A stretch of DNA of 64,000 nucleotides, taken from positions 3,040,001-3,104,000 of the forward strand of contig CBDCKW010000009.1 in assembly GCA_965218435.1 (NCBI GenBank). Reading direction: 5' to 3'. This document shows positions 1-64,000 of this stretch, piece after piece (position 1 is the first letter of the stretch; every line of letters begins with the position of its first letter). The stretch is from Truepera sp. GTDB taxonomy: Bacteria; Deinococcota; Deinococci; Deinococcales; Trueperaceae. The position numbers and the translations under genes were made by a program. The notes under the pieces are model-generated. The model saw only the letters and a list, made by a program, of their open reading frames with translations. It did no database searches and had not been told where the DNA came from.

Positions 1-1
1 C

Positions 2-1504
2 GTAGACATCATCAACAGTTTTTCGGTTGAAACGCTGGGGCAAAGGCTCGAGCGTGACGCCCGCGACGAACTCTACGTGAGCTTACTCGGCAAAAGCCAG
101 ACGTTTCACAACCGGCAGCGTGTCGGTGACATCATGGCGCGGGCCGGAAACGACGTGCGGCAACTCAATCCGATGATGAACCCCGGTGTGGCCTTATTGT
201 CCGAATCGATTATCGGCATCATCGTCCCGCTGATTTTTATCGGGGTGCTCGAGCCTGTTCTCCTCATCTCCCCTGTGCTGTTCGTCATCACCTTCGTCTT
301 CGCGCTCCGGCACTACATGAACCAGCTCGGGCCGGTTTCGTCGGCCTTGCGCAAACGTTTCGGCGTGATGAACGCTGGCTTAAACGAAGCCATCACCGGC
401 ATCGAGGTCGTCAAAGGGGCGGCACAAGAGGCGCAAGAGAAACGCAAGTTTATCGAAGATGCCAGCCTCTACCGGGACGCGTTCACCGAGCAGGGCAAGG
501 TACAAGCTCGCTATTTGCCGCTTCTCTTAATCGGTTTAGCTGTCAGCGGAGCGTTCGCGCACGGACTTTATCTGCTCTCCATCGGCCGTATTTCAGTCGG
601 TGATTTGGTCGCCTACATGGGCCTGATGAGCACCTTGCGCTTTCCGGCGTTTATCTCGATCTTTACCTTTTCGCTCGTGCAGCTCGGGTTTGCAGGGGCC
701 GAGCGGATTTTAGAACTCATCCGCGAAGACACTGACCTAGACGAAAACACCGCCGGGTACGCCGCGCCGATTGAAGGCGAAATCAGGTTTGAAAACGTGT
801 CGTTCGGTTACGGCAGCGACAAGCTGAGCCTCCAAGACCTCACCTTTACGGCGTCGCCGGGGCAAACGGTCGCCATCGTCGGGCAGACCGGCTCGGGCAA
901 AAGCACGTTGACCAAACTCGTCAACCGCGCCTACGACGTCACGAAGGGACGCATCCTGATTGACGGGGTGGACGTGCGGGAGTGGAACCTCGAGGCGCTC
1001 CGCTCGCAAATTTCAGTCATCGAGCAAGACGTGTTTCTTTTCTCGCGCTCGGTCGCGGCCAATATCGCCTTCGGTTTGGGCTCAAAAGCCACGCCCGGGG
1101 CGATCGAAGAAGCCGCTAAAGCAGCCCAAGCCGACGCCTTTATCCGGCACTTTTCGGACGGCTACGATACCGTCATCGGAGAGCGCGGCGTCACCCTTTC
1201 GGGCGGGCAGCGGCAACGGTTGGCGATTGCGCGGGCGCTGCTGACCGACCCCCGGATTCTAATCCTAGACGATTCGACGAGCGCCATAGACAGCGCCACC
1301 GAAGACCAAATTCAGCGGGCGATAGACAAGGTGTTAGACGGCCGCACGACGCTCCTCATCACGCACCGGCTCTCGCAGATTCGGCAAGCCGACAAGATTT
1401 TGGTGCTCCATCAGGGGCACATCGTAGACCAGGGGACGCACGACGAGCTGCTTGGCCGTTGCAGTCTCTACCAGCGTATCTTCGCCCGCTACGAGGAGGA
1501 GTAA
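2..1504 (+). CDS. ABC exporter subunit (TMD+NBD), degenerate-site half of a heterodimer; 5'-truncated by window edge
   Basis: Frame is open from base 2. Walker A GQTGSGKS, signature LSGGQRQ, non-canonical Walker B ILDDSTS. Confidence 0.93.
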   Translation, partial: VDIINSFSVETLGQRLERDARDELYVSLLGKSQTFHNRQRVGDIMARAGNDVRQLNPMMNPGVALLSESIIGIIVPLIFIGVLEPVLLISPVLFVITFVFALRHYMNQLGPVSSALRKRFGVMNAGLNEAITGIEVVKGAAQEAQEKRKFIEDASLYRDAFTEQGKVQARYLPLLLIGLAVSGAFAHGLYLLSIGRISVGDLVAYMGLMSTLRFPAFISIFTFSLVQLGFAGAERILELIREDTDLDENTAGYAAPIEGEIRFENVSFGYGSDKLSLQDLTFTASPGQTVAIVGQTGSGKSTLTKLVNRAYDVTKGRILIDGVDVREWNLEALRSQISVIEQDVFLFSRSVAANIAFGLGSKATPGAIEEAAKAAQADAFIRHFSDGYDTVIGERGVTLSGGQRQRLAIARALLTDPRILILDDSTSAIDSATEDQIQRAIDKVLDGRTTLLITHRLSQIRQADKILVLHQGHIVDQGTHDELLGRCSLYQRIFARYEEE

Positions 1505-1507
1505 CGT

Positions 1508-3340
1508 ATGGGTTTTGTGATGGACGGCCTCGGCGCAGAGGCGTACGACCGCAACTATTCGGACCGGCAGCTTTTAGGGCGCATCGCCCGCTACTTTCGC
1601 CCGTTTTTCGGCTTGATGGTCTTTGTTGCCACGACGATCTTGCTCACGGCGGTCATGGACGCGGCGTTTCCAATTCTGATCTCTCGTGGTATTGACGCAC
1701 TCACCACCCAGACGGGCGCGGTTACGGCGCAGTGGCAGAGCACCGTGTGGCTGCTGGCCGCGATTTTCAGCGCGGGCGCACTGTCGTGGGGATTTAACTT
1801 TTTTCGGCAGAGCTACACCGCAAGGGTTGTGGGTGATGTGGTCTTAAACCTCCGCAAAGATGCGTTTGACGCTGTGCTCGAGCGCGATATGTCGTTTTAT
1901 GACGAGTTCTCGACCGGCAAAATCGTCAGCCGCGTCACCTCCGACACGCAAGATTTCGCCACCGTCGTCACGCTGACGCTCAACTTGATGAGCCAGCTTG
2001 TCCAGGTCGTGATCGTCGTCGGGGTGCTGTTTTTTATCAACGCGCAGCTCGCCCTGATTGCGCTTTTAATTGCGCCCTTTATCGTCGCAGCGGCGCTCGC
2101 CTTTCGCCGCGTCGCCCGCAGCACCACGCAGCAGGCGCGGCGCGTCTTGGCTGAGGTCAACGCGAACGTACAGGAGTCGATCACCGGCATTTCAGTCGCC
2201 AAGACGTTTCGGCAAGAAGGCGCGATTTACGGCGAGTTCAGCCGCGTCAACGCGCAGTCGTATGTGCTCAACCTCCGGCAAGGGTTCGTGTTTAGCGGCA
2301 TCTTCCCGGTGCTCGGAACGATTGCCGGGGTCGGGACGGCCTTGGTCGTCTACTTCGGGGGCACGAGCGTGTTACGGGGCAGCGTCACGCCCGGTCAGTG
2401 GTTTTTGTTCGCCGAAAGTATCGCGCTGTTATGGCAACCGTTGACGAGCATCGCGTCGTTTTGGAGTCAGTTTCAGCTCGGGCTCTCAGCGAGTGAGCGG
2501 GTCTTTGCCCTGGTGGACGCGGAGCCGCGTGTGGTGCAGACGGACAACCAAGTTTTACGGGACGTTAAGGGCCGCATCGAGTTCAAAAACCTCGACTTTC
2601 GCTACACCGCGCAGGAGCAGGTTTTGGATCACTTTAACCTGACCATCGAAGCGGGCGAGACAGTCGCACTTGTGGGACATACCGGCGCAGGCAAATCGAG
2701 CCTCGGCAAGTTGGTGGCACGCTTCTACGAGTTTCAGGGAGGCGAGCTGACGATTGACGGACACGATATTCGGACGCTCGAGCTTCCCCCCTACCGTAAA
2801 CACTTAGGCATCGTCCAGCAGACGCCCTTTTTGTTCGGCGGCACGGTGCGCGACAACATCCGTTACGGCACGGCGGACGCTTCGGATGAAGACGTACGGA
2901 AAGTTGCGGGGCGTATCGGCGGCGGCGACTGGTTGGACGCCTTGCCCCAAGGCTTGGACACCGACGTGGGTGAAGCCGGCAAAGGCATCTCGATGGGGCA
3001 GCGGCAGCTCGTGGCGCTCGCCCGGACGCTCTTGCAAAACCCCAGCATCTTGATTTTAGACGAAGCCACCGCGAGTGTTGACCCGCTGACCGAAGCGCAG
3101 ATTCAAGAGGGACTCGAGGTCGTTTTACGGGACCGCACCGCCATCGTGATCGCGCACCGGCTCTCAACGATTCGCTCGGCCGACCGCATCATCGTACTGC
3201 GTGAGGGTGAAGTCATCGAAGAGGGCGACCATAACGGACTGATGACAGCGGGCGGACACTACGCCGAGCTTTACACGACGTACTTTCGGCATCAGTCACC
3301 GGACTATCATCCTGACGACGTTCAACCTTTGACGGCGTAG
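1508..3340 (+). CDS. ABC exporter subunit (TMD+NBD), partner of upstream gene
   Basis: TM helices, GHTGAGKS, ISMGQRQ, ILDEATA, AHRLST; starts 3 nt after the upstream stop. Confidence 0.95.
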   Translation: MGFVMDGLGAEAYDRNYSDRQLLGRIARYFRPFFGLMVFVATTILLTAVMDAAFPILISRGIDALTTQTGAVTAQWQSTVWLLAAIFSAGALSWGFNFFRQSYTARVVGDVVLNLRKDAFDAVLERDMSFYDEFSTGKIVSRVTSDTQDFATVVTLTLNLMSQLVQVVIVVGVLFFINAQLALIALLIAPFIVAAALAFRRVARSTTQQARRVLAEVNANVQESITGISVAKTFRQEGAIYGEFSRVNAQSYVLNLRQGFVFSGIFPVLGTIAGVGTALVVYFGGTSVLRGSVTPGQWFLFAESIALLWQPLTSIASFWSQFQLGLSASERVFALVDAEPRVVQTDNQVLRDVKGRIEFKNLDFRYTAQEQVLDHFNLTIEAGETVALVGHTGAGKSSLGKLVARFYEFQGGELTIDGHDIRTLELPPYRKHLGIVQQTPFLFGGTVRDNIRYGTADASDEDVRKVAGRIGGGDWLDALPQGLDTDVGEAGKGISMGQRQLVALARTLLQNPSILILDEATASVDPLTEAQIQEGLEVVLRDRTAIVIAHRLSTIRSADRIIVLREGEVIEEGDHNGLMTAGGHYAELYTTYFRHQSPDYHPDDVQPLTA

Positions 3341-3342
3341 AC

Positions 3343-4698
3343 GTGCATGATCCGTATTTGTATCTGGGTCTCGACCTCGGTACGACGAGTGTTTCAGCGG
3401 CAGTGATTGACCTGGAGACGGGTCACGTGCTAAGAACCCAAAGTCTCCCCCATCACGCTGCGATAACGGCCGATATTCCGGGAGCGCATACGCAAGACGC
3501 TGACACGTTGGTCACACAGGCGCAGAGGCTAGTCGCTCCCCTCACAGCTGAGTTCGGCCCCTTTTCCGGCATCGGCGTCACAGGGCAGATGCACGGGATT
3601 TTATATGTAGACGCAGCTGGCCAGGCCGTCAGCCCACTTTTTACGTGGCTTGATAGGCAAGCTGAGGGGAAAAACGAAGGCAAAGGTTATCTCGAGCACT
3701 TCCAAGAAGCCACCGGTGAAGCTGTGCCTACTGGGTATGGCGCAGTGACGCACTTTACCCAACTGCAAAGCGGGCGCATCCCGAAAACCGCCGCGTCGCT
3801 CTGTACCGCCCCCGACTATTTGGTGATGCGACTTTGCGGTTTGACGCACCCACTCACCGACCCGACTTTGGCGCATAGTTTGGGGCTTTTTAGCTTGGAG
3901 CAGCTCTCTTTTAAGGATAAGGTGTGGAAAGAGTTGGGCTCGAGTCCCGTAAAATTTCCGACTGTAAGCGTTCACAGCGTCGTCGCAGGCAGATACGAGG
4001 GCACGCCCGTTGTCACCGCTCTAGGGGACAATCAGGCGAGTTTTATCGGGAGTATAGGCGACCCGGAACGCTCGGTTTTAGTGACTTTAGGCACGAGCGG
4101 GCAAGTCAGTTGTGTAAGTAACGAGCTGAAGTATGCGGACGGACTCGAGACCCGCCCTTTTCCCGACAACCGGTTTTTGCTCGTCGGCGCGAGTTTAACC
4201 GGGGGTAAAGCTTTAGAAATGTTGGCGAACCTGGTAGACGAAATTGCTTATAAGCTGACCGGCGAACATCTTAAAAATCCTTACGGATTGCTCGAGGGCG
4301 ATCCTGCAAACTTGAACCCGCCGCACCTCGAGGTTGACACCCGCTTCGCCGGGTCGCGGAATAAAAGCGCAAAAGCCGGGGCTATCCGTAACCTCACGCT
4401 TGACAATTTTACGTTAGGGTACCTCGCTTACGGCTTTGCTCAGGGCGTCGTAGACGAGCTTTATGCTTTTTGGCAAAGTGGCCTCGAAACAGCAAAGATT
4501 TCTAAGATCGTTGGCAGTGGAAATGTTTTACGCCGAAGCTCTTTAGTAAGGGAGCGGTTGCAGACGACGTTTGGGTTACCGCTTTCGCTGACCCCTTACC
4601 AAGAAGAAGCGGCGGTCGGAGCCGCCATCTACGCCGCGTCAACGGTGCAAAAAGAACCGCTCGAGGCCGTTTCTCAAAAGCTCTTTGCCGACGAATAA
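3343..4698 (+). CDS. FGGY-family carbohydrate kinase, sedoheptulokinase-like
   Basis: GLDLGTTS, GVTGQMHG, TWLD, ALGDNQAS, TLGTSGQ, EEAAVGAA motifs. Confidence 0.85.
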   Translation: MHDPYLYLGLDLGTTSVSAAVIDLETGHVLRTQSLPHHAAITADIPGAHTQDADTLVTQAQRLVAPLTAEFGPFSGIGVTGQMHGILYVDAAGQAVSPLFTWLDRQAEGKNEGKGYLEHFQEATGEAVPTGYGAVTHFTQLQSGRIPKTAASLCTAPDYLVMRLCGLTHPLTDPTLAHSLGLFSLEQLSFKDKVWKELGSSPVKFPTVSVHSVVAGRYEGTPVVTALGDNQASFIGSIGDPERSVLVTLGTSGQVSCVSNELKYADGLETRPFPDNRFLLVGASLTGGKALEMLANLVDEIAYKLTGEHLKNPYGLLEGDPANLNPPHLEVDTRFAGSRNKSAKAGAIRNLTLDNFTLGYLAYGFAQGVVDELYAFWQSGLETAKISKIVGSGNVLRRSSLVRERLQTTFGLPLSLTPYQEEAAVGAAIYAASTVQKEPLEAVSQKLFADE

Positions 4699-4704
4699 GT
4701 TGGT

Positions 4705-4768
4705 AAACGAGCAGGTTGAAACGACTGGGTTGAAACGAGCAGGTTGAAGTGACCAGGTCGAAACAACC
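4705..4768. repeat. Imperfect 14-bp tandem repeat (AAACGAGCAGGTTG), about 4.5 copies
   Basis: Units start at 4705, 4719, 4733 and 4747, with a partial unit at 4761, between two convergent stop codons. Confidence 0.8.
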
Positions 4769-4774
4769 GATATC

Positions 4775-6013
4775 TCAAGCAACCCGCTGCACGTCGGTCA
4801 TGACCAACCGGCTTTTGGGAATCGCAGGCAGCCGTGACAAGCTGACGCTCAAATCTTGCGGCGGCACCGTGTAGCGCAGCGAGCTTAAAAACTTGACGGC
4901 CTCTTTCATTAGGGAGATCGTCACCCACTCCCCGGCGCAGCGGTGCCCGAAATGGTGGTCGCCGCCGCCCTGCGAAACGAACGTGTAGGCGCTCCCGTCC
5001 CACTGATAGAACCGCTCGGGCATAAACTTGTCCGGCTCGCCCCAAAGCCGCGCGTCATGATTGGTACCGTAAAGGTCAAGGAGCACCCGCCGACCTTTGG
5101 GAAAGCGGAAGCCGCGCCAAAAAAACGTCTCGCGCACACGCGCCGCCGTAAACGGAAAAAAGGGATAAAAGCGTCTGACTTCTTGCACGAACAGCTCGAG
5201 GTACCCTTCATCACTTTGGACGCGCCTTCGGCACTGCGGATACTGATATAGGGCGAGCGCGGCAAAGGCGATATACCGGGCAATGGCAACAGTTGGCCGC
5301 ACCACGTTAAGGAGCGCGACGGCCGCCTCGTGCTTACTCAGCAGTTCACCGTCAAGCTTGCGGAACGTCGCAATTTTGAAAAGTGCCGACCCTTCGGGGG
5401 TGTGGAGGGTGCCTTTGCGCACCCGTTCAACGAGCCTCGCGGCCCAGGCGTCACCCTGAATCCGGCTCAGCCGCCCCTTAAGGTAACGGAAACCGACAGC
5501 AGCCGGAGCGTCAATCATGGCCGCGAGTTCCAGGGTCCGAAACCCGGCAGCGTTTAGTGGTACCCCGGCCCAGCTGCACGCCGCTTTACACCGTAGCTCC
5601 ATCACTTCCTCAAACAGCACTACGCGGTCTCGGCGGGTCCATTTATCCGCGCAAACGTCCCACTGCTCAGCGGTAAGCTCTACCAGCCGCTGCAGCTCAG
5701 CGGGCGACATAAATGACATATGTAAGGCTTTGAGGTGCCGGTGCGGTGCACCGTCTAACCCCTGCACCCCGCCCGTCCCAAAGAGCGTTTTTTGCAGCCG
5801 CCCCGGTGCCGCGCCTGCCCGGACAAAGTGCGCGGGGTCGTAAAACAGCTCGGCAGCGTCCCGACCAGACAGGCAAATCGTCGGTTCAAACAGCAACCGG
5901 GTTTGAAAGATGTCCGTACCAAGGCGGCGACCCCGTTTAGTGATGAACAGGTAGCCGTCTTTAAGGAGCGCGGACGACGCATCGAAGCTGTAGTCTGAAG
6001 GAATTTTGGGCAT
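4775..6013 (-). CDS. cypC: Cytochrome P450, CYP152-type fatty-acid peroxygenase
   Basis: LFGTGGVQGLDG, NVVRPTVAI (Arg-Pro of peroxygenases), QEVRRFYPF, QGGGDHHFGHRCAGE heme ligand. Confidence 0.9.
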   Translation of the reverse strand: MPKIPSDYSFDASSALLKDGYLFITKRGRRLGTDIFQTRLLFEPTICLSGRDAAELFYDPAHFVRAGAAPGRLQKTLFGTGGVQGLDGAPHRHLKALHMSFMSPAELQRLVELTAEQWDVCADKWTRRDRVVLFEEVMELRCKAACSWAGVPLNAAGFRTLELAAMIDAPAAVGFRYLKGRLSRIQGDAWAARLVERVRKGTLHTPEGSALFKIATFRKLDGELLSKHEAAVALLNVVRPTVAIARYIAFAALALYQYPQCRRRVQSDEGYLELFVQEVRRFYPFFPFTAARVRETFFWRGFRFPKGRRVLLDLYGTNHDARLWGEPDKFMPERFYQWDGSAYTFVSQGGGDHHFGHRCAGEWVTISLMKEAVKFLSSLRYTVPPQDLSVSLSRLPAIPKSRLVMTDVQRVA

Positions 6014-6265
6014 CCGCCGCCTTTCGCGTACCTTCTATCAACCCGTCAATCATCCGAGAGAGTATAACCGGGTTGCGTTGACTGCTCATATCATCACGTT
6101 CTGGCGTCATGGTTTGAACGTGTAAAAGGTGCTGTTTTCTCTGCACCGGCACCTACTAGCTTCTTTAGGCTAACTTCTTACTTCTCCTTCTTACTTCTCG
6201 CGACCCACTGTCAACAGTCAACGCCTCCGACCGAGTTTAGAAGCTCAGCAGGACCTATGCTCCGT

Positions 6266-6607
6266 CTATGCTTCGTCGCGCCCTTTGACCTCGGCGGGTG
6301 GGTGCGTCGCTTCGACGGCGGTAAACGCCTCTAAAATCTTGTAGGTATGACTGGCCCCTTCTGGGACTAACCACGAGTCACCGGCCTCGAGTCTGACCAT
6401 CTGGCCCTCGAGGTGCAACTCAGCTGTGCCCTCAATCACGTAGCCGACCGTCTCATACTCGCGGCGCTCTTCAGGTTTGGTCTCATCTGCGGGTTCACTG
6501 CGCCAAAGCCGCATCGAAACACCTTTACCCGACGCGAGGTACACCTGCCCCATCTCGCCGTGTGGGGACGTTCTCGAGCTGACTTTTTTAATCGTTGAAT
6601 CTGCCAT
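6266..6607 (-). CDS. Cupin domain protein
   Basis: YETVGYVIEG..ELHLEGQ..L..GDSW.VP..A.H.Y cupin pattern; AAGGAGG SD upstream of the ATG at 6607. Confidence 0.88.
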   Translation of the reverse strand: MADSTIKKVSSRTSPHGEMGQVYLASGKGVSMRLWRSEPADETKPEERREYETVGYVIEGTAELHLEGQMVRLEAGDSWLVPEGASHTYKILEAFTAVEATHPPAEVKGRDEA

Positions 6608-6796
6608 TACAACCTCCTTATACTTCTCAGTTTGAAGCATCAAGCGGCGTGTAAAACATTGACCCGCACACACATTTACCTGTAACTGCTGTTTGCGGGC
6701 CTTTCAGGTAGGTTCTATGCACGACTTGCGACCAAACAAACAGAACGGTAGACGCTAAACTCGCGCAGTCTAAGCTTTAGGGCGGCTTAACGAATG

Positions 6797-7063
6797 CTAG
6801 TGAACTGTAACGACGCGCCAACCGCCGGCCTTTTCCTCTATTTCAAGGGTGAGCATGACTAGCTCGAACGCACTCCATTCGTCCGAATCAAGCGAGCAGT
6901 AGGGCATCTCGAAAAACCCGTCAGCCCCCTCGACCGGAACAAGCTCAAAGGCGTCCAGTTCAGCAGGAAGCGCCACAGTACTAAGCGCAGTGTCAGGCCC
7001 CGTGTTCGGCCTAGTGTCCGGCAACGCGAGCCACACACGCCTCACGCCCAAAAAATCCGACAT
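6797..7063 (-). CDS. Hypothetical acidic protein (88 aa)
   Basis: ATG preceded by GAGAGG; protein-like composition; no family recognised. Confidence 0.5.
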   Translation of the reverse strand: MSDFLGVRRVWLALPDTRPNTGPDTALSTVALPAELDAFELVPVEGADGFFEMPYCSLDSDEWSAFELVMLTLEIEEKAGGWRVVTVH

Positions 7064-7193
7064 GTTGCCTCTCTCAATCTGCCTAAATCAGCTGAATTTT
7101 GAAGGTGTCACGTTTTGTGTGTTTGTGGGCCTGCTTGCCTCTCTCACGAGCTTGCTGCAGTACCATACACAGAACGTGATGCACCGCCAAATT

Positions 7194-7526
7194 TTAGATA
7201 AACATCTTGCGGATTTTACGTTGGGGTGGCCCACTGAGGGCTACGGTAAAGGTATGCTCGAGCTCACACAGGTCTCCGTACAAACCCTTAAGCGTCGGCA
7301 GGTCTGAAAACCTCTCCTCCGCCGCTTGGGTTAACAGCAGTAGTTGGTCCCGGTCGCGGCGATATTGAGACGACTCGACCCACCACCAGTACTTCGGCAG
7401 CAGCGCGTTAAGTTCACCCGCAAGCTGCCCGATGTCGCGCCGGAGCACACGTTTAGCTTCCGTTAAGGCACTTCTGCCGAGCCTGACCTGAGCGTCCACA
7501 GCTGCTTGTTTCATGGTGTCTCTCAT
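7194..7526 (-). CDS. Hypothetical helical protein
   Basis: ATG at 7526 preceded by GGGGGG; amphipathic helical pattern with YWWW; start uncertain (ORF extends to 7538). Confidence 0.55.
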   Translation of the reverse strand: MRDTMKQAAVDAQVRLGRSALTEAKRVLRRDIGQLAGELNALLPKYWWWVESSQYRRDRDQLLLLTQAAEERFSDLPTLKGLYGDLCELEHTFTVALSGPPQRKIRKMFI

Positions 7527-7758
7527 GATTCCCCCCACTACATCTTGTCTTGTACTTTGGTTGATGCCCTTTATCTCGTTCGCTCAAACTGCGCTGCTTA
7601 CCCCTCAGCCAGTATGTTACGAATTACTTACATTATCTTAAAGGCTCTAGCGTTACGAAAAGACACAGTTGTAAGAAAATCGAGGTACATTTGCCCCGGT
7701 AGTTCCAAAAAATAAAACGCGAACGCCGATCATGCCACTTTGCTTGACACCAAAAGGT

Positions 7759-7795
7759 TCGGCCTGTACTGCGTTTCTAAGCAGCTACAGGCCGA
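7759..7795 (-). terminator. Stem-loop downstream of the zinc dehydrogenase, possible terminator
   Basis: TCGGCCTGTA-CTGC...GCAG-C-TACAGGCCGA inverted repeat followed by a short T run on the minus strand. Confidence 0.5.
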
Positions 7796-7830
7796 TCGTT
7801 AAGTTTTAGCTGAACTTTTTTAGCTGGACT

Positions 7831-9045
7831 TTAAGCAGGCTCGAGCTCGAGTTCAACCTTGATCCAACCCGGCTCCCGCTCGTCGAACTCCCGGTACGCC
7901 GAAATTGCGTCTTGCATAGGTTCCATCTGGGTCAGGATTTTAACTGGATCAACGACGCCTGAGGCCACCATATCAACCAGTTTGGGAATATATTTGCGGT
8001 GGTTGCAGTTGCCCATTTTCAGCGTCAGGTTTTTGTTCATCGCTTGCCCGATGGGAAACGTCTGCATCGTCGGCGGATAGACCCCGATAATCGAAACGGT
8101 TCCGGCTTTGGCCACGGCTTGCACGGCCCACTCGAGGGCCTGTGAGGGTGCGTCGCCGGGAACCCAGTTGTCACCGTCCGTATTTTGCTCCGGCGCAACC
8201 TGCTCGACTTCGGACTCGAACTGCTGTTCCTCTTGCCCTTCCGGTGCAGCAGGGCCGTGGTCGGCGTGCTGCGCGTCGACGCCTACCGCGTCAATCACCC
8301 GGTCAACCCCGCTGCCGCCGGTCAGCCGCACAATCGTCTCAACCGGGTCTTCTTGATCAAAGTTGATAACCTCAGCGCCCTGTGCTTTGGCCATCTCGAG
8401 GCGGTCTTGATGCCGGTCAACGGCGATGACGCGCCCCGCGCCCAAAAGTTTGGCGCTCAAAATGGCGAACTGGCCGACCGGCCCGCAGCCGAACACCGCG
8501 ACCGTATCCCCGGCTTCGATTTCAGCCATGTCCGCGCCGAAGTAGCCGGTCGGAAAGATGTCCGAGATTAAGATCGCCTGCTCGTCAGCGACGCTATCGG
8601 GCAATTTGACGAGCCCTACGTTAGCGAAAGGCACGCGCACCTTTTCAGCCTGCATCCCGTCGAGGCCGCCCGCCGCTTCTGGCCCGCCGAAAAAGGTCGT
8701 TCCGGCGCGTTTGCCTCCTGGGTTGGCGTTGTCGCACTGTGCGTAGTACCCGGCGCGGCAGTACGAACAGTACCCGCAGCCGACGGTCGAGGGGATGACC
8801 ACGCGGTCACCGATATTTAAGTTCCGCACATCGTCGCCAACCGCTTCAACGACGCCGACCCCTTCGTGACCGACAATCCGGCCCTCTTTCATCCCGGTAA
8901 AGGTGCCGCGCACGAAATGCAGGTCGGTGCCGCAGATGGCGCTCGAGGTCAGCCGCACAACCGCGTCATTGGGGTCTTGGATGGTCGGTTCGGGAACGTC
9001 GTCGAGGCGAATGTCGCCGATACCGTGAAATACAACTGCTTTCAT
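7831..9045 (-). CDS. Zinc-dependent alcohol/formaldehyde dehydrogenase (MDR, FDH-like)
   Basis: ICGTDLH, GHEGVG, CGYCSYC..C structural Zn site, SDIFPTG, GCGPVG. Confidence 0.93.
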   Translation of the reverse strand: MKAVVFHGIGDIRLDDVPEPTIQDPNDAVVRLTSSAICGTDLHFVRGTFTGMKEGRIVGHEGVGVVEAVGDDVRNLNIGDRVVIPSTVGCGYCSYCRAGYYAQCDNANPGGKRAGTTFFGGPEAAGGLDGMQAEKVRVPFANVGLVKLPDSVADEQAILISDIFPTGYFGADMAEIEAGDTVAVFGCGPVGQFAILSAKLLGAGRVIAVDRHQDRLEMAKAQGAEVINFDQEDPVETIVRLTGGSGVDRVIDAVGVDAQHADHGPAAPEGQEEQQFESEVEQVAPEQNTDGDNWVPGDAPSQALEWAVQAVAKAGTVSIIGVYPPTMQTFPIGQAMNKNLTLKMGNCNHRKYIPKLVDMVASGVVDPVKILTQMEPMQDAISAYREFDEREPGWIKVELELEPA

Positions 9046-9424
9046 GATGCTCCTTTTTTAGCTGGGTGATAAGTAACAAACGTAACCGGTCGCAACTCGG
9101 CTCGAACTAATAACGAGCGAGCCACCGCTAAGTTTTTTGTTCAAATATGGTGCGTGGCGTGGTTGATAGAAAAAGTGCCGCGCTGCCCTCGTGCCTAGCT
9201 GCTCCTCCCCTATTCAGGTATAGGTCAAAACGCAGCGCAGAACTTGGGTCTAACGCACGCTGCGCGGGTAAGCCAAAGGCAAACTCAGTGGGTTTAAGGG
9301 GTGCTACTGTCTGCTTTTTTAGTACCTTTTAGGGGAGTAAAGGACGCTGACTTGCTCGAGCTGCTGATTTCTGAATTCTTCTTTGGGCACACTGCCGCCG
9401 CCGCCAGCTGAGTTTAGACCGTTC

Positions 9425-11203
9425 TCAGTTTGCCCCGTAAAGTTCGGTATAAACCGCGTAGTTAAACATCACCCGGCTGACGTACTCGCGGGTCTCGTCG
9501 TGGGTGATGGCCCGGTAAAAGTCAGGGTAAAAATCAGCTGAACTCGTCAGGGACAGGGTCTCTAACAACCGACTAACGTAACCGGGTCCACCGTTATAGG
9601 CCGCAATACTCTCAGGAAGGCTGGCGTCAAACTGAGTGAGCAATTTTGAAAGGTAAAACGCGCCGTAACGGATGTTGTCGGACGCGCGAAAGGGGTCACC
9701 GGGCCTTTCACCCAAAAGTTCAGCCACGTAGTCCCAGGTACTTGGAATCAGTTGCAGCAGCCCTTGGGCACCGGAAAATGAGACCGCGCGGGGGTGAAAG
9801 AGCGATTCTTGCCGCATCACCGCCCAGAGCAGCGCCGGACGCAGGTTATAAGTGCGGGCTTGGGTCAGGACGCTCCCGGCAAAAGCCTGCGGATAGGCTG
9901 CTCGGTAGGTACGACGTGCGCGGCTACCCTTCCGCAGATAGGCGTTCGCGGCTAAGGTACTAGAGCTGAACTCGCCCATCCTTTGTAACGCTTCGGCAAG
10001 CGCCACGGTCGTCGGTTCGTCACGGCTGTGAGACAGTGCCACGAGCAGTTCACCCAAAGCCGCTTCGGGGTCACCGGCCTCCTGAAGCGCCTTTGAAAGC
10101 GCCAGCACCGGCGGCTTGACGCGTTTTAGCCGCCCATTCGGAACCGAAAACGGTTTGCCCCGCAGCAGGCCGAAAAAACTGTCTGCCGGGATGAGGGCGT
10201 CGGCGGCCCCGGCCGTTTTCGTGTCGCCGAGACGCGTTGCCAGTGTGTAGGCGCGGAAGGCCGCGTCGTCACGATAGTCTGAGCTGTCGTCAGCCGAACC
10301 TTGGGCGACCCGCAGATAGAGGGAAACAGCAGCGGAAACCTTACCCTTGGCCTCGAGCAGTCCTGCCGCGTGCCAGAGGCTGGGGTCATCACCGAGCCTC
10401 AGGTACGCCGCCAGCATCTCTGCGGGGTCACCCTCGGCTTCGGCAAGACGAACGTTCGCCTCTTGCGAATTCGGCAGCATAAGAACCAGCGCCTTGGCTT
10501 GTCGGTAACGCCCCAGTGACAAAAGCACCTTGAACTTTCCCGCGAGCGCCTCGGCGTCAGCCGGTTTTCCGAGCAGCCGGTTGTAAACCTTTAGAGCGCG
10601 TGCGTCATCGCCGCTAGCAGCGAGCGCAGGCGCACGTAGTTCGGGCGCGGACACGCCTCTCAGGGCCATGAGCGCCCGTTCGGGTTCACGAGCGTCTAAA
10701 AAAATTCGGGCGCGGGTGCGCGGCTCGAGCTTAAGCCTAGCGAGGCCCTGCGCCGCCTCGGTAAGAGGCAACGCGTTTCCGTAAGCAGCGGCGGCGCGGA
10801 CGCGGGCTCCGGCTTGTTCTGCAAGTCGTCCCAACGTAAGCTGCGCCCGCTTTTGGTCGTCTCTAGCCAGGGGTGAAATAAGACCGAAAGTGAAGACCTG
10901 CCCCAGGTACTCCAGCCGCTCTTTGGCCGGAAGCTTGGTATTACGAGAAAGCCCTAAAAGGGTGCGGTAGCGCAGATAACTCTCCGGGGCCGACACGACA
11001 AACCGTTTGAGCGCACCCGTATCGCCGCGCAGCTCGGCGCGGAAGAGCCGCTTGTAGTCCCTTAAAACGTCCTTTTGGTACGGCACGTTAAACGTCACCG
11101 TAACTTTGGGCAGCGGCAAAGGTAGTGGCCGAAGCAACCAGCCAAGCATTCCCAAAGCCAGCGCAAGTGCTACGAGTAACGAGAGGCGCACCGTTTGACG
11201 CAC
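9425..11203 (-). CDS. Lytic transglycosylase (SLT domain, TPR-like N-region, N-terminal TM anchor)
   Basis: VMRQESLF, GAQGLLQLIPST, AAYNGGPG, ETREYV motifs. Confidence 0.92.
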   Translation of the reverse strand: MRQTVRLSLLVALALALGMLGWLLRPLPLPLPKVTVTFNVPYQKDVLRDYKRLFRAELRGDTGALKRFVVSAPESYLRYRTLLGLSRNTKLPAKERLEYLGQVFTFGLISPLARDDQKRAQLTLGRLAEQAGARVRAAAAYGNALPLTEAAQGLARLKLEPRTRARIFLDAREPERALMALRGVSAPELRAPALAASGDDARALKVYNRLLGKPADAEALAGKFKVLLSLGRYRQAKALVLMLPNSQEANVRLAEAEGDPAEMLAAYLRLGDDPSLWHAAGLLEAKGKVSAAVSLYLRVAQGSADDSSDYRDDAAFRAYTLATRLGDTKTAGAADALIPADSFFGLLRGKPFSVPNGRLKRVKPPVLALSKALQEAGDPEAALGELLVALSHSRDEPTTVALAEALQRMGEFSSSTLAANAYLRKGSRARRTYRAAYPQAFAGSVLTQARTYNLRPALLWAVMRQESLFHPRAVSFSGAQGLLQLIPSTWDYVAELLGERPGDPFRASDNIRYGAFYLSKLLTQFDASLPESIAAYNGGPGYVSRLLETLSLTSSADFYPDFYRAITHDETREYVSRVMFNYAVYTELYGAN

Positions 11204-11278
11204 AGCTTAGTTTACTCGTTGGTCTATTTGGCGCACCGCTAAAGCTCGTGATAAAGTCACGGGGTAAGGTCGGCGCTG

Positions 11279-11355
11279 GGGCCCTTAGCTCAGTCGGTTA
11301 GAGCAGTTGACTCATAATCAATTGGTCGTTGGTTCAAGTCCAACAGGGCCCACCA
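11279..11355 (+). tRNA. ileX: tRNA-Ile2 (CAT anticodon, lysidine type)
   Basis: Cloverleaf: GGGCCCT/AGGGCCC acceptor stem, anticodon loop CT-CAT-AA, TTCAAGT T-loop, encoded CCA. Body resembles Ile2 rather than fMet or Met tRNAs. Confidence 0.9.
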
Positions 11356-11617
11356 TTTTCTCCCGTGCCGTACGGAAAAACTTCGCCTTAGTCGATTGGT
11401 CGTCAAAAGCGGTGGGCAATAAGTGAAGCTACCAAACCGAAATGACTGAAATCAAGGCAGAACTTTCTAACACGTATAGTCTAGTTAATCTATACAGTTC
11501 AGCACCCAGCTCTAGTGATTGAAGCAAGCTTTAACATCGTACAGGCAGTTGCAGAAGTCTAAGATGGACAGCCGTAAGAACACTGATAAAGCAGGTTTAT
11601 AGACGTGGCGGCGCAGC

Positions 11618-12253
11618 CTAAAGAGGGATGAGCACCACCGGCTCACGGGTTGGAAAGCTGCGTTCAGAAGGCTCGAGGCTTACAGCAAAGGTGCTCCCTA
11701 GAGCGAGCGGACGTTCGGTAAAAAAGGTGTGTCCCTGCCACACGCCGAGGAGCCGCGGAACACCGCCTACAACTTCCCAGGCGTGAAATATCTGGTCTTC
11801 AGCAGGCAAGTTGTCAAAGGCTATAAACAGTCGCCGGTCAGGTAGCCGCACCACGTCACCGACGATCTGGCCGCGCACATCGAGGAGCGGGTCGGCGACA
11901 GCGCCCGGTCTCGAGCGGTACGCCTCGAACTCTTTGCGGACCTCGGCAGGCGGCGCTTGCCCAAGCAGCCAGAGTGCGGCGGCAGCTTTAGCGGCCAACC
12001 CCAGCCCGAGGCCCCAGCGCCAAGCCGGGGTTTTTGAGTCAGCACGAACCTCACTTAGCAGCGCCTCCACCGCACTCGCGGGTTGAGGAACAGGGGTTAA
12101 CGTCATGACCAGCTCGCTCAGGGCGTCTTGGTAGCCGCTGACGACAGCCGCCGCCCCCGGCTGCGCTTCCAGATACGCTTCAACCTCGAGTTCAGCCTCG
12201 GGCGAAAGCGTCCCCAAGGCGTAGGCGACTAAGGTGTCGCCGTCTATCATCAC
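11618..12253 (-). CDS. Anti-sigma factor, RskA-like
   Basis: AYALGTL..E...VE.YL anti-sigma domain, one TM segment, C-terminal FAVSLEP motif; overlaps the sigma gene stop. Confidence 0.8.
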   Translation of the reverse strand: MMIDGDTLVAYALGTLSPEAELEVEAYLEAQPGAAAVVSGYQDALSELVMTLTPVPQPASAVEALLSEVRADSKTPAWRWGLGLGLAAKAAAALWLLGQAPPAEVRKEFEAYRSRPGAVADPLLDVRGQIVGDVVRLPDRRLFIAFDNLPAEDQIFHAWEVVGGVPRLLGVWQGHTFFTERPLALGSTFAVSLEPSERSFPTREPVVLIPL

Positions 12254-12792
12254 GGTTTCCGCCTTGCTGCGCGGCTCAGCTGCTCTAAAGCAGTGCGCAA
12301 CTCTTGCTTAACCGTTTCTACGGGTTGGCCCGTCAGCTCTGCCAAGGCTTGGTCGGTATAGCCTTGAAAGAAGGCGCACTCCAGCAGGTCATGAGGAGCC
12401 GTGACGCTACGCCCCGGCAAACTCGGGTTCTGTTCAGCCTCGTCTTTGGTATCGTCACCGGTTTGTAAAAACAGTGCTTGATCCTTTGCAACTTGTGGGG
12501 CGGACTCTTGTTCGCGGACGTCTCTGAACAGGCGGTGACTCAGCGTAATCAGCCAAGTTTTCGCACTCGTCTCGTGGGGACTAAAGTCTGCCGCCGCCGC
12601 CCAAGCCTTGACGAACGCAGCCTGAACAGCAGCGTCGGCCTCAGCCGGAGCGTTCAGCATGTGTCTCGCCAGGGCGGTAAGGTGAGGGGCGTAACGACGA
12701 TGAAGTTCGACCAGCGCCTGCTCACTACCTGCAGCCATCTGCAAGACCAGCTGTTCGTCGGAGGTCGTTACTCCGTGATCGTCCCCTGTCAC
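12250..12792 (-). CDS. ECF sigma factor, SigK-like, divergent
   Basis: SDEQLV...G...AL..L..RY, VQ.AF..AW, TWL region 2; AFFQGYT...LAELTGQPVETVK region 4. Confidence 0.8.
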   Translation of the reverse strand: MTGDDHGVTTSDEQLVLQMAAGSEQALVELHRRYAPHLTALARHMLNAPAEADAAVQAAFVKAWAAAADFSPHETSAKTWLITLSHRLFRDVREQESAPQVAKDQALFLQTGDDTKDEAEQNPSLPGRSVTAPHDLLECAFFQGYTDQALAELTGQPVETVKQELRTALEQLSRAARRKP

Positions 12793-13226
12793 GTTGTTGT
12801 CAAGGATACGGGTAGAAACGAAATTATGCTAGCTCCGCGCTACATTTTCAGGCGGCGTAAGGCACGCTCATCACTACTCAGTCAAATATTGCAGCCGTTT
12901 ATCTCGAGAAGCGCCGTAAGAGGAACATAGGAAAAGCCTTATAGGAGAAGCACCGAGGTCAGCGTTTTCAACACTGACTGGACCTATCACGACGGTCTAC
13001 GGCTTGCGACTATCAGCAGCTCACTTGAGGAGCTGGCGAAATACAAGCCGGAACAACTTAGGTCGTCCGGTGGGCTGAACAGCTCGAGCAACGAGGCAGT
13101 GCGGCTCGTCGTCAAACGGACACCGGGGATTTTACTGAGGGTTTGGCGTCTGGTCGTGCCCAGGCGTTGAGGTCTTCTTTAGTTTGGAGGCAGTAGTTTT
13201 CGTTTGGCACAAGTAGCATGTGCGTG

Positions 13227-13262
13227 CCGGTCAGCAGAACTTGGGAGAGCACCGCTGACCGG
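13227..13262 (-). terminator. Inverted repeat just downstream of the SBP gene
   Basis: CCGGTCAGC...GCTGACCGG, about 10 nt after the stop; no clear U-tract. Confidence 0.35.
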
Positions 13263-13272
13263 GCCGTGAGGC

Positions 13273-15036
13273 TCAGTTCTTAGAGAGTTTGCGCCACAAG
13301 TAAGCGCCGCTCAGCATGGGGTTGACGTACGTGCCTTTAAGGTTGGCGCGTTGCACCAAAAAAGGAACGCCTTGCGGCAGCAGCACATAGGTCGAGAGAT
13401 CATACCCGCGTTCGGCAATCTGGCGGTAGAGCTTGACCCGCTCCTGTACATCAAAGCTCGAGCGCGCCCGCTTATCCCACGCGTCAATCTGCTTGTCGGA
13501 AAAATTAATTGAGTTAGCGTAGTAGCCGTCGGTTTGATAAAAGGTGTGCATGTAGTTGTCGGGGTCGGCGAAGTCGGGAATCCAGCCGTTAATCACCACC
13601 GGCAAAAAACCCCGCAGACTCTGGTCTAAAAAGTCGGGCCAGGCGATACCGCGTACCTGCACCTTAAATTTTGGATTTAAGAACTCGAGGTTCGACTTGA
13701 TAATTTCAGCGACCGCTTGATGGGCCTGCGTCCCGCTGCTGTAGGTAATCGTAAACTGAAATCCCTTCTCCCACACCTGACCGTTCCAGGCCGCGCGGCA
13801 GGCTTTTTCGGCAGCGTCTGGGTCGTAGCTGTAGGTCGGCACTTCGGGGTCATAGCCCAGATAAGAGGGCGGCAGCGCCATCGTCAGCTTTTGGCCGTAT
13901 CCCTGAAGTACCTGATCGATATACGCCTCCGGGTCAAACGAATAGTTGATACACTTGCGGACATTTTCGTCGCTAAAAAAGTCCGCCGGAATCCCCCGGC
14001 CGTCAAGTTTGCCCGACCCGAGGCTGGCGTTATTGTCGGCGACGACCGCCTGATTCATAAACACGGCGCTGACCAAAGTTGACGACCAGTTGAGGCTGGG
14101 GTCGGTCGCGGCGTCGCGGACGGTGATTCCAGGTTGACCTTCGACCTGACTGAGGGCGGCGCGCTCGAGGCCCACCACATCGGCGTCGCCTTGTTGCAAC
14201 GCTAAGATACGCGCAGCTTGGTCGTCAACGATCTGAACTTGCACATTTTGAACCTTGGGCGCACCGCCCCAATAATCAGGGAACGCTTCGGCGATCACGC
14301 GGTCGCCGGTCTGCCAGTTGACCAGCTGGTACGCGCCGGTTCCGCTCATATGGTCTTGCAGATAGTGTTGCCGCAAATCGGCCCCGATCCACTCACGCCA
14401 GGTCGCTTCGGTGCCGTCCCACATGCCGTTTTTAACGGCCCACGCTTTGTCAACGATAGACGCGCCGTAAAAGATGGTCTTAGCGAAAAAAGCCGGGTCA
14501 GCTTGCGCCAAGTTGAACTGCACCGTAAAACCGTCCGGCCCGTCAGGGCACGTTACGCTTTGGTCAATTTTTTTGTAAAAGTCGGCGTACTGTTTGTCAG
14601 TTGCGTCGTCGCCGAGTTCAGCCGTCGCGTTGCCGTAGTAGCCGGTTAAGGGCTCCATCAAAATCCAACCGCCTGAATCGGCAGGGTTGACGACGAGCAG
14701 CCGCTTTAAGGAATACTCAACATCCTTGCAGCTAAAGGGATTCCCACTGTGAAATTTAACGTCCTGACGCAAGGTAAAAGTAAACGTCAGGTTGTCGCTC
14801 GAGACTTTGTACGCGGTGGCGAGGCGCGGCTCGTATTCGGTCACGCTCTCACCCTTGTAGCCGTAGAGCGTCTCGTAGACGTTTTCGATAATCTGACCCG
14901 AGGCGATGTCATACGCCTGCGCGGGGTCTAAGGTGTTGACGTCCGCCGTACTTTGAACGATAAAGGTGTCTTGCCTTCCCTGCGCAAGTCCTCCGCTGAG
15001 ACCGAGTGCTAAAAGTGCGAGCAATAGTTTTTTCAC
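13273..15036 (-). CDS. ABC transporter substrate-binding protein, family 5 (peptide/nickel)
   Basis: Signal peptide; TLDPA.AYD..S..II.NVYETL, FTLRQDVKFHSG, GTGAY, GWIPDFADPD motifs; AAAGGAG SD. Confidence 0.93.
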   Translation of the reverse strand: MKKLLLALLALGLSGGLAQGRQDTFIVQSTADVNTLDPAQAYDIASGQIIENVYETLYGYKGESVTEYEPRLATAYKVSSDNLTFTFTLRQDVKFHSGNPFSCKDVEYSLKRLLVVNPADSGGWILMEPLTGYYGNATAELGDDATDKQYADFYKKIDQSVTCPDGPDGFTVQFNLAQADPAFFAKTIFYGASIVDKAWAVKNGMWDGTEATWREWIGADLRQHYLQDHMSGTGAYQLVNWQTGDRVIAEAFPDYWGGAPKVQNVQVQIVDDQAARILALQQGDADVVGLERAALSQVEGQPGITVRDAATDPSLNWSSTLVSAVFMNQAVVADNNASLGSGKLDGRGIPADFFSDENVRKCINYSFDPEAYIDQVLQGYGQKLTMALPPSYLGYDPEVPTYSYDPDAAEKACRAAWNGQVWEKGFQFTITYSSGTQAHQAVAEIIKSNLEFLNPKFKVQVRGIAWPDFLDQSLRGFLPVVINGWIPDFADPDNYMHTFYQTDGYYANSINFSDKQIDAWDKRARSSFDVQERVKLYRQIAERGYDLSTYVLLPQGVPFLVQRANLKGTYVNPMLSGAYLWRKLSKN

Positions 15037-15130
15037 GTTTCTCCTTTAAGTAACAAAACGGGTTGTTTAGTCCGACTGAACTACCACTAACCTCCTCTCC
15101 GCCGACGAACGTCCTAGTGCTTGCCTGACT

Positions 15131-16231
15131 CTATAGGGCAAAGCGGTGGTACTTTCGTAAAAGAGCTTGAAGCCGGTCGTGAGGTAGGGCGTAGCGGGTG
15201 TTACCGTTCTGCCCCGTCATGTCTGCGGCCGCGACGAGCGTATTGATGACAGCTTCTTCCGTCGCCTGCACCGTCGCCCGAAAAAGAGGCGTCATCAGGT
15301 CGTTGGGCAACATCGGCGCGGTGACCACGTGGTTATCCGTTGCTGCTAAAGGCGCAGTTGAAAAGGCGACAAAAAGTTCACCACTGCCGTTTTCGGCGAC
15401 GCCGCCGGTTCTAGCCAGGCCCATCGAAACGCGGCGGGCGAGCCGCTTGAGCTGATGCGGCAACAAGGGCGCGTCGGTCGCCACGACCGCGATAATCGAG
15501 CCGTATTCTGAGGGCACGGGAGCTTGACCTGGCTGGCCGTAAGTGGGCAGGAGGTCAGGAATCTCTCGGCCCACCGGGACGCCGGCGACCAGCAGGTCTC
15601 CCCGTTCGCCGAAGTTGGCTTGGACTAGGACGCCTACGCTATACGCGCCGAACTCATCTGGCAGTTGCCTCGAGGCCGTACCGGTGCCGCCCTTAAACCC
15701 GTACAACCCCATCCCCGTGCCGCCGCCGACGTTGCCCTCGGCCACCGGCCCTGAAGACGCACGCTCGAGCGCCTCAAACACGTGCGCTTCTCGGACATGA
15801 AAGCCGTTGATGTCGTTTAGAAAGCCGTCGTAGGTTTCGGCGACCACCGGCAAAAGCCACGGTTGTTTCATGCCGCCTGCCCCAACCGCCCATTTGATCA
15901 CGGCGGCGTGGACCGCGCCGACGCTGTGGGTGTTGGTCATCATGATGGGACCCTCGAGTAACCCCGACTCTTCAACCCACGCCATTCCCGTCATCTCACC
16001 GTTACCGTTGTGCGAGTAGCCACCCGCGAAAACAGGTGTGTCCGCGCCCGCCCTGCCCCTCGGCAAAATGGCAGTCACACCGGTTCGGACGGGGCCTTGG
16101 CCGACGACGAGTTTTCCGTCACCTTCAGTAAGGGTGACGTACCCGACTGCAACCCCGGCAACGTCCGTAATGGCGTTGAGCGGACCCGGCTCACCGTCAA
16201 AAGGAACGCCCAACTCGCGTGCTCTAGGCAT
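15131..16231 (-). CDS. dmpA: P1/DmpA-family aminopeptidase (L-aminopeptidase/D-esterase)
   Basis: NAITDVAGVAVG, NGNGEMTG, EGNVGGGTGM, GSII (self-cleavage site), NGSGE motifs. Confidence 0.9.
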   Translation of the reverse strand: MPRARELGVPFDGEPGPLNAITDVAGVAVGYVTLTEGDGKLVVGQGPVRTGVTAILPRGRAGADTPVFAGGYSHNGNGEMTGMAWVEESGLLEGPIMMTNTHSVGAVHAAVIKWAVGAGGMKQPWLLPVVAETYDGFLNDINGFHVREAHVFEALERASSGPVAEGNVGGGTGMGLYGFKGGTGTASRQLPDEFGAYSVGVLVQANFGERGDLLVAGVPVGREIPDLLPTYGQPGQAPVPSEYGSIIAVVATDAPLLPHQLKRLARRVSMGLARTGGVAENGSGELFVAFSTAPLAATDNHVVTAPMLPNDLMTPLFRATVQATEEAVINTLVAAADMTGQNGNTRYALPHDRLQALLRKYHRFAL

Positions 16232-16337
16232 GAGCTGACGACCTGTCCATGAGCGTACAAACGTCTCTACGACTTAGAACGTCGTCGGCTAGGGTCACCA
16301 TCTTTGCTCCCTTCATTATCTGGGGTTGAACAAACAT

Positions 16338-17186
16338 TTACGGCGAAAACGAGATGCTGCTCGCGTTCATCACCGCTCGGAAGGTGCGGTTAAAGGCGAG
16401 GGCGTCGGAGGCGGTATAGGCGACCGTGCGTTCGCCCGCTCTGGTCACCCCCGGAATATAAAGGCACGGGTCGGCCCTAGCCTGATGATCAAAGTCAATC
16501 TCTACGGAAAAATTTGGCGGGAGTGTCCACGGCTTAGCAGCTTTGGTCCGCTCCACAGCCTCTTCTGCCCCTTCGCGGATGAGCTGCTGTGCCCGCTGCG
16601 GGTGCAGATGAAGGGCGCTGAAGGTCGAGTAGCCTTGTTTTACAACCACGCCTACAAGTTGTTCACCGAGTAAAGCCTGAACCTGCGCGACCGCCTTGTC
16701 GTCGCCGGTGACGAGCGTGACCGGAACCCCGAAATGCCCGGCAACCGCCGCGTTCATCCCGAACTCGCCGGTCGAGTGACCATTCAGACGCACGTCGTTG
16801 ACAAAACCCGTCCAGGTGTGGGCCAGCGGTGCGCCCGGTGTCCCGGCTTTGGCGTGATACCCGACGTAAAAAACGGCGGCGACGCCTTCTTGCACTCCTT
16901 GCACCATACCGAGTTCTTTGTCGCTACCGGTGATAAAGCGAACCTCGGGGTGGAGTTCTTCGGGCACGAGGTTGCGCATCCCGTTGTGCGAATCGTTGAC
17001 GATCACTTCAGCGCCAGCGGCGAGCGCACCTTCTGCGGCGGCGTTGACCTCACGCGTCAGCCGAGTACGCGCCCGCTCGTATTCGGCGGTTGAGGTGTGC
17101 GGCGTGCCGTATTCGGGCGGCGTAACCTGAACCCAATGAGTTACGCCGCACACCCCTTCCATGTCAGCCGAGATAAGAATCTTCAT
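16338..17186 (-). CDS. dppA: M55 D-aminopeptidase (DppA family)
   Basis: ISADMEG, VNDSH, VGYHA, LAHT, GEFG.N zinc-site motifs; GGGGAGG SD. Confidence 0.92.
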   Translation of the reverse strand: MKILISADMEGVCGVTHWVQVTPPEYGTPHTSTAEYERARTRLTREVNAAAEGALAAGAEVIVNDSHNGMRNLVPEELHPEVRFITGSDKELGMVQGVQEGVAAVFYVGYHAKAGTPGAPLAHTWTGFVNDVRLNGHSTGEFGMNAAVAGHFGVPVTLVTGDDKAVAQVQALLGEQLVGVVVKQGYSTFSALHLHPQRAQQLIREGAEEAVERTKAAKPWTLPPNFSVEIDFDHQARADPCLYIPGVTRAGERTVAYTASDALAFNRTFRAVMNASSISFSP

Positions 17187-17639
17187 CCGACCTCCCCACT
17201 AATGTCACACGCAAAAAGAGATAGTAGGCCACCTCTCATTGAGACTATACAAAAATGTGCGGTGGTTCTTCAAACAGTGCGGCTTCGGTACCTTAATTCA
17301 TGTTTGAATGACCTGAAACCGGTTGATCTAACGGTTTGACCTAAAACCGGTGCCTCAGTCAGGACTTACGCATGTGACAAGGTTTCACCGGCAAAGGTAA
17401 CGTACAGCTTTCGGTGGCACTGCCGACCTTCGCGCAACTTTTGCACTGTCAGTGTTGGCGACGTTGGTAGAAAGAAACCTATAAGCTGGTTGACCCTGAG
17501 CACGGCAGTGACGGAGACACAAAAACTTCGCTGTAATCCATAGGCGTAAGCCCCGCTAGACGTCTCCGAGCGTCATAACGACGTCAACTTGACGCTCGCG
17601 GAAAGACAGAGGGCTCGAGACGCCCTTTAAGAAAATACA

Positions 17640-17754
17640 CTAGAACCTATCTCAAAAATGGCTTTCTAGCGTGAGAGCGTCCTATCTTACTCGCCTAGCT
17701 CGGTCAAACCCTCACCGGGCTCCGCCCGCCAAGGGTTTTTGAGATGGCTTCTAG
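17640..17754. mobile_element. Putative MITE (about 115 bp) with terminal inverted repeats, flanked by CTAG on both sides
   Basis: Left TAGAACCTATCTCAAAAA versus reverse complement of right end TAGAAGCCATCTCAAAAA (16/18); homologous copy at 32673. Confidence 0.7.
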
Positions 17755-17819
17755 CTACTACTGACGACTAATGCACATACATGTGCGCTAGTGGAGTATG
17801 CTAACAGTAGAGGTAAACG

Positions 17820-18047
17820 ATGCCCCAACTCCATTTTTACGTCCCTGACGACGTAGCTAAACAGATTCAAGAAAAGGCTAAGGCCAAAAACCTGAGCGTG
17901 TCGAAGTACGTTGCTGAAATGGTGCAGCGTGAAACGCATTCAGGATGGCCTGAAGGTTATTTTGAGCGTGTCGTCGGCAAGTGGCAAGGCGAGCCGCTCG
18001 AGCGGCCCGAAGAGCTACTCACCGAAGAGCAAGACTCTTTTGATTGA
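17820..18047 (+). CDS. Ribbon-helix-helix antitoxin (VapB-like)
   Basis: QLHFYVPDDV..QI..KA...NLSVSKYV RHH pattern, acidic tail, directly upstream of a PIN toxin. Confidence 0.8.
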   Translation: MPQLHFYVPDDVAKQIQEKAKAKNLSVSKYVAEMVQRETHSGWPEGYFERVVGKWQGEPLERPEELLTEEQDSFD

Positions 18048-18071
18048 GCTTTTAGCTGCGCCGCTTACGAG

Positions 18072-18485
18072 ATGACCTATTTGCTCGACGCCAATGCCTG
18101 CGTTCACCTCCTTAACGGCACTTCAGCTTCCCTTTTAGAACGGTTTCGCCGCGAAAGTCCGTCGACTTTACGTATGTCGTCAGTTGTCAAGGCAGAACGG
18201 GCTTTTGGCGCACGCAACTCGAGCCGACCTGCGGAAAACTTACGCCTGATCGCGTCTTTTTGGGAGCCGTTTGAAAGCTTGCCGTTTGACGACCCCTGCG
18301 CAGAGCAGTACGGTCTTATCCGCGCCGAACTCAAACGCCAAGGGCGGTTAATCGGCGCTAACGACATGTTGATTGCGGCTACCGCCCTAGCTCGTGACGT
18401 GACGCTAATCACGCACAACACGCGGGAGTTCGCGCGGGTACCAGGATTAAAGCTCGAGGATTGGGAAACGCCTGCAGGAACGTAA
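18072..18485 (+). CDS. vapC: PIN-domain toxin VapC
   Basis: YLLDAN, AE, IGANDMLIAATAL, LITHNTREF, GLKLEDW. Confidence 0.93.
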   Translation: MTYLLDANACVHLLNGTSASLLERFRRESPSTLRMSSVVKAERAFGARNSSRPAENLRLIASFWEPFESLPFDDPCAEQYGLIRAELKRQGRLIGANDMLIAATALARDVTLITHNTREFARVPGLKLEDWETPAGT

Positions 18486-18759
18486 CGACAACGCTGTCGC
18501 CCAAATCATAAGGGCAGCGTTACCAGGACGACTAAGGACTGTGGCACAACAAAGTCAAGACCAGACGACGTTTGCTGCAGCTGCCGGGCGTTTGAACCAT
18601 ACCGTTTGAACAGCAGTGCTTGACTTCTGTGCTCGAGTTCAAATAGGGACAATTTACGCTATCTAAGGCGCAGACATCGTTCTATAATTGAACAACTTTA
18701 TGAGCTTACCGGGCACTTTTCGGCGCAGGGCGAGTTTTAAGCAACTCCCTACATTAGAA

Positions 18760-19089
18760 ATGTGCCGTTTTAGCTCCCCTGCTCGGCTGAGGGTGGCCGC
18801 ATCTACCGGCCTCGTCACGCTGCTTATCGGTTGGCTCGTGGTCGCACTCTTTTTGGCCCCTTATTGGTCGGCGCAGACGAACTTTCCGGGGCATCAGCAT
18901 CCCAAGGGGACACCGCCGCATACGCACAGCATCGAAGCTGTTCTCGGTCACGCCGTTATGGTGGCTGCGGTCACTGCCGTATTCTTCATACTGCAAGCTT
19001 TCGAGTCGCTACTGTTACCACCCGTTTTGTGGCTCGAGCGCACCCTCCCCAAAAGAGCCCACGGGAGCCGCGCGCCACCACTTTTCTAA
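18760..19089 (+). CDS. Small membrane leader protein with His-rich motif and C-terminal RAPP; putative metal-sensing ribosome-arrest peptide
   Basis: Hydrophobic segment, GHQHPKGTPPHTH, second hydrophobic segment, ends HGSRAPPLF-stop; directly upstream of copC. Start uncertain (18688, 18700 or 18760). Confidence 0.72.
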   Translation: MCRFSSPARLRVAASTGLVTLLIGWLVVALFLAPYWSAQTNFPGHQHPKGTPPHTHSIEAVLGHAVMVAAVTAVFFILQAFESLLLPPVLWLERTLPKRAHGSRAPPLF

Positions 19090-19320
19090 ACGCTCGGCAA
19101 TCAGCCCCTGGCAGAGCTTTGCCTTAACGGAGACGAATCCCGTTGCTGTAACGCTTTATAACACCGTCCAGAGCTCATCGCTTGCAGCGAGCATTTCCAC
19201 AAACACGACACTTAAACGATCACGACACTTAATGCAACACTTAATGTGCGTACCCAGCGGCATTTTCTCAACTGAGAGAATTGCCAACCAGCTGACACCT
19301 ATAGCTTTAGAAAGGCACTG

Positions 19321-19752
19321 ATGAAAACACCCCTGCTATGCACGGTTTTGACATGTATTTTGACCCTTGGAACCCTGAGCTTCGCCCACAGCAGCTTGGT
19401 CTCTTCAAGTCCTAAAGACGACAGCACCGTCAAGGAGCGCCCTACTCAGATCAGCATGACGTTTTCCGAAGAGGTCGAACCGCAATTTTCTACCTTTGTG
19501 GTCTACCCGCTCGGTCAAGAAAAAGATCACGAGGCGCTCGAGGAAAAAGCCGACACCCTCTTGCCTCAAGTCCTGAGTAAGCCTGACGGCAACCAAGTGA
19601 ACGCTAAGCTGACGACCCAAGAGGCGAGCGATACCATCACCTTGGCGCTGCCCAAAGACCTGAAACCCGGCAGTTACGCGGTCATGTGGCGGGCACTCTC
19701 CGTTGATACGCATACCGTCCAAGACCTGATGGTGTTCACCTATCAGCCCTGA
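19321..19752 (+). CDS. copC: Copper-binding protein CopC
   Basis: Signal peptide ending SFA with His1 in HSSLVSSSP; FSE.VE, G.Y.V.WRALSVDTH motifs. Confidence 0.93.
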   Translation: MKTPLLCTVLTCILTLGTLSFAHSSLVSSSPKDDSTVKERPTQISMTFSEEVEPQFSTFVVYPLGQEKDHEALEEKADTLLPQVLSKPDGNQVNAKLTTQEASDTITLALPKDLKPGSYAVMWRALSVDTHTVQDLMVFTYQP

Positions 19753-19754
19753 GC

Positions 19755-20699
19755 TTGATAGCACTCGCGCTCGTTAAAGCACTGCTTTTGCTAGGAGCCA
19801 TCTTGCTCGTGGGCAGCGGCGTGACGGCGACGATTGTTGCGCCGGAACTGACTATTACGGGACGCGCCTTACGTCGTCGTATCACCTGGGGAGCCGTCGT
19901 AGGCGCAGGGCTGCTTCTGCTCGGCAGTGCGTTCGACCTCGCGCTGACCCTGCTTAATGCGCTGGGTCGGCTTCCCTCTCGTGACCTAACTACCAGCTAT
20001 CTGGGCAGTACCCGTCACGGTCACGCCATCCTCGTGCGGACGGTGTTGGTCGGCTTGGTTTTACTCTTGACGTTCTGGCTTACCCGCCGTCAAAGCCGCC
20101 CTCAAAACCGTCGGCCCTGGCTTATCGGTATTTACCTTGTCGTAAGCTGTTTGCTCCTGGGTACGTTTAGCTATACGAGTCACGCCGCGGCGATGGGCGG
20201 CACCCCACCGCTATTCGCCGATCTCGCCCATTTTGCCGCCGCAACCGTGTGGGCTGGCCCACTTTTTTATCTCGCGCTCGTGCCGGACTGGGGCGAGCCG
20301 TATCAGACCGGTCTACAAATCGCCTTCAAACGCGTATCGTTTATCGGCCTCCTCAGCGTGCTGACGCTTTTTGCCACGGGCATTTATACGACGCTCGTCC
20401 ATCTGCAAGACCCGGCTCGTTTTGCCACCTCGCCTTACGGTTTCGCGCTTTACGCCAAAGTCGCGCTCGTGCTGATCACCGTAGGCTTGGCGACCGCTAA
20501 CCGTTTCTGGTTGTTACCCGCTTTTTTGCGCCGAGGTGCAGTCCGTTTCAAGAGAGCAGTGCGCCTCGAGAGTGTACTGCTCGTAGCGGTCCTGCTTGCC
20601 ACCGGCGTCCTCACCACCAGCGCCCTGCCTCACGGTTCAGGTGAAGCCGATGCGTGGACTAATTTCGTTCACCTCATTCAGATACTTCAGGGAGACTAA
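19755..20699 (+). CDS. copD: Copper transport membrane protein CopD
   Basis: About 8 TM segments; TSHAAA, HFAAATVWAG, SPYG..L..K, ANRF motifs; TTG start 2 nt after copC. Confidence 0.88.
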   Translation: MIALALVKALLLLGAILLVGSGVTATIVAPELTITGRALRRRITWGAVVGAGLLLLGSAFDLALTLLNALGRLPSRDLTTSYLGSTRHGHAILVRTVLVGLVLLLTFWLTRRQSRPQNRRPWLIGIYLVVSCLLLGTFSYTSHAAAMGGTPPLFADLAHFAAATVWAGPLFYLALVPDWGEPYQTGLQIAFKRVSFIGLLSVLTLFATGIYTTLVHLQDPARFATSPYGFALYAKVALVLITVGLATANRFWLLPAFLRRGAVRFKRAVRLESVLLVAVLLATGVLTTSALPHGSGEADAWTNFVHLIQILQGD

Positions 20700-21665
20700 A
20701 TGCTTAAGTTTGTTTTACCTACACTAGCTGCAACCCTTTTTGCCGCCGCTTCAGCCCAGCAACCCGTAACGGTTACGTTTAACGGGATGGTCGGTGACGC
20801 GCCGATCGCGTGCGGTCAAGACTATCCCAACATCGGCAGCGAGGGGACAACCATCGCCTTTCAAGACGCCCGGATGTACGTCTCGAACCTCCGCCTCATC
20901 AACGCTGCGGGTCAAGAAGTACCGATTAGCCTCGAGCAAGACGGGCTCTGGCAATATGAGAACGTCGCCCTGCTGGACTTTGAAAACGCCACCGGCGGCT
21001 GTAGCGACGTTGGCACCAAAGCCACCAACAACCAGGTCAAAGGCACCGTACCCGAAGGCAACTACGACGGTTTAGTCTTCGATTTAGGTGTCCCTTTCGA
21101 GCTGAACCACGCCGACGCCACGACCGCACCCTCACCGCTCAACGTGTCGTCACTTTTTTGGAGTTGGCAGTACGGGTATAAGTTTGCCCGTATCGAAATT
21201 CTTAAGGCGCAAGTCGCGGGCTCTAATGCACAGGATGAGACGGTGAACGTCAGTAAAGGGAACCAGGCGAGTGCTAAAGCACTGGGTCACGCAGGTGAAA
21301 TGGATATGGGGGACGGCGCAGCCAACGGCTTTTGGCCGATTCACCTAGGCAGCACCGGTTGCACCTCGCCCGCCCCGGTCGTTAGCCCCACCGCTGAGTG
21401 CGCGCGCCCCAACCTGAGCACGGTACGGCTCGAGTCTTTCAATCCCACAAGCGATACGGTGACCTTAGACGTTGCAAGGTTACTTGAAGGCGTTGACGTC
21501 GGCAAGTCGCTCGAACTGGCCCCTCCCGGCTGCATGTCGGGGTTTGACGACCCCGACTGCCCTACCCTTTTCAAAAACCTCGGCTTAGCCCTCGAAACCG
21601 GGAAAGCCACCGCCTCACAAACGCTCTTCCGCGTGACCGGTGGAGGCGCTCGGACAAGCCGTTAG
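20700..21665 (+). CDS. mbnP: MbnP-family copper-binding protein (metallo-mystery pair partner)
   Basis: Signal peptide; DARMYVSN, LLDFEN, FDLGVPFELNH, LFWSWQYGYKF (WxW), HLGSTGC, GCMS; 6 Cys. Confidence 0.9.
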   Translation: MLKFVLPTLAATLFAAASAQQPVTVTFNGMVGDAPIACGQDYPNIGSEGTTIAFQDARMYVSNLRLINAAGQEVPISLEQDGLWQYENVALLDFENATGGCSDVGTKATNNQVKGTVPEGNYDGLVFDLGVPFELNHADATTAPSPLNVSSLFWSWQYGYKFARIEILKAQVAGSNAQDETVNVSKGNQASAKALGHAGEMDMGDGAANGFWPIHLGSTGCTSPAPVVSPTAECARPNLSTVRLESFNPTSDTVTLDVARLLEGVDVGKSLELAPPGCMSGFDDPDCPTLFKNLGLALETGKATASQTLFRVTGGGARTSR

Positions 21666-22811
21666 ATGAAACATCTGCTGTTCATTTTGTTCGTTTTGGG
21701 AGGTGTCCTGGCGCTGCTGGGCACCACCTCCCCACCCGAAGCGTCGCCATCCGGGGCGAGTTATGAGTGGGCGCTGCCGACCGGGTTTCCGACGCCTATT
21801 GTCCCCAAAGACAATCCGATGAGTGCTGAAAAGGTCGCGCTGGGCCGTTACCTTTTTTACGACAAGCGGCTTTCAGGTAACGACACCCAAGCGTGCGCGT
21901 CGTGCCACGAGCAAGCCAAGGCGTTTAGTGACGGCAAAACGGTCGCCGTCGGTTCGACGCAAGAGGCGCACCTGCGTAACGCCCAGAGCTTAACCAACGT
22001 CGCCTATAACCCGACCTTGACCTGGGCGAATCCGGGGCTGACGGGGCTCGAGCAACAGGTGCTCATCCCCCTCTTTGGCGAAGGCCCCATCGAACTTGGG
22101 TTAGCCGGTAAAGAAGAACTCGCCCTCGGCGTGTTCAAACAAGACAAGCGGTATCAAAAGCTCTTTAAGGCCGCGTTCCCGAAAGACGCCGACCCTTTTA
22201 CCGTGAGCAACATCGCCAAGGCGCTCGCCTCGTTTAGCCGCACCATCATCTCGGGCGGGTCGCCGTATGACCGGTTTGTCTACAGCGGGGAGCGTAACGC
22301 GCTCTCCCCTTCGGCGATAAGGGGGATGACGCTGTTTTTTTCGGAACGGACCGAATGCCACCACTGTCACGGCGGCTTTAACTTCAGCGATTCGGCGGTT
22401 CACGAGGGTACCGGGTTTCCTGAAACGCCTTTTCACAACACCGGGCTCTACAATTTGGACGGCCTGGGCGCGTATTCGAAAGGCAACCGGGGGCTCTATG
22501 AGATTACCGGCAAACCCGGCGACATGGGCAAGTTTCGCGCCCCTTCGCTCCGCAACGTAGAGCTGACCGCGCCGTACTTTCACGACGGCAGCGCCCGAAC
22601 ACTTGAGGAGGTCGTCAGTTTTTACGAAGCGGGCGGACGTGTTATCAAGACCGGGCCAAATAGGGGCGACGGTCGGCGTAACCCCTACAAGAGCGGGTTT
22701 GTTCAGGGGTTTAAGCTGACCGACCAAGAGCGAACGGATTTGGTCAACTTTCTGAAAAGCCTGACTGACCGCTCCTTGCTTACAAATTCGGCGCTGAGTA
22801 ATCCGTTTTAG
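21666..22811 (+). CDS. mbnH: MbnH-family di-heme cytochrome c peroxidase/MauG-like enzyme
   Basis: NP...EKVALGRYLFYD.RLS, CASCH and CHHCH heme motifs, GKFRAPSLRNV..TAPYFHDG; abuts mbnP. Confidence 0.92.
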   Translation: MKHLLFILFVLGGVLALLGTTSPPEASPSGASYEWALPTGFPTPIVPKDNPMSAEKVALGRYLFYDKRLSGNDTQACASCHEQAKAFSDGKTVAVGSTQEAHLRNAQSLTNVAYNPTLTWANPGLTGLEQQVLIPLFGEGPIELGLAGKEELALGVFKQDKRYQKLFKAAFPKDADPFTVSNIAKALASFSRTIISGGSPYDRFVYSGERNALSPSAIRGMTLFFSERTECHHCHGGFNFSDSAVHEGTGFPETPFHNTGLYNLDGLGAYSKGNRGLYEITGKPGDMGKFRAPSLRNVELTAPYFHDGSARTLEEVVSFYEAGGRVIKTGPNRGDGRRNPYKSGFVQGFKLTDQERTDLVNFLKSLTDRSLLTNSALSNPF

Positions 22812-22818
22812 GCGTCAG

Positions 22819-23040
22819 CTAGGGACGGTAGTTTTCTACCGTCTCCTCGTCTCGTAACCCGACCTCATCAGTATCTTCACCGAACGCTGCCGCCGCGCGG
22901 CGACGGCGCAACAGGTCCCAGTAGCGGTCGAGTTCAATTTGCACTTTGCCTAACGCCTCTTCGTTATCGCCGCCGTCTAATAACTCGTGTTCTTTGGCTA
23001 CCAGGCTCGAGATATGCTCAAACACATCGTCGTTCGTCAT
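22819..23040 (-). CDS. DUF2630-like small protein
   Basis: I..LV..EH.L, LD.YWDLLRRRRA, R....VE.Y pattern. Confidence 0.75.
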   Translation of the reverse strand: MTNDDVFEHISSLVAKEHELLDGGDNEEALGKVQIELDRYWDLLRRRRAAAAFGEDTDEVGLRDEETVENYRP

Positions 23041-23202
23041 CGTTTCCCCTTTCTTTAGATTCTAATGCTGTCGGTCTAGTTGGCGTGACGCTTTAAGTAC
23101 ACAAGAGACTCTCTCTTTCTCGTCAGGCCAACAACTTCTGAATTCTGTGTTCTACATTCTGACTTCTCTCACACCATACGCGGCCAACGCCCCCAACCCT
23201 CT

Positions 23203-23487
23203 TCAAAACATCACTTCGTCAACGTAGCAGTACGCCCACGTTTCACCGGGCTCGAGCGACCGGATAACCAGGTGACCCGACGCTTCAAAGTGCTTTGTCG
23301 CGTGTTTATTTTTTGACGAGTCGCAGCAGCCCACATGCCCGCACGTCATACAGATTCGCAGATGCATCCACGTATCGCCGAGGGCCACGCATTCAGGGCA
23401 GACCCTTTCAGAAGGCGTGTCAACGTCGGTCGTCTGGTCGGTATGGCTACAAACGTCGGTCCCTAGTTGTTCTTGCGTCAGGGTCAT
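23203..23487 (-). CDS. Stand-alone UBP-type zinc finger protein
   Basis: CSH, CPEC, W.HLR.C..CGHVGCCDSS..KHA..H, W.YCY.D. Confidence 0.9.
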   Translation of the reverse strand: MTLTQEQLGTDVCSHTDQTTDVDTPSERVCPECVALGDTWMHLRICMTCGHVGCCDSSKNKHATKHFEASGHLVIRSLEPGETWAYCYVDEVMF

Positions 23488-23519
23488 AAACTGTCCTTTC
23501 TTGGTACTTAGCTGCTTCT

Positions 23520-25313
23520 TTAGTTGACAGGTTCTGCGCCCGCTTGCCTTTCAAACAGGTCGGTGTACAGCCCGCCTTGTGCCAGCAGCTCGTCGTGCGT
23601 ACCCCGCTCGACAATGCGGCCCTGGTCCAACACGATAATCTGGTCGGCATTGCGGATGGTGTTAAGCCGGTGCGCGATAATCAGCGCGGTGCGGCCGGTT
23701 ATGAGCGTGTCAAACGCTGTTTGAATCAGCGCTTCGGTGCGGGTGTCTATGTTCGCCGTCGCCTCGTCTAAAATCAGGAGTCGGGGATTGGTAAGTAAGG
23801 CCCTGGCAATCGCCAAGAGTTGACGTTGCCCCTGACTAAACGACGCGCCGCGTTCACTTGGAATGCTCTCATACCCTTTCGGCAGCGCCTCGATCACGTC
23901 ATGAATATGTGTCTCTTTTGCTACCGCGATGACCTCCTCTAAAGTAGCGTCAGGGCGGCCAAAACGGATGTTGTTGGCTACGGTATCGGAAAACAGATAG
24001 GCGGTTTGCGGCACGTACCCAACCTGTTTGCGGAGGCTGTAGAGGTCTACGTCACGTACATCAACCCCGTCTACTGTCACAGCGCCGCCCTCCACGTCGT
24101 AGTTGCGGAGCAGCAGGTTGGCTAAGGTCGTTTTGCCTGCCCCCGTTTCGCCGACCAAGGCCACCGTTTGACCGGGTTCGGCCCCAAACGACACCCCTTT
24201 GATGACCTCCTGCCCACCATAGCCAAACGTCACATCCCGGTAGACCACGCGGCCTTCTAAATGCTCGAGCTTTGCGGCGTCCGGCGCGTCGGTGATCTCG
24301 GGCTGGGTGTCAAAGAGTTCAAAGATACGCTCGCTCGCGGCAAACGCGCTCTGCGCTTGGGTGTAGAGGTTGGCGAGCGTCTGGACGGGCCGAAAAAAGC
24401 TCTGCACGTAGTTGAGAAAGGCGACGACGACCCCGACTGTCACCAAACTCTGAAACGCCAGCCAGCCTCCGACCCCGGCAACAATCGCTGTTGCCACCGT
24501 TGAAAGGAGGGTGATCGCCGGTGAAAACGCCGCGGTAATCCGCGCCGCGCGGATGTTGGCGTCGCGGTTTTCGGCGTTGGTGCCGCGAAAGTGTTGGGTG
24601 TTATAGCTCACCCGGTTTAAGAAGGCTTGGGTTTCGCGGATCATCCCGAACTCTTCCCCCAGTTCAGCCGACAAGTCCCCGATCGTCCGGCGGGTCAAAC
24701 GAAACGCGACCCTCGCCCGCCGCGAAAACCACATGGTCATTAGGATCATTACCGGTAAGATCGCTAGCGTCGCCAGCGCCAGCGGCCAGCTCAGCGCGAA
24801 CATCCCGACCACGATCCCGACGAGTCCGAACAGCGGTCCGAGCGACTGCGCTAAACCTTGCCCGAACAAGTTTCCGACGGCGGTCGTATCGTTGACCAGG
24901 CGGCTCATCAAGTCACCCGCGCCCTGTTTGGAAAAAAATGCCAGCGACAGCGTTTGCAGATGCGTAAAGATGTCTTCGCGCATATCGCGGAGCATCCGCT
25001 GCGCGGCTACCCCGATCAGGTAACGCTGCGCCATCAGTGAGGCGAAGCCGAGCAGATACAGGGCGGCCAGCCATACCATCGTCGTTCCGAGCCCCGCGCG
25101 GTCGCCCTTGGTGATAAAGCCGTCGATGGCCCGAGCAATCAGCGCCGGTGCGCCCGCTTGCGAGGCGGCGCTGGCTAAGAGCGCCACGAAGACGCCTGCT
25201 AACAAAAGGCCCTGCTTTTGCAGATAGCGCCGCCAGAGCCGCGCCAACACCTGTAGGTCACTGACGTTACGGGGCGAGTTCGTCTCGGTATCTGGGGCTA
25301 AAGCTCGTCTCAT
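23520..25313 (-). CDS. ABC exporter subunit (TMD+NBD)
   Basis: GETGAGKT, FSQGQRQ, ILDEATA, AHRL. Confidence 0.94.
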   Translation of the reverse strand: MRRALAPDTETNSPRNVSDLQVLARLWRRYLQKQGLLLAGVFVALLASAASQAGAPALIARAIDGFITKGDRAGLGTTMVWLAALYLLGFASLMAQRYLIGVAAQRMLRDMREDIFTHLQTLSLAFFSKQGAGDLMSRLVNDTTAVGNLFGQGLAQSLGPLFGLVGIVVGMFALSWPLALATLAILPVMILMTMWFSRRARVAFRLTRRTIGDLSAELGEEFGMIRETQAFLNRVSYNTQHFRGTNAENRDANIRAARITAAFSPAITLLSTVATAIVAGVGGWLAFQSLVTVGVVVAFLNYVQSFFRPVQTLANLYTQAQSAFAASERIFELFDTQPEITDAPDAAKLEHLEGRVVYRDVTFGYGGQEVIKGVSFGAEPGQTVALVGETGAGKTTLANLLLRNYDVEGGAVTVDGVDVRDVDLYSLRKQVGYVPQTAYLFSDTVANNIRFGRPDATLEEVIAVAKETHIHDVIEALPKGYESIPSERGASFSQGQRQLLAIARALLTNPRLLILDEATANIDTRTEALIQTAFDTLITGRTALIIAHRLNTIRNADQIIVLDQGRIVERGTHDELLAQGGLYTDLFERQAGAEPVN

Positions 25314-25323
25314 ACAGTTTTTC

Positions 25324-27069
25324 TCATAGCGTGACCGGTTCCAGCTGCGACGCCAAAATCTCGTTGTAGATACGGCTGCTGAGGCTCAGCTCTTCGTGCG
25401 TTCCGCGAGCAACGATCTCGCCCCCGTCCAAAATCAAAATCAGGTCGGCCTCGCGGACGCTCCCAATACGCTGCGCCACCACAAACGAGGTGCAGCCATA
25501 AGCGAGCGTTTTGAGCGCCTCTTGAATGCGGTATTCGGTTTCGGCGTCTACCGAACTCGTCGAATCGTCGAAGATTAAAATCGGCGGTTTAAGTAGCAAA
25601 GCCCGAGCAATCGCCACCCGTTGCCGCTGCCCGCCGGAAAGTCCGGCCCCGCGTTCGCCGAGCCTCGTCTCGTACCCGTCCGGTTGCTCCATGATAAAGT
25701 CGTGCGCCTGCGCCGTTTTTGCCGCTGCGATGACCTCAGCCTCCGTGGCGTCCGGTTTACCGAAGGCGATGTTGTCCCGAATCGTGCCGCGCAGCAAGTT
25801 CACGTCTTGCAAAACAACGCCGATCTGCTCCCTTAACGACTCGAGGTCCACGTCACGCACGTTAAATCCGTCTAAGATGACCGATCCGGTCGTCGGGTCG
25901 TAAAAACGTGGAAGCAGGTTGACGATGGCGCTTTTGCCGCTCCCGGTCGCGCCCAAAAGCGCCACCTTTTGACACGGCTCGACCGTAAACGACACACCTC
26001 TAAGCACCTCGGCTTCACTCCCTGGCACGCCACTCCCCGGAAAGTGAAAATGGACGTTTTCAAAGCTCACATGACCGGTCAGACGGGGCAGTTCGGGCGC
26101 GTCCGGTTTTGAGGTAATCTCGGGCGGCGTGTCTAAAATCTCGAAGATACGCGCACCTGAAGCCGTCGAGCGCGCCGCCTGTTGCCCCGCAAAGCCGAGC
26201 TGTACAATAGGTTGGAGCAAAAACCCCAGATAGCTGGTAAACGCGACGAGGAGCCCAAGCGACACCGTGCCGCCAATCACCAGCGAGCCCCCGTACCAGA
26301 GGACGATGACGGTAGCGAGGTTGCCTAAAAAAAAGGTCAGTGGAAATCCGAAAGAGACGAGCCGGACGACCTCTAAGTTCGTCTCATACAGGTCGTCGTT
26401 ACGCGTACGGTAACGCCCCACCTGTCCGGTTTCAGCCGCGAACGCCCGCACCACCTCAGCTCCCGCGATATTTTCCTGCAAAACGGTGTTGAGGTTGCCG
26501 AGCTTTTGCTGCACCACCCGAAAACGCGGCGAAATCAGGCGGATAAAGACGCTAAAAACGGCTGTAATCACCGGCATCAGCGCCAGCGCCGCCAGCGCGA
26601 GTTGCCACGACACTACAAACATAATCACCACCGTGCCGACTAAAGTCAGCACGGCGGCGACAATCTGAAAAAGCCCCTCACCGACGAACAGCTGCGCGTT
26701 TTCTACGTCCGAGGTCGCGCGGGTCACCAGCTGCCCGGTCTGCTGCTGGTCGTAGTACGAAAACGACAACCGCTGGAGCGCACCGAACACGTCGTTACGC
26801 AGGTCAAACGCGACATTTTGCGAGATACTCTGCGCCCAAAACGCGTAAAGGAAGTTCGACACGCCGCCTAAAAGCGCCACACCTAAAAGCAGCAGCGTGA
26901 CGTTTAAGACGGCGCTGGCGTCTTGCGCCGCGATACCCCGGTCAATCAGCCGCCGCAGTAAGAGCGGTACGGCGAGGTTCGCCGCCGTATAGACGATCAG
27001 CGCCCCGAGCGCCCCGAACCAGAGGCGCGGGTAGCTGCTCAGATAGGTGAGTAAACGGCGGAGTGTCAT
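25324..27069 (-). CDS. ABC exporter subunit (TMD+NBD), degenerate-site half
   Basis: GATGSGKS, LSGGQRQ, IFDDSTS, AQRI (Gln in place of the switch His). Confidence 0.94.
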   Translation of the reverse strand: MTLRRLLTYLSSYPRLWFGALGALIVYTAANLAVPLLLRRLIDRGIAAQDASAVLNVTLLLLGVALLGGVSNFLYAFWAQSISQNVAFDLRNDVFGALQRLSFSYYDQQQTGQLVTRATSDVENAQLFVGEGLFQIVAAVLTLVGTVVIMFVVSWQLALAALALMPVITAVFSVFIRLISPRFRVVQQKLGNLNTVLQENIAGAEVVRAFAAETGQVGRYRTRNDDLYETNLEVVRLVSFGFPLTFFLGNLATVIVLWYGGSLVIGGTVSLGLLVAFTSYLGFLLQPIVQLGFAGQQAARSTASGARIFEILDTPPEITSKPDAPELPRLTGHVSFENVHFHFPGSGVPGSEAEVLRGVSFTVEPCQKVALLGATGSGKSAIVNLLPRFYDPTTGSVILDGFNVRDVDLESLREQIGVVLQDVNLLRGTIRDNIAFGKPDATEAEVIAAAKTAQAHDFIMEQPDGYETRLGERGAGLSGGQRQRVAIARALLLKPPILIFDDSTSSVDAETEYRIQEALKTLAYGCTSFVVAQRIGSVREADLILILDGGEIVARGTHEELSLSSRIYNEILASQLEPVTL

Positions 27070-27173
27070 TGGCGTGTCAAGTGTCCCCGGTCATCAAGCT
27101 GATGGTATCCCCTCGAGCCCCACCGCCCAGCAGTTCAAGCAGCGACCAAACTTACAGCTCAGCCCAGAGTCCG

Positions 27174-27527
27174 CTAAAGCTCAACGACCTGCTCGAGCCC
27201 CAGCACATCGTCATAACTACGAAAGCCTTTATCTTTTGCCAGATGTTTGCCGTACCCGGCCGACTGCACCAAGCTCTGATAATAGCTGCACACCGCCCGC
27301 TCAAAAGCTTTACGGTTGAGCTTAATTGGAGCGTCAAACTCGCCGACCGTAACGTCGCCCGAGTCGTGAAGCGTATTGACCGGCTCGGTCAGGTCAACGA
27401 ACAAATCTTTATAGCTTCCTTGGTCGTTCTCGAGGTCAAAATGCACGCGCGAGACGGCGTGCGTCTCACTGCCGCCGAGTTCACGGCTGTCTTGGACAAC
27501 TTTGTGGAAGATAACTCTGGTTTTCAC
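27174..27527 (-). CDS. Hypothetical protein (117 aa)
   Basis: GTG start with AAGGGAG SD; protein-like beta-rich composition. Confidence 0.6.
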   Translation of the reverse strand: MKTRVIFHKVVQDSRELGGSETHAVSRVHFDLENDQGSYKDLFVDLTEPVNTLHDSGDVTVGEFDAPIKLNRKAFERAVCSYYQSLVQSAGYGKHLAKDKGFRSYDDVLGLEQVVEL

Positions 27528-27680
27528 GGCAACTCCCTTTTGGTCAATGTAGCAGAACCGGCATGAAACGGGGCGCGAGGCTACCCTTTTTCTTTAATCC
27601 TACGGCACGCGGCGGGTTTGTCAAGTCCATGTTGGTGAGTTTAAGAGCACCTCTACCTTGGCTCCCAAAAATGGCGCGCT

Positions 27681-27713
27681 CGAGGTTTCTACTGGGTTTT
27701 TACGAGGTTTCTA
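27681..27713 (+). promoter_or_regulatory. 11-bp direct repeat CGAGGTTTCTA (22-bp period) upstream of the SDR operon
   Basis: Identical copies at 27681 and 27703; regulatory function is inferred. Confidence 0.4.
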
Positions 27714-27806
27714 GGTCTTTGGACGGAGGCGGCTGCGTCTAAGCGCCCCTAGACTTGGGTAATCAGAACCACTGCCCCGACGCTTCCGGGCCGAAAGGAA
27801 TCCGAG

Positions 27807-28571
27807 ATGACGCATAAGACAAAAGACAAGACCCCACGACCCGAACAACCCGTTGCACTGATCACCGGCCCCAGCCGTGGCCTCGGCTTTACCCTCGCCA
27901 ACTTTTTAGCCGCGCAGGGTTATACGCTCATCATCACCGCTCGTAACCCAACCGCGCTGGGGGCCGCCGCCGAAACTTTAAGACGTTATGGCCATCCAGT
28001 GTACGCCCTTCCCGGCGACGTGACCGACCCGGCGCACTGCCGCGCTCTAGGGGAGGTTGTACGTGAAGGCGGGCTCGACCTCCTCGTCAACAACGCGTCC
28101 GACTTGGGTGTCAGTCCACTGCCTGAGCTGGCACAGTATCCCTTAGAACGCTTGGGCAAACTCTTTGATACGAACGTCTTGGCCCCTTTAGGGCTCGTGC
28201 AAGAAACGCTCGAGGCCCTCCGGGTACGCCGCGGACTCGTCGTCAATGTTTCGTCGGACGCTGCTCTCGGCGCGTATCCGGGGTGGGGCGCTTACGGCTC
28301 GAGCAAAGCCGCGCTAGACCTGATGACCCGCACACTCGCCGCAGAACTTGCTGCTGGTACAGATGGTGTAAGCGTCGTGTCGGTTGACCCTGGCGACTTG
28401 CGGACGCAGATGCACCAAGACGCGTTTCCCGGTGAAGACATCAGTGATCGGCCCCTCCCGGAGGTGACGCTGCCCTTTTGGGCGTGGCTTTTGGGTCAAG
28501 ACCCGCGCCGGGTTTCAGGGGGACGTTTTGCAGCCCAGGGCGAACGGTGGGAGCTGCCCCGTGCCGCCTGA
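27807..28571 (+). CDS. Short-chain dehydrogenase/reductase
   Basis: ITGPSRGLG, LVNNAS, NVSSDA, YGSSKAA, VDPG. Confidence 0.93.
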   Translation: MTHKTKDKTPRPEQPVALITGPSRGLGFTLANFLAAQGYTLIITARNPTALGAAAETLRRYGHPVYALPGDVTDPAHCRALGEVVREGGLDLLVNNASDLGVSPLPELAQYPLERLGKLFDTNVLAPLGLVQETLEALRVRRGLVVNVSSDAALGAYPGWGAYGSSKAALDLMTRTLAAELAAGTDGVSVVSVDPGDLRTQMHQDAFPGEDISDRPLPEVTLPFWAWLLGQDPRRVSGGRFAAQGERWELPRAA

Positions 28572-29592
28572 GACCCAAGCTCTTAAGGACTCGCTTAATC
28601 AAACGGTTCCCGAAGCGCACGAACCCCCGGAGTTAAGGGGAAGCCTTAGAGACGCCGTGCGCTTACTTATCAGCACGCCGAGCGGCCAGCACCACAGCCG
28701 TTTTACGAACCTCGCTAACTTTTTACGGTCCGGTGACCTGCTCGTCGTTAACCGGAGTGCGACACTAGCGGCAAGCTTGGCAGCTGAGAGTTCTGTAGGG
28801 CACTTCGTCCTCAACCTCTCCTCCGAGTACGGCGGCGGGGTGTGGCTCACTGAGCCGCGCCGAAGCTTTGCTGAACCGGGGCCGCTCTCACTCAACCCCG
28901 GCGACACCTTCACCGCTGCGGGTCTCCACGGAACCTTTTTGCACCCTTATCCCGGCCTGCCGCGCCTTTGGTTCGTTCATTTTGGGGGCGCTATAGGAGC
29001 GGCACTAAAGGAGTATGGTACGCCCATTCGTTACGGTTATATCAACCATTCTTTTCCCCTCGAGACCTATCAAACTATCTTTGCCGATACTCCCGGCAGC
29101 GCCGAAATGCCGTCTGCCGCACGCCCTTTTTCCGAGCGGGTGCTCCGTAGTCTCGAGGCGCGAGGGGTGGCCCTAGCCTCCATCACCCTGCATACCGGCG
29201 TCAGCAGTTTGGACGCCGCAGAGATGAACGGAACGCTCTACCCGGAACCCTTTTGCGTTCCCGCCGAGACGGTCGCGGCTATAGAGCAGGCCAAGGCTGC
29301 AGGCGGGCGCGTCGTCGCAGTCGGCACCACAGTGGTGCGGGCCGTAGAGTCTGCTTTTTATGGCGGCGGACTTCACGCCGCCGAAGGCTTTACCCGCCTT
29401 TATGTGCGGCCTGAACGCGGTGTTTACGTGATAGACGGCCTTATCACCGGGTTTCACGCCCCTGAAGCGAGCCATTTGGAAATGCTCTACGCGCTCGCGG
29501 GCGAGACGCTCATCCGGGACGCCTACGCCGAGGCGTTAGGGGCGGGTTATTTGTGGCACGAGTTCGGCGACAGTCACCTGATTTTGCCCTGA
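28561..29592 (+). CDS. QueA-like protein (SAM:tRNA ribosyltransferase-isomerase paralog)
   Basis: GDLLVVN.S, YQT.FA..PGSAEMPSA.RPF, LHTG, VVAVGTTVVRA.ES, GLITGFH.P..SHL, WHEFGDSHLI; differs from canonical AAPTAGLHF and FSYGDAM. Confidence 0.88.
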   Translation: MPPETQALKDSLNQTVPEAHEPPELRGSLRDAVRLLISTPSGQHHSRFTNLANFLRSGDLLVVNRSATLAASLAAESSVGHFVLNLSSEYGGGVWLTEPRRSFAEPGPLSLNPGDTFTAAGLHGTFLHPYPGLPRLWFVHFGGAIGAALKEYGTPIRYGYINHSFPLETYQTIFADTPGSAEMPSAARPFSERVLRSLEARGVALASITLHTGVSSLDAAEMNGTLYPEPFCVPAETVAAIEQAKAAGGRVVAVGTTVVRAVESAFYGGGLHAAEGFTRLYVRPERGVYVIDGLITGFHAPEASHLEMLYALAGETLIRDAYAEALGAGYLWHEFGDSHLILP

Positions 29593-29675
29593 GGGTTAAG
29601 CTTTTTTGTACAAAGGTTGTTAGGTACTAGGTTGAACTACTTTTTCATTCACTAAAGAGTTTTACAGGAGGTTTT

Positions 29676-30089
29676 ATGCAAGGTGATCATCCGGCAGCGA
29701 CAGTTCAAGCTTGGCAAGACGCTGCTAACGCCCAAGCTAAAGGGCGGCTGCTCGAGCTTTCCGACCCTAACATCGAAATCGTCGGCCCACGCGGGTCGGG
29801 CCACGGTCACGAGCTGTTAGAAGCTTGGCTGGCGCGGGCCGGATTCAGCCTCGAGACAAAGCGTATCTTCGCTCAGGGCGACGCGGTGGTCTTGGCACAG
29901 CACGGCGTCTGGCGTTCGCCTGAGACGGGTGAGGTGACCGGTGAGGCAGATTTGGCCTCGAGCTTCCGCGTCGCGGCGGGCCGCGTGACGCAGTTCTCGC
30001 GTTTTGACCGGTTGTCAGAAGCCTTAGAGCAAGCCCAGCTTACCGAAACAGATGAAATCCCCCAAACCGCTCAGCGGCTCACGCTTTGA
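29676..30089 (+). CDS. NTF2/SnoaL-like protein
   Basis: TV.AW.DA.N, GPRGSG.G..L..W, F.V..GRV....RF pattern; AGGAGG SD. Confidence 0.8.
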   Translation: MQGDHPAATVQAWQDAANAQAKGRLLELSDPNIEIVGPRGSGHGHELLEAWLARAGFSLETKRIFAQGDAVVLAQHGVWRSPETGEVTGEADLASSFRVAAGRVTQFSRFDRLSEALEQAQLTETDEIPQTAQRLTL

Positions 30090-30110
30090 CGAGTGAGCTA
30101 CAATACCCCT

Positions 30111-30662
30111 ATGGACGCCTCGAGAGGCATATTTCAAGCGAGCGTCGAGGACTACCTCGAGGGTGAAAAAGACGCCGCCGTCAAACACGAATACGTTCGC
30201 GGTGAAGTCTTTGCACTCCCCGGAGCCAGCGACGTGCATAACACCATCGCGCTCAACCTCGCACTCGCGCTGACGCCCGCTGCACGACAAAAAGACTGCC
30301 GCGTATACGCCAGCGATATAAAAGTTCGTGTGGGTGAAATCTTTTACTACCCGGATGTCACGTTCGTTTGCGACGACAGTTCCGACCCCTATTACAAAGA
30401 CAACTCGTGTGTGCTGGTCGAAGTCCTGAGCCCGAGCACCCTGCGTACCGACACGAATGAAAAGCGTTACCACTACTTGGAGCTGCCGAGTCTGAAGTTG
30501 TACCTCTTGGTAGACAGCCGCCGCCGGTTCGTGTGGGGCTACTACCGGACAAAAACGGGCTGGGACGAGCGAGTCTTTACCGAGGGGGAGCGTGTTCCGG
30601 TTCCTTGCGCCGACACTGAGCTGAAGGTGGCGGATATCTATGTCCAAACTCCTTATCGCTAA
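30111..30662 (+). CDS. Uma2-family endonuclease-fold protein
   Basis: KHEY..GE, H..I..NL, YYPDV...C, VEVLSPST, K...Y...PSL..YLLVD; ATG at 30111 follows TACAAT by 6 nt. Confidence 0.9.
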   Translation: MDASRGIFQASVEDYLEGEKDAAVKHEYVRGEVFALPGASDVHNTIALNLALALTPAARQKDCRVYASDIKVRVGEIFYYPDVTFVCDDSSDPYYKDNSCVLVEVLSPSTLRTDTNEKRYHYLELPSLKLYLLVDSRRRFVWGYYRTKTGWDERVFTEGERVPVPCADTELKVADIYVQTPYR

Positions 30663-30673
30663 CCCTTACAGCC

Positions 30674-31792
30674 GTGGACCGTAACGCCGACGCACCGCTC
30701 GAGCGCCGCTTAGAAGAACTCTCGACGCTCAACGCTATCGGCGACATCTTAAACCGTGAGGCGGATTTTTCTATGGCCCTTAACGAGGCGCTTCGAAAAC
30801 TCGTCGAGTTGCTTTCTCTCCGTTCGGGTTGGGTTTTTTTAACACAGGTGGTTCAGGGTGATATGCATCAGGGAACCTTCGCCGTTGCCAGCACGACGGG
30901 CCTCCCACCGGCACTGAGCGAAGCTGCTAACCAGCCGCTCTGTCACGGGTCGTGTGATTGTCAGTGGCTGTTTCGGCAGGGGCAACTCGATACGGGCGTC
31001 AACATCGTCCGCTGTAGCCGTTTGGAGGCTGCGGTAGGGGACAAAGCGGGGCTCGAGCTGCACGCCAGCGTCCCGCTGCTGGGCCGGTCGGGGCCGGTCG
31101 GAATTCTCAACTTAGCCGCCGCAGGCCGGGAAACGTTCGGCGCGGAAACCCTCGCTTTTTTAACAGCGGTTGGGCGGCAGCTCGGCACAGCCTTTGACCG
31201 GGCCTCACTCCTTGCAGCACGGACCGAAGCGGCGCAGCACCTGGCGGTTTTAGAGGAGCGGCAACGCTTCGCCGCCGAGATGCACGACTCGGTCTCGCAG
31301 CTCCTCTTTGCCGCTGAACTGGCGCTCCAAACGGGCGCGGCGGCGCGGGCCGGAGAGCTTGTCACGGACGCACAAAACGAACTGCGGGCGCTCGTCGAAG
31401 TGCTCCGTCCGGCGGAGCTGCCGGGCGGGTTAAAGGCGGCGCTCATCAGGCTTGCGCAGCGTACCGAAGGCGTCATCCGGGTACAGCTCGAGGCTCACCC
31501 ACCCCCCGGTCTCCTGCCCGGGCACGCCCAAACGCTCTACCGCGCCGCGCAAGAAGGCGTCCATAACGCCCTCAAACACGCCCGCGCAACTCGGCTTTGG
31601 CTCCGCTGTGAGACGGTTTCGGGAAGCGTACGGCTGAGCGTCGAAGACGACGGCGTAGGCGTCCCGGACCCGCTAACCGAAGGGTTCGGCCTCCGCAGTT
31701 TGCGAGGCCGCGCCGAAGCTTTAGGTGGCACTTTAACCTTGACGCGTACGGCAAAGGGAACTCGGCTCGAGCTGGCGGTGCCGCTTGACTAA
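30674..31792 (+). CDS. GAF-domain sensor histidine kinase (HisKA_3), AirS/YhcY-like Cys-containing GAF
   Basis: LCHGSCDC...NIVRCSRL...HASVPL GAF; ERQR.A.EMHDSVSQ H-box; QE..HNALKHA, DDGVG, GFGL. Confidence 0.9.
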   Translation: MDRNADAPLERRLEELSTLNAIGDILNREADFSMALNEALRKLVELLSLRSGWVFLTQVVQGDMHQGTFAVASTTGLPPALSEAANQPLCHGSCDCQWLFRQGQLDTGVNIVRCSRLEAAVGDKAGLELHASVPLLGRSGPVGILNLAAAGRETFGAETLAFLTAVGRQLGTAFDRASLLAARTEAAQHLAVLEERQRFAAEMHDSVSQLLFAAELALQTGAAARAGELVTDAQNELRALVEVLRPAELPGGLKAALIRLAQRTEGVIRVQLEAHPPPGLLPGHAQTLYRAAQEGVHNALKHARATRLWLRCETVSGSVRLSVEDDGVGVPDPLTEGFGLRSLRGRAEALGGTLTLTRTAKGTRLELAVPLD

Positions 31793-32405
31793 ACCCGCAC
31801 GCATCTTACTCGTTGACGACCACCCGATTGTCCGCGAAGGGCTCCGGGCGTACCTGTCGCTGCAGCCGGGGCTCGCCGTCGTCGGTGAGGCTGAGAGCGT
31901 CCCGCAAGCTTTAGCTCTGTTAGAACAGACCAACCCTGATTTGGTCCTTTTGGATGTGCAGCTCGAGGGTCAAAGCGGCTTGTCCCTGTTAGAAACGTTG
32001 CAACGACGAGAAAACGCGCCTAGAGTCCTGTTGTTGACCAGCTTTTTAGACGAAGACTACTTGCGCGAGGCGCTCCGGTTAGGCGCTGCCGGGTATTTGC
32101 TCAAACGTGCGGGGCAGGGTGCGCTTTTAGACGGGATTCGGGCGGCGCTGCGCGGCGAACGGTCCCTTGACCCGGCAGCAGCGGCGCTCCTCCCAACCCT
32201 GCGAGACGACCCCTTAAAACGCTTGACGCCGCGCGAACGGACTGTGTTAAAACTGCTCACCGAAGGGTTGTCGAATAAAGCGGTGGCCAAACGTCTGGAC
32301 GTAGGTGAAAAGACGGTTAAAACGCATGTGAGCAGCGTCTTGGCGAAGTTGGGCGTCAAAGACCGGACGCAGGCGGCGCTCTACGCGAAGTCGCGGCAGC
32401 TCTAG
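31785..32405 (+). CDS. NarL/LuxR-family response regulator
   Basis: LLVDDHPIVREG, LLDV, LTSF, GYLLK; LTPRE..VL....G.SNK.VA..L....KTVK.HVS. Confidence 0.95.
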   Translation: MTKPARILLVDDHPIVREGLRAYLSLQPGLAVVGEAESVPQALALLEQTNPDLVLLDVQLEGQSGLSLLETLQRRENAPRVLLLTSFLDEDYLREALRLGAAGYLLKRAGQGALLDGIRAALRGERSLDPAAAALLPTLRDDPLKRLTPRERTVLKLLTEGLSNKAVAKRLDVGEKTVKTHVSSVLAKLGVKDRTQAALYAKSRQL

Positions 32406-32672
32406 GCGGGCGGGGCTGAGTGGTACGCCACGCCCCAACCTGCTCGGCTTGAGGTGATAGTAAAAGCCAGGAAGGACAGGAAGGTTTTTTATATCTTTTT
32501 AACTTTGTGGCGTGAGTCCCAGAACCGAAAGCAAGTTTCTGAAATAAGGACGAAAAACGTCAGCAAGTAGCTTTCCGCCGTTAAGGTGAAAAATACCCGC
32601 AAAACGGTTTATAAGTAAAAGTATTCTAACTGATTCCAATTTTTGCAACAATGCCTACTTTTTTACGTCTTG

Positions 32673-32800
32673 TAGAACCTCTTTCAAAAATGGCTTTTTG
32701 CACCGAGAGCGCCGTAGCTTACTCATAGCTGCCTCGCCCAGCTCGGTCAACCCTTAGTGGCCAAAAGAAAAGCCACTTGGGGCTTTTAAGACGGCTTTTA
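32673..32800. mobile_element. Second, more diverged copy of the putative MITE
   Basis: TAGAACCTCTTTCAAAAATGGCTTT..GAGAGCG..CTTACTC..GCCCAGCTCGGTCAA..TTTTAAGACGGCTTTTA, colinear with 17641-17753. Confidence 0.65.
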
Positions 32801-32808
32801 TTGACCTC

Positions 32809-34434
32809 TTAAGACGTCACCGCTCGAGGTTGCCGAACCTTACCGAGGTAAGTCTCAGCTTCCTGCTGTTCGCGCTGTTTTCTCGCCTCATCCCACGACA
32901 GTGTTTTACCAAGTAATTCAATCACTTGAGGAAGCGCCGCCAGCGCCGCCCCTTGGTCTAAAAACGCCAGCCGAGTACGGCGCGCCAAAAAGTCAACGGC
33001 GGTATCGGCTCCTTCATAGGTGGCGCTGTAGATGACTTCGGCCTCGAGCTGTGGCTGCCCCAGTACGAGGCGTCCCGGGTACGTCTCGGCGAGTTCGGCC
33101 ACCTTGACGGCCCGGTCGCCGTAGGCGCGGTTCAGATATTCGGCTACGTCAGCGTCTAAACCGAACTGCTCCGCTAAAGTCGCTGCACCAGCTGGACGGA
33201 ACGCCTCCGCCCCGACGAGTTTAAGCTGTTCAGTCCGCGACGGTCCCGCCTGCAAATGACCAACCTTGAGCACCTCGTCTACCGTATCGAGCGCCATTTT
33301 ACGGTAGGTGGTCCATTTGCCGCCCGCAACGGTTACGAGACCCGAGCTGCTGGTATTGACGACGTGATCACGCGAAACTTTGGCCGTATCTGCTGCTTTG
33401 GGGTCGGAAACGAGTGGACGTAGTCCCGACCAGGTAGCCAAGATGTCGTCTCGGGTCGCCGGAACGTCGAAATAGCGGCCCAAGTACGAGAGCAAGTAGT
33501 CAATATCGTCCTCACTCGGCTGCGGGTTCGGTTCGATAGCGGCGGGGTGATCGGTCGTGCCGAAAAGGGTATAGCCGAGCCACGGCAGCAAAAAGAGCAC
33601 CCGGCCGTCGTCGGTTTGAGGGATCAAGAGGCCCGTACCGGGCGGGGAGAAATGGCCGTCTAAGACGATGTGAACCCCTGAGCTGGCGGTAAGCATCGGC
33701 GGCGCGTCCTCGTCGTCCAAGTGGCGGATGGCGTCAGTAAAAGGGCCGGTCGCGTTGACGACTACCTTGGCCCGAACGTCCCACGTCTCGCCGCTCAGGG
33801 TGTCACGAACCGACGCGCCTGCAACCCGGCCGCCAGCCTTAAGAAGTTTGGTGACCTCGAGGTGATTGGCAACCGCGGCACCCTCGTGAGCAGCGGTCAG
33901 CGCCAACGATACGTTCATCCGGGCATCGTCGAACTGCCCGTCGTAGTAGAGCACCGCGCCGCGCAACCCTTCTTTTTTAAGCATTGGAAAACGCCGCAGC
34001 GCCTCGTTACGGCTCACAAAACGGCTGCGCTTGAGGTTGGCGCGACCCGCGAGCGCGTCGTAAAGCTTAAGACCGATCATCATATAAGGAATCTGAAACC
34101 AGTTGTAAAGGGGCGTCAGAATAGGGAGCGGGTGCGCCAGATGCGGCGCGTTACTCAGCAGCACCGCGCGTTCTTTGAGCGCGTCGCGTACCAAATTGAA
34201 CTGAGTACGGTCGAGCCCCTTAACCGCCTGCTCCAGGTAACGCACCCCACCGTGAACGAGTTTGGTCGAGCGGCTGCTGCTCCCGGCAGAAAAATCGTCA
34301 CGTTCGACCAGCGCGGTTTTAAGACCTCGGCTTACGGCGTCTAAGGCGACGCCGGTTCCGGTTGCGCCGCCGCCGATGACCAGCACATCAAACATTCCCT
34401 GTTGCAGCTGCTCGAGCTGAGCTTTGCGGTTCAT
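32809..34434 (-). CDS. glpD: FAD-dependent glycerol-3-phosphate dehydrogenase
   Basis: IGGGATG.G.A.DA..RGL, SSRSTKLVHGGVRYL, DGQFDDAR, NATGP, GGKWTTYR. Confidence 0.95.
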   Translation of the reverse strand: MNRKAQLEQLQQGMFDVLVIGGGATGTGVALDAVSRGLKTALVERDDFSAGSSSRSTKLVHGGVRYLEQAVKGLDRTQFNLVRDALKERAVLLSNAPHLAHPLPILTPLYNWFQIPYMMIGLKLYDALAGRANLKRSRFVSRNEALRRFPMLKKEGLRGAVLYYDGQFDDARMNVSLALTAAHEGAAVANHLEVTKLLKAGGRVAGASVRDTLSGETWDVRAKVVVNATGPFTDAIRHLDDEDAPPMLTASSGVHIVLDGHFSPPGTGLLIPQTDDGRVLFLLPWLGYTLFGTTDHPAAIEPNPQPSEDDIDYLLSYLGRYFDVPATRDDILATWSGLRPLVSDPKAADTAKVSRDHVVNTSSSGLVTVAGGKWTTYRKMALDTVDEVLKVGHLQAGPSRTEQLKLVGAEAFRPAGAATLAEQFGLDADVAEYLNRAYGDRAVKVAELAETYPGRLVLGQPQLEAEVIYSATYEGADTAVDFLARRTRLAFLDQGAALAALPQVIELLGKTLSWDEARKQREQQEAETYLGKVRQPRAVTS

Positions 34435-34763
34435 AAGGGCCTATGCTGTGCCCTAAACGGCCCTGTAAGCACGCCAGTTAACGCCGCGCTCGAGGCTTCT
34501 AAAAACAACCCTTGGTAAGCGTTCACCCTTTAACCATAAGGCAAAATAACGGTCAAATCCCTTCTTTGCACCACGGTTGGCCGTCTCTACACTCCAGACC
34601 ACTCAAATTGTTCCGCTGAAATGCTTAACTGTAATGCTTAACTACACCGTAACACTTGACTGCACCGCGCCGCACGGCATCTTTATTTAGTGCACAGCAC
34701 CATGTTTCCGTTCAGCGTTTGAACGTACACTAAGCCCACCTTTCAGCTGCAAAGGAGGGCTGT

Positions 34764-35711
34764 ATGAGCTTACGTGTTCACGGAATCCACCACCTTACCG
34801 CCGTTACCGCTAGAGCCGCGCAAAACCTCGCGTTTTATACGGGCGTTATGGGGTTACGACTGGTTAAAAAAACCGTCAATCAAGATGATGTGCGCACCTA
34901 TCACCTCTTTTACGCCGACAACGCGGGGCGTCCCGGCAGCGATATCACCTTTTTTGGTTGGCCCGCTGCCAAAGAGCAGCGCGGCAACAATAGCATTACC
35001 CGCACCGGTTTCCGCGTACCGAGGGGCAGCGTGACGTGGTGGAACGAGTATTTTAGGCGCTACGGCGTTGCTGCCGACTTACCGACAAATCGAGGACGGC
35101 GCACCGTCCTCGATTTCGAAGACCCCGAAGGGCAGCGCCTGAGTTTAGTTGAAGATGACGGCGTGTCGGCGCATCCGGTAGCTCATGACGTTCCGGCGGA
35201 GCACCAGATTATGGGTCTCGGGCCGGTGACGCTTACCGTACCGGGGCTGTCGCCGACCGACCAGATTTTAGAACGCGCTTACGGCCTGGAAAAGACTCAC
35301 AGCTATTCGGAACCGGAAGGGGAAACGCACGTCTTTAAGATGGCCGCTACGGGGCCGCAAGGTGAGCTGCACCTCTCGGTCAGGCCGTCTTTGCCGCCGT
35401 CCAGGGCGGGTGCCGGGGGCGTTCATCACGTGGCGTTTCGGATACGTGACGAGGACGTCAGCGCGTGGGCTGAGCACTTAAGAAGCCTCGGCTTGGCGAC
35501 GAGCGGCGAGGTCGAGCGTTACTACTTTCGGAGCATCTACTACCGTGAACCCAATGGGGTGTTGCTCGAGCTTGCCACCGACGGCCCCGGTTTTACCGCT
35601 GATGAACCACTCGAGTCGCTCGGACAAACACTGTCACTTCCGCCCTTTTTAGAACCCCGCCGCGCCGATATCGAAGCAAACTTAGAACCTTTGGAGTTGC
35701 CCCATGCCTAA
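34764..35711 (+). CDS. Ring-cleaving dioxygenase (VOC/glyoxalase, MhqO-like)
   Basis: GIHHLTA, KKTVNQDD..YHLFY, G.GGVHHVAFR, RYYFRSIY.REP.G.L.ELATDGPGF. Confidence 0.93.
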   Translation: MSLRVHGIHHLTAVTARAAQNLAFYTGVMGLRLVKKTVNQDDVRTYHLFYADNAGRPGSDITFFGWPAAKEQRGNNSITRTGFRVPRGSVTWWNEYFRRYGVAADLPTNRGRRTVLDFEDPEGQRLSLVEDDGVSAHPVAHDVPAEHQIMGLGPVTLTVPGLSPTDQILERAYGLEKTHSYSEPEGETHVFKMAATGPQGELHLSVRPSLPPSRAGAGGVHHVAFRIRDEDVSAWAEHLRSLGLATSGEVERYYFRSIYYREPNGVLLELATDGPGFTADEPLESLGQTLSLPPFLEPRRADIEANLEPLELPHA

Positions 35712-35991
35712 CGCCGATCCTCACGACGTAACCCGTAACGACCGCCGCAACCGCTACGAACTTATGATAGAAGGTCAGCTCGCGGTGTGCGACTTTGAGC
35801 ACTCAGCCGACACCATAACCTTTACCCACACCGAGGTCCCCGAAGGTTTAGAAGGACAAGGGATCGGAAGTGTGCTCGCCCGTGGCGCACTAGACGACGT
35901 GCGGGTACAGGGGCTTAAGGTCATTCCCGCTTGCCCCTTTATCGCCGACTTTATAGACCGACACGAAGACTATCAAGATTTGCTGAGCTAG
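35704..35991 (+). CDS. Small GNAT N-acetyltransferase (YjdJ-like)
   Basis: THTEVP..LEGQGIGS.L, V.PACPF. Confidence 0.9.
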   Translation: MPNADPHDVTRNDRRNRYELMIEGQLAVCDFEHSADTITFTHTEVPEGLEGQGIGSVLARGALDDVRVQGLKVIPACPFIADFIDRHEDYQDLLS

Positions 35992-36046
35992 GGCGCGTCA
36001 TAAGGTGAATTAAAGTGAGCCGGGGCTTTTTGCGGCTACCGCCGGT

Positions 36047-37288
36047 TTAAGGGGTACGGACCACCAAGCCGCCCAGCTCGTAGCCGGTGACGAGTTCGTT
36101 CCACTCGAGCTTGGGCGCTCGTTCAGCGGTGAGTGGCAGCCGAAAGAGCCGCGTTAAAAAGATGTCGCTCTCTTGCAGGGCGATATACGCGCCGGGGCAG
36201 CGGTGGTGCCCGTCGCCAAAACTCATCACCGCGCCCTGAACGCCGCGCTCTAAAGGTCTGGCAGGGCAGAGCTGCAAAGGTTCTTCGCCGACAGTTTCCG
36301 GGTCGGCGTTGGCGGCGCGGATGTCCAAGTCAAGCAGTGCACCTGCCGGAATCACAAGCGTTTCCCCCTCGAAGTCCAGTGTCAGCGGCTTGGCGGCGCG
36401 GCGGTGGAGATGACCGACGACGGGCTCGAGCCGTAAAATCTCTTGCAAGATATTTTGGCGTTCTTTTTCGTCAGCATTGACGTAAGTCTCTCGCAGCGTG
36501 TCGTTCTCTAACAGGTGCCACGCCGCCATGACGATAAACTCACGCGTCGTGACCATCCCGGCGGCGGCGTAGGTGATACATTCGGTTAAAATTTCAAAGT
36601 CGTTATAATCCTTGCTGAGCAGGTGACTGATCACGTCTTCACCGGGCTTTTTGCGCCGCGCCCGAATCGCCGGTTTGACGTCCTGATAAAAAAAGCGAAA
36701 GGTCGCGCTCTGCGTCATGAGAAAACGCCAGAGTTTACCCGGTCGCCAGGAAAATTCGGTCGGATCACCCTCAAAAAAGGTGTTGAGGCGGCCGCTCATC
36801 CCCTTGATAGACGAGTTGGTTAAGCCCACAACTTGAGCCGCCACTTGGGTGGCGAGGCGCATACTGAGCTGACTTAAGTCGGCGCTCTTACGTTTTTCGA
36901 GCGCCCCGATCAGGTCGTCAGACAGGGCTTCCATCATCTCGCGGTAGCTTTTGCTGACCGTTTGCGGCGTAAAAAAGCGGGCGGTGGCGGTGCGCTGCGC
37001 TTTGTGTTCCGGCCCTTCCAAATATAAGATCGGGGGCCGCATCTTGCTCATCGCCTGCGCCGCAACTTCCGCGCCAAACCCGGCTTGCCGCGTCGCCTCG
37101 GGATCGCGTAAAATCGCCCGCGCGAGCGCAAACGACCGCACCGTCCAGCGTTCGCCTTTGGCGTCACGAATGACTTCATACGCCGGGGTCAAGGCTTCAC
37201 CGGGGCGGCTGCTTTTACGGTCGGACACGCCTTCAGGGTGATGAAACGGGCAACCGGCGGCGTGCGGAGAAGTTGAGGCTTGAGTCAT
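36047..37288 (-). CDS. Cytochrome P450
   Basis: N-terminal GCPFHH, AAGMVTT I-helix, EILR, FGDGHHRCPG; ATG at 37288 follows TATCAT by 6 nt. Confidence 0.93.
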   Translation of the reverse strand: MTQASTSPHAAGCPFHHPEGVSDRKSSRPGEALTPAYEVIRDAKGERWTVRSFALARAILRDPEATRQAGFGAEVAAQAMSKMRPPILYLEGPEHKAQRTATARFFTPQTVSKSYREMMEALSDDLIGALEKRKSADLSQLSMRLATQVAAQVVGLTNSSIKGMSGRLNTFFEGDPTEFSWRPGKLWRFLMTQSATFRFFYQDVKPAIRARRKKPGEDVISHLLSKDYNDFEILTECITYAAAGMVTTREFIVMAAWHLLENDTLRETYVNADEKERQNILQEILRLEPVVGHLHRRAAKPLTLDFEGETLVIPAGALLDLDIRAANADPETVGEEPLQLCPARPLERGVQGAVMSFGDGHHRCPGAYIALQESDIFLTRLFRLPLTAERAPKLEWNELVTGYELGGLVVRTP

Positions 37289-37295
37289 AGGGTTA

Positions 37296-37312
37296 TGATA
37301 CACATTGTCTCA
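37296..37312. promoter_or_regulatory. Putative TetR operator between the divergent P450 and tetR genes
   Basis: TGATACA-CAT-TGTCTCA imperfect palindrome overlapping the P450 -10 element. Confidence 0.5.
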
Positions 37313-37357
37313 AAAAGGAGTGTCGCTTATCTCGCAAAATACGGTACGCTCGAGCCG

Positions 37358-37927
37358 ATGACTCGCCCCGTGCCAGATGCGCGTGTTCTTAAAACGTACC
37401 AGCGTTTAGCTGACGCACTCGTCGCTTTAACGCTCGAGCAAGGCTTCGACGCGCTGACGGTGCGGGAATTGACCGACCGCGCCGAAGTGGGGTACGCCAC
37501 GTTTTTCAGACACTTCAGCTCAAAAGAGGCGCTGTTGGGAGCCGTATTTGAAAGCACTTTAGGCGAACTTTTAGCGCAGTTGGGGCCGGTCGCTGCGCCG
37601 CTCGACCCCCTCGAGGTCGGCACCAGAGTTTTTCGCCACGCCCGTGACCACGCCGACCGCTACCGTGCGCTCCTCCGCACCAGTGAGACCCTAAATCTTC
37701 AAGAACGCTGTTTACGGGTCAGTCTCGAGACGCTTTCAGCAACGGTGACTGCCAAAAGGAGCGTAGTGCCTTTTGAAGTCGCCGCGCATCATCTGGTTTA
37801 CAGCTTTATCGGGCTGCTGACGTGGTACCTAGACGCGGATTTACCCTATTCGCCAGAACGTATGGGCGAGATTTTAGAGCAGCTGATTTTGGGGCCGACC
37901 TATAAGGTGGCGTTTGAGCCCAAGTAA
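37358..37927 (+). CDS. TetR/AcrR-family regulator
   Basis: D.R..KT...L..A...L..EQGF..LTV.EL..RAEVG.ATFFRHF.SKE; TACGCT-N7-ATG start. Confidence 0.93.
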   Translation: MTRPVPDARVLKTYQRLADALVALTLEQGFDALTVRELTDRAEVGYATFFRHFSSKEALLGAVFESTLGELLAQLGPVAAPLDPLEVGTRVFRHARDHADRYRALLRTSETLNLQERCLRVSLETLSATVTAKRSVVPFEVAAHHLVYSFIGLLTWYLDADLPYSPERMGEILEQLILGPTYKVAFEPK

Positions 37928-37935
37928 AAAACAGC

Positions 37936-38562
37936 TTAAGCAGGTGCCAACGAAGCAGCCGTGTTGTCCGGAATGTTGTGCTTGAGCAGACACGTTTCAA
38001 ACGCCTCAATATGCGCTTCGGGTACAGTATAAAAAGACCTCTGCATCCAAACCCGCCAGCTACTGATTTCAAAATAAAATGTCTCATCTTTCAACACATA
38101 GGATTCGATGTTGCGCCAGGGTACAAGGTCTGTATAGAGCCACAAGCCTTTCTTATGAACTTGCAAACGTCCGGTTGCAAGAACAGCAAAATAAGCTCCC
38201 AAAAATAATGTGGTTGTCTCTGACTGTAACGAAGCAAGTATGTGACTGAAGTCTAAGTTGAAAGAAATGGAGACCAAAAAAAACGCGGCAGCAGCCATGT
38301 ACCACCTACGTTGGGGCAGCGGCCCTGCATCGAAGAGTACCGGCCCAGCTCTTAGTCTCGAGATAATTATCCAGCTGATACCACCGAGCAGTGAAACACC
38401 ACAAATGCTTTGAAAAGATACGTCAAAAGCATGACCAAAGGGCCAACCTACAGCAGAGCTTAGGAGAAATGCCAAAGACGCCACTACCGCCATATACAGC
38501 GTCATAATGACTAGGAACCTTACGATGCCCGAATCTCGGTAGTAGTCTGCCAATTTTGACAC
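37936..38562 (-). CDS. Hypothetical membrane protein (about 4 TM plus PH-like C-terminal domain)
   Basis: Hydrophobic segments; ..GL......VPW.NI.SY pattern; AGGAGG SD; visibly AT-richer than neighbours. Confidence 0.65.
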   Translation of the reverse strand: MSKLADYYRDSGIVRFLVIMTLYMAVVASLAFLLSSAVGWPFGHAFDVSFQSICGVSLLGGISWIIISRLRAGPVLFDAGPLPQRRWYMAAAAFFLVSISFNLDFSHILASLQSETTTLFLGAYFAVLATGRLQVHKKGLWLYTDLVPWRNIESYVLKDETFYFEISSWRVWMQRSFYTVPEAHIEAFETCLLKHNIPDNTAASLAPA

Positions 38563-38587
38563 TTCCGGCCTCCTGATATGGCCTTAA

Positions 38588-39082
38588 TTATACGCGTTTG
38601 GCTTCGGCTTGTTCGATTTCACGCTCGAGAAAATAGTTCAGCAGTGTCCTGAGTAAAACAATCGCACCCAAGTTCAAAATGTCTTGCCGAGTCGGGGCGA
38701 CAGCTGTCCGTAAAATGTCGCTGGCAACGGTAAACTCTAAACCGAGCGCCAGCACTCGCCCGAGCCGTAAACGAATGCCTTCAGTGGCGCTGCCTTGGGC
38801 CGCCGAACGTGAAAAGAGCAGCTGCACATAGGTCAAGATGCCGCGCAAGATGGCGATGCCAATCACGAGCGCCGCTGCAATCTCGGCACCTGCCGCGAAA
38901 TAGCCGACGATGAGTTTGAGCCAGCCCTCGAGCGGGTTCGCTTCAACGCCTTCACTAACGCCGCCACCGACGTTGGAGTTAAGGCTTAAGAGCAAAACGA
39001 GTCCGAAAATCAGGGCGATAGGCAGTAAAAAGCTCGTCCACGGTTCCCGGATGGCGCTTTTGGATTCAGGTTCTCGGGTCAT
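38588..39082 (-). CDS. DUF1622-domain membrane protein
   Basis: R..LGR.LALGLEF.VA.DIL.T...PT......LGAIV.LRT.LNYFL.REI. Confidence 0.88.
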   Translation of the reverse strand: MTREPESKSAIREPWTSFLLPIALIFGLVLLLSLNSNVGGGVSEGVEANPLEGWLKLIVGYFAAGAEIAAALVIGIAILRGILTYVQLLFSRSAAQGSATEGIRLRLGRVLALGLEFTVASDILRTAVAPTRQDILNLGAIVLLRTLLNYFLEREIEQAEAKRV

Positions 39083-39100
39083 GAGGTTCCTCTTTTGGTT

Positions 39101-39628
39101 TTAGGTTTTAGTATGCCGAGCCTGCCGCGCGGCTAACCAGACGGCGACCTGCTCGAGCCCCACGAGTAGCACCGTAATCCCTATCGCCAGGATAAAAAGC
39201 AGCAGGTTGCTCACACTGCCGGCCCGAAACGCAAAACTCAGCGAGGTCGAGACGGCGGGCGGATGCACCGCGTCGAGAACGATCATCAGCACAACCGTGC
39301 CGAGCATGGCGGCCCCGGCTGCGAGATACCCGTCACCAAGCAGGATAAAAGTGCCGAAGCCCAAACTGGCGGCGATAAGGTGCGCCGTAACGAGCGTGCG
39401 GACGCTGTTCATGCCGTGCTGCGGGTCTAGGTAGATTAAAAAGGCGCTCGAGGCGAGTGACGCGAACAAGAGCCGCTGCTGACTCAGCACCTCGACGAAG
39501 GCAAACACAATGAGTATGGTCGCGGTCGGCAAGAGCGCCAGCGTCAGTTCACCGCGTAGCCCTAAACGCTGACGCAGTGAACGCACTTTCCCCTCGCCTG
39601 GTTGGAAACTTTCGCGTGGATAGCTCAT
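39101..39628 (-). CDS. HPP-family membrane protein
   Basis: ASLASSA.L....P, AH, HPPA motif. Confidence 0.88.
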   Translation of the reverse strand: MSYPRESFQPGEGKVRSLRQRLGLRGELTLALLPTATILIVFAFVEVLSQQRLLFASLASSAFLIYLDPQHGMNSVRTLVTAHLIAASLGFGTFILLGDGYLAAGAAMLGTVVLMIVLDAVHPPAVSTSLSFAFRAGSVSNLLLFILAIGITVLLVGLEQVAVWLAARQARHTKT

Positions 39629-39629
39629 C

Positions 39630-40382
39630 TTAAAAGAGGGGAGAGCTCGAGGCTACCTTTACGGCGTCCTCAACCTTGTCGAGCCGAAACGTCAGCTGTT
39701 TTTGCCGTAGATGACAGAAGCCGCGCACATACGCGCCGTCAAACGAGGTTACGTCAACTTGCCTGACTTTACCGCCGTAGGTCAGCTGCACGCTGCCCCG
39801 TACCTTGGCGACCTCACGAAACAGCGGCGCGAGCGGGTGTTCGGCGAAGCTCATGGCGACGGGCGCGCGGCGTGGGCCTTTTTGAAAGAAGAGCTGCCCG
39901 TATTTGCGGGCGTATTCGTACAGGTCGCGGGTGAGTTTGACATCTTCTAAGCAGTACCGCTCGAGCCGGTCCCAATCTCCGGCCCGGTAGTATTCCAAAG
40001 CGTCGAGACCCGACCCGAGTTTGCCCATGCCGAGCGTGGCTTGCGCCAGAGCGTCGAGCGAAATACGCCGCCCGAGCGCCCGCTGCGCTTCGACCAGCAG
40101 GTCAAGGGTTGGTAATTCGGTCACCCAACCGCCAAGTTCGGCGGCTAAAACCGGCCAGTCGAAGCCGATCAGGTTAAAGCCGACCACTTCGTCGGCGTTT
40201 TCTAGCAAGACAGTGAGTTCATCAAACTGGGTTTCACGAAAGGTCAAAAACTTATCTTCGGTGTAGTCGTACACCCCGACCACGCTCACGCCCAGCTGTG
40301 CGCGGTTTTCCGCGCCGCCCACCTCGTCAAACGAGCGTTTGGTCTCGAGGTCTAAAACCAGCCGGTTAAACACGTGACTCAT
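39630..40382 (-). CDS. RNase H-like DEDD exonuclease (RNase_H_2/YprB-like) fused to a C-terminal WYL-like domain
   Basis: LDLET, GFN..GFD, TLDL, SLD.LA, YCLEDV; C-terminal L.Y....RQV....YVRGFCHLR....TFRLDKV. Confidence 0.82.
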   Translation of the reverse strand: MSHVFNRLVLDLETKRSFDEVGGAENRAQLGVSVVGVYDYTEDKFLTFRETQFDELTVLLENADEVVGFNLIGFDWPVLAAELGGWVTELPTLDLLVEAQRALGRRISLDALAQATLGMGKLGSGLDALEYYRAGDWDRLERYCLEDVKLTRDLYEYARKYGQLFFQKGPRRAPVAMSFAEHPLAPLFREVAKVRGSVQLTYGGKVRQVDVTSFDGAYVRGFCHLRQKQLTFRLDKVEDAVKVASSSPLF

Positions 40383-40400
40383 CAGCTCGTTATACCAGCT

Positions 40401-41222
40401 TTATAAGAGTTTGACGGGCAGCTCGAGCGCCGCCAGCAGCGATTCGTGAATAGCACCGTTACTTGTGACTAAAACCTTTTCCCCGAGCTGGTACGGTTCA
40501 CCGCTGCCGCCGGTTACCTGGCCCCCGGCTTCAGTGACAAGTAGCACCCCGGCGGCCACGTCCCAGGGGTTGAGCTTGAGTTCCCAAAACCCGTCAATCC
40601 GGCCACACGCGACATACGCGAGGTCTAAAGCTGCCGCGCCGGGGCGACGCACCGTGCGGCAGCGCGCGAGCATCCGGCCAAAGACCGCGACGTTCTCTGC
40701 CGCCGTGTCCGGGTCGTAAGTAAAGCCGGTTGCCAACATGCTCCGGCGCAGCGTATCTTCTTGCGTGACCGAGATCGGCGCGCCGTTTAACAGCGCACCG
40801 CCGCCGCGCACCGCCGTAAAAAGTTCGTTCCTAACCGAATCGAGCACGACGCCGACCTCGAGCACGCCGTGAATCTCCAGCCCGACCGAAACGCAGTAAA
40901 ACGGAAAGCCGTGCGCGTAGTTGAGCGTCCCGTCGAGCGGGTCAACGATCCAGCGGTACGGCCCCTGATTATTTTGTCCTGTGCCCTGCTGCCCTTCCTC
41001 TTCGCCTAAGACGACATGATTGGGGTAGCTCGAGAGCAAAATCTCGCGGATACGCGCTTCGCTCTCCTTGTCAATCCGCGTGACCAGATCAGTTTCATTT
41101 GATTTGGTCGCGATCCCTAGGTCTTGGCCGACGCCGCTCTGGTGAATCTGCGCGGCGGCGCGGGCCGCGTGGATGGCCGTATAGAGAAAATCTTTTTGCT
41201 CGTTGGGAGTTAGTTGCGTCAT
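40401..41222 (-). CDS. suhB: Inositol monophosphatase family protein
   Basis: DLVT..D, GEE, WIVDPLDGTLNY, G.AALDL..VA.GR.DG.WE, WDVAAG. Confidence 0.95.
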   Translation of the reverse strand: MTQLTPNEQKDFLYTAIHAARAAAQIHQSGVGQDLGIATKSNETDLVTRIDKESEARIREILLSSYPNHVVLGEEEGQQGTGQNNQGPYRWIVDPLDGTLNYAHGFPFYCVSVGLEIHGVLEVGVVLDSVRNELFTAVRGGGALLNGAPISVTQEDTLRRSMLATGFTYDPDTAAENVAVFGRMLARCRTVRRPGAAALDLAYVACGRIDGFWELKLNPWDVAAGVLLVTEAGGQVTGGSGEPYQLGEKVLVTSNGAIHESLLAALELPVKLL

Positions 41223-41258
41223 GCCTTTACGCTACCCTAATGGGGCCGTTTAGTCACA

Positions 41259-42689
41259 CTATTTAGCGGCGAACTGCGCCGCGCGGCCCCTTTGAACGGT
41301 CTCTAGGTCGGTCACTTCTTCGTCGGTGTGGTCGGCTAGTTCGGCGGGGGAGGGGATCATATCGGTAATCAGCCGCGCGCGGCGATCAAAAGTAAAGTAG
41401 TTGTACGCCCAGTCGGTCAGCGCGCCGAGACGGTTGCGGTACCCCGGCAAATACACCAGGTGGATAAACAGCCACGCCAACCAGCCCAAAAAGCCGCGCA
41501 GCTTGATACCGAGAAAAACTTTACCCAGTTCAGCGATACCTGCGCCGCGCCCGATAATGGCCATGTTGCCTTTGTCGAAATACTTAAAGCGCGCCTGTTT
41601 ACGCTCGCCTTCGAGGTCGGCCAGGATAGTTTCTGCGGCAAAACGTCCCCCTTGGATGGCCACTTGCGCGACCTGCGGGTAGAGCTTGCCGTCCTCATCT
41701 TTACTGGCGGACACGTCCCCGGCGGCAAACGCGTACGGATGACCGGGCAGACTCAGGTCGGGGTTGACTTTAAGACGGTAGCCCCGCTCGAGTTCAACCC
41801 CGAGGGCGTCAACGAGTGGGTGCCCACGCACCCCAGCTGCCCAGATCAGCGTTTGCGTCGGGATAATCTCGCCGTTTTTAAGCTCAACTTCGCCTTCGCG
41901 CACCTCGGCAAGGGCTTGGCCGAGCCGCAGCTCGATACCGCGCCCGCGCAACACCTCGGCGGTGTAGTCACGCAGCTCGTCACTGTAAGGAGCCATCAAA
42001 TAGTCGAGCATCTCGACCAAGATGATTTTGGCTTTGGACACCTCGAAGTTGGGATAATCTTTAGGCAAAACGCGCTCGAACAGCTCGGCAAGTGCTCCCG
42101 ACATCTCGACGCCGGTCGGCCCACCGCCGACGATCACGATGTTGAGGGCACCCTGCTCAATCAGGCTGGGATCGGCTGAAGCACGCTCGAACTGCCGTAA
42201 AATGTGGCTGCGGATATTGACGGCTTCGGTCAGACTTTTCACGTAAAAGGCGTGTTCCCGAACCCCTTTAATGCCAAAATCGTTGTAAACCGCGCCCGCC
42301 CCGATGATGAGGTAGTCAAACGAGAGCGTATCGCCGCCCGCGAGTGCCAACGTTTTATCTTCCCAATGGACGTCTTCAACAGTCGCTTGCCGAAAGGTAA
42401 AGTTTTTCTGCCGCTGAAAAATAGTACGCACCGACTGCGCTACCTCTGCGGGCTCGAGGCCCGCCGTTGCCACCTGATAGATCAGCGGTTGAAAAGTGTG
42501 GTAGTTGTTTTGGTCAATTAAAACAACCTCAGCGTCGGCTTTGCGCAGAGCTTTGACGGCGTAAAGTCCGACAAACCCCGCGCCGATAACGACGATTCTC
42601 GGCTTTTTATAGGCGTGAAGCGTCGCTGAACGGGGCGCACGTTGCTGAGGAGCTGCTCGGGTCACTGCTTGGGTTACTGTCTGAGTCAT
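41259..42689 (-). CDS. ndh: Type II NADH:quinone oxidoreductase
   Basis: IGAGFVG, HTFQPL.YQVATA, VGGGPTGVE, AGD, AQVAIQ, Y.DKG.MA.IGR. Confidence 0.93.
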   Translation of the reverse strand: MTQTVTQAVTRAAPQQRAPRSATLHAYKKPRIVVIGAGFVGLYAVKALRKADAEVVLIDQNNYHTFQPLIYQVATAGLEPAEVAQSVRTIFQRQKNFTFRQATVEDVHWEDKTLALAGGDTLSFDYLIIGAGAVYNDFGIKGVREHAFYVKSLTEAVNIRSHILRQFERASADPSLIEQGALNIVIVGGGPTGVEMSGALAELFERVLPKDYPNFEVSKAKIILVEMLDYLMAPYSDELRDYTAEVLRGRGIELRLGQALAEVREGEVELKNGEIIPTQTLIWAAGVRGHPLVDALGVELERGYRLKVNPDLSLPGHPYAFAAGDVSASKDEDGKLYPQVAQVAIQGGRFAAETILADLEGERKQARFKYFDKGNMAIIGRGAGIAELGKVFLGIKLRGFLGWLAWLFIHLVYLPGYRNRLGALTDWAYNYFTFDRRARLITDMIPSPAELADHTDEEVTDLETVQRGRAAQFAAK

Positions 42690-42832
42690 AGTGTCTCCCG
42701 GCAGACTCCGGTGTGCCTGCCTTTCAGCTCATCATAAGCTTAGGCTCCCCGGTACTCTGTAGTGCTTCTTCATGACTTCAGCACCGGGAAAAACGAGATT
42801 TAGCCGGTTACTGCTCAGCCATTTGCTCACAA

Positions 42833-42867
42833 CCTAGCTCGAGCACGGCTTTTTAAGACAGCTTTTA
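42833..42867. repeat. Possible right-end remnant of the MITE family
   Basis: CCTAGCTCG..GGCTTTTTAAGACAGCTTTTA resembles the right end of the 32673 copy; terminal TTA is the sdaAA stop codon. Confidence 0.35.
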
Positions 42868-43704
42868 ACCATCAGCCATCTTAAGCGCGATCAGTCGGCC
42901 TGTCGGGGTGTCGGCAATGCCCCCTTCGCCGGTCTCGCGCAGTTCCGGCGGTAACATCCTGCCAACAGACGCCATTGCCGAAACTACTTCGTCAGGTGGA
43001 ATCACCGAGGTTAGTCCGGCGCACGCAAGCTGCGCCGCCGAAACCGCGTGAACGCTGTAAAACGCGTTGCGCGACACGCACGGCACCTCGACGTAACCAC
43101 CGACCGGGTCGCACACGAGCCCAATCGTATTGACGAGTGCGAGGGCTGCCGCGTGAACGGCTTGGTGCGCGTCGCCCCCTAACAGCTCGCACACCGCCGC
43201 TGCCGCCATCGCTGCCGAGGAGCCGATCTCTGCGCCGCAACCGCCGGTGGCCCCGGCGATAAACATCGTCTGTGAGATGATCTCGCCGATACCGGCAGCT
43301 AGAACAAGGGGCATCAGCAGTTCGTCGTCGCTCAAACCGAGTTCGTCGCCGACCCCGAGCAGCGCCCCCGGAACGGTTCCGGCACTGCCCGCGGTCGGTG
43401 CCGCGACGATCCGGCCCATCCGGGCGTTTTCTTCGTTGACCGCCATCGCGTACGCTTGCACGCGTTTTAAGAGCGGCGCTTGCAGCGCGTCGGGAGCCTC
43501 CCACAGCGTTTTGGCGTTCCACCCGACCATTCCGGTACGGCTCGGCGCGTCGGACGCCAGACCCCGGGCGATAGACGCACGCATCTCACCCAAACGTCCA
43601 CGCATGGCGCTGAGGAGCGCCGCTTGCTCGTCGGGTGGCGCAGCGTTGTTTAAGACCGCTGCGGAAGCCTTGCCGGAGACGTTCATCAGCTCGTTTAGGG
43701 TCAT
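42865..43704 (-). CDS. sdaAA: L-serine dehydratase, Fe-S dependent, alpha subunit
   Basis: [52 protein letters not shown]. Confidence 0.95.
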
Positions 43705-44405
43705 GGTCCTCCCATCACCTCGGGTAACAGCCGGAGCCAGCTGACCACGCTCAGCTGTGAAAGGTAGGCGAGCACGTAGGGCGAGGGAGCCGATTCCAGC
43801 TCGAGCGCCATCAAAGCCGCCGCACCACGCCGTCCTCTATGTGAACGATGTGAGCTGCGGGCACACGTCAGCGTGGCGATATTTACGGCGTCGTCGGCTA
43901 AAACGCGGGCGACGGTAGCGATCACCCCGGCTTGGTCGGTGTGCCGGAGGAGCAGGGTGTGGTATGCGCCCGTAAAGTTCGTTTCAAAACCGTCAACCTT
44001 AAAGACTCGGACGAGCCCCCCGCCGAGGCTCGAGCCCAGCAGCGTCAGGGTTTCAGCTTCGGTCTCTTTAGCTTTGGCTTCTAGGGTGAACTGTACGGTG
44101 TTGGGGTGAACGTCACCTAAGTCTTTCGTCTCAAACCGGAGGTCTAAGCCGCACGCCGCCGCGTGATCTAAAGCGTCCGGCAGCCGCGCGTCGTCGGGCG
44201 CGTAACCGAGCAACCCTCCCGCGAGCGCCCGGTCGGTGCCGTGCCCCTTCGCAGTTTTGGCAAATGAACCGTGGAGAGTCAGCGTCGCCCGCTCGGGCAG
44301 CCCCGGCAAAGTGTGCCGCGCTAACAGCGCCAACCGGCACGCTCCGGCGGTATGGCTGCTGGACGGCCCCACCATCACCGGTCCGATCACCTCGAGGAGC
44401 CCCAT
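43701..44405 (-). CDS. sdaAB: L-serine dehydratase beta subunit with ACT domain
   Basis: [44 protein letters not shown]...LA...VNIA. Confidence 0.95.
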
Positions 44406-44715
44406 AGGGTTAGATTAGCCTATTTAGCTATGGGTGCAGCGTGTTGTATACGAGAACTTAGAGTGCGGCCTTAAGAAGTGAAGGGTAAAAACACGGGTGC
44501 GCTCGCGGAAGCGGGTAGGATAGCCCTATACTTTATACGCTGAAAATAAGGATGCTCTGATAAGTAGTTTTGTTTTTACTGCAGTGGTAGCGCTCATTTA
44601 CCACATTAGAAAGTCCGTTGCGGCTTTCTAGAAGGAGCTTCGCTGCTTCGCCGTACCTGTAAGATTTATGAAAGAATTCTTCTTTATACTTGGAAGTGCT
44701 AAGGCCGACGCCGAT

Positions 44716-46497
44716 ATGACGAACCCACCTGCTCCTCAACCGACCCGACGAAGCGTTCATGCGCCGCCACCTACGCGTGAAGTAGACGACTCGCTCCTGC
44801 ACGCTTGGGAGTTGCGGCGTACTGACAGCCAACAGGCCCTGGACTTAGCTAGCCAAGCGCACAGTAAGGCCGTTGCCGCCGCCTATACCCAAGGTCAAGC
44901 AAGAGCGCGCCTGACCCAGGCTTTTTGCCAAGTGCGGCTGTGCGACTTTAAGGCGGCGCTACAGATCGCCGAAGAAGCCTTGAGCTTGTTTGGTACCCTG
45001 GACGACCCCTGGGGCACTGAGCAGACGCTCGGCGTACTCGGTATGGCGAGCGCCGAGATCGGTAATCCGTTAGGAGCCATTAAATATCTCTCAGCACGTT
45101 ACAAGTTGTGTGAGGGGCGAGCCGACCGGGACGAAGCGGACGCACTGGCTTATTTGGCTTCGGCTTACTCTTTTATCAGCGACTACACCACCAGCCTAAG
45201 CTACGACTTTCGCGGGCTTGAGCTGTGTCAGGCGCTCGGTTACCGTGAAGGCGAGCAGCGGGCGCTGCCTAACGTCGCCGACACCTTTTTCGAGCTGGGC
45301 CACTATCAAGACGCGCTTCACTACTTTTTAGCAGGGTTAGCACTTCAAACTGAAGCCGACGACCCGTTTACCTACGCGCTGTGCCTTTGCAGCGTCGGTC
45401 GTACCTACAGGGTGTTAGGGGACTACCAGCAGGCGCGGGCATATCAGCAGCAAAGTTTGGCACTGAGAGAAAAGATCGGTGACCGGCGCGGCGTGAGCTA
45501 CGCGCTTAACGAGCTGGCTGCTATCTGTAGAGAACTGGGCGAGCTCAAAGAGGGAAAGGCGTATCTCCACCGAAGTCTAACGCTCGTCACGTCGCTCGAT
45601 GATAAAAGTAGCCAGTTTGAAACCTACTTACAGCTGGGCGCGTTACTGGCGCGGCAACGAAAGTTCAAACAGGCGCTTGGATTTTTAAGTAAAGCGCTGG
45701 CACTGGCCCAAGCGGTAGGCAACAAGGCCGACCTTGCCAAACTGCATTACACTTTATTTGAAACTCATAAAGCGCGGCGGCGGCTGGGCAAAGCCCTCGA
45801 GCATTTCGAGCTGTACAGCCAGATGAAAGACGCGGTAGCTGAAGAGGCCAGTTCGTTACGGCTGCAGGGGCTGCGCGTCGGCTTCGAGACCGAACGGGCT
45901 GAGAAAGAACGGGAAATCTACCGGCTCAAGAATGTCGAGCTCGCCCACGCCAACGCTGAGCTGCAAGCCCTAAACGATAAGGCGACCGGCCTTTTGGCTC
46001 AGCTCGAGCGGCAAGCCAAAGAGGACGCGCTGACCGGCCTCTCTAACCGTCGCCACGCCGACCTACGGCTGCATGAAGAGTTCACGCGGGCACGGCGCTT
46101 TAACCACACGCTAAGCGTCGCCCTTTGCGACATTGACAACTTCAAAAAGATCAACGATACCTTTTCGCATCACCTAGGCGACGAGGTGCTGCGCGTCGTG
46201 GCGCGACTTTTCCAAGACCACCTGCGTGAGGTTGATACCGTCGCCCGCTACGGGGGCGAGGAGTTCTTGTTGCTCTTTCCGGAAACGTCTATACAAGGCG
46301 CGTTTGCGGTGTGCAAGAATCTTTGCCAAAAGGTTGCAGCTTATCCTTGGAATACGCTCGCTCCCGGCCTCCGTGTCACCCTCAGTATCGGCGTATCAGA
46401 CGACAGCCGCGCCAGCAACCATGAAAAGCTAGTAGCACTGGCCGACGCCAAGCAGTATGAGGCGAAACGCAAGGGAAAAAACCAGGTCAGGGGTTAG
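44716..46497 (+). CDS. TPR-repeat diguanylate cyclase
   Basis: Multiple TPR-like repeats; D.LTGL.NRR, DID.FKKINDT, REVD (RxxD I-site), RYGGEEF. Start uncertain (44668 or 44716). Confidence 0.93.
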   Translation: MTNPPAPQPTRRSVHAPPPTREVDDSLLHAWELRRTDSQQALDLASQAHSKAVAAAYTQGQARARLTQAFCQVRLCDFKAALQIAEEALSLFGTLDDPWGTEQTLGVLGMASAEIGNPLGAIKYLSARYKLCEGRADRDEADALAYLASAYSFISDYTTSLSYDFRGLELCQALGYREGEQRALPNVADTFFELGHYQDALHYFLAGLALQTEADDPFTYALCLCSVGRTYRVLGDYQQARAYQQQSLALREKIGDRRGVSYALNELAAICRELGELKEGKAYLHRSLTLVTSLDDKSSQFETYLQLGALLARQRKFKQALGFLSKALALAQAVGNKADLAKLHYTLFETHKARRRLGKALEHFELYSQMKDAVAEEASSLRLQGLRVGFETERAEKEREIYRLKNVELAHANAELQALNDKATGLLAQLERQAKEDALTGLSNRRHADLRLHEEFTRARRFNHTLSVALCDIDNFKKINDTFSHHLGDEVLRVVARLFQDHLREVDTVARYGGEEFLLLFPETSIQGAFAVCKNLCQKVAAYPWNTLAPGLRVTLSIGVSDDSRASNHEKLVALADAKQYEAKRKGKNQVRG

Positions 46498-46615
46498 GAC
46501 GGGGCATCGTAGAACGTCAGAAGAAGGAACGGCAAGCGTCTGCCCGCTCAGCTGTGTGCGGGCAAAGACCAGCACTGGAAGGTGGCCAGAGCAGGCCCAA
46601 AGGGGTATGAGCGAT

Positions 46616-47218
46616 TCACTTAGATGAAGCAGGCGGTGTCAGAAACCGGGCGATTAGGACACGCACCAGTTCGGTCGTCACCGGCTCGAGCGCCGGGTCA
46701 CGAACCGCCGTGATCACAAAACCGTCGATCACCCCCGTCAGAACGACCGCCGCCGCCTCGGGTGCAAGCGACGGGTCAATCTCGCCCCGCGTCTGCCCGG
46801 AACGCAACACGTCCGCGAGGAGCTGCTGCATACCCCGGTTATGTTCTTGTACAAGTCGGGCGATAGCCGGGTTGTGCCTCGCCTCCGCAAGCATATCGAG
46901 GACTAAAACCGTTCCCCCATGCTCGTTGCGTGCTTTGGCCTGCTGCATCTCGGTCATCAGCGCCGCGAGAGCGTCAGAACTCGCCAGCGTCTGGCCGAAC
47001 TGCTCGGCAGTGCGCTCGAGCACCGATCCAACAATGGCCTCTAGGATCGCGTCCTTGCTCTCGAAGTAGTGGTAGAGGTGGCCGGGACTGATGCCCGCTT
47101 CGGTACAGATGCTGGCAATAGACGCTCCCCGTAGCCCATCGCGGGCAAAGCAGTGTGTGGCAGCGTCAAGAATCTCGCGTTGCTTCTCGGCGTGCTTGAC
47201 CGGATTGACCGTGCGCAT
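46616..47218 (-). CDS. TetR-family regulator
   Basis: ILDAA..CFA.DG..GAS...IC.EAGIS.G.LYHYF.SK; TAAGCT-N6-ATG start. Confidence 0.93.
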   Translation of the reverse strand: MRTVNPVKHAEKQREILDAATHCFARDGLRGASIASICTEAGISPGHLYHYFESKDAILEAIVGSVLERTAEQFGQTLASSDALAALMTEMQQAKARNEHGGTVLVLDMLAEARHNPAIARLVQEHNRGMQQLLADVLRSGQTRGEIDPSLAPEAAAVVLTGVIDGFVITAVRDPALEPVTTELVRVLIARFLTPPASSK

Positions 47219-47237
47219 GGGTCTAGCTTACGAAAAC

Positions 47238-47303
47238 TAGAGCGTTCAGTCTACTGATCTTGACGTAGCTCACCTACCGCCGTAAAGTAAAGCGTTCGCT
47301 CTA
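47238..47303. promoter_or_regulatory. Two related 16-bp palindromes (putative TetR operators) around a sigma-A-like promoter
   Basis: TAGAGCGTTCAGTCTA (47238) and TAAAGCGTTCGCTCTA (47288); TTGACG-N17-TAAAGT at 47260-47288. Confidence 0.6.
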
Positions 47304-47365
47304 GGATTGCGAACGCGATGACGGGTGAACCAGTCACAATAGGGGGAAAAAGCTTGTCCGCATTT

Positions 47366-48109
47366 ATGGAGCTTCAGCAGCTTGAAGCCGGTTTCTACCA
47401 GGCCAGCTTTGACCTGACGATTACAGCCGTTCATATTTTCGTCATTGATGATCCGCAAGACGGTGTGATCGTAGTCGACTCCAGCGCCCCGAGGGAAGAG
47501 AGGGCCGAGAACCCCATCGTGCAGGTGCTCAAGTAGCTCGGCAAGAAACCATGTGACGTGCGCCATCTGCTGCTCACCCACGCCCACCCTGACCACATCG
47601 GCAACGCTGGAGAGTTTCAACAGCTCAGTGGGGCCACCCTCTGGATGAACCCCTTGGGCGCACGCATTCTGGAGGCCGAACACCCAACCATCCGCCCCGT
47701 CAATATCCGGGGCGGCGGCGTGCGGGACAACAAACCGGTGATCCAACCCGCAACGGTGCAGCATAAACTTAGGGACGGTCAACGGCTTGACCTGGCGGGC
47801 GGGATTGATGTGATCGACACCCCCGGCCACGCTGCCGACCACCAGTCGTTCTTGTGGCGTCGCCACGGTGGGGTCATGATCGTCGGGGACGCGGTGACCC
47901 ACGAGAACGGGGAGATGGATTTCGCGCCGTTCTACGACGACTCAGCCGAGGAACTGCGCTCGGTGGAGAAACTCAAGGGGTACGCCTTCGAGAAGATGGC
48001 CTTCGGTCATGGTGATTACATCCTACATGGGGCCAAGGCGCAGTTCTTAAAGTGCTGGGGCGAGCAGGCCACCACCCACACGGCTCCAGACCAAACCGCT
48101 TCAGACTAG
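47366..48109 (+). pseudogene. MBL-fold metallo-hydrolase interrupted by an in-frame TAG
   Basis: ORFs 47318-47536 and 47558-48109 are in one frame (VLK*LGKKPCDVRH); THAHPDHIG, TPGH, VGDA, FGHG motifs. Confidence 0.82.
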
Positions 48110-48209
48110 CGCTGCTGATGCTACCTCACGCGGACGTCTTGAACCGTCCGCCGTTCAGCTATGCGGTGAGCGATTTGCCGCCAACCCTTACCTCTTAAAG
48201 GAGCAACCC

Positions 48210-49103
48210 ATGACCGAACTGACCCAACCCGCCGCTCGAGCTGGTACCTTCACCCTCGGATACCGCACCGTAAACCGCCTGGGCTACGGGGCCATGCAAC
48301 TCGCCGGCAAAGGCGTCTTCGGCCCGCCGCGCGACCCAGACGCCGCCCTAGCCGTCTTGCGGGAGGCTACCAAGCTGGGCATCAACCACATTGACACCAG
48401 CGACTTCTACGGGCCGCACGTCACCAACCAGACGATCCAGCAGGCCCTGCATCCTTACCCGGATGAACTGGTGCTTGTGACCAAGGTCGGCGCACGCCGT
48501 CCCGAGGACGGGTCGTGGGTCCCGGCCATGTCACCGCAGGAGCTGACCGCAGCGGTGCATGACAACCTGCGAAATCTCGGCGTGGACGCGCTCGAGGTCG
48601 TCAACCTCCGTATGATGGGTGGCGGGGCAGGTCATGGGCCGGTGGAAGGGTCTCTCGCAGAACCGCTGACGGTCCTGGCCGAACTGAAAGCGCAGGGCCT
48701 GATCCGTCACCTCGGCCTGAGCAACGTCACATCCGCACAACTGGCCGAGGCGCAGACCATTAGCGAGATCGTCTGCGTGCAGAACCTGTACAACTTGGCG
48801 CACCGGGAAGACGACGCCTTGATTGATGACTTGGCGCGGCAGGGCGTCGCCTACGTGCCGTTTTTTCCGCTCGGCGGGTTCTCGCCGCTGCAGTCGGATA
48901 CGCTGAACGCGGTGGCCGCCGGTCTGGGCACCTCACCGAATACCGTCGCACTGGCGTGGCTGCTGCAACGCTCGCCCAACATCCTGCTGATTCCCGGCAC
49001 CTCGTCGGTAGCGCATCTGCGCGAGAACGTTGCCGCTGCTGCCCTCACTCTACCCGAGGAAACCTTGGCGCAGCTTGACGAGATTGGTACTCAATCAGGC
49101 TGA
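48210..49103 (+). CDS. Aldo/keto reductase
   Basis: RLGYGAM, IDTSDFYG, VTKVG, GLSNV, VQN.YNL, ALAWLL, IPGTSS..HL.EN. Confidence 0.95.
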   Translation: MTELTQPAARAGTFTLGYRTVNRLGYGAMQLAGKGVFGPPRDPDAALAVLREATKLGINHIDTSDFYGPHVTNQTIQQALHPYPDELVLVTKVGARRPEDGSWVPAMSPQELTAAVHDNLRNLGVDALEVVNLRMMGGGAGHGPVEGSLAEPLTVLAELKAQGLIRHLGLSNVTSAQLAEAQTISEIVCVQNLYNLAHREDDALIDDLARQGVAYVPFFPLGGFSPLQSDTLNAVAAGLGTSPNTVALAWLLQRSPNILLIPGTSSVAHLRENVAAAALTLPEETLAQLDEIGTQSG

Positions 49104-49184
49104 CGGCATGGACTGCGGTTGGTTCGCCTCCCTATTCCGTTTTTCTTGAGCTGTGCCGAAGCCAGTGGACGCTAGGGAGAAGAA

Positions 49185-49430
49185 GTGAAAGCAGTCCAAT
49201 TTGATGAATACGGCGATGAGAACGTCTTGCAAGGGCGTGATGTGCCTGACCCATGGGTAACGCTGGGTCAGGTGCCGGTGTGGGTCAGGGCGGCGGGCAT
49301 CCATCCGGGCAAAGCCGCCATCCGCAGCAGTCAGCTCCACCACATCTTCCCGGCCACCTTTCCGTCGGGTGAGGGCAGCGATTTCGCCGGGGAAGCGGTG
49401 GCGCTCGGTGAGGGGGTCAGCAACGTTAAC
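49185..49430 (+). pseudogene. Truncated NADPH:quinone reductase (MDR) N-terminal fragment
   Basis: MKAVQFDEYG..NVL, V.AAGI.P, FP...GSDFAG.....GEGV, then similarity stops after about 80 aa. Confidence 0.72.
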
Positions 49431-49549
49431 GATACCCGGAAAGTTTCTGATTCTTCGCACCACCTTACCTCGCCGACGACTTGCCGCAACCGATTACGAC
49501 ATATCCTTGCATTTCCGTGAAACAGGCCGCGACGCTGCTTAGCGTGGTG

Positions 49550-50371
49550 TCACATCAGCTTGTCCTGCACCGCTTGATAGACGGTCCTTACGGTCGGCTG
49601 GAAACTGAGGCTGCGAGCAAGCGTGTTGTCGATGTGCAGGTGCCAGGGGTTCGCCAGCGGCTCGGACGACGGCTCCATCGTCTCCCCGACCAGCTCGAAT
49701 GGTTCGTAATATGAAGTCGGCGCGTCATCGGAGACGTTGACGACATGGCCGTCTAGCGCGCCGGTCAACGCAAGATTCACGGCAGTTGCGATGTCGCGAT
49801 GGTGGACCATGCTCATGCGCGCGGCAGGGTGAAACTTGGCCTGTCCCGAGGCGACGTATTTGGGCAGCGACTCCACATGCCCATCCCCATCGCCATAGAC
49901 GAAACCGAACCGCAGGATCGACCAGTTCAGCCCGCTTGTCCGCAGCTCCTTCTCGGCCGCGAGCTTGCTGGCCGGATAAGCTTGCTGCGGATCGGCGGCG
50001 TCATCTTCGCGGCCGGGTCGCGGCGTGTCCTGGTTATAGATATTGCTGGTACTCGCCATGATGAAGCGCGCCTCGGGCACATGCGCCTTCGCCGCGGCGA
50101 TGAGATTACGCGTCCCATCGAGATTGCTTTTCCAGATGAGATCGGTGTCGGGCGTGCGGAACACCGCAGCGAGATGGACGATCGCGGAGACGCCTTCCAC
50201 CGCGCGTGCGAGCGACGCAGGATTTTGCAGGTCGCCCTCCACGGCCGTTACGCCGGCAGGAACCTCTTTCCCGCCACGCACGAGCGCGCGGCAATCCTCG
50301 CCTGCCGCCACGAGACGCGGCAGAAGACGCGCGCCCACCAGACCAGTCGTACCAGTTACCAGAATCGTCAT
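49550..50371 (-). CDS. NAD-dependent epimerase/dehydratase (extended SDR)
   Basis: ILVTGTTGLVG, VHLAA, N..GT.NL, YPASK, LRF..VYG. Confidence 0.92.
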   Translation of the reverse strand: MTILVTGTTGLVGARLLPRLVAAGEDCRALVRGGKEVPAGVTAVEGDLQNPASLARAVEGVSAIVHLAAVFRTPDTDLIWKSNLDGTRNLIAAAKAHVPEARFIMASTSNIYNQDTPRPGREDDAADPQQAYPASKLAAEKELRTSGLNWSILRFGFVYGDGDGHVESLPKYVASGQAKFHPAARMSMVHHRDIATAVNLALTGALDGHVVNVSDDAPTSYYEPFELVGETMEPSSEPLANPWHLHIDNTLARSLSFQPTVRTVYQAVQDKLM

Positions 50372-50829
50372 GTGTTGCCTCCTTTTCTTGAAAAACTATC
50401 GAGCCGCTCGGTAGCGGTCTGGAGCACCTTAACGGCGATAGCGATATCGGCGTCGTCAATGCCGTCGAATGCCGCTCTATGAATGAGAGCCAAGTCGGGC
50501 AATTCGCCCCATAACTTCGTACCCACCGGCGTCATTTGAAGGCGTTTCTGCCGTTGGTCGGCACGGTCGGGCACTTGCTCGGCAAGGCCCTTGCGAACCA
50601 GCGTACTAACGACGACGCTCAACGTCGCGCGTTCGACCTGGAGCATACGGAGGAGGTCGCGTTGCATAGTTGGCCCCTCTTCGGCCAATTGGTACAGCAC
50701 ATACCACTGAGTGGCCCCAAGGCCATACGGCCGAAGGACGTCCTCCATCGCGGTCCGGCCAGCGAAATAGCATCGCTTTGCCCATGCCCCCACCGACTCA
50801 TATTTGGAATCGTTCGATTTGCTAGGCAC
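50368..50829 (-). CDS. MarR-family regulator
   Basis: L.PYGL..TQW.VL..L, Q.DL...L.VE..TLS.....L..KGL, D.RQK.L..T..G; TATAAT-N6-GTG start. Confidence 0.92.
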   Translation of the reverse strand: MPSKSNDSKYESVGAWAKRCYFAGRTAMEDVLRPYGLGATQWYVLYQLAEEGPTMQRDLLRMLQVERATLSVVVSTLVRKGLAEQVPDRADQRQKRLQMTPVGTKLWGELPDLALIHRAAFDGIDDADIAIAVKVLQTATERLDSFSRKGGNT

Positions 50830-50846
50830 CTAACAATTATATTAGG
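50829..50846. promoter_or_regulatory. Putative MarR operator overlapping the -10 element
   Basis: CCTAA-CAATTATA-TTAGG palindrome. Confidence 0.5.
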
Positions 50847-50969
50847 CTCCAAACAAAATGTCAAACCGGGTGTGATACTCACTAGGCGACAACATTGACC
50901 AAGACCCGGAGCTGTCCAACGAAGGCCGCCGCTAGGATGAACGTCTGGCGCAGGTTATAAAGCAAGTGC

Positions 50970-51160
50970 CAGCGGTCGGCAACCTGCTCTGAAAGGATCG
51001 TTTCGATCACGTCTTGGCCGCTATATAAAACCTGCGGGTAGGGACTCTCCACCTGTTCGGCCTCGACAAGATCAACCGTTTGGCCGTTTAACAGCGTATT
51101 GACCTGCTTGATGCGGTAAGACTTTTCCGCTAAGGCGTCGCGGATGATGTTGGGCCGAGC
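50970..51160 (-). pseudogene. Probable internal fragment of an FAD-dependent monooxygenase
   Basis: IRDALAEKSY..KQVN.LLNG....L.....VESPYPQVLYSGQDVIETILSEQV resembles the 'SPYP....Q...E.IL' segment of PheA/TfdB-type enzymes; no GxGxxG or DG motifs nearby. Confidence 0.4.
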
Positions 51161-51355
51161 CAACAAAACTGATTGTCTGAAGTATGGTGTTACCAAAATA
51201 GCTGTAGAGCTGACGCAGCCAAGCAAAAAAGCTAACGGGAGAAAGTTCGCTACACTTAGGACTCGAGCCCAAAAACACTTCGTTCCCAAAGTACCGTTTG
51301 CCATCTGGACGTCAAAGATAAGCGGCCCGGAGGCCGCCTTAGCACCAAACAAACC

Positions 51356-51643
51356 TTAGATTTTGTCTTTAAGAGCTTTACCGGGTTTGAACGCCGGATA
51401 TTTGCTCGCGGGGATCTCGATTTTTTCGGTGGTACCCGGTTTGACGCCGGTACGGGCTTTGCGCTCACGCACCTCAAAGGTACCAAACCCGGTGAGCTGC
51501 ACCTTGTCGCCACCGTTGAGGTGTTTCGTAACGTTATCGATCATCGCATCGATCACTGTTTTGACGTCTTTTTTCTTCATCTGCGTTTCGTCCGAAACTA
51601 AGTCAACGAGATCAGCTTTGGAAACCGTCTTCGCTTTCGCCAC
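51356..51643 (-). CDS. hup: Histone-like DNA-binding protein HU
   Basis: SKADLVD, GDKVQLTGFGTFEVRERKARTG.KP.T...I.IPA...PAFKPGKALKD; AAGGAGG SD; tandem GTG starts at 51646 and 51643. Confidence 0.97.
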   Translation of the reverse strand: MAKAKTVSKADLVDLVSDETQMKKKDVKTVIDAMIDNVTKHLNGGDKVQLTGFGTFEVRERKARTGVKPGTTEKIEIPASKYPAFKPGKALKDKI

Positions 51644-51671
51644 CACTTACCTCCTTTTGAACTTCGGGGGT

Positions 51672-51700
51672 ACTTTAGCATGACACTGGGCAGATAGCAA
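51672..51700 (-). promoter_or_regulatory. Sigma-A-like promoter of hup
   Basis: TTGCTA-N17-TAAAGT with extended -10 TG. Confidence 0.6.
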
Positions 51701-51709
51701 GTCCTGGGC

Positions 51710-51729
51710 GGAATAACTCGAGTTATTCC
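51710..51729. repeat. Perfect 20-bp palindrome GGAATAACTCGAGTTATTCC
   Basis: Self-reverse-complementary; lies between the plsC stop and the hup -35 element. Confidence 0.85.
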
Positions 51730-51773
51730 AGCCAGAACACCAAAAAAGTCGTCGAGGTTATTTTAGAGATGCG

Positions 51774-52367
51774 TTACGCATTTCTAGTAGTAGCAGGTAA
51801 AAGTGCCTGAATTTGGGTCATCAGAGTTTGGGTCAGGGTGCGCATCTCGGCTTTTGATTTATCTTTTGGGTAAAACGGCTCGCCGAAGCGTACCCGGAGC
51901 CTTCCCCCCTCTTGCCAGATCGCCACGGGTTGCAGCGGCACCCCGGCGCGTTGGGCTAAAAACGCTGCCCCGTCTAGTGCCGCCGCGTCCCCGGCGTTGC
52001 GTGTCCCTTGGGGAAAGATACCGACGGCCAGACCGCTTTTAAGAAACCGCAAGGCTTCTTTGATCCCTTTGGTATCGCCTTTACTCCGGTCAATGGGAAA
52101 CGCCATCAGGTGTTCGCAAATCCACCTAAGCGGCTGCGTCTCGAAGAGTTCGCGTTTGGCCATAAAGTGAATTTCACGGGGAACGAGTGACCCGATTAGC
52201 GGGGGATCAAAGTTCGAAGCGTGGTTGCTCGCTACGATCAGGCCGCGCGTTTCTGAGGTGGGAACGAGTTCTAAGCCTTCGACCTTGAGCCGCCGAAAGA
52301 GCCGCGCGTAGTTTCTAACTAAATACGAAGCCAGATAGTAAAACCAGAGCCGCCGAAAGTCTTTCAT
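51774..52367 (-). CDS. plsC: 1-acyl-sn-glycerol-3-phosphate acyltransferase family protein
   Basis: NHASNFD, FMAKRELF, FPIDR, IFPQGTR. Confidence 0.92.
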   Translation of the reverse strand: MKDFRRLWFYYLASYLVRNYARLFRRLKVEGLELVPTSETRGLIVASNHASNFDPPLIGSLVPREIHFMAKRELFETQPLRWICEHLMAFPIDRSKGDTKGIKEALRFLKSGLAVGIFPQGTRNAGDAAALDGAAFLAQRAGVPLQPVAIWQEGGRLRVRFGEPFYPKDKSKAEMRTLTQTLMTQIQALLPATTRNA

Positions 52368-52371
52368 CTTG

Positions 52372-52899
52372 CTACACGCGGGGTTGGCGTTTACGAGGCG
52401 CTGAGCTGCGCGTCAAGGTAAGTGCTGCCAAAGTCCCGACAAAAGCTGCGAGTGTATGAAGACCCAACCACACCGGGACCGACGGGCTCCACGGCAGTGA
52501 CACGGCAAATAGAGAACGCTGCGACAGCCCCCAGACGATCAGCTGCGGGAGGACGTAAAGGAGCGGCGAGACGAATAGGGCACCTTTACGCCACGCGTAA
52601 TCGAGTCCTAAAAAGGCCAGCAGCCCCGACGTGAGCACCAGCGGTAACATGATCAGCCAGTCCTCGCCCCCGGTCAAGAGGCCCGCGACCGGCGCGAGCA
52701 GCGCCGCAGCAAAGGCAAATGGCAAGCCCGCATAGGCAAAGGCGGCGTAGCTGCACAAGACGATCCCCAAGCTGCGTACCAGCAGCGGGAGCGGCGCAAC
52801 CGCGACCACGACTGCCAGCAAGAAAAAGAACGCGCCGAGGATCAAAAAAGACGCCGTGCTCCGTGACGTGCGTGATTGACTGCGTGAGGTTCGGGTCAT
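52372..52899 (-). CDS. Hypothetical integral membrane protein
   Basis: About 5-6 hydrophobic segments; start overlaps the uvrA stop (ATGA). Confidence 0.8.
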   Translation of the reverse strand: MTRTSRSQSRTSRSTASFLILGAFFFLLAVVVAVAPLPLLVRSLGIVLCSYAAFAYAGLPFAFAAALLAPVAGLLTGGEDWLIMLPLVLTSGLLAFLGLDYAWRKGALFVSPLLYVLPQLIVWGLSQRSLFAVSLPWSPSVPVWLGLHTLAAFVGTLAALTLTRSSAPRKRQPRV

Positions 52900-55760
52900 G
52901 CCGGGGCCAGTTCGGGTAGACGTTCTCTAATTTCAGGGATGAGCCGCAGATACTCGCCGGTTGACGAGGTAGGGTGCGCCGCGACGGTTTCGGGTGTCCC
53001 TTCAGCGACGACGGTGCCGCCCCTCGAGCCCCCGTCCGGGCCTAAGTCAATAAGCCAGTCCGCCGTTTTAATCACGTCCATATTGTGCTCGATGACGATC
53101 AGGGTGTTGCCCCCTTCGACGAGCCGCTGCAATACGCCTAACAGCCTATGCACGTCGGCAAAGTGGAGGCCGGTAGTGGGTTCGTCCAAAATGTAGAGCG
53201 TTTTACCGGTGCTGCGTTTGCCGAGTTCCGAGGCGAGTTTAACGCGCTGCGCCTCACCGCCCGAGAGCGTCGGCGAAGGTTGTCCGATTTTGATATAACC
53301 CAAGCCTACATCTTGCATCAGCTGCAGTTTACGCGCGATGTTCGGAATATTCTCAAAAAAGCCGACCCCTTCGTCTACGGTCATCGCTAAAACCTCAGCG
53401 ATAGACTTGCCGCGAATTTTGACCTCCAAGGTTTCGCGGTTGTACCGCGCACCCTTACAGACCTCGCATGGCACGTAGATGTCAGGCAAAAAGTACATCT
53501 CGACTTTGACGGTGCCGTCGCCCTTACACGCTTCGCAGCGCCCGCCTTTAACGTTAAACGAAAAGCGTCCGGCTTTGTAGCCGCGTTTACGCGCTTCGGG
53601 CGCACGGGTATAGAGGTCACGAATTTCGGTGAAGATGCCCGTATACGTCGCCGGGTTGCTCCTTGGGGTGCGTCCGATAGGGCCTTGGTCAATCTCGATG
53701 ACCTTATCAATGTTCTCGGTACCCTGAATCGCTTTGTGTGCGCCCGGCACCTCTTTGGCGCGGTAAAGTTCTTTGGCTAAAGACGCGTGCAAGATGCGGT
53801 GAACCAACGTTGATTTGCCCGACCCCGACGCCCCGGTGATACAGGTGAGCGTCCCCAGCGGAAGCTCGACGCTGACATTTTGCAAGTTGTGTTCGGTGGC
53901 ACCTAAAATCTTGATCTTTTTGCCGCTGCCGCCGCGCCGCTTTTTAGGGACCGCGATCTTTTTTTCACCGCGCAAATAGGCCGCAGTAATTGAATTGGGA
54001 TCACTCATCACGGCGTCGGGTGTGCCTTCGGCGATGATTTCACCGCCGTGAATCCCGGCTCCCGGCCCCAGGTCAACGAGGTAGTCGGCGGCCCGCATCG
54101 TCTCTTCATCGTGTTCAACGACGATCAGGGTATTACCGAGGTCGCGTAGGCGCAAAAGCGTCAGCAGGAGCCGCGCGTTGTCGCGGGGGTGCAGGCCGAT
54201 CGACGGTTCATCCAAGACGTATAGCACGCCGGTCAACCCGCTCCCGACCTGGGTGGCCAACCGGATACGCTGCGCTTCACCGCCCGAAAGCGTGTTCGCA
54301 CTCCGGTCGAGCGTTAGGTAGTCGAGCCCGACGTTTTCCAAAAAGCCCAGCCGCGCCCCGACCTCACGCATAATCGGTGCGGCAATCGCGCCGCCCGGTT
54401 CGGGCAAACTCAGCGCGGCAAAGAACGCTTCGGCTTCCAAAACCGTCATGCCGGAGAGCTCGGCGATATTGCGCCCCTCGACCGTAACGGACAAGATTTC
54501 GGGTTTGTAGCGGGTGCCGTGGCACTTCGGGCAAGGGACTAAAGACATATACGCCTCGAGCTTTTCCCGCGCGTAATCGGTCGTTGCCTCACGCAACCGC
54601 CGCTCGAGGTTGGGCACGATGCCTTCAAATTCGACGTTAAAGCGCATCGTCTCGCGGTCGCCGCGTTTATAGACGACTTCAATCGGGTCTTTGCTGCCGT
54701 ACAGCAGCGTCTTTTGCACCCTGTCGGGTAGCTCGTGCCAAGGGGTACGCAGGTCAAAGTCTAAATGGTCAGCGAGCGCCTTGAGCCGGTCCCAATAAAA
54801 GACCTTCGATTCATCACTCCGCCCCTGACTCCACGGCGCAATCGCGCCCTGACTGATAGACAACTCATCATCTGGAATCAAGAGGCTCGGATCAAATTCG
54901 GAACGTGAACCGAGGCCGGTGCAGTGCGGGCACGCACCGTAGGGCGAGTTAAACGAAAAAGCGCGGGGCTCGAGCTCCTCTAACACCGTCCCGTGTTCAG
55001 GACAGGCAAAACGTTCGCTAAAGAGTTCTTCTTGGTTTTTGTCGGGCAAAAAGACGCGCATCAGTCCTTCGCCTTTTTGGAGGGCCAACTCGACCGATTC
55101 AGCCATCCTCGAGCGGTCCTCGGCGCTCACCTTAAGGCGGTCTACCACGATGTCAATATCGTGCTTCTCATACTTTTCCAAGGTCAGCTTGAGCGCTTCA
55201 TCGAGGGTTTGCACCTCGCCGTCCACCCGGACGCGGGCAAAGCCCTCTTTTTTAAGCCCCTCAAAAAGTTTTTTGTACTCACCTTTACGCCCCCGAACGA
55301 GCGGCGCGATAACGAGCGCCCGCTGGTCAGCAAACTTTTCGATCATCCGGTCAACGATTTCAGTCGCCGACTGCCGCTCGATCACGCGGCCGCAAATCGG
55401 GCAATGCGGCGTTCCGGCGCGGGCGAAGAGCAGTCGCAAATAGTCGTGGATTTCAGTGACGGTTCCAACCGTCGAGCGCGGGTTATGCGAGGTGGTCTTT
55501 TGGTCAATGCTGATGGCGGGTGACAAGCCCTCGATGCTGTCAACGTCGGGTTTATCCATCAGTCCTAAAAATTGCCGCGCGTAAGCCGACAAACTCTCAA
55601 CATAGCGGCGCTGCCCCTCAGCGTAAATCGTATCGAAGGCGAGCGTTGATTTGCCTGAGCCGGACACGCCGGTAAAGACGATAAAGCTGTCTCTGGGGAG
55701 AGTCGTCGAGACGTTTTTGAGGTTGTGTGCTCGAGCGCCGCGGATGACAAGGTTTTGCAA
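52896..55760 (-). CDS. uvrA: Excinuclease ABC subunit A
   Basis: [28 protein letters not shown], zinc fingers, two LSGGEAQR motifs; TTG start at 55760 after AAGGAGG. Confidence 0.98.
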
Positions 55761-56058
55761 CGTGCCTCCTTGGGGCAGGGCGCTGGGCCAACCCGCGCCT
55801 CGTAAAACCGAGCTGTGACGGGTCGTGCGCACCTGCTAAACAGTCGAGTATACCAAGCCTGCCCGCGTTAGGCGTAGCCTGCTTGTCAGTGCGTCACGAC
55901 CCCACGTTGACGATCCCACTAACTGAGGCGTGCGCCTGGCTGTTCGGCCTCAGACCATTGCTGTAGCCAGCACGCCACAGGCACACCAGACACGTCACTG
56001 TGAAATTTTGCAACTGCTGCGGCTTGCAAACGTCTCATGCTCTCTTTAGGGAGACGGG

Positions 56059-56319
56059 ATGATGGCCGGACATTTTAGAGTGTGGTGCAGCTTAGGACGC
56101 CACCGCTGGACTCTGCTACCTTCTAGGGCCAGGGCTTGTACGCGGTGCGGCCGAACCGAGATGATGTTTTACGACACTTGGGAGGTTGTCACACCCCGCG
56201 AAGCTTACGGCACGCTAAAAAACCGGACAGCCGGTACCCAACCTCCAGCCGGAGACAACGCACCAAAGGACGCTACATCTACCAACTCCCCCGGCACACG
56301 GCAATCACGACAATATTGA
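56059..56319 (+). CDS. Small hypothetical protein with C-x4-H...CxxC motif
   Basis: WCSLGRHRW.....R.CTRCG; AGGGAG SD upstream. Confidence 0.5.
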   Translation: MMAGHFRVWCSLGRHRWTLLPSRARACTRCGRTEMMFYDTWEVVTPREAYGTLKNRTAGTQPPAGDNAPKDATSTNSPGTRQSRQY

Positions 56320-56786
56320 GAGAAGTAGCTCTTTATGGTGTTTCGCTGAGTACACGACAATTTTTTAGCAACCTTATCCGGAACGTGCTTTGGTGCATAA
56401 GCTAGACAAGAAGATGTTTGTCCGCATGAGCATGACTCGGTAGATCGCCTTAAAGATCGTCCTAAACAGCAATCTAGGGGGACATGAACGCTACTTTTCA
56501 GAGGGCTCAATAGCCCATTCAGACTCGTAAAACTATTTTTTGTCGTGTACTAAGGGTGTTTCGAGTACATTCAGAAACCGTTCTAAACTCCGAGGCTGTT
56601 ATGGCTGCTGAGCGTACGTGTTACACAGCAGTGTTCAAATGTTTCAGCACTTCGGACTCGAGCTTGCCTGTAAGCTTCAACTACACCCAAAAAGATACTG
56701 CCGAAAGTGTAAAAAGCCGGACTGGGACGGATTTCTCAAGCGTTGACCAAACAGCTTGGGGGAATCTCCAAGGTTCACAGCACACC

Positions 56787-57836
56787 TTAGAGACCCTGAA
56801 AAGGGGGCTGATTGGTACGCCACGCCCCTAGCAGCGCCGCTTCACGTTCCCCGGTAAGGCCAGCTTTAAGCGGCGCGTCATCACGGGTTTGGTCCCAGGC
56901 AAAGGTGTCTTTAACAGTTTCAGAGAGTGGCCGAAACGTCAGCCCGTTTTGCAAAGCTCTACGTATGTCAAGGTCGTAAAACCCTTCCCACTCCGGCATC
57001 GCCGCTACCGGATGCCACGGCATCAGCTCTCCCGCCTCTAAACCGTGTGCCAGCAAAAAGTCGCTCCCGACCCAGATGAGTTCGGCGTTCGGACTAAGCA
57101 CGTCGCGGCAAGTCTCGAGTAGCGCCCCGAAACTCAGCGTAGTATCAGGGCCGGTCGCGTTCAACGTACCCGTGAGTTTGTCTTCAGTCGCTTGCAGCAG
57201 CCACGCGGCCAGGTCTCGAGCGTCAATAAATTGCACGTGCTGCTCAGGCTGACCCGGCGCGAGGACTTGAGTCCCGAGTCCCCTACCCGCCAAACCAACC
57301 CGCCTCACCCAGTAGGTCAAACGGTCGGTGTAGTCGTAAGGGCCGACGACCAACCCAGGACGCACAACTAGCGCGTTACGGAAAGCTCCAGTGACGACCT
57401 CTTCGCACTTCGCTTTAAGCGGGCCGTAAAGGTCACCGTCAACCGTGCCCGTGGCGGCGTACGTTGACTCGGCGGCAGCAGCATCTTCATCCGTAATGGT
57501 ACCGACCGGCGCGTCCTCCTCCGTGCCTGGGTGCGCAAAATCTTGGTAAACAGAAATCGTCGAAACGAAAGTGTAGTGTTCAGCCGCATCTCGGAGAAGT
57601 TCAGCGGTGCTTTCGACGGCTCCGGGCGTATAGGCGCTGACGTCAACTACCGCGTCCCACATTCTGCCCTCCAAGGCGCTTACGTCGCCGTAGCGGTCGC
57701 CGACCAACGTCTCTACCGGGAATTCGTTACCACGGCGGTTACGGTTGAATAAGCTGACCTCATGACCTGCTGTGAGCGCCGCTTCGGTTAAGTGTCTGCC
57801 GATAAACTGGGTGCCGCCGAGGATTAAGAGCTTCAT
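56787..57836 (-). CDS. NAD-dependent epimerase/dehydratase (isoflavone-reductase-like)
   Basis: MKLLILGGTQFIG, WDAVVD, STISVY, YGPLK, RPGLVVGP.D, QFIDARDLA. Confidence 0.92.
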   Translation of the reverse strand: MKLLILGGTQFIGRHLTEAALTAGHEVSLFNRNRRGNEFPVETLVGDRYGDVSALEGRMWDAVVDVSAYTPGAVESTAELLRDAAEHYTFVSTISVYQDFAHPGTEEDAPVGTITDEDAAAAESTYAATGTVDGDLYGPLKAKCEEVVTGAFRNALVVRPGLVVGPYDYTDRLTYWVRRVGLAGRGLGTQVLAPGQPEQHVQFIDARDLAAWLLQATEDKLTGTLNATGPDTTLSFGALLETCRDVLSPNAELIWVGSDFLLAHGLEAGELMPWHPVAAMPEWEGFYDLDIRRALQNGLTFRPLSETVKDTFAWDQTRDDAPLKAGLTGEREAALLGAWRTNQPPFQGL

Positions 57837-57991
57837 CTCGTCAGTATGGCACTCACCCAGGCTCAAAACGTACAAGTAGAAAAACCTTTGGCACTGAGGG
57901 TACTGAGGGCACTGGGGGATAGCGTTCCAAAGACTTATTGCCCACCGCTTGTTCTCACGACCTTATAGTGCAACAAGATGTAGGGTAAACC

Positions 57992-58644
57992 GTGCAACGA
58001 GTTGAGCCTTATACCTTGGCGACGCCGCAGACTAGGGCAGCTTTCGGCGCGAGCAGCGCCGTTCTCGCTGAGATTCAGGCTGCGCCCAACTTTGTTGCAG
58101 CGTTCCCGAATGCTCACGCGCGGCAGCGGGCGCTTCCGCACGTCTTCCGGCTGGTTGTGCAAGACGCGGGCGCATTCGGTGAAGTGACGGTGGTGCAGCA
58201 AGGTAACGAGGTTATTGGCGCAGCCGTGTGGTATTGGGGCAGGCCAAGCTGAGCTTCCGGCGGCAACTCCAGGCACTTCCCAGCCTGATAAAAACTTTTG
58301 CTGCTGCGCCTACAGCTTTCGTTCGTTTTGTAAGGCTCGGCAGTGAGTTGGAAAAAAGGCACCCGACTCAGCCTCATATCTACCTTTCAGCACTCGGCGT
58401 AAGTCCGGCTTGGCACGGCCAAGGCGTAGGTTCAGCACTCCTAAAAGGAGGAACAGCTCGAGCGGACGCACAGGGGCTACCTTGCTATCTGGAAACCTTT
58501 AGTGGGGCGAACGTCCGTTTTTACTGCCGACACGGATTTGATGTTTCAGGGCAAGGAGAAGGTCTTATCCCTGACGGACCACCCTTTTGGTTTATGACGC
58601 GGCCCCCAGGCGGTAAGGCTTTAGGCGACGAACTCGAGCTTTAA
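57992..58644 (+). pseudogene. GNAT acetyltransferase split by a frameshift near 58235
   Basis: N-half ends GAAVWY; C-half in another frame carries PH.YLSALGV.P..HGQGVGSALL, CYLET, N..FY..HGF. Confidence 0.75.
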
Positions 58645-59094
58645 CGACGTTTCATCCACCTCGCGCTCTTCCGAAGCGCAAATCAGCCGTGCGTCTACGC
58701 CGTAACGCGTCCGCATCATCATCACGACACTTTCAATCGGAGCCTGCGTGCGGGTTAAAAAGTCACCGTTTAAGTAGACCTCTTTGTCCATTAGCAGTTC
58801 GGGGGCCGCTAAACTAAACGAGTCGTTGAGCTGCTCGAGCGCCCCTTGCGCTCTGGCCACCACATCGCTCAGGTCACGGTGGAGTGAAAAAAACGAGATG
58901 ATGCGTTCACGCTCAATCTCGGTCATATATTTCGCCGAGTACGAACCGGTCAATTGATGCAACAACTTTTGGTACTGCGTCGGGGTAAGTTCTAGTTCGT
59001 CGCGGAGCGCGTGAATCGCCTGAAGCTGCGCTAAATAGTGTGGATAGTCTTGTTTGAGGCCACGGGGCGGGTGGTCTTGGAGGATCTGTTCCAT
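58621..59094 (-). CDS. Protein with N-terminal phage Mu GemA/Gp16 (DUF1018)-like domain
   Basis: L..IH.L..EL.L....Y..LL..LTG..SAK.MT..E...II pattern; TATACT-N6-ATG start. Confidence 0.62.
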   Translation of the reverse strand: MEQILQDHPPRGLKQDYPHYLAQLQAIHALRDELELTPTQYQKLLHQLTGSYSAKYMTEIERERIISFFSLHRDLSDVVARAQGALEQLNDSFSLAAPELLMDKEVYLNGDFLTRTQAPIESVVMMMRTRYGVDARLICASEEREVDETSLKLEFVA

Positions 59095-59272
59095 AGCAAA
59101 AGTATACCAGATAGTACCTTAATTGTTAAGGTACAAGCGACATTTCGACGCCCGGCTCAGGTCATGAATTTCTCCTTCAGCACAGGGTTTCTAGTTTTTT
59201 CACAGCAGGAAATCATAACGCTGCTCGAGCTTTTGTAACGCTGGGCTTCGTTATGGTAAACAGCAGCAAAGC

Positions 59273-59476
59273 CTACAGGTTCCGCTTCCTTTGTTCAGTG
59301 ATCTGCTCACCGGCGAGACCCCAATTGTCCGTATCAACTTCATCAATTACGACTACGGTCGTTGCCGGATTCTTGCCGAGAACCTCCTGGAGTAACCTGG
59401 TTGCCCCTTTGATAAGCTGAGCTTTTTGCGCTTTCGTCGCACCCTCGCGGGTGATCTTTATGTTTACATAAGGCAT
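59273..59476 (-). CDS. 4-oxalocrotonate tautomerase family protein
   Basis: N-terminal Pro (MPYVNIK), QK..LI...T..L..VL.K, V.IDEV...NWG.AG; CAGGAG SD. Confidence 0.93.
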   Translation of the reverse strand: MPYVNIKITREGATKAQKAQLIKGATRLLQEVLGKNPATTVVVIDEVDTDNWGLAGEQITEQRKRNL

Positions 59477-59560
59477 CAAATCTCCTGATAAAGCGTTGTG
59501 ACAACGGCGAACGAACCTAACAGCCCAAGAAGTTGTCCGCCATTGTCTGCAACCTTGGGC

Positions 59561-62026
59561 TCAGCTGCCTTTACCAACCCGCTCCGTCCAGGTTTCTGAA
59601 AGCGTCAACTTCACATGGCTCCGAATATCATCCGACGACGCGCCGATTAAGACCCTAAACTCGCCCGCTTCGGCAACCCAAGCATTTTGCTGCTCATCGA
59701 AGTAAGCCAGCGCCCGCATGTTGAGGCTGAACTCAGCCGTTTTAGTTTCGCCAGGTTCTAACGCTACTTTTACAAATCCTTTTAACTCTTTTTCGGGGCG
59801 CTCCACGCTCGCTTCAGCGTCGCGCACGTAAAGCTGCACAACTTCTTGCCCCGCCCGGTCGCCACTATTGGTTATCGAAAGGCCGACTTTTACGGTTCCA
59901 CCTGCTGCAACTTCACCCGCTGAAAGCGTTATGTCACCATAGTCAAACGTCGTATACGACAAGCCAAAACCAAACGGAAAAAGCGGTTTGATCCCTTCAC
60001 GTTCAAAGTAGCGGTAGCCGATAAACACGTCTTCGCGGTAGAAAACCTGACCGTCTTCACCCGGATAGGTTGACGTATCGCCGTCCATCACCGGCGAGTC
60101 AGAAAGCTGCGCAGGAAACGTCTGCGGCAGTTTGCCCGACGGGTTGACGTTACCTAAAAGCACATCCGCCGCCGCATTACCGCACTCCTGACCGGGATAC
60201 CAGAGCTGAAGTGCGGCGGCTACGTCATCCAGCCACGGCATCGTCACCGGGGAGCCGGTTTGGAGCAGCACAATAGTATGGGGGTTGGCCGCTGCTACAC
60301 GGCTGACGAGTTCGTTTTGCTGCCCGACCAATTCCATATCGGCGCGGTCGTTGCCTTCGGTTTCCCACTCGCCGTTAAGCCCGACACAGACAATCGCCAC
60401 GTCCGAATCGGCAGCCAACGCCGCGGCGCGGTCTAGTGCGTCGTCCGGCAAAGGCTGAAACATCCCGACCCGAACGGCGGCCAGCTCGAGCCCCTCCGCT
60501 GCTTTAGGACCGTACTCGAGCCTCACTTCATGCGTTCCGGCGTCTAAATGGACGCTCTCCAACTTGACTTCACTGCCCGCGCCGAAAAAGAGGTCGCCCT
60601 GAGCCCAGTCGTTCCAGTTGTCTAGCAGCAGGTCATCATCTATAAAAAGACGGCTCAGCCCCGCACTGATGAGGTCAAACTCATGCTCGCCCGCCTCAGC
60701 TACCGTGATGGTTCCGGTCAACCGCGCTGAAAACCCAGACTCGACCCCATGCCCGACCGTATCGAGCCACATCAGCTGACCATCTGGGTTGGTCGCCTCG
60801 TGGACCACTTCGCCGGAAAGGTCAGGCGCGTTGAAATACTCGACCTTGAGCGGCCCGTCCAGCTGCTCACTCAGGAGCGGCAACCACTTGTGGTTGGTAC
60901 ACCCGAGTTCATAGCCGAGTTCTACCTTTTCCAACTCCTCTTTGAGGCCATCAAACGGTGAGACTCGGTAAAACGCGTTGACCTGGGCGCTCCCGCCCCC
61001 CATAATCTGTGCGACACGCGCGTTCGGCCCGATGATGGCAACCTTTTTAAGCGCACCTTTATCGAGCGGTAAGACGCCACGGTTTTTAAGCAAGACCGCG
61101 CCTTCGGCCCCAGCCCGCCGAATCAGCGCCCGGTGTTCGGGTTTGTCCTCAGCTTTTTCTTCGGGGATGTCGGGGGTTTCAAACGCGCCGACGCGCCGGA
61201 ACAGCTCCAAAAGCCGCTCGGCACTCTTCTCAACGGCTTCGGGGTCAGCTGAGCCGTTTTCAACCGCTTCTAAAAGCTTTTCACCCCGGAACTTCGCCGG
61301 GCCGGGCATCTCGAGGTCTAACCCTGCGTTGACCGACGGCGCAGTCGAGTGCGTCGCAAACCAGTCCGACATCACCAACCCGTCAAAGCCCCATTCATCC
61401 CGTAAAATCTCGGTTAAGAGCCGTTTATGTTCGCTCGTATACGTCCCGTTCAGTTTGTTGTACGAACACATCACCGCCCACACGCCCGCCCTGACCGCTG
61501 CCTCGAACGGCAGCAAGTAGAGCTCACGGAGCGCCCGTTCGGAAATCTCGGAGCTCATCGTCATCCGCTCGAACTCGGACTCGTTACCGACAAAGTGCTT
61601 GAGGGTCGCGCTTACGCCCCTACTCTGTAACCCAGTGACATACGCCACCCCGAGCCACGCCGTCAAAAAGGGGTCTTCGGAGTAGCACTCGAAGTTGCGC
61701 CCGTTGAGCACACCCCGGTGCAGATTGACCGTCGGAGCCAGCAAGACCTTCGCCCCTTTGGAGTGCGCTTCTTCTGCTAACGCCTGCCCGACCTCGCCTA
61801 TAAGCGCCGTATCCCACGTAGCTGCGAGCGCAATTCCTGCCGGAAAACACGCCGCTTTGACCCCGCCGACAAGCGCCCCGCCGCCCCGCGCTCCGTTCGG
61901 CCCGTCTGAAACCTTGACTGCCGGAACGCCTGCACGGGGCACCGGAACCGTAAGCCAAAATGACTCCCCTGCTAACAGTGAAACCTGTTCTTCTAAGCTG
62001 AGCGCCTCGAGTGCTGCTCTGTCCAT
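59561..62026 (-). CDS. GH3 beta-glucosidase with PA14 and Fn3-like domains
   Basis: SDGPNG.RG, GRNFEC.SEDP, KHF, VMSDW nucleophile, ETEG.DR acid/base, PA14 insert, YVRD...RP.KELKGF. Confidence 0.95.
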   Translation of the reverse strand: MDRAALEALSLEEQVSLLAGESFWLTVPVPRAGVPAVKVSDGPNGARGGGALVGGVKAACFPAGIALAATWDTALIGEVGQALAEEAHSKGAKVLLAPTVNLHRGVLNGRNFECYSEDPFLTAWLGVAYVTGLQSRGVSATLKHFVGNESEFERMTMSSEISERALRELYLLPFEAAVRAGVWAVMCSYNKLNGTYTSEHKRLLTEILRDEWGFDGLVMSDWFATHSTAPSVNAGLDLEMPGPAKFRGEKLLEAVENGSADPEAVEKSAERLLELFRRVGAFETPDIPEEKAEDKPEHRALIRRAGAEGAVLLKNRGVLPLDKGALKKVAIIGPNARVAQIMGGGSAQVNAFYRVSPFDGLKEELEKVELGYELGCTNHKWLPLLSEQLDGPLKVEYFNAPDLSGEVVHEATNPDGQLMWLDTVGHGVESGFSARLTGTITVAEAGEHEFDLISAGLSRLFIDDDLLLDNWNDWAQGDLFFGAGSEVKLESVHLDAGTHEVRLEYGPKAAEGLELAAVRVGMFQPLPDDALDRAAALAADSDVAIVCVGLNGEWETEGNDRADMELVGQQNELVSRVAAANPHTIVLLQTGSPVTMPWLDDVAAALQLWYPGQECGNAAADVLLGNVNPSGKLPQTFPAQLSDSPVMDGDTSTYPGEDGQVFYREDVFIGYRYFEREGIKPLFPFGFGLSYTTFDYGDITLSAGEVAAGGTVKVGLSITNSGDRAGQEVVQLYVRDAEASVERPEKELKGFVKVALEPGETKTAEFSLNMRALAYFDEQQNAWVAEAGEFRVLIGASSDDIRSHVKLTLSETWTERVGKGS

Positions 62027-62176
62027 CTCTACCTCTTTCTAGCTTTTTTATACGCGCTGCTGCGCCGTGCTGAGACCATTTTACGGGGTAGAAAGGGCAA
62101 TGAGAAAACAGCCTCGGTCTTGGGCACAACTAAGAATGACAGACGCCTTTCAGCACAAGCGTTTATGTAACATTAT

Positions 62177-62216
62177 TTGACACGCAAGCAGGTTTCGGTT
62201 ATGCTCGCTGTAACAT
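62177..62216 (+). promoter_or_regulatory. Sigma-A promoter flanked by TGTAACAT repeats
   Basis: TTGACA(62177)-N17-TATGCT(62200); TGTAACAT at 62166 and 62209. Confidence 0.6.
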
Positions 62217-62223
62217 ATGGTTG

Positions 62224-62460
62224 ATGACACCGGTTTACTTTCCCGAGAGATTCAGAGGGCTTTCCGCAGCTCAGCGGCTCGTCTGGTTTTATATCCGCGA
62301 TTCGGGTGCAGCAAAGTACAGCTCGAGGTCACTCGCCCAAGCCTTGGAACTCAGCCCACATACCGCAGCAACCGCACTAAGAGTGCTCAAAGCGCGAGCG
62401 TTACTCTACGAATTGACCCCTGCCAGCGGACAACGCAGCGCGACCCTCAAGGCACGTTAA
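62224..62460 (+). CDS. Small winged-helix DNA-binding protein
   Basis: LS..QRLV...I......S.R.LA.AL.LS..T...AL..L....LL HTH pattern. Confidence 0.72.
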   Translation: MTPVYFPERFRGLSAAQRLVWFYIRDSGAAKYSSRSLAQALELSPHTAATALRVLKARALLYELTPASGQRSATLKAR

Positions 62461-62557
62461 CGAATAAGAACGCCCTCTATGGCATCTTTCAAAAAAGGCT
62501 TCATAAAGCTGACAAATTGATCAATAATTGGGTATGGCCTATCCTAAAATTGACCCA

Positions 62558-62929
62558 GTGATGCTAAATGATGAAGATGGCTACTGGTTAGCAAGCTATA
62601 ATTGGGACACCCGAAAACTTACCGTAGTTGGCTATCACTTTTGGCCGTGTGGGTCAGACAGGATGACAAACGCCGCGCAGAAAGTCGTTTGTTTTTTACG
62701 TGCGTCAGGTTTGACTTGTGAAGGATATTGGGAAGGTTTTGTCGGCGATATGGTGTGCGACCGCTGGAACGCCGACGATGACCTGCAAGACGCCGACGGC
62801 AACCAACTAGAAGATGCCGAGGGAGTTGCGCTAGATAGACTTATAGCTGAAAACCCCAATTTTTTACAAGAGTTGCCGTGGGGCGGGTTTGTACGACTTG
62901 ATTGGTGGGATGAGAAGGAAACGTCCTAA
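62558..62929 (+). CDS. Hypothetical Trp/Asp-rich protein
   Basis: TAAAAT-N7-GTG start; no family recognised. Confidence 0.55.
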   Translation: MMLNDEDGYWLASYNWDTRKLTVVGYHFWPCGSDRMTNAAQKVVCFLRASGLTCEGYWEGFVGDMVCDRWNADDDLQDADGNQLEDAEGVALDRLIAENPNFLQELPWGGFVRLDWWDEKETS

Positions 62930-62982
62930 TTCAGCTACTTTCCCTGATAGTCTAAACCAGAGGTTCAAGAACAGGGGAAGCG

Positions 62983-63723
62983 ATGGCAAAAACGCAAGGC
63001 GACGCAGTTGAAGAAGTAATGCGTGCGAACAAGGGCTACGCAACGCTCGGCTATCTGTATCAGAACGCGCTTAAGATTCCTCAAGTGAAGTGGGGAACGA
63101 AAACACCTCACGAATCTATCAGGCGTATTTTACAAACAGATGTTCAAGAACGATTTTTCAAAATTGAACCGGGATTGTGGGCGCTCGAGGAATACCGCGA
63201 CAAGATTTCTTTTCTGAAAGAGGCAAACGAAGACGCACCTGAACCACAGAAAGAAAAATTTACTCACGGCTATTTTCAAGGACTGCTCATCGAGATGGGC
63301 AATCTTCAGCAGTTCACAACATACGTCCCTCCCCAAGACAAAAATCGGACATTTTTAGAAAAGTCGTTAGGTACGATTACAACAGCCCCGACACTGTATC
63401 CGTTTTCTCACGACAAGATTATCAGATTTGCAAAAACGGTTGACGTTGTTTGGTTCAACGAGCGCAACATGCCAAATGCGTTTATCGAAGTTGAACACAC
63501 TACCGACATCTACAATTCACTTAGAAAATTTGTCGAGCTACAAGATTTTTATGCAGACTTTGCCATCGTCGCACCTGAGTCTCGTAAAGAAGAGTTTGAA
63601 GATAAAAGGGACGCCACTTCATACCGTGAAATGCGCGATAGGGTCAAGTTTTGGAGCTACGAATACGTTTCCAAACGTCACACCAATCTTGCTGAATCAG
63701 CTGCACTCAACTATTCATTGTAA
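62983..63723 (+). CDS. HARE-HTH plus PD-(D/E)XK restriction-endonuclease-like protein
   Basis: W.TKTP..SIRRI.Q...F.KI.PGLW HTH; VDVVWF.....AFIEVEHT nuclease core; adjacent to a methyltransferase; AT-rich. Confidence 0.78.
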   Translation: MAKTQGDAVEEVMRANKGYATLGYLYQNALKIPQVKWGTKTPHESIRRILQTDVQERFFKIEPGLWALEEYRDKISFLKEANEDAPEPQKEKFTHGYFQGLLIEMGNLQQFTTYVPPQDKNRTFLEKSLGTITTAPTLYPFSHDKIIRFAKTVDVVWFNERNMPNAFIEVEHTTDIYNSLRKFVELQDFYADFAIVAPESRKEEFEDKRDATSYREMRDRVKFWSYEYVSKRHTNLAESAALNYSL

Positions 63724-63740
63724 ATACGGCGAAGAACCAG

Positions 63741-64000
63741 AACAACCTCGGTTTCGATGTCAACCCAAAAGCTGTTGACCTTACCAGCACGCGCATCTCT
63801 TTTTCTGTTGACAACGGCCCGCAGCAAAGCGCCCAGCTCGGTAACGTGCGAAACTTAGACTTGGCGGATAACTCTGTAGACCTTATCTTGACGCATCCGC
63901 CGTATGCCAACATCGTCAAGTATTCAGATGGTAAAAACCCGGCTGACCTCTCGAGCATTCCCAACTTGCCTAAGTTCTTGGACGAACTCGAGCTAGGTAT
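63741..64000 (+). pseudogene. Amino (N4C/N6A) DNA methyltransferase lacking its N-terminus; runs off the window
   Basis: Frame reads NNLGFDVNP...GNVRNL....NSVDLILTHPPYANIVKYS. An in-frame stop at 63693 and no start codon or DP..G.GT motif I precede it. Confidence 0.72.

Follow-up and report, generated by a model that had tools for sequence, protein, structure and literature searches.

A four-histidine, Cys-free leader as a putative metal-sensing ribosome-arrest switch of a copper operon in Trueperaceae

The 64,000-nucleotide stretch of Truepera sp. DNA studied here (the window) raises the question of what a small open reading frame (ORF) does at the head of a copC-copD-mbnP-mbnH operon. A sequence-only reading had proposed that the ORF encodes a leader peptide, that its His cluster senses metal, and that its C-terminal RAPP motif arrests the ribosome. 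The ORF, the His cluster, the motif, and the gene order are all borne out by the sequence and by profile matches (Table 1). We conclude that a cis-acting, metal-sensing ribosome-arrest leader probably heads this operon. The four-His family to which it belongs is most likely an unannotated His-only variant of the kind of switch represented by CruR and CutF, systems that we compare with it as they are described in the cited papers. In those accounts the copper responses of CruR and CutF are opposite in sign, and how copper alters arrest is a question on which the present leader bears.

Table 1. Positions of the leader, its parts, and the genes that follow it (numbered from the first letter of the window)
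Feature	Position	Strand	Remarks
Candidate -10 hexamer TATAAT	18683..18688	+	Putative; 11 nt 5' of the likely start codon
Leader ORF	18700..19089	+	129 aa (probable start); a start at 18760 would give 109 aa
N-terminal helix with membrane/export segment	18778..18870	+	AlphaFold2 helix 7-37 of the 109-aa form
His cluster H65-x-H67-x6-H74-x-H76 (129-aa numbering)	18892..18927	+	Putative metal site
Second hydrophobic helix	18931..19011	+	Within the 47-residue spacer
RAPP arrest motif, R124-P127	19069..19080	+	R, P, and P invariant
Predicted anti-Shine-Dalgarno (anti-SD) strand	19081..19094	+	Last codons and stop of the leader; pair probabilities 0.67-0.94 with 19303-19315
Intergenic region, 231 nt	19090..19320	+	Single-copy; 68 C versus 46 G; internal hairpins close the long helix
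copC ribosome-binding region, partner of the anti-SD strand	19303..19315	+	Predicted pairing
copC, periplasmic copper-binding protein	19321..19752	+	PF04234, E 5e-21
copD, inner-membrane copper protein	19755..20699	+	PF05425, E 3e-16
mbnP family copper-binding protein	20700..21665	+	TIGR04052, 291.9 bits (cut-off 140)
mbnH family di-heme enzyme	21666..22811	+	TIGR04039, 522 bits (cut-off 362.85)

The leader and its family

The leader ORF encodes, in order, a hydrophobic N-terminal segment, GHQHPKGTPPHTH, a second hydrophobic stretch, RAPP, the residues LF, and a stop. It had been described as an ORF of about 110 aa from position 18760; the end is right, but the start probably lies at the ATG at 18700. 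The Met encoded at 18760 is replaced by Ser or Thr in the two closest homologs, P0001 (95% identical) and P0002 (78%), which begin with MSLP and match the reading frame from 18700, and for these reasons we rejected the start at 18760. The preference for 18700 also rests on the position of the TATAAT hexamer. Similar hexamers (TATAGT and TACAAT) stand 11 nt before the start in relatives (L091 and L149); over all 56 loci, -10-type hexamers are scattered in their distance from the start. We found no -35 element that fits the TATAAT, and a sigma-70 promoter scan of 18400-19400 returned no promoter. The three terminator-like sites from the scan of that interval all lie inside the ORF, and none is a U-tailed terminator in the leader-copC gap.

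Searches with one protein and with a profile recovered the leader family in 51 of the 102 other genomes available for the host family Trueperaceae and in none of 198 genomes sampled from four other families of Deinococcota; counted over all 301 genomes, the total of 52 takes in the window's own genome and one weak match (G259). When a profile was run against 1.84 billion representatives, 124 matched at E<=0.001, most of them without a recorded taxon. Among 20 clusters whose records were consulted, taxon names were limited to Truepera radiovictrix and a Deinococcales bacterium, and the proteins were called "hypothetical" or "uncharacterized" or had no name. T. radiovictrix is a cultured species that encodes a family member, and experimental tests are therefore feasible. 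A metagenome scan for the family returned one locus. In the ESM Atlas, 30 unnamed look-alike clusters (scores up to 0.95; commonest taxon Methylomirabilota) and, as the nearest named clusters, DUF2946 (11% of members) and DUF6769 serve as leads only.

The sequence-only reading had named conservation of the His cluster, of RAPP, and of the distance between them as a check, and this conservation is found. Both motifs (HxH-x5-7-HxH, then an arrest-type motif) occur in 113 of the 124 representatives, and the spacer between them is 44-47 residues long in 111 of these 113 and in 53 of 54 genome loci. The His pattern is missing in 7 of the 124 and the arrest motif in 4, some of these being fragments or false matches. 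Among the 113, the motif is RAPP in 90, RGPP in 14, RDPP in 4, RSPP in 2, and REPP, RLPP, and RWPG in 1 each. Three His, the Arg, and both Pro are invariant, and the fourth His is at least 90% conserved, in an alignment of 116 sequences (the query added; 8 of the 124 excluded as fragments, frameshifted sequences, or repeat matches, and one long sequence also excluded); all four His are invariant in an alignment of 20 family members. Over 11 close pairs, dN/dS is 0.20 for the membrane segment, 0.11 for the His cluster, 0.29 for the spacer, and 0.02 for the arrest motif. This conservation shows that the leader ORF is translated and is under purifying selection in all four regions. It is also unlikely that the combination of motifs is a matter of chance, given these ratios and the outcome of a search of all six frames of the 4.8-Mb genome. 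That search asked for R[AGSD]PP no more than 25 residues from a stop, with at least three His, or CxxC/CxxxC, 38-62 residues upstream, and it returned only this ORF and its paralog.

The first hydrophobic segment is membrane-like (hydropathy >1.6) in 100 of 106 homologs. The second hydrophobic stretch, also reported earlier, is present in the window but is not constant (membrane-like in 47 of 106), and we rejected the idea that a second membrane helix characterizes the family, because 59 of the 106 have none. Sequence and hydrophobicity of the spacer drift, but its length is conserved. The absence of CxxC that had been pointed out holds as well: there is no Cys in the mature region of the window's leader, and a CxxC pattern occurs anywhere in only 1 of the 124 representatives. 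As the leader is free of Cys and has the same spacing as CruR and CutF, disulfide-based models are ruled out for this family, and the Cys-free version lets ligand chemistry be probed apart from geometry.

Some family members depart from the common pattern. One divergent leader (L085, the P0119 sequence) has an altered His pattern and two Cys and precedes two BtuF/FhuD-like binding proteins; possibly it has a different metal input. The RDPP subgroup (L075, L076, L079, L082, and L083) heads operons of the nosL-nosL-(nosD) type. The paralogous His leader in the window's own genome (L031:1495-1806, that is, G000:C9:2381107-2381418; scan match at G000:C9:2381073) precedes a NapH/NosR-like Fe-S membrane protein. 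The start of that neighbor homologous to a GTG in genome G005 appears as ATC, a rare start codon, behind GGAGG; provided that the ATC start is accepted, the Pro codons of the paralog form an 8-bp helix with that Shine-Dalgarno (SD) sequence.

Predicted pairing across the leader-copC gap

The leader had been placed directly upstream of copC, and copC is indeed the next gene, but a 231-nt gap lies between them. The gap is 43 nt in the closest genome, and over the loci the distance from the Arg codon to the next start is 67-424 nt (median, 152). We rejected a mobile repeat as the origin of the long gap because it is single-copy in the genome. The sequence ACACTTAA occurs three times within it, at 19208-19246 (one copy recognized by eye), and is absent from the short gaps of relatives.

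In the predicted fold of 19030-19345 (z -2.2), the end of the leader pairs with the ribosome-binding region of copC in a helix that has 10 contiguous base pairs, spans the 231-nt gap, and closes over about 210 nt. A ribosome that stalls with the Pro codons in its P and A sites would have the leader strand of this helix within its footprint. If that footprint is forced, the unpaired probability of the SD region rises only from 0.14 to 0.45; positions 19314-19316 remain 0.83-0.97 paired in an alternative fold. The forced footprint produces a rise of more than 0.2 in 12 of 46 loci and a fall of that size in none. An earlier folding test, limited to spans of at most 150 nt, missed the long helix here and gave a rise above 0.2 in 5 of 54 loci.

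A pairing test set the 30 nt that begin with the third RAPP codon against the 20 nt before the next start. The tested interval was picked after the fold of the present locus was known, and it covered 46 of 56 loci, nine with doubtful downstream starts and one without downstream DNA having been excluded beforehand. At least nine contiguous pairs were found in 11 of the 46 loci versus 3.6% with swapped partners, and none of 200 permutations reached the observed mean; the corresponding figures are 0-3 of 46 for three upstream intervals and 5.2% for 693 ordinary same-strand gene pairs. Helices of at least 9 bp occur in 5 of 20 genera, and resampling with one locus per genus gave p<0.05 in 99% of 300 draws. 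The helix sequences differ among lineages. Loci L065 and L068 exchange a C-G pair for U-A in a 13-bp helix, a compensatory change, and the helices of the window, L149, and L091 have one double-sided and three wobble-type changes between them. The RNA output is not universal, as 35 of the 46 loci and all nine with doubtful starts lack a 9-bp contiguous helix.

From these features we propose how the switch may work. The ORF is translated as a membrane-targeted peptide, as its conservation shows, and its first segment would direct cotranslational targeting. It is very likely that the ribosome arrests with both Pro codons of RAPP in its P and A sites, as reported for other RAPP peptides (PMC12992588). 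According to the same source, RAPP by itself is insufficient for arrest, and G, S, D, or E at motif position 2 keeps full or partial arrest in ApdA/ApdP; the family departs from A at this position almost only to such arrest-permissive residues. The His cluster lies 50-61 residues from the P site, and by analogy with CutF, for which such a geometry has been argued (PMC9973294), it would be exported and stand at about the periplasmic mouth of SecY. We consider it reasonably probable that copper is the metal bound by the four His at this point, 47 residues before the Arg. For this locus, folding and covariation incline us to the view that the arrested ribosome covers 19081-19090, which would otherwise be paired with the copC ribosome-binding region, and that arrest thereby frees copC translation and turns the operon on. 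With about the same inclination, we suggest that the His loop folds when it binds the metal, that the chain is pulled in consequence, and that the arrest is thereby released, so that the operon would be on if copper is scarce and off if it is plentiful. Lost translation, or exposure of the C-rich gap, might perhaps add Rho termination. The proposed switch would combine the polarity of CruR with an RNA output of the CutF type, and the predicted anti-SD helix would offer a precise, mutable output. The sequence-only reading had named no route from arrest to the downstream genes, and this helix would provide it.

Relation to known arrest leaders

The likeness to CruR and CutF that had been suggested holds in architecture and in spacing. 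The DUF2946 profile check that had been called for found no match of the window's leader to PF11162 at E<=1 (gathering cut-off, 23.7 bits); 1 of 20 family members scores 9.7 bits (E 2), and the paralog reaches 20.4 bits, close below the cut-off. Pfam and NCBIfam scans of the leader assigned no family.

CruR (Bp2923 of Bordetella pertussis), the prototype of DUF2946, resembles the family in standing first in its operon, in its export or membrane segment, and in the long gap that follows. In CruR, too, a metal motif is separated by about 45 residues from RAPP at the C terminus, CopC, MbnPH-like, and PepSY genes lie downstream, and the stall keeps the operon on, as we propose for the window's leader. 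CruR requires its CxxC-RAPP spacing of 45 and does not need its export signal (PMC9426467); arrest and a toeprint have been reported (PMC12992588). In contrast, CruR has CxxC where the family has HxH-x6-HxH, the family falls below the PF11162 cut-off, and CruR works by Rho termination, whereas in part of the family the evidence favors an anti-SD helix. CutF of Rhodobacter capsulatus shares with the family a sensor exported cotranslationally, the 45-residue spacing, and an anti-SD strand that holds the SD until a stall frees it (on the family side, a prediction). CutF differs in having CxxxC, a PPP stall that needs EF-P, a local stem-loop, a multicopper oxidase downstream, and induction by copper (PMC9973294; 10.1101/2025.02.05.636593). 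In the family, the predicted anti-SD strand takes in the last codons of the leader and reaches its partner across 45-330 nt (CutF-like gaps are mostly <100 nt [PMC9973294]), and the genes look like those of uptake and delivery. The window's leader (129 aa, PP two residues from the end, 231-nt gap) falls within the filters used for the CutF-like set, namely <150 aa, PP within 15 residues of the C terminus, and a same-strand neighbor within 1000 nt (PMC9973294).

His-only versions have been described before. CutF-like clusters 14 and 17 are small exported leaders with a His-only putative metal site and a C-terminal PP motif, as in the family; compared by description only, they precede HupE/UreJ (Ni/Co), whereas the family precedes copper genes (PMC9973294). 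RAPP leaders precede copper genes in many phyla, and arrest has been shown for seven Streptomyces peptides (PMC12992588). Two of the arrest peptides of Streptomyces lividans, SLIV_16130 and SLIV_18480, for which arrest was shown in vitro and in vivo, have RAPP/RGPP, precede metal genes, and carry conserved His like the family; unlike it, they also have conserved Cys, and SLIV_18480 has four membrane segments (PMC12992588). Ten supplement files of that study make no mention of Truepera or Deinococcota.

The novelty first claimed for the leader was therefore overstated. His-only CutF-like clusters (PMC9973294) and DUF2946 leaders from Deinococcus (PMC9426467) are already published, and it is the family itself that appears to be unreported: we found no description of a four-His leader family in a literature search that lay outside most subscription journals. 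Nor is it true that Deinococcota were without such a system. CruR homologs in Deinococcus, and DUF2946 leaders before CopC and MbnPH-like genes, are on record (PMC9426467), and 31 of 251 Deinococcota genomes contain CxxC leaders of the DUF2946 type that score above the Pfam cut-off.

These CxxC leaders of Deinococcota are similar to the family in several respects. The best 30 all have HxxH-CxxC (HxxD in one) followed after 41-43 residues by RAPP or RGPP; their last His stands in the same register to RAPP as the last His of the family, and they also head CopC-type operons with the same set of downstream genes. Locus-matched anti-SD pairing just after RAPP is predicted for them as well (L118-L147; at least 9 bp in 9 of 29), a feature that the CruR model does not include. 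This signal suggests that freeing of the SD is more widespread among such leaders than the CruR model would predict. Common descent of the family and the CxxC leaders is conjectural, as a profile-profile comparison with 28 Deinococcota DUF2946 leaders aligns just the RAPP end (probability, 27.6%). Both leader types share one operon in three genomes (L066, L098, and L105): the His leader opens the operon and is followed by a NapH/NosR-like Fe-S membrane protein, and two genes farther along a CxxC leader precedes the His1 Ig-fold gene and copC. We regard it as speculative, and on balance unlikely, that Trueperaceae carry two arrest sensors, one with four His for Cu(II) at the SecY mouth and one with CxxC for Cu(I), both switched by an anti-SD strand in the arrest codons and the next few, with the SD up to about 330 nt away. 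If true, this would amount to oxidation-state-specific, layered translational control of one operon.

Downstream genes and competing explanations

The copC gene of the window is the only CopC found in the genome. The copper context assumed for the leader extends to the family: CopC, CopD, MbnP, NosL, or YtkA is encoded within 5 kb downstream in 41 of the 54 loci (of 56 fetched) that had sufficient downstream DNA. At least one recurring gene type is found in 53 of the 54, with families named from scans of selected ORFs: CopC (30 loci), the NapH/NosR-like Fe-S membrane protein (23), CopD (21), an unannotated Ig-fold protein (19), a His/Met-rich periplasmic protein (16), and a di-heme protein of the MbnH/MauG type (11). 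Among the downstream proteins scanned, there is no copper-type efflux ATPase, multicopper oxidase, or RND pump. The genome's copper P-type ATPase is elsewhere (L150:1429-4533), beside a divergently placed CsoR-like gene recognized by eye. We read this as a copper efflux arm under separate control, away from the leader operons, which would themselves serve copper uptake and delivery.

Four His suit several divalent metals, and the arrest leader could answer Ni, Co, or Zn, or else copper with the polarity of CutF, metal then prolonging the stall and turning the operon on. The four His alone do not indicate copper, since the published His-only clusters 14 and 17 precede Ni/Co genes of the HupE/UreJ family (PMC9973294). 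Three operons with both a His and a CxxC leader suggest different inputs, the divergent member before BtuF/FhuD-like binding proteins points the same way, and an anti-SD output resembles that of copper-induced CutF. We nevertheless find this doubtful, as copper-handling genes follow in most loci, no HupE/UreJ gene is found among the downstream proteins scanned, and the CopC/CopD/MbnPH/PepSY context fits CruR-type operons (PMC9426467). Possible to a similarly limited degree, and compatible with our preferred reading, is the same sensor and arrest with Rho-dependent termination in the leader-copC gap as the main output and the anti-SD helix as a secondary one. Over the 45 nt after the stop, C exceeds G in 45 of 55 loci (mean skew, +0.20), compared with a skew of -0.006 and 46% positive among 852 same-strand gaps of the window's genome; a rho gene is present, the distances from Arg to the next start are long and variable, and most loci lack the long helix. 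However, the control gaps come from one genome, the window's own skew is just +0.11, and the anti-SD strands are themselves C-rich and could generate the skew.

Two further explanations would deny the His cluster or the arrest motif its proposed role. A monitor of secretion or membrane insertion (ApdP/MifM type), in which pulling by SecYEG, aided by the second helix, releases the arrest and the His loop is structural, would agree with the nearly universal coding of exported or membrane proteins by the first downstream genes and with a second helix that starts about 46-48 residues before the P site here. We judge it improbable, because most homologs lack that helix, the four His are nearly invariant with a low dN/dS, metal genes follow, and no sec or yidC genes are among the downstream proteins scanned. 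It is more improbable still that the product is a small trans-acting membrane metallochaperone with an incidental RAPP. The AlphaFold2 model of the 109-aa form is confident (mean pLDDT, 86) and its His loop is ordered, but pTM is just 0.55 and Foldseek gave no match in the PDB at E<=0.001. Moreover, RAPP-type motifs are scarce in the proteome (RAPP 8 and AAPP 38 in 1.13 million residues) yet invariant in the leader, the leader gene heads its operon, the length of the spacer is conserved despite drift in its sequence, and the anti-SD pairing is locus-matched.

Two of the recurring downstream proteins are unusual in themselves. A secreted Ig-fold family of 145 aa (L097:982-1413 and 18 other loci), without a Pfam or NCBIfam match over cut-off, is almost always encoded beside copC and has a His at its predicted mature N terminus, as in CopC and YcnI. 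A membrane polyferredoxin of about 520 aa with weak NapH/NosR similarity (L105:3323-4876 and 22 other loci) recurs in the copper operons; CcoG is a cupric reductase, and by analogy this protein is a possible candidate for the same activity. The leader and copC are uncoupled in two loci, by a DDE transposase in L111 and by a decarboxylase and a GNAT gene in L090. Just upstream of the leader in the window, on the same strand, is a vapBC-type toxin-antitoxin pair (17820-18485; VapC over the NF047863 cut-off). Two dispersed noncoding repeats precede this pair, one of about 200 nt (17354-17557) with 4 further copies at 74-85% and one of 114 nt (17640-17754) with two identical and a dozen diverged copies.
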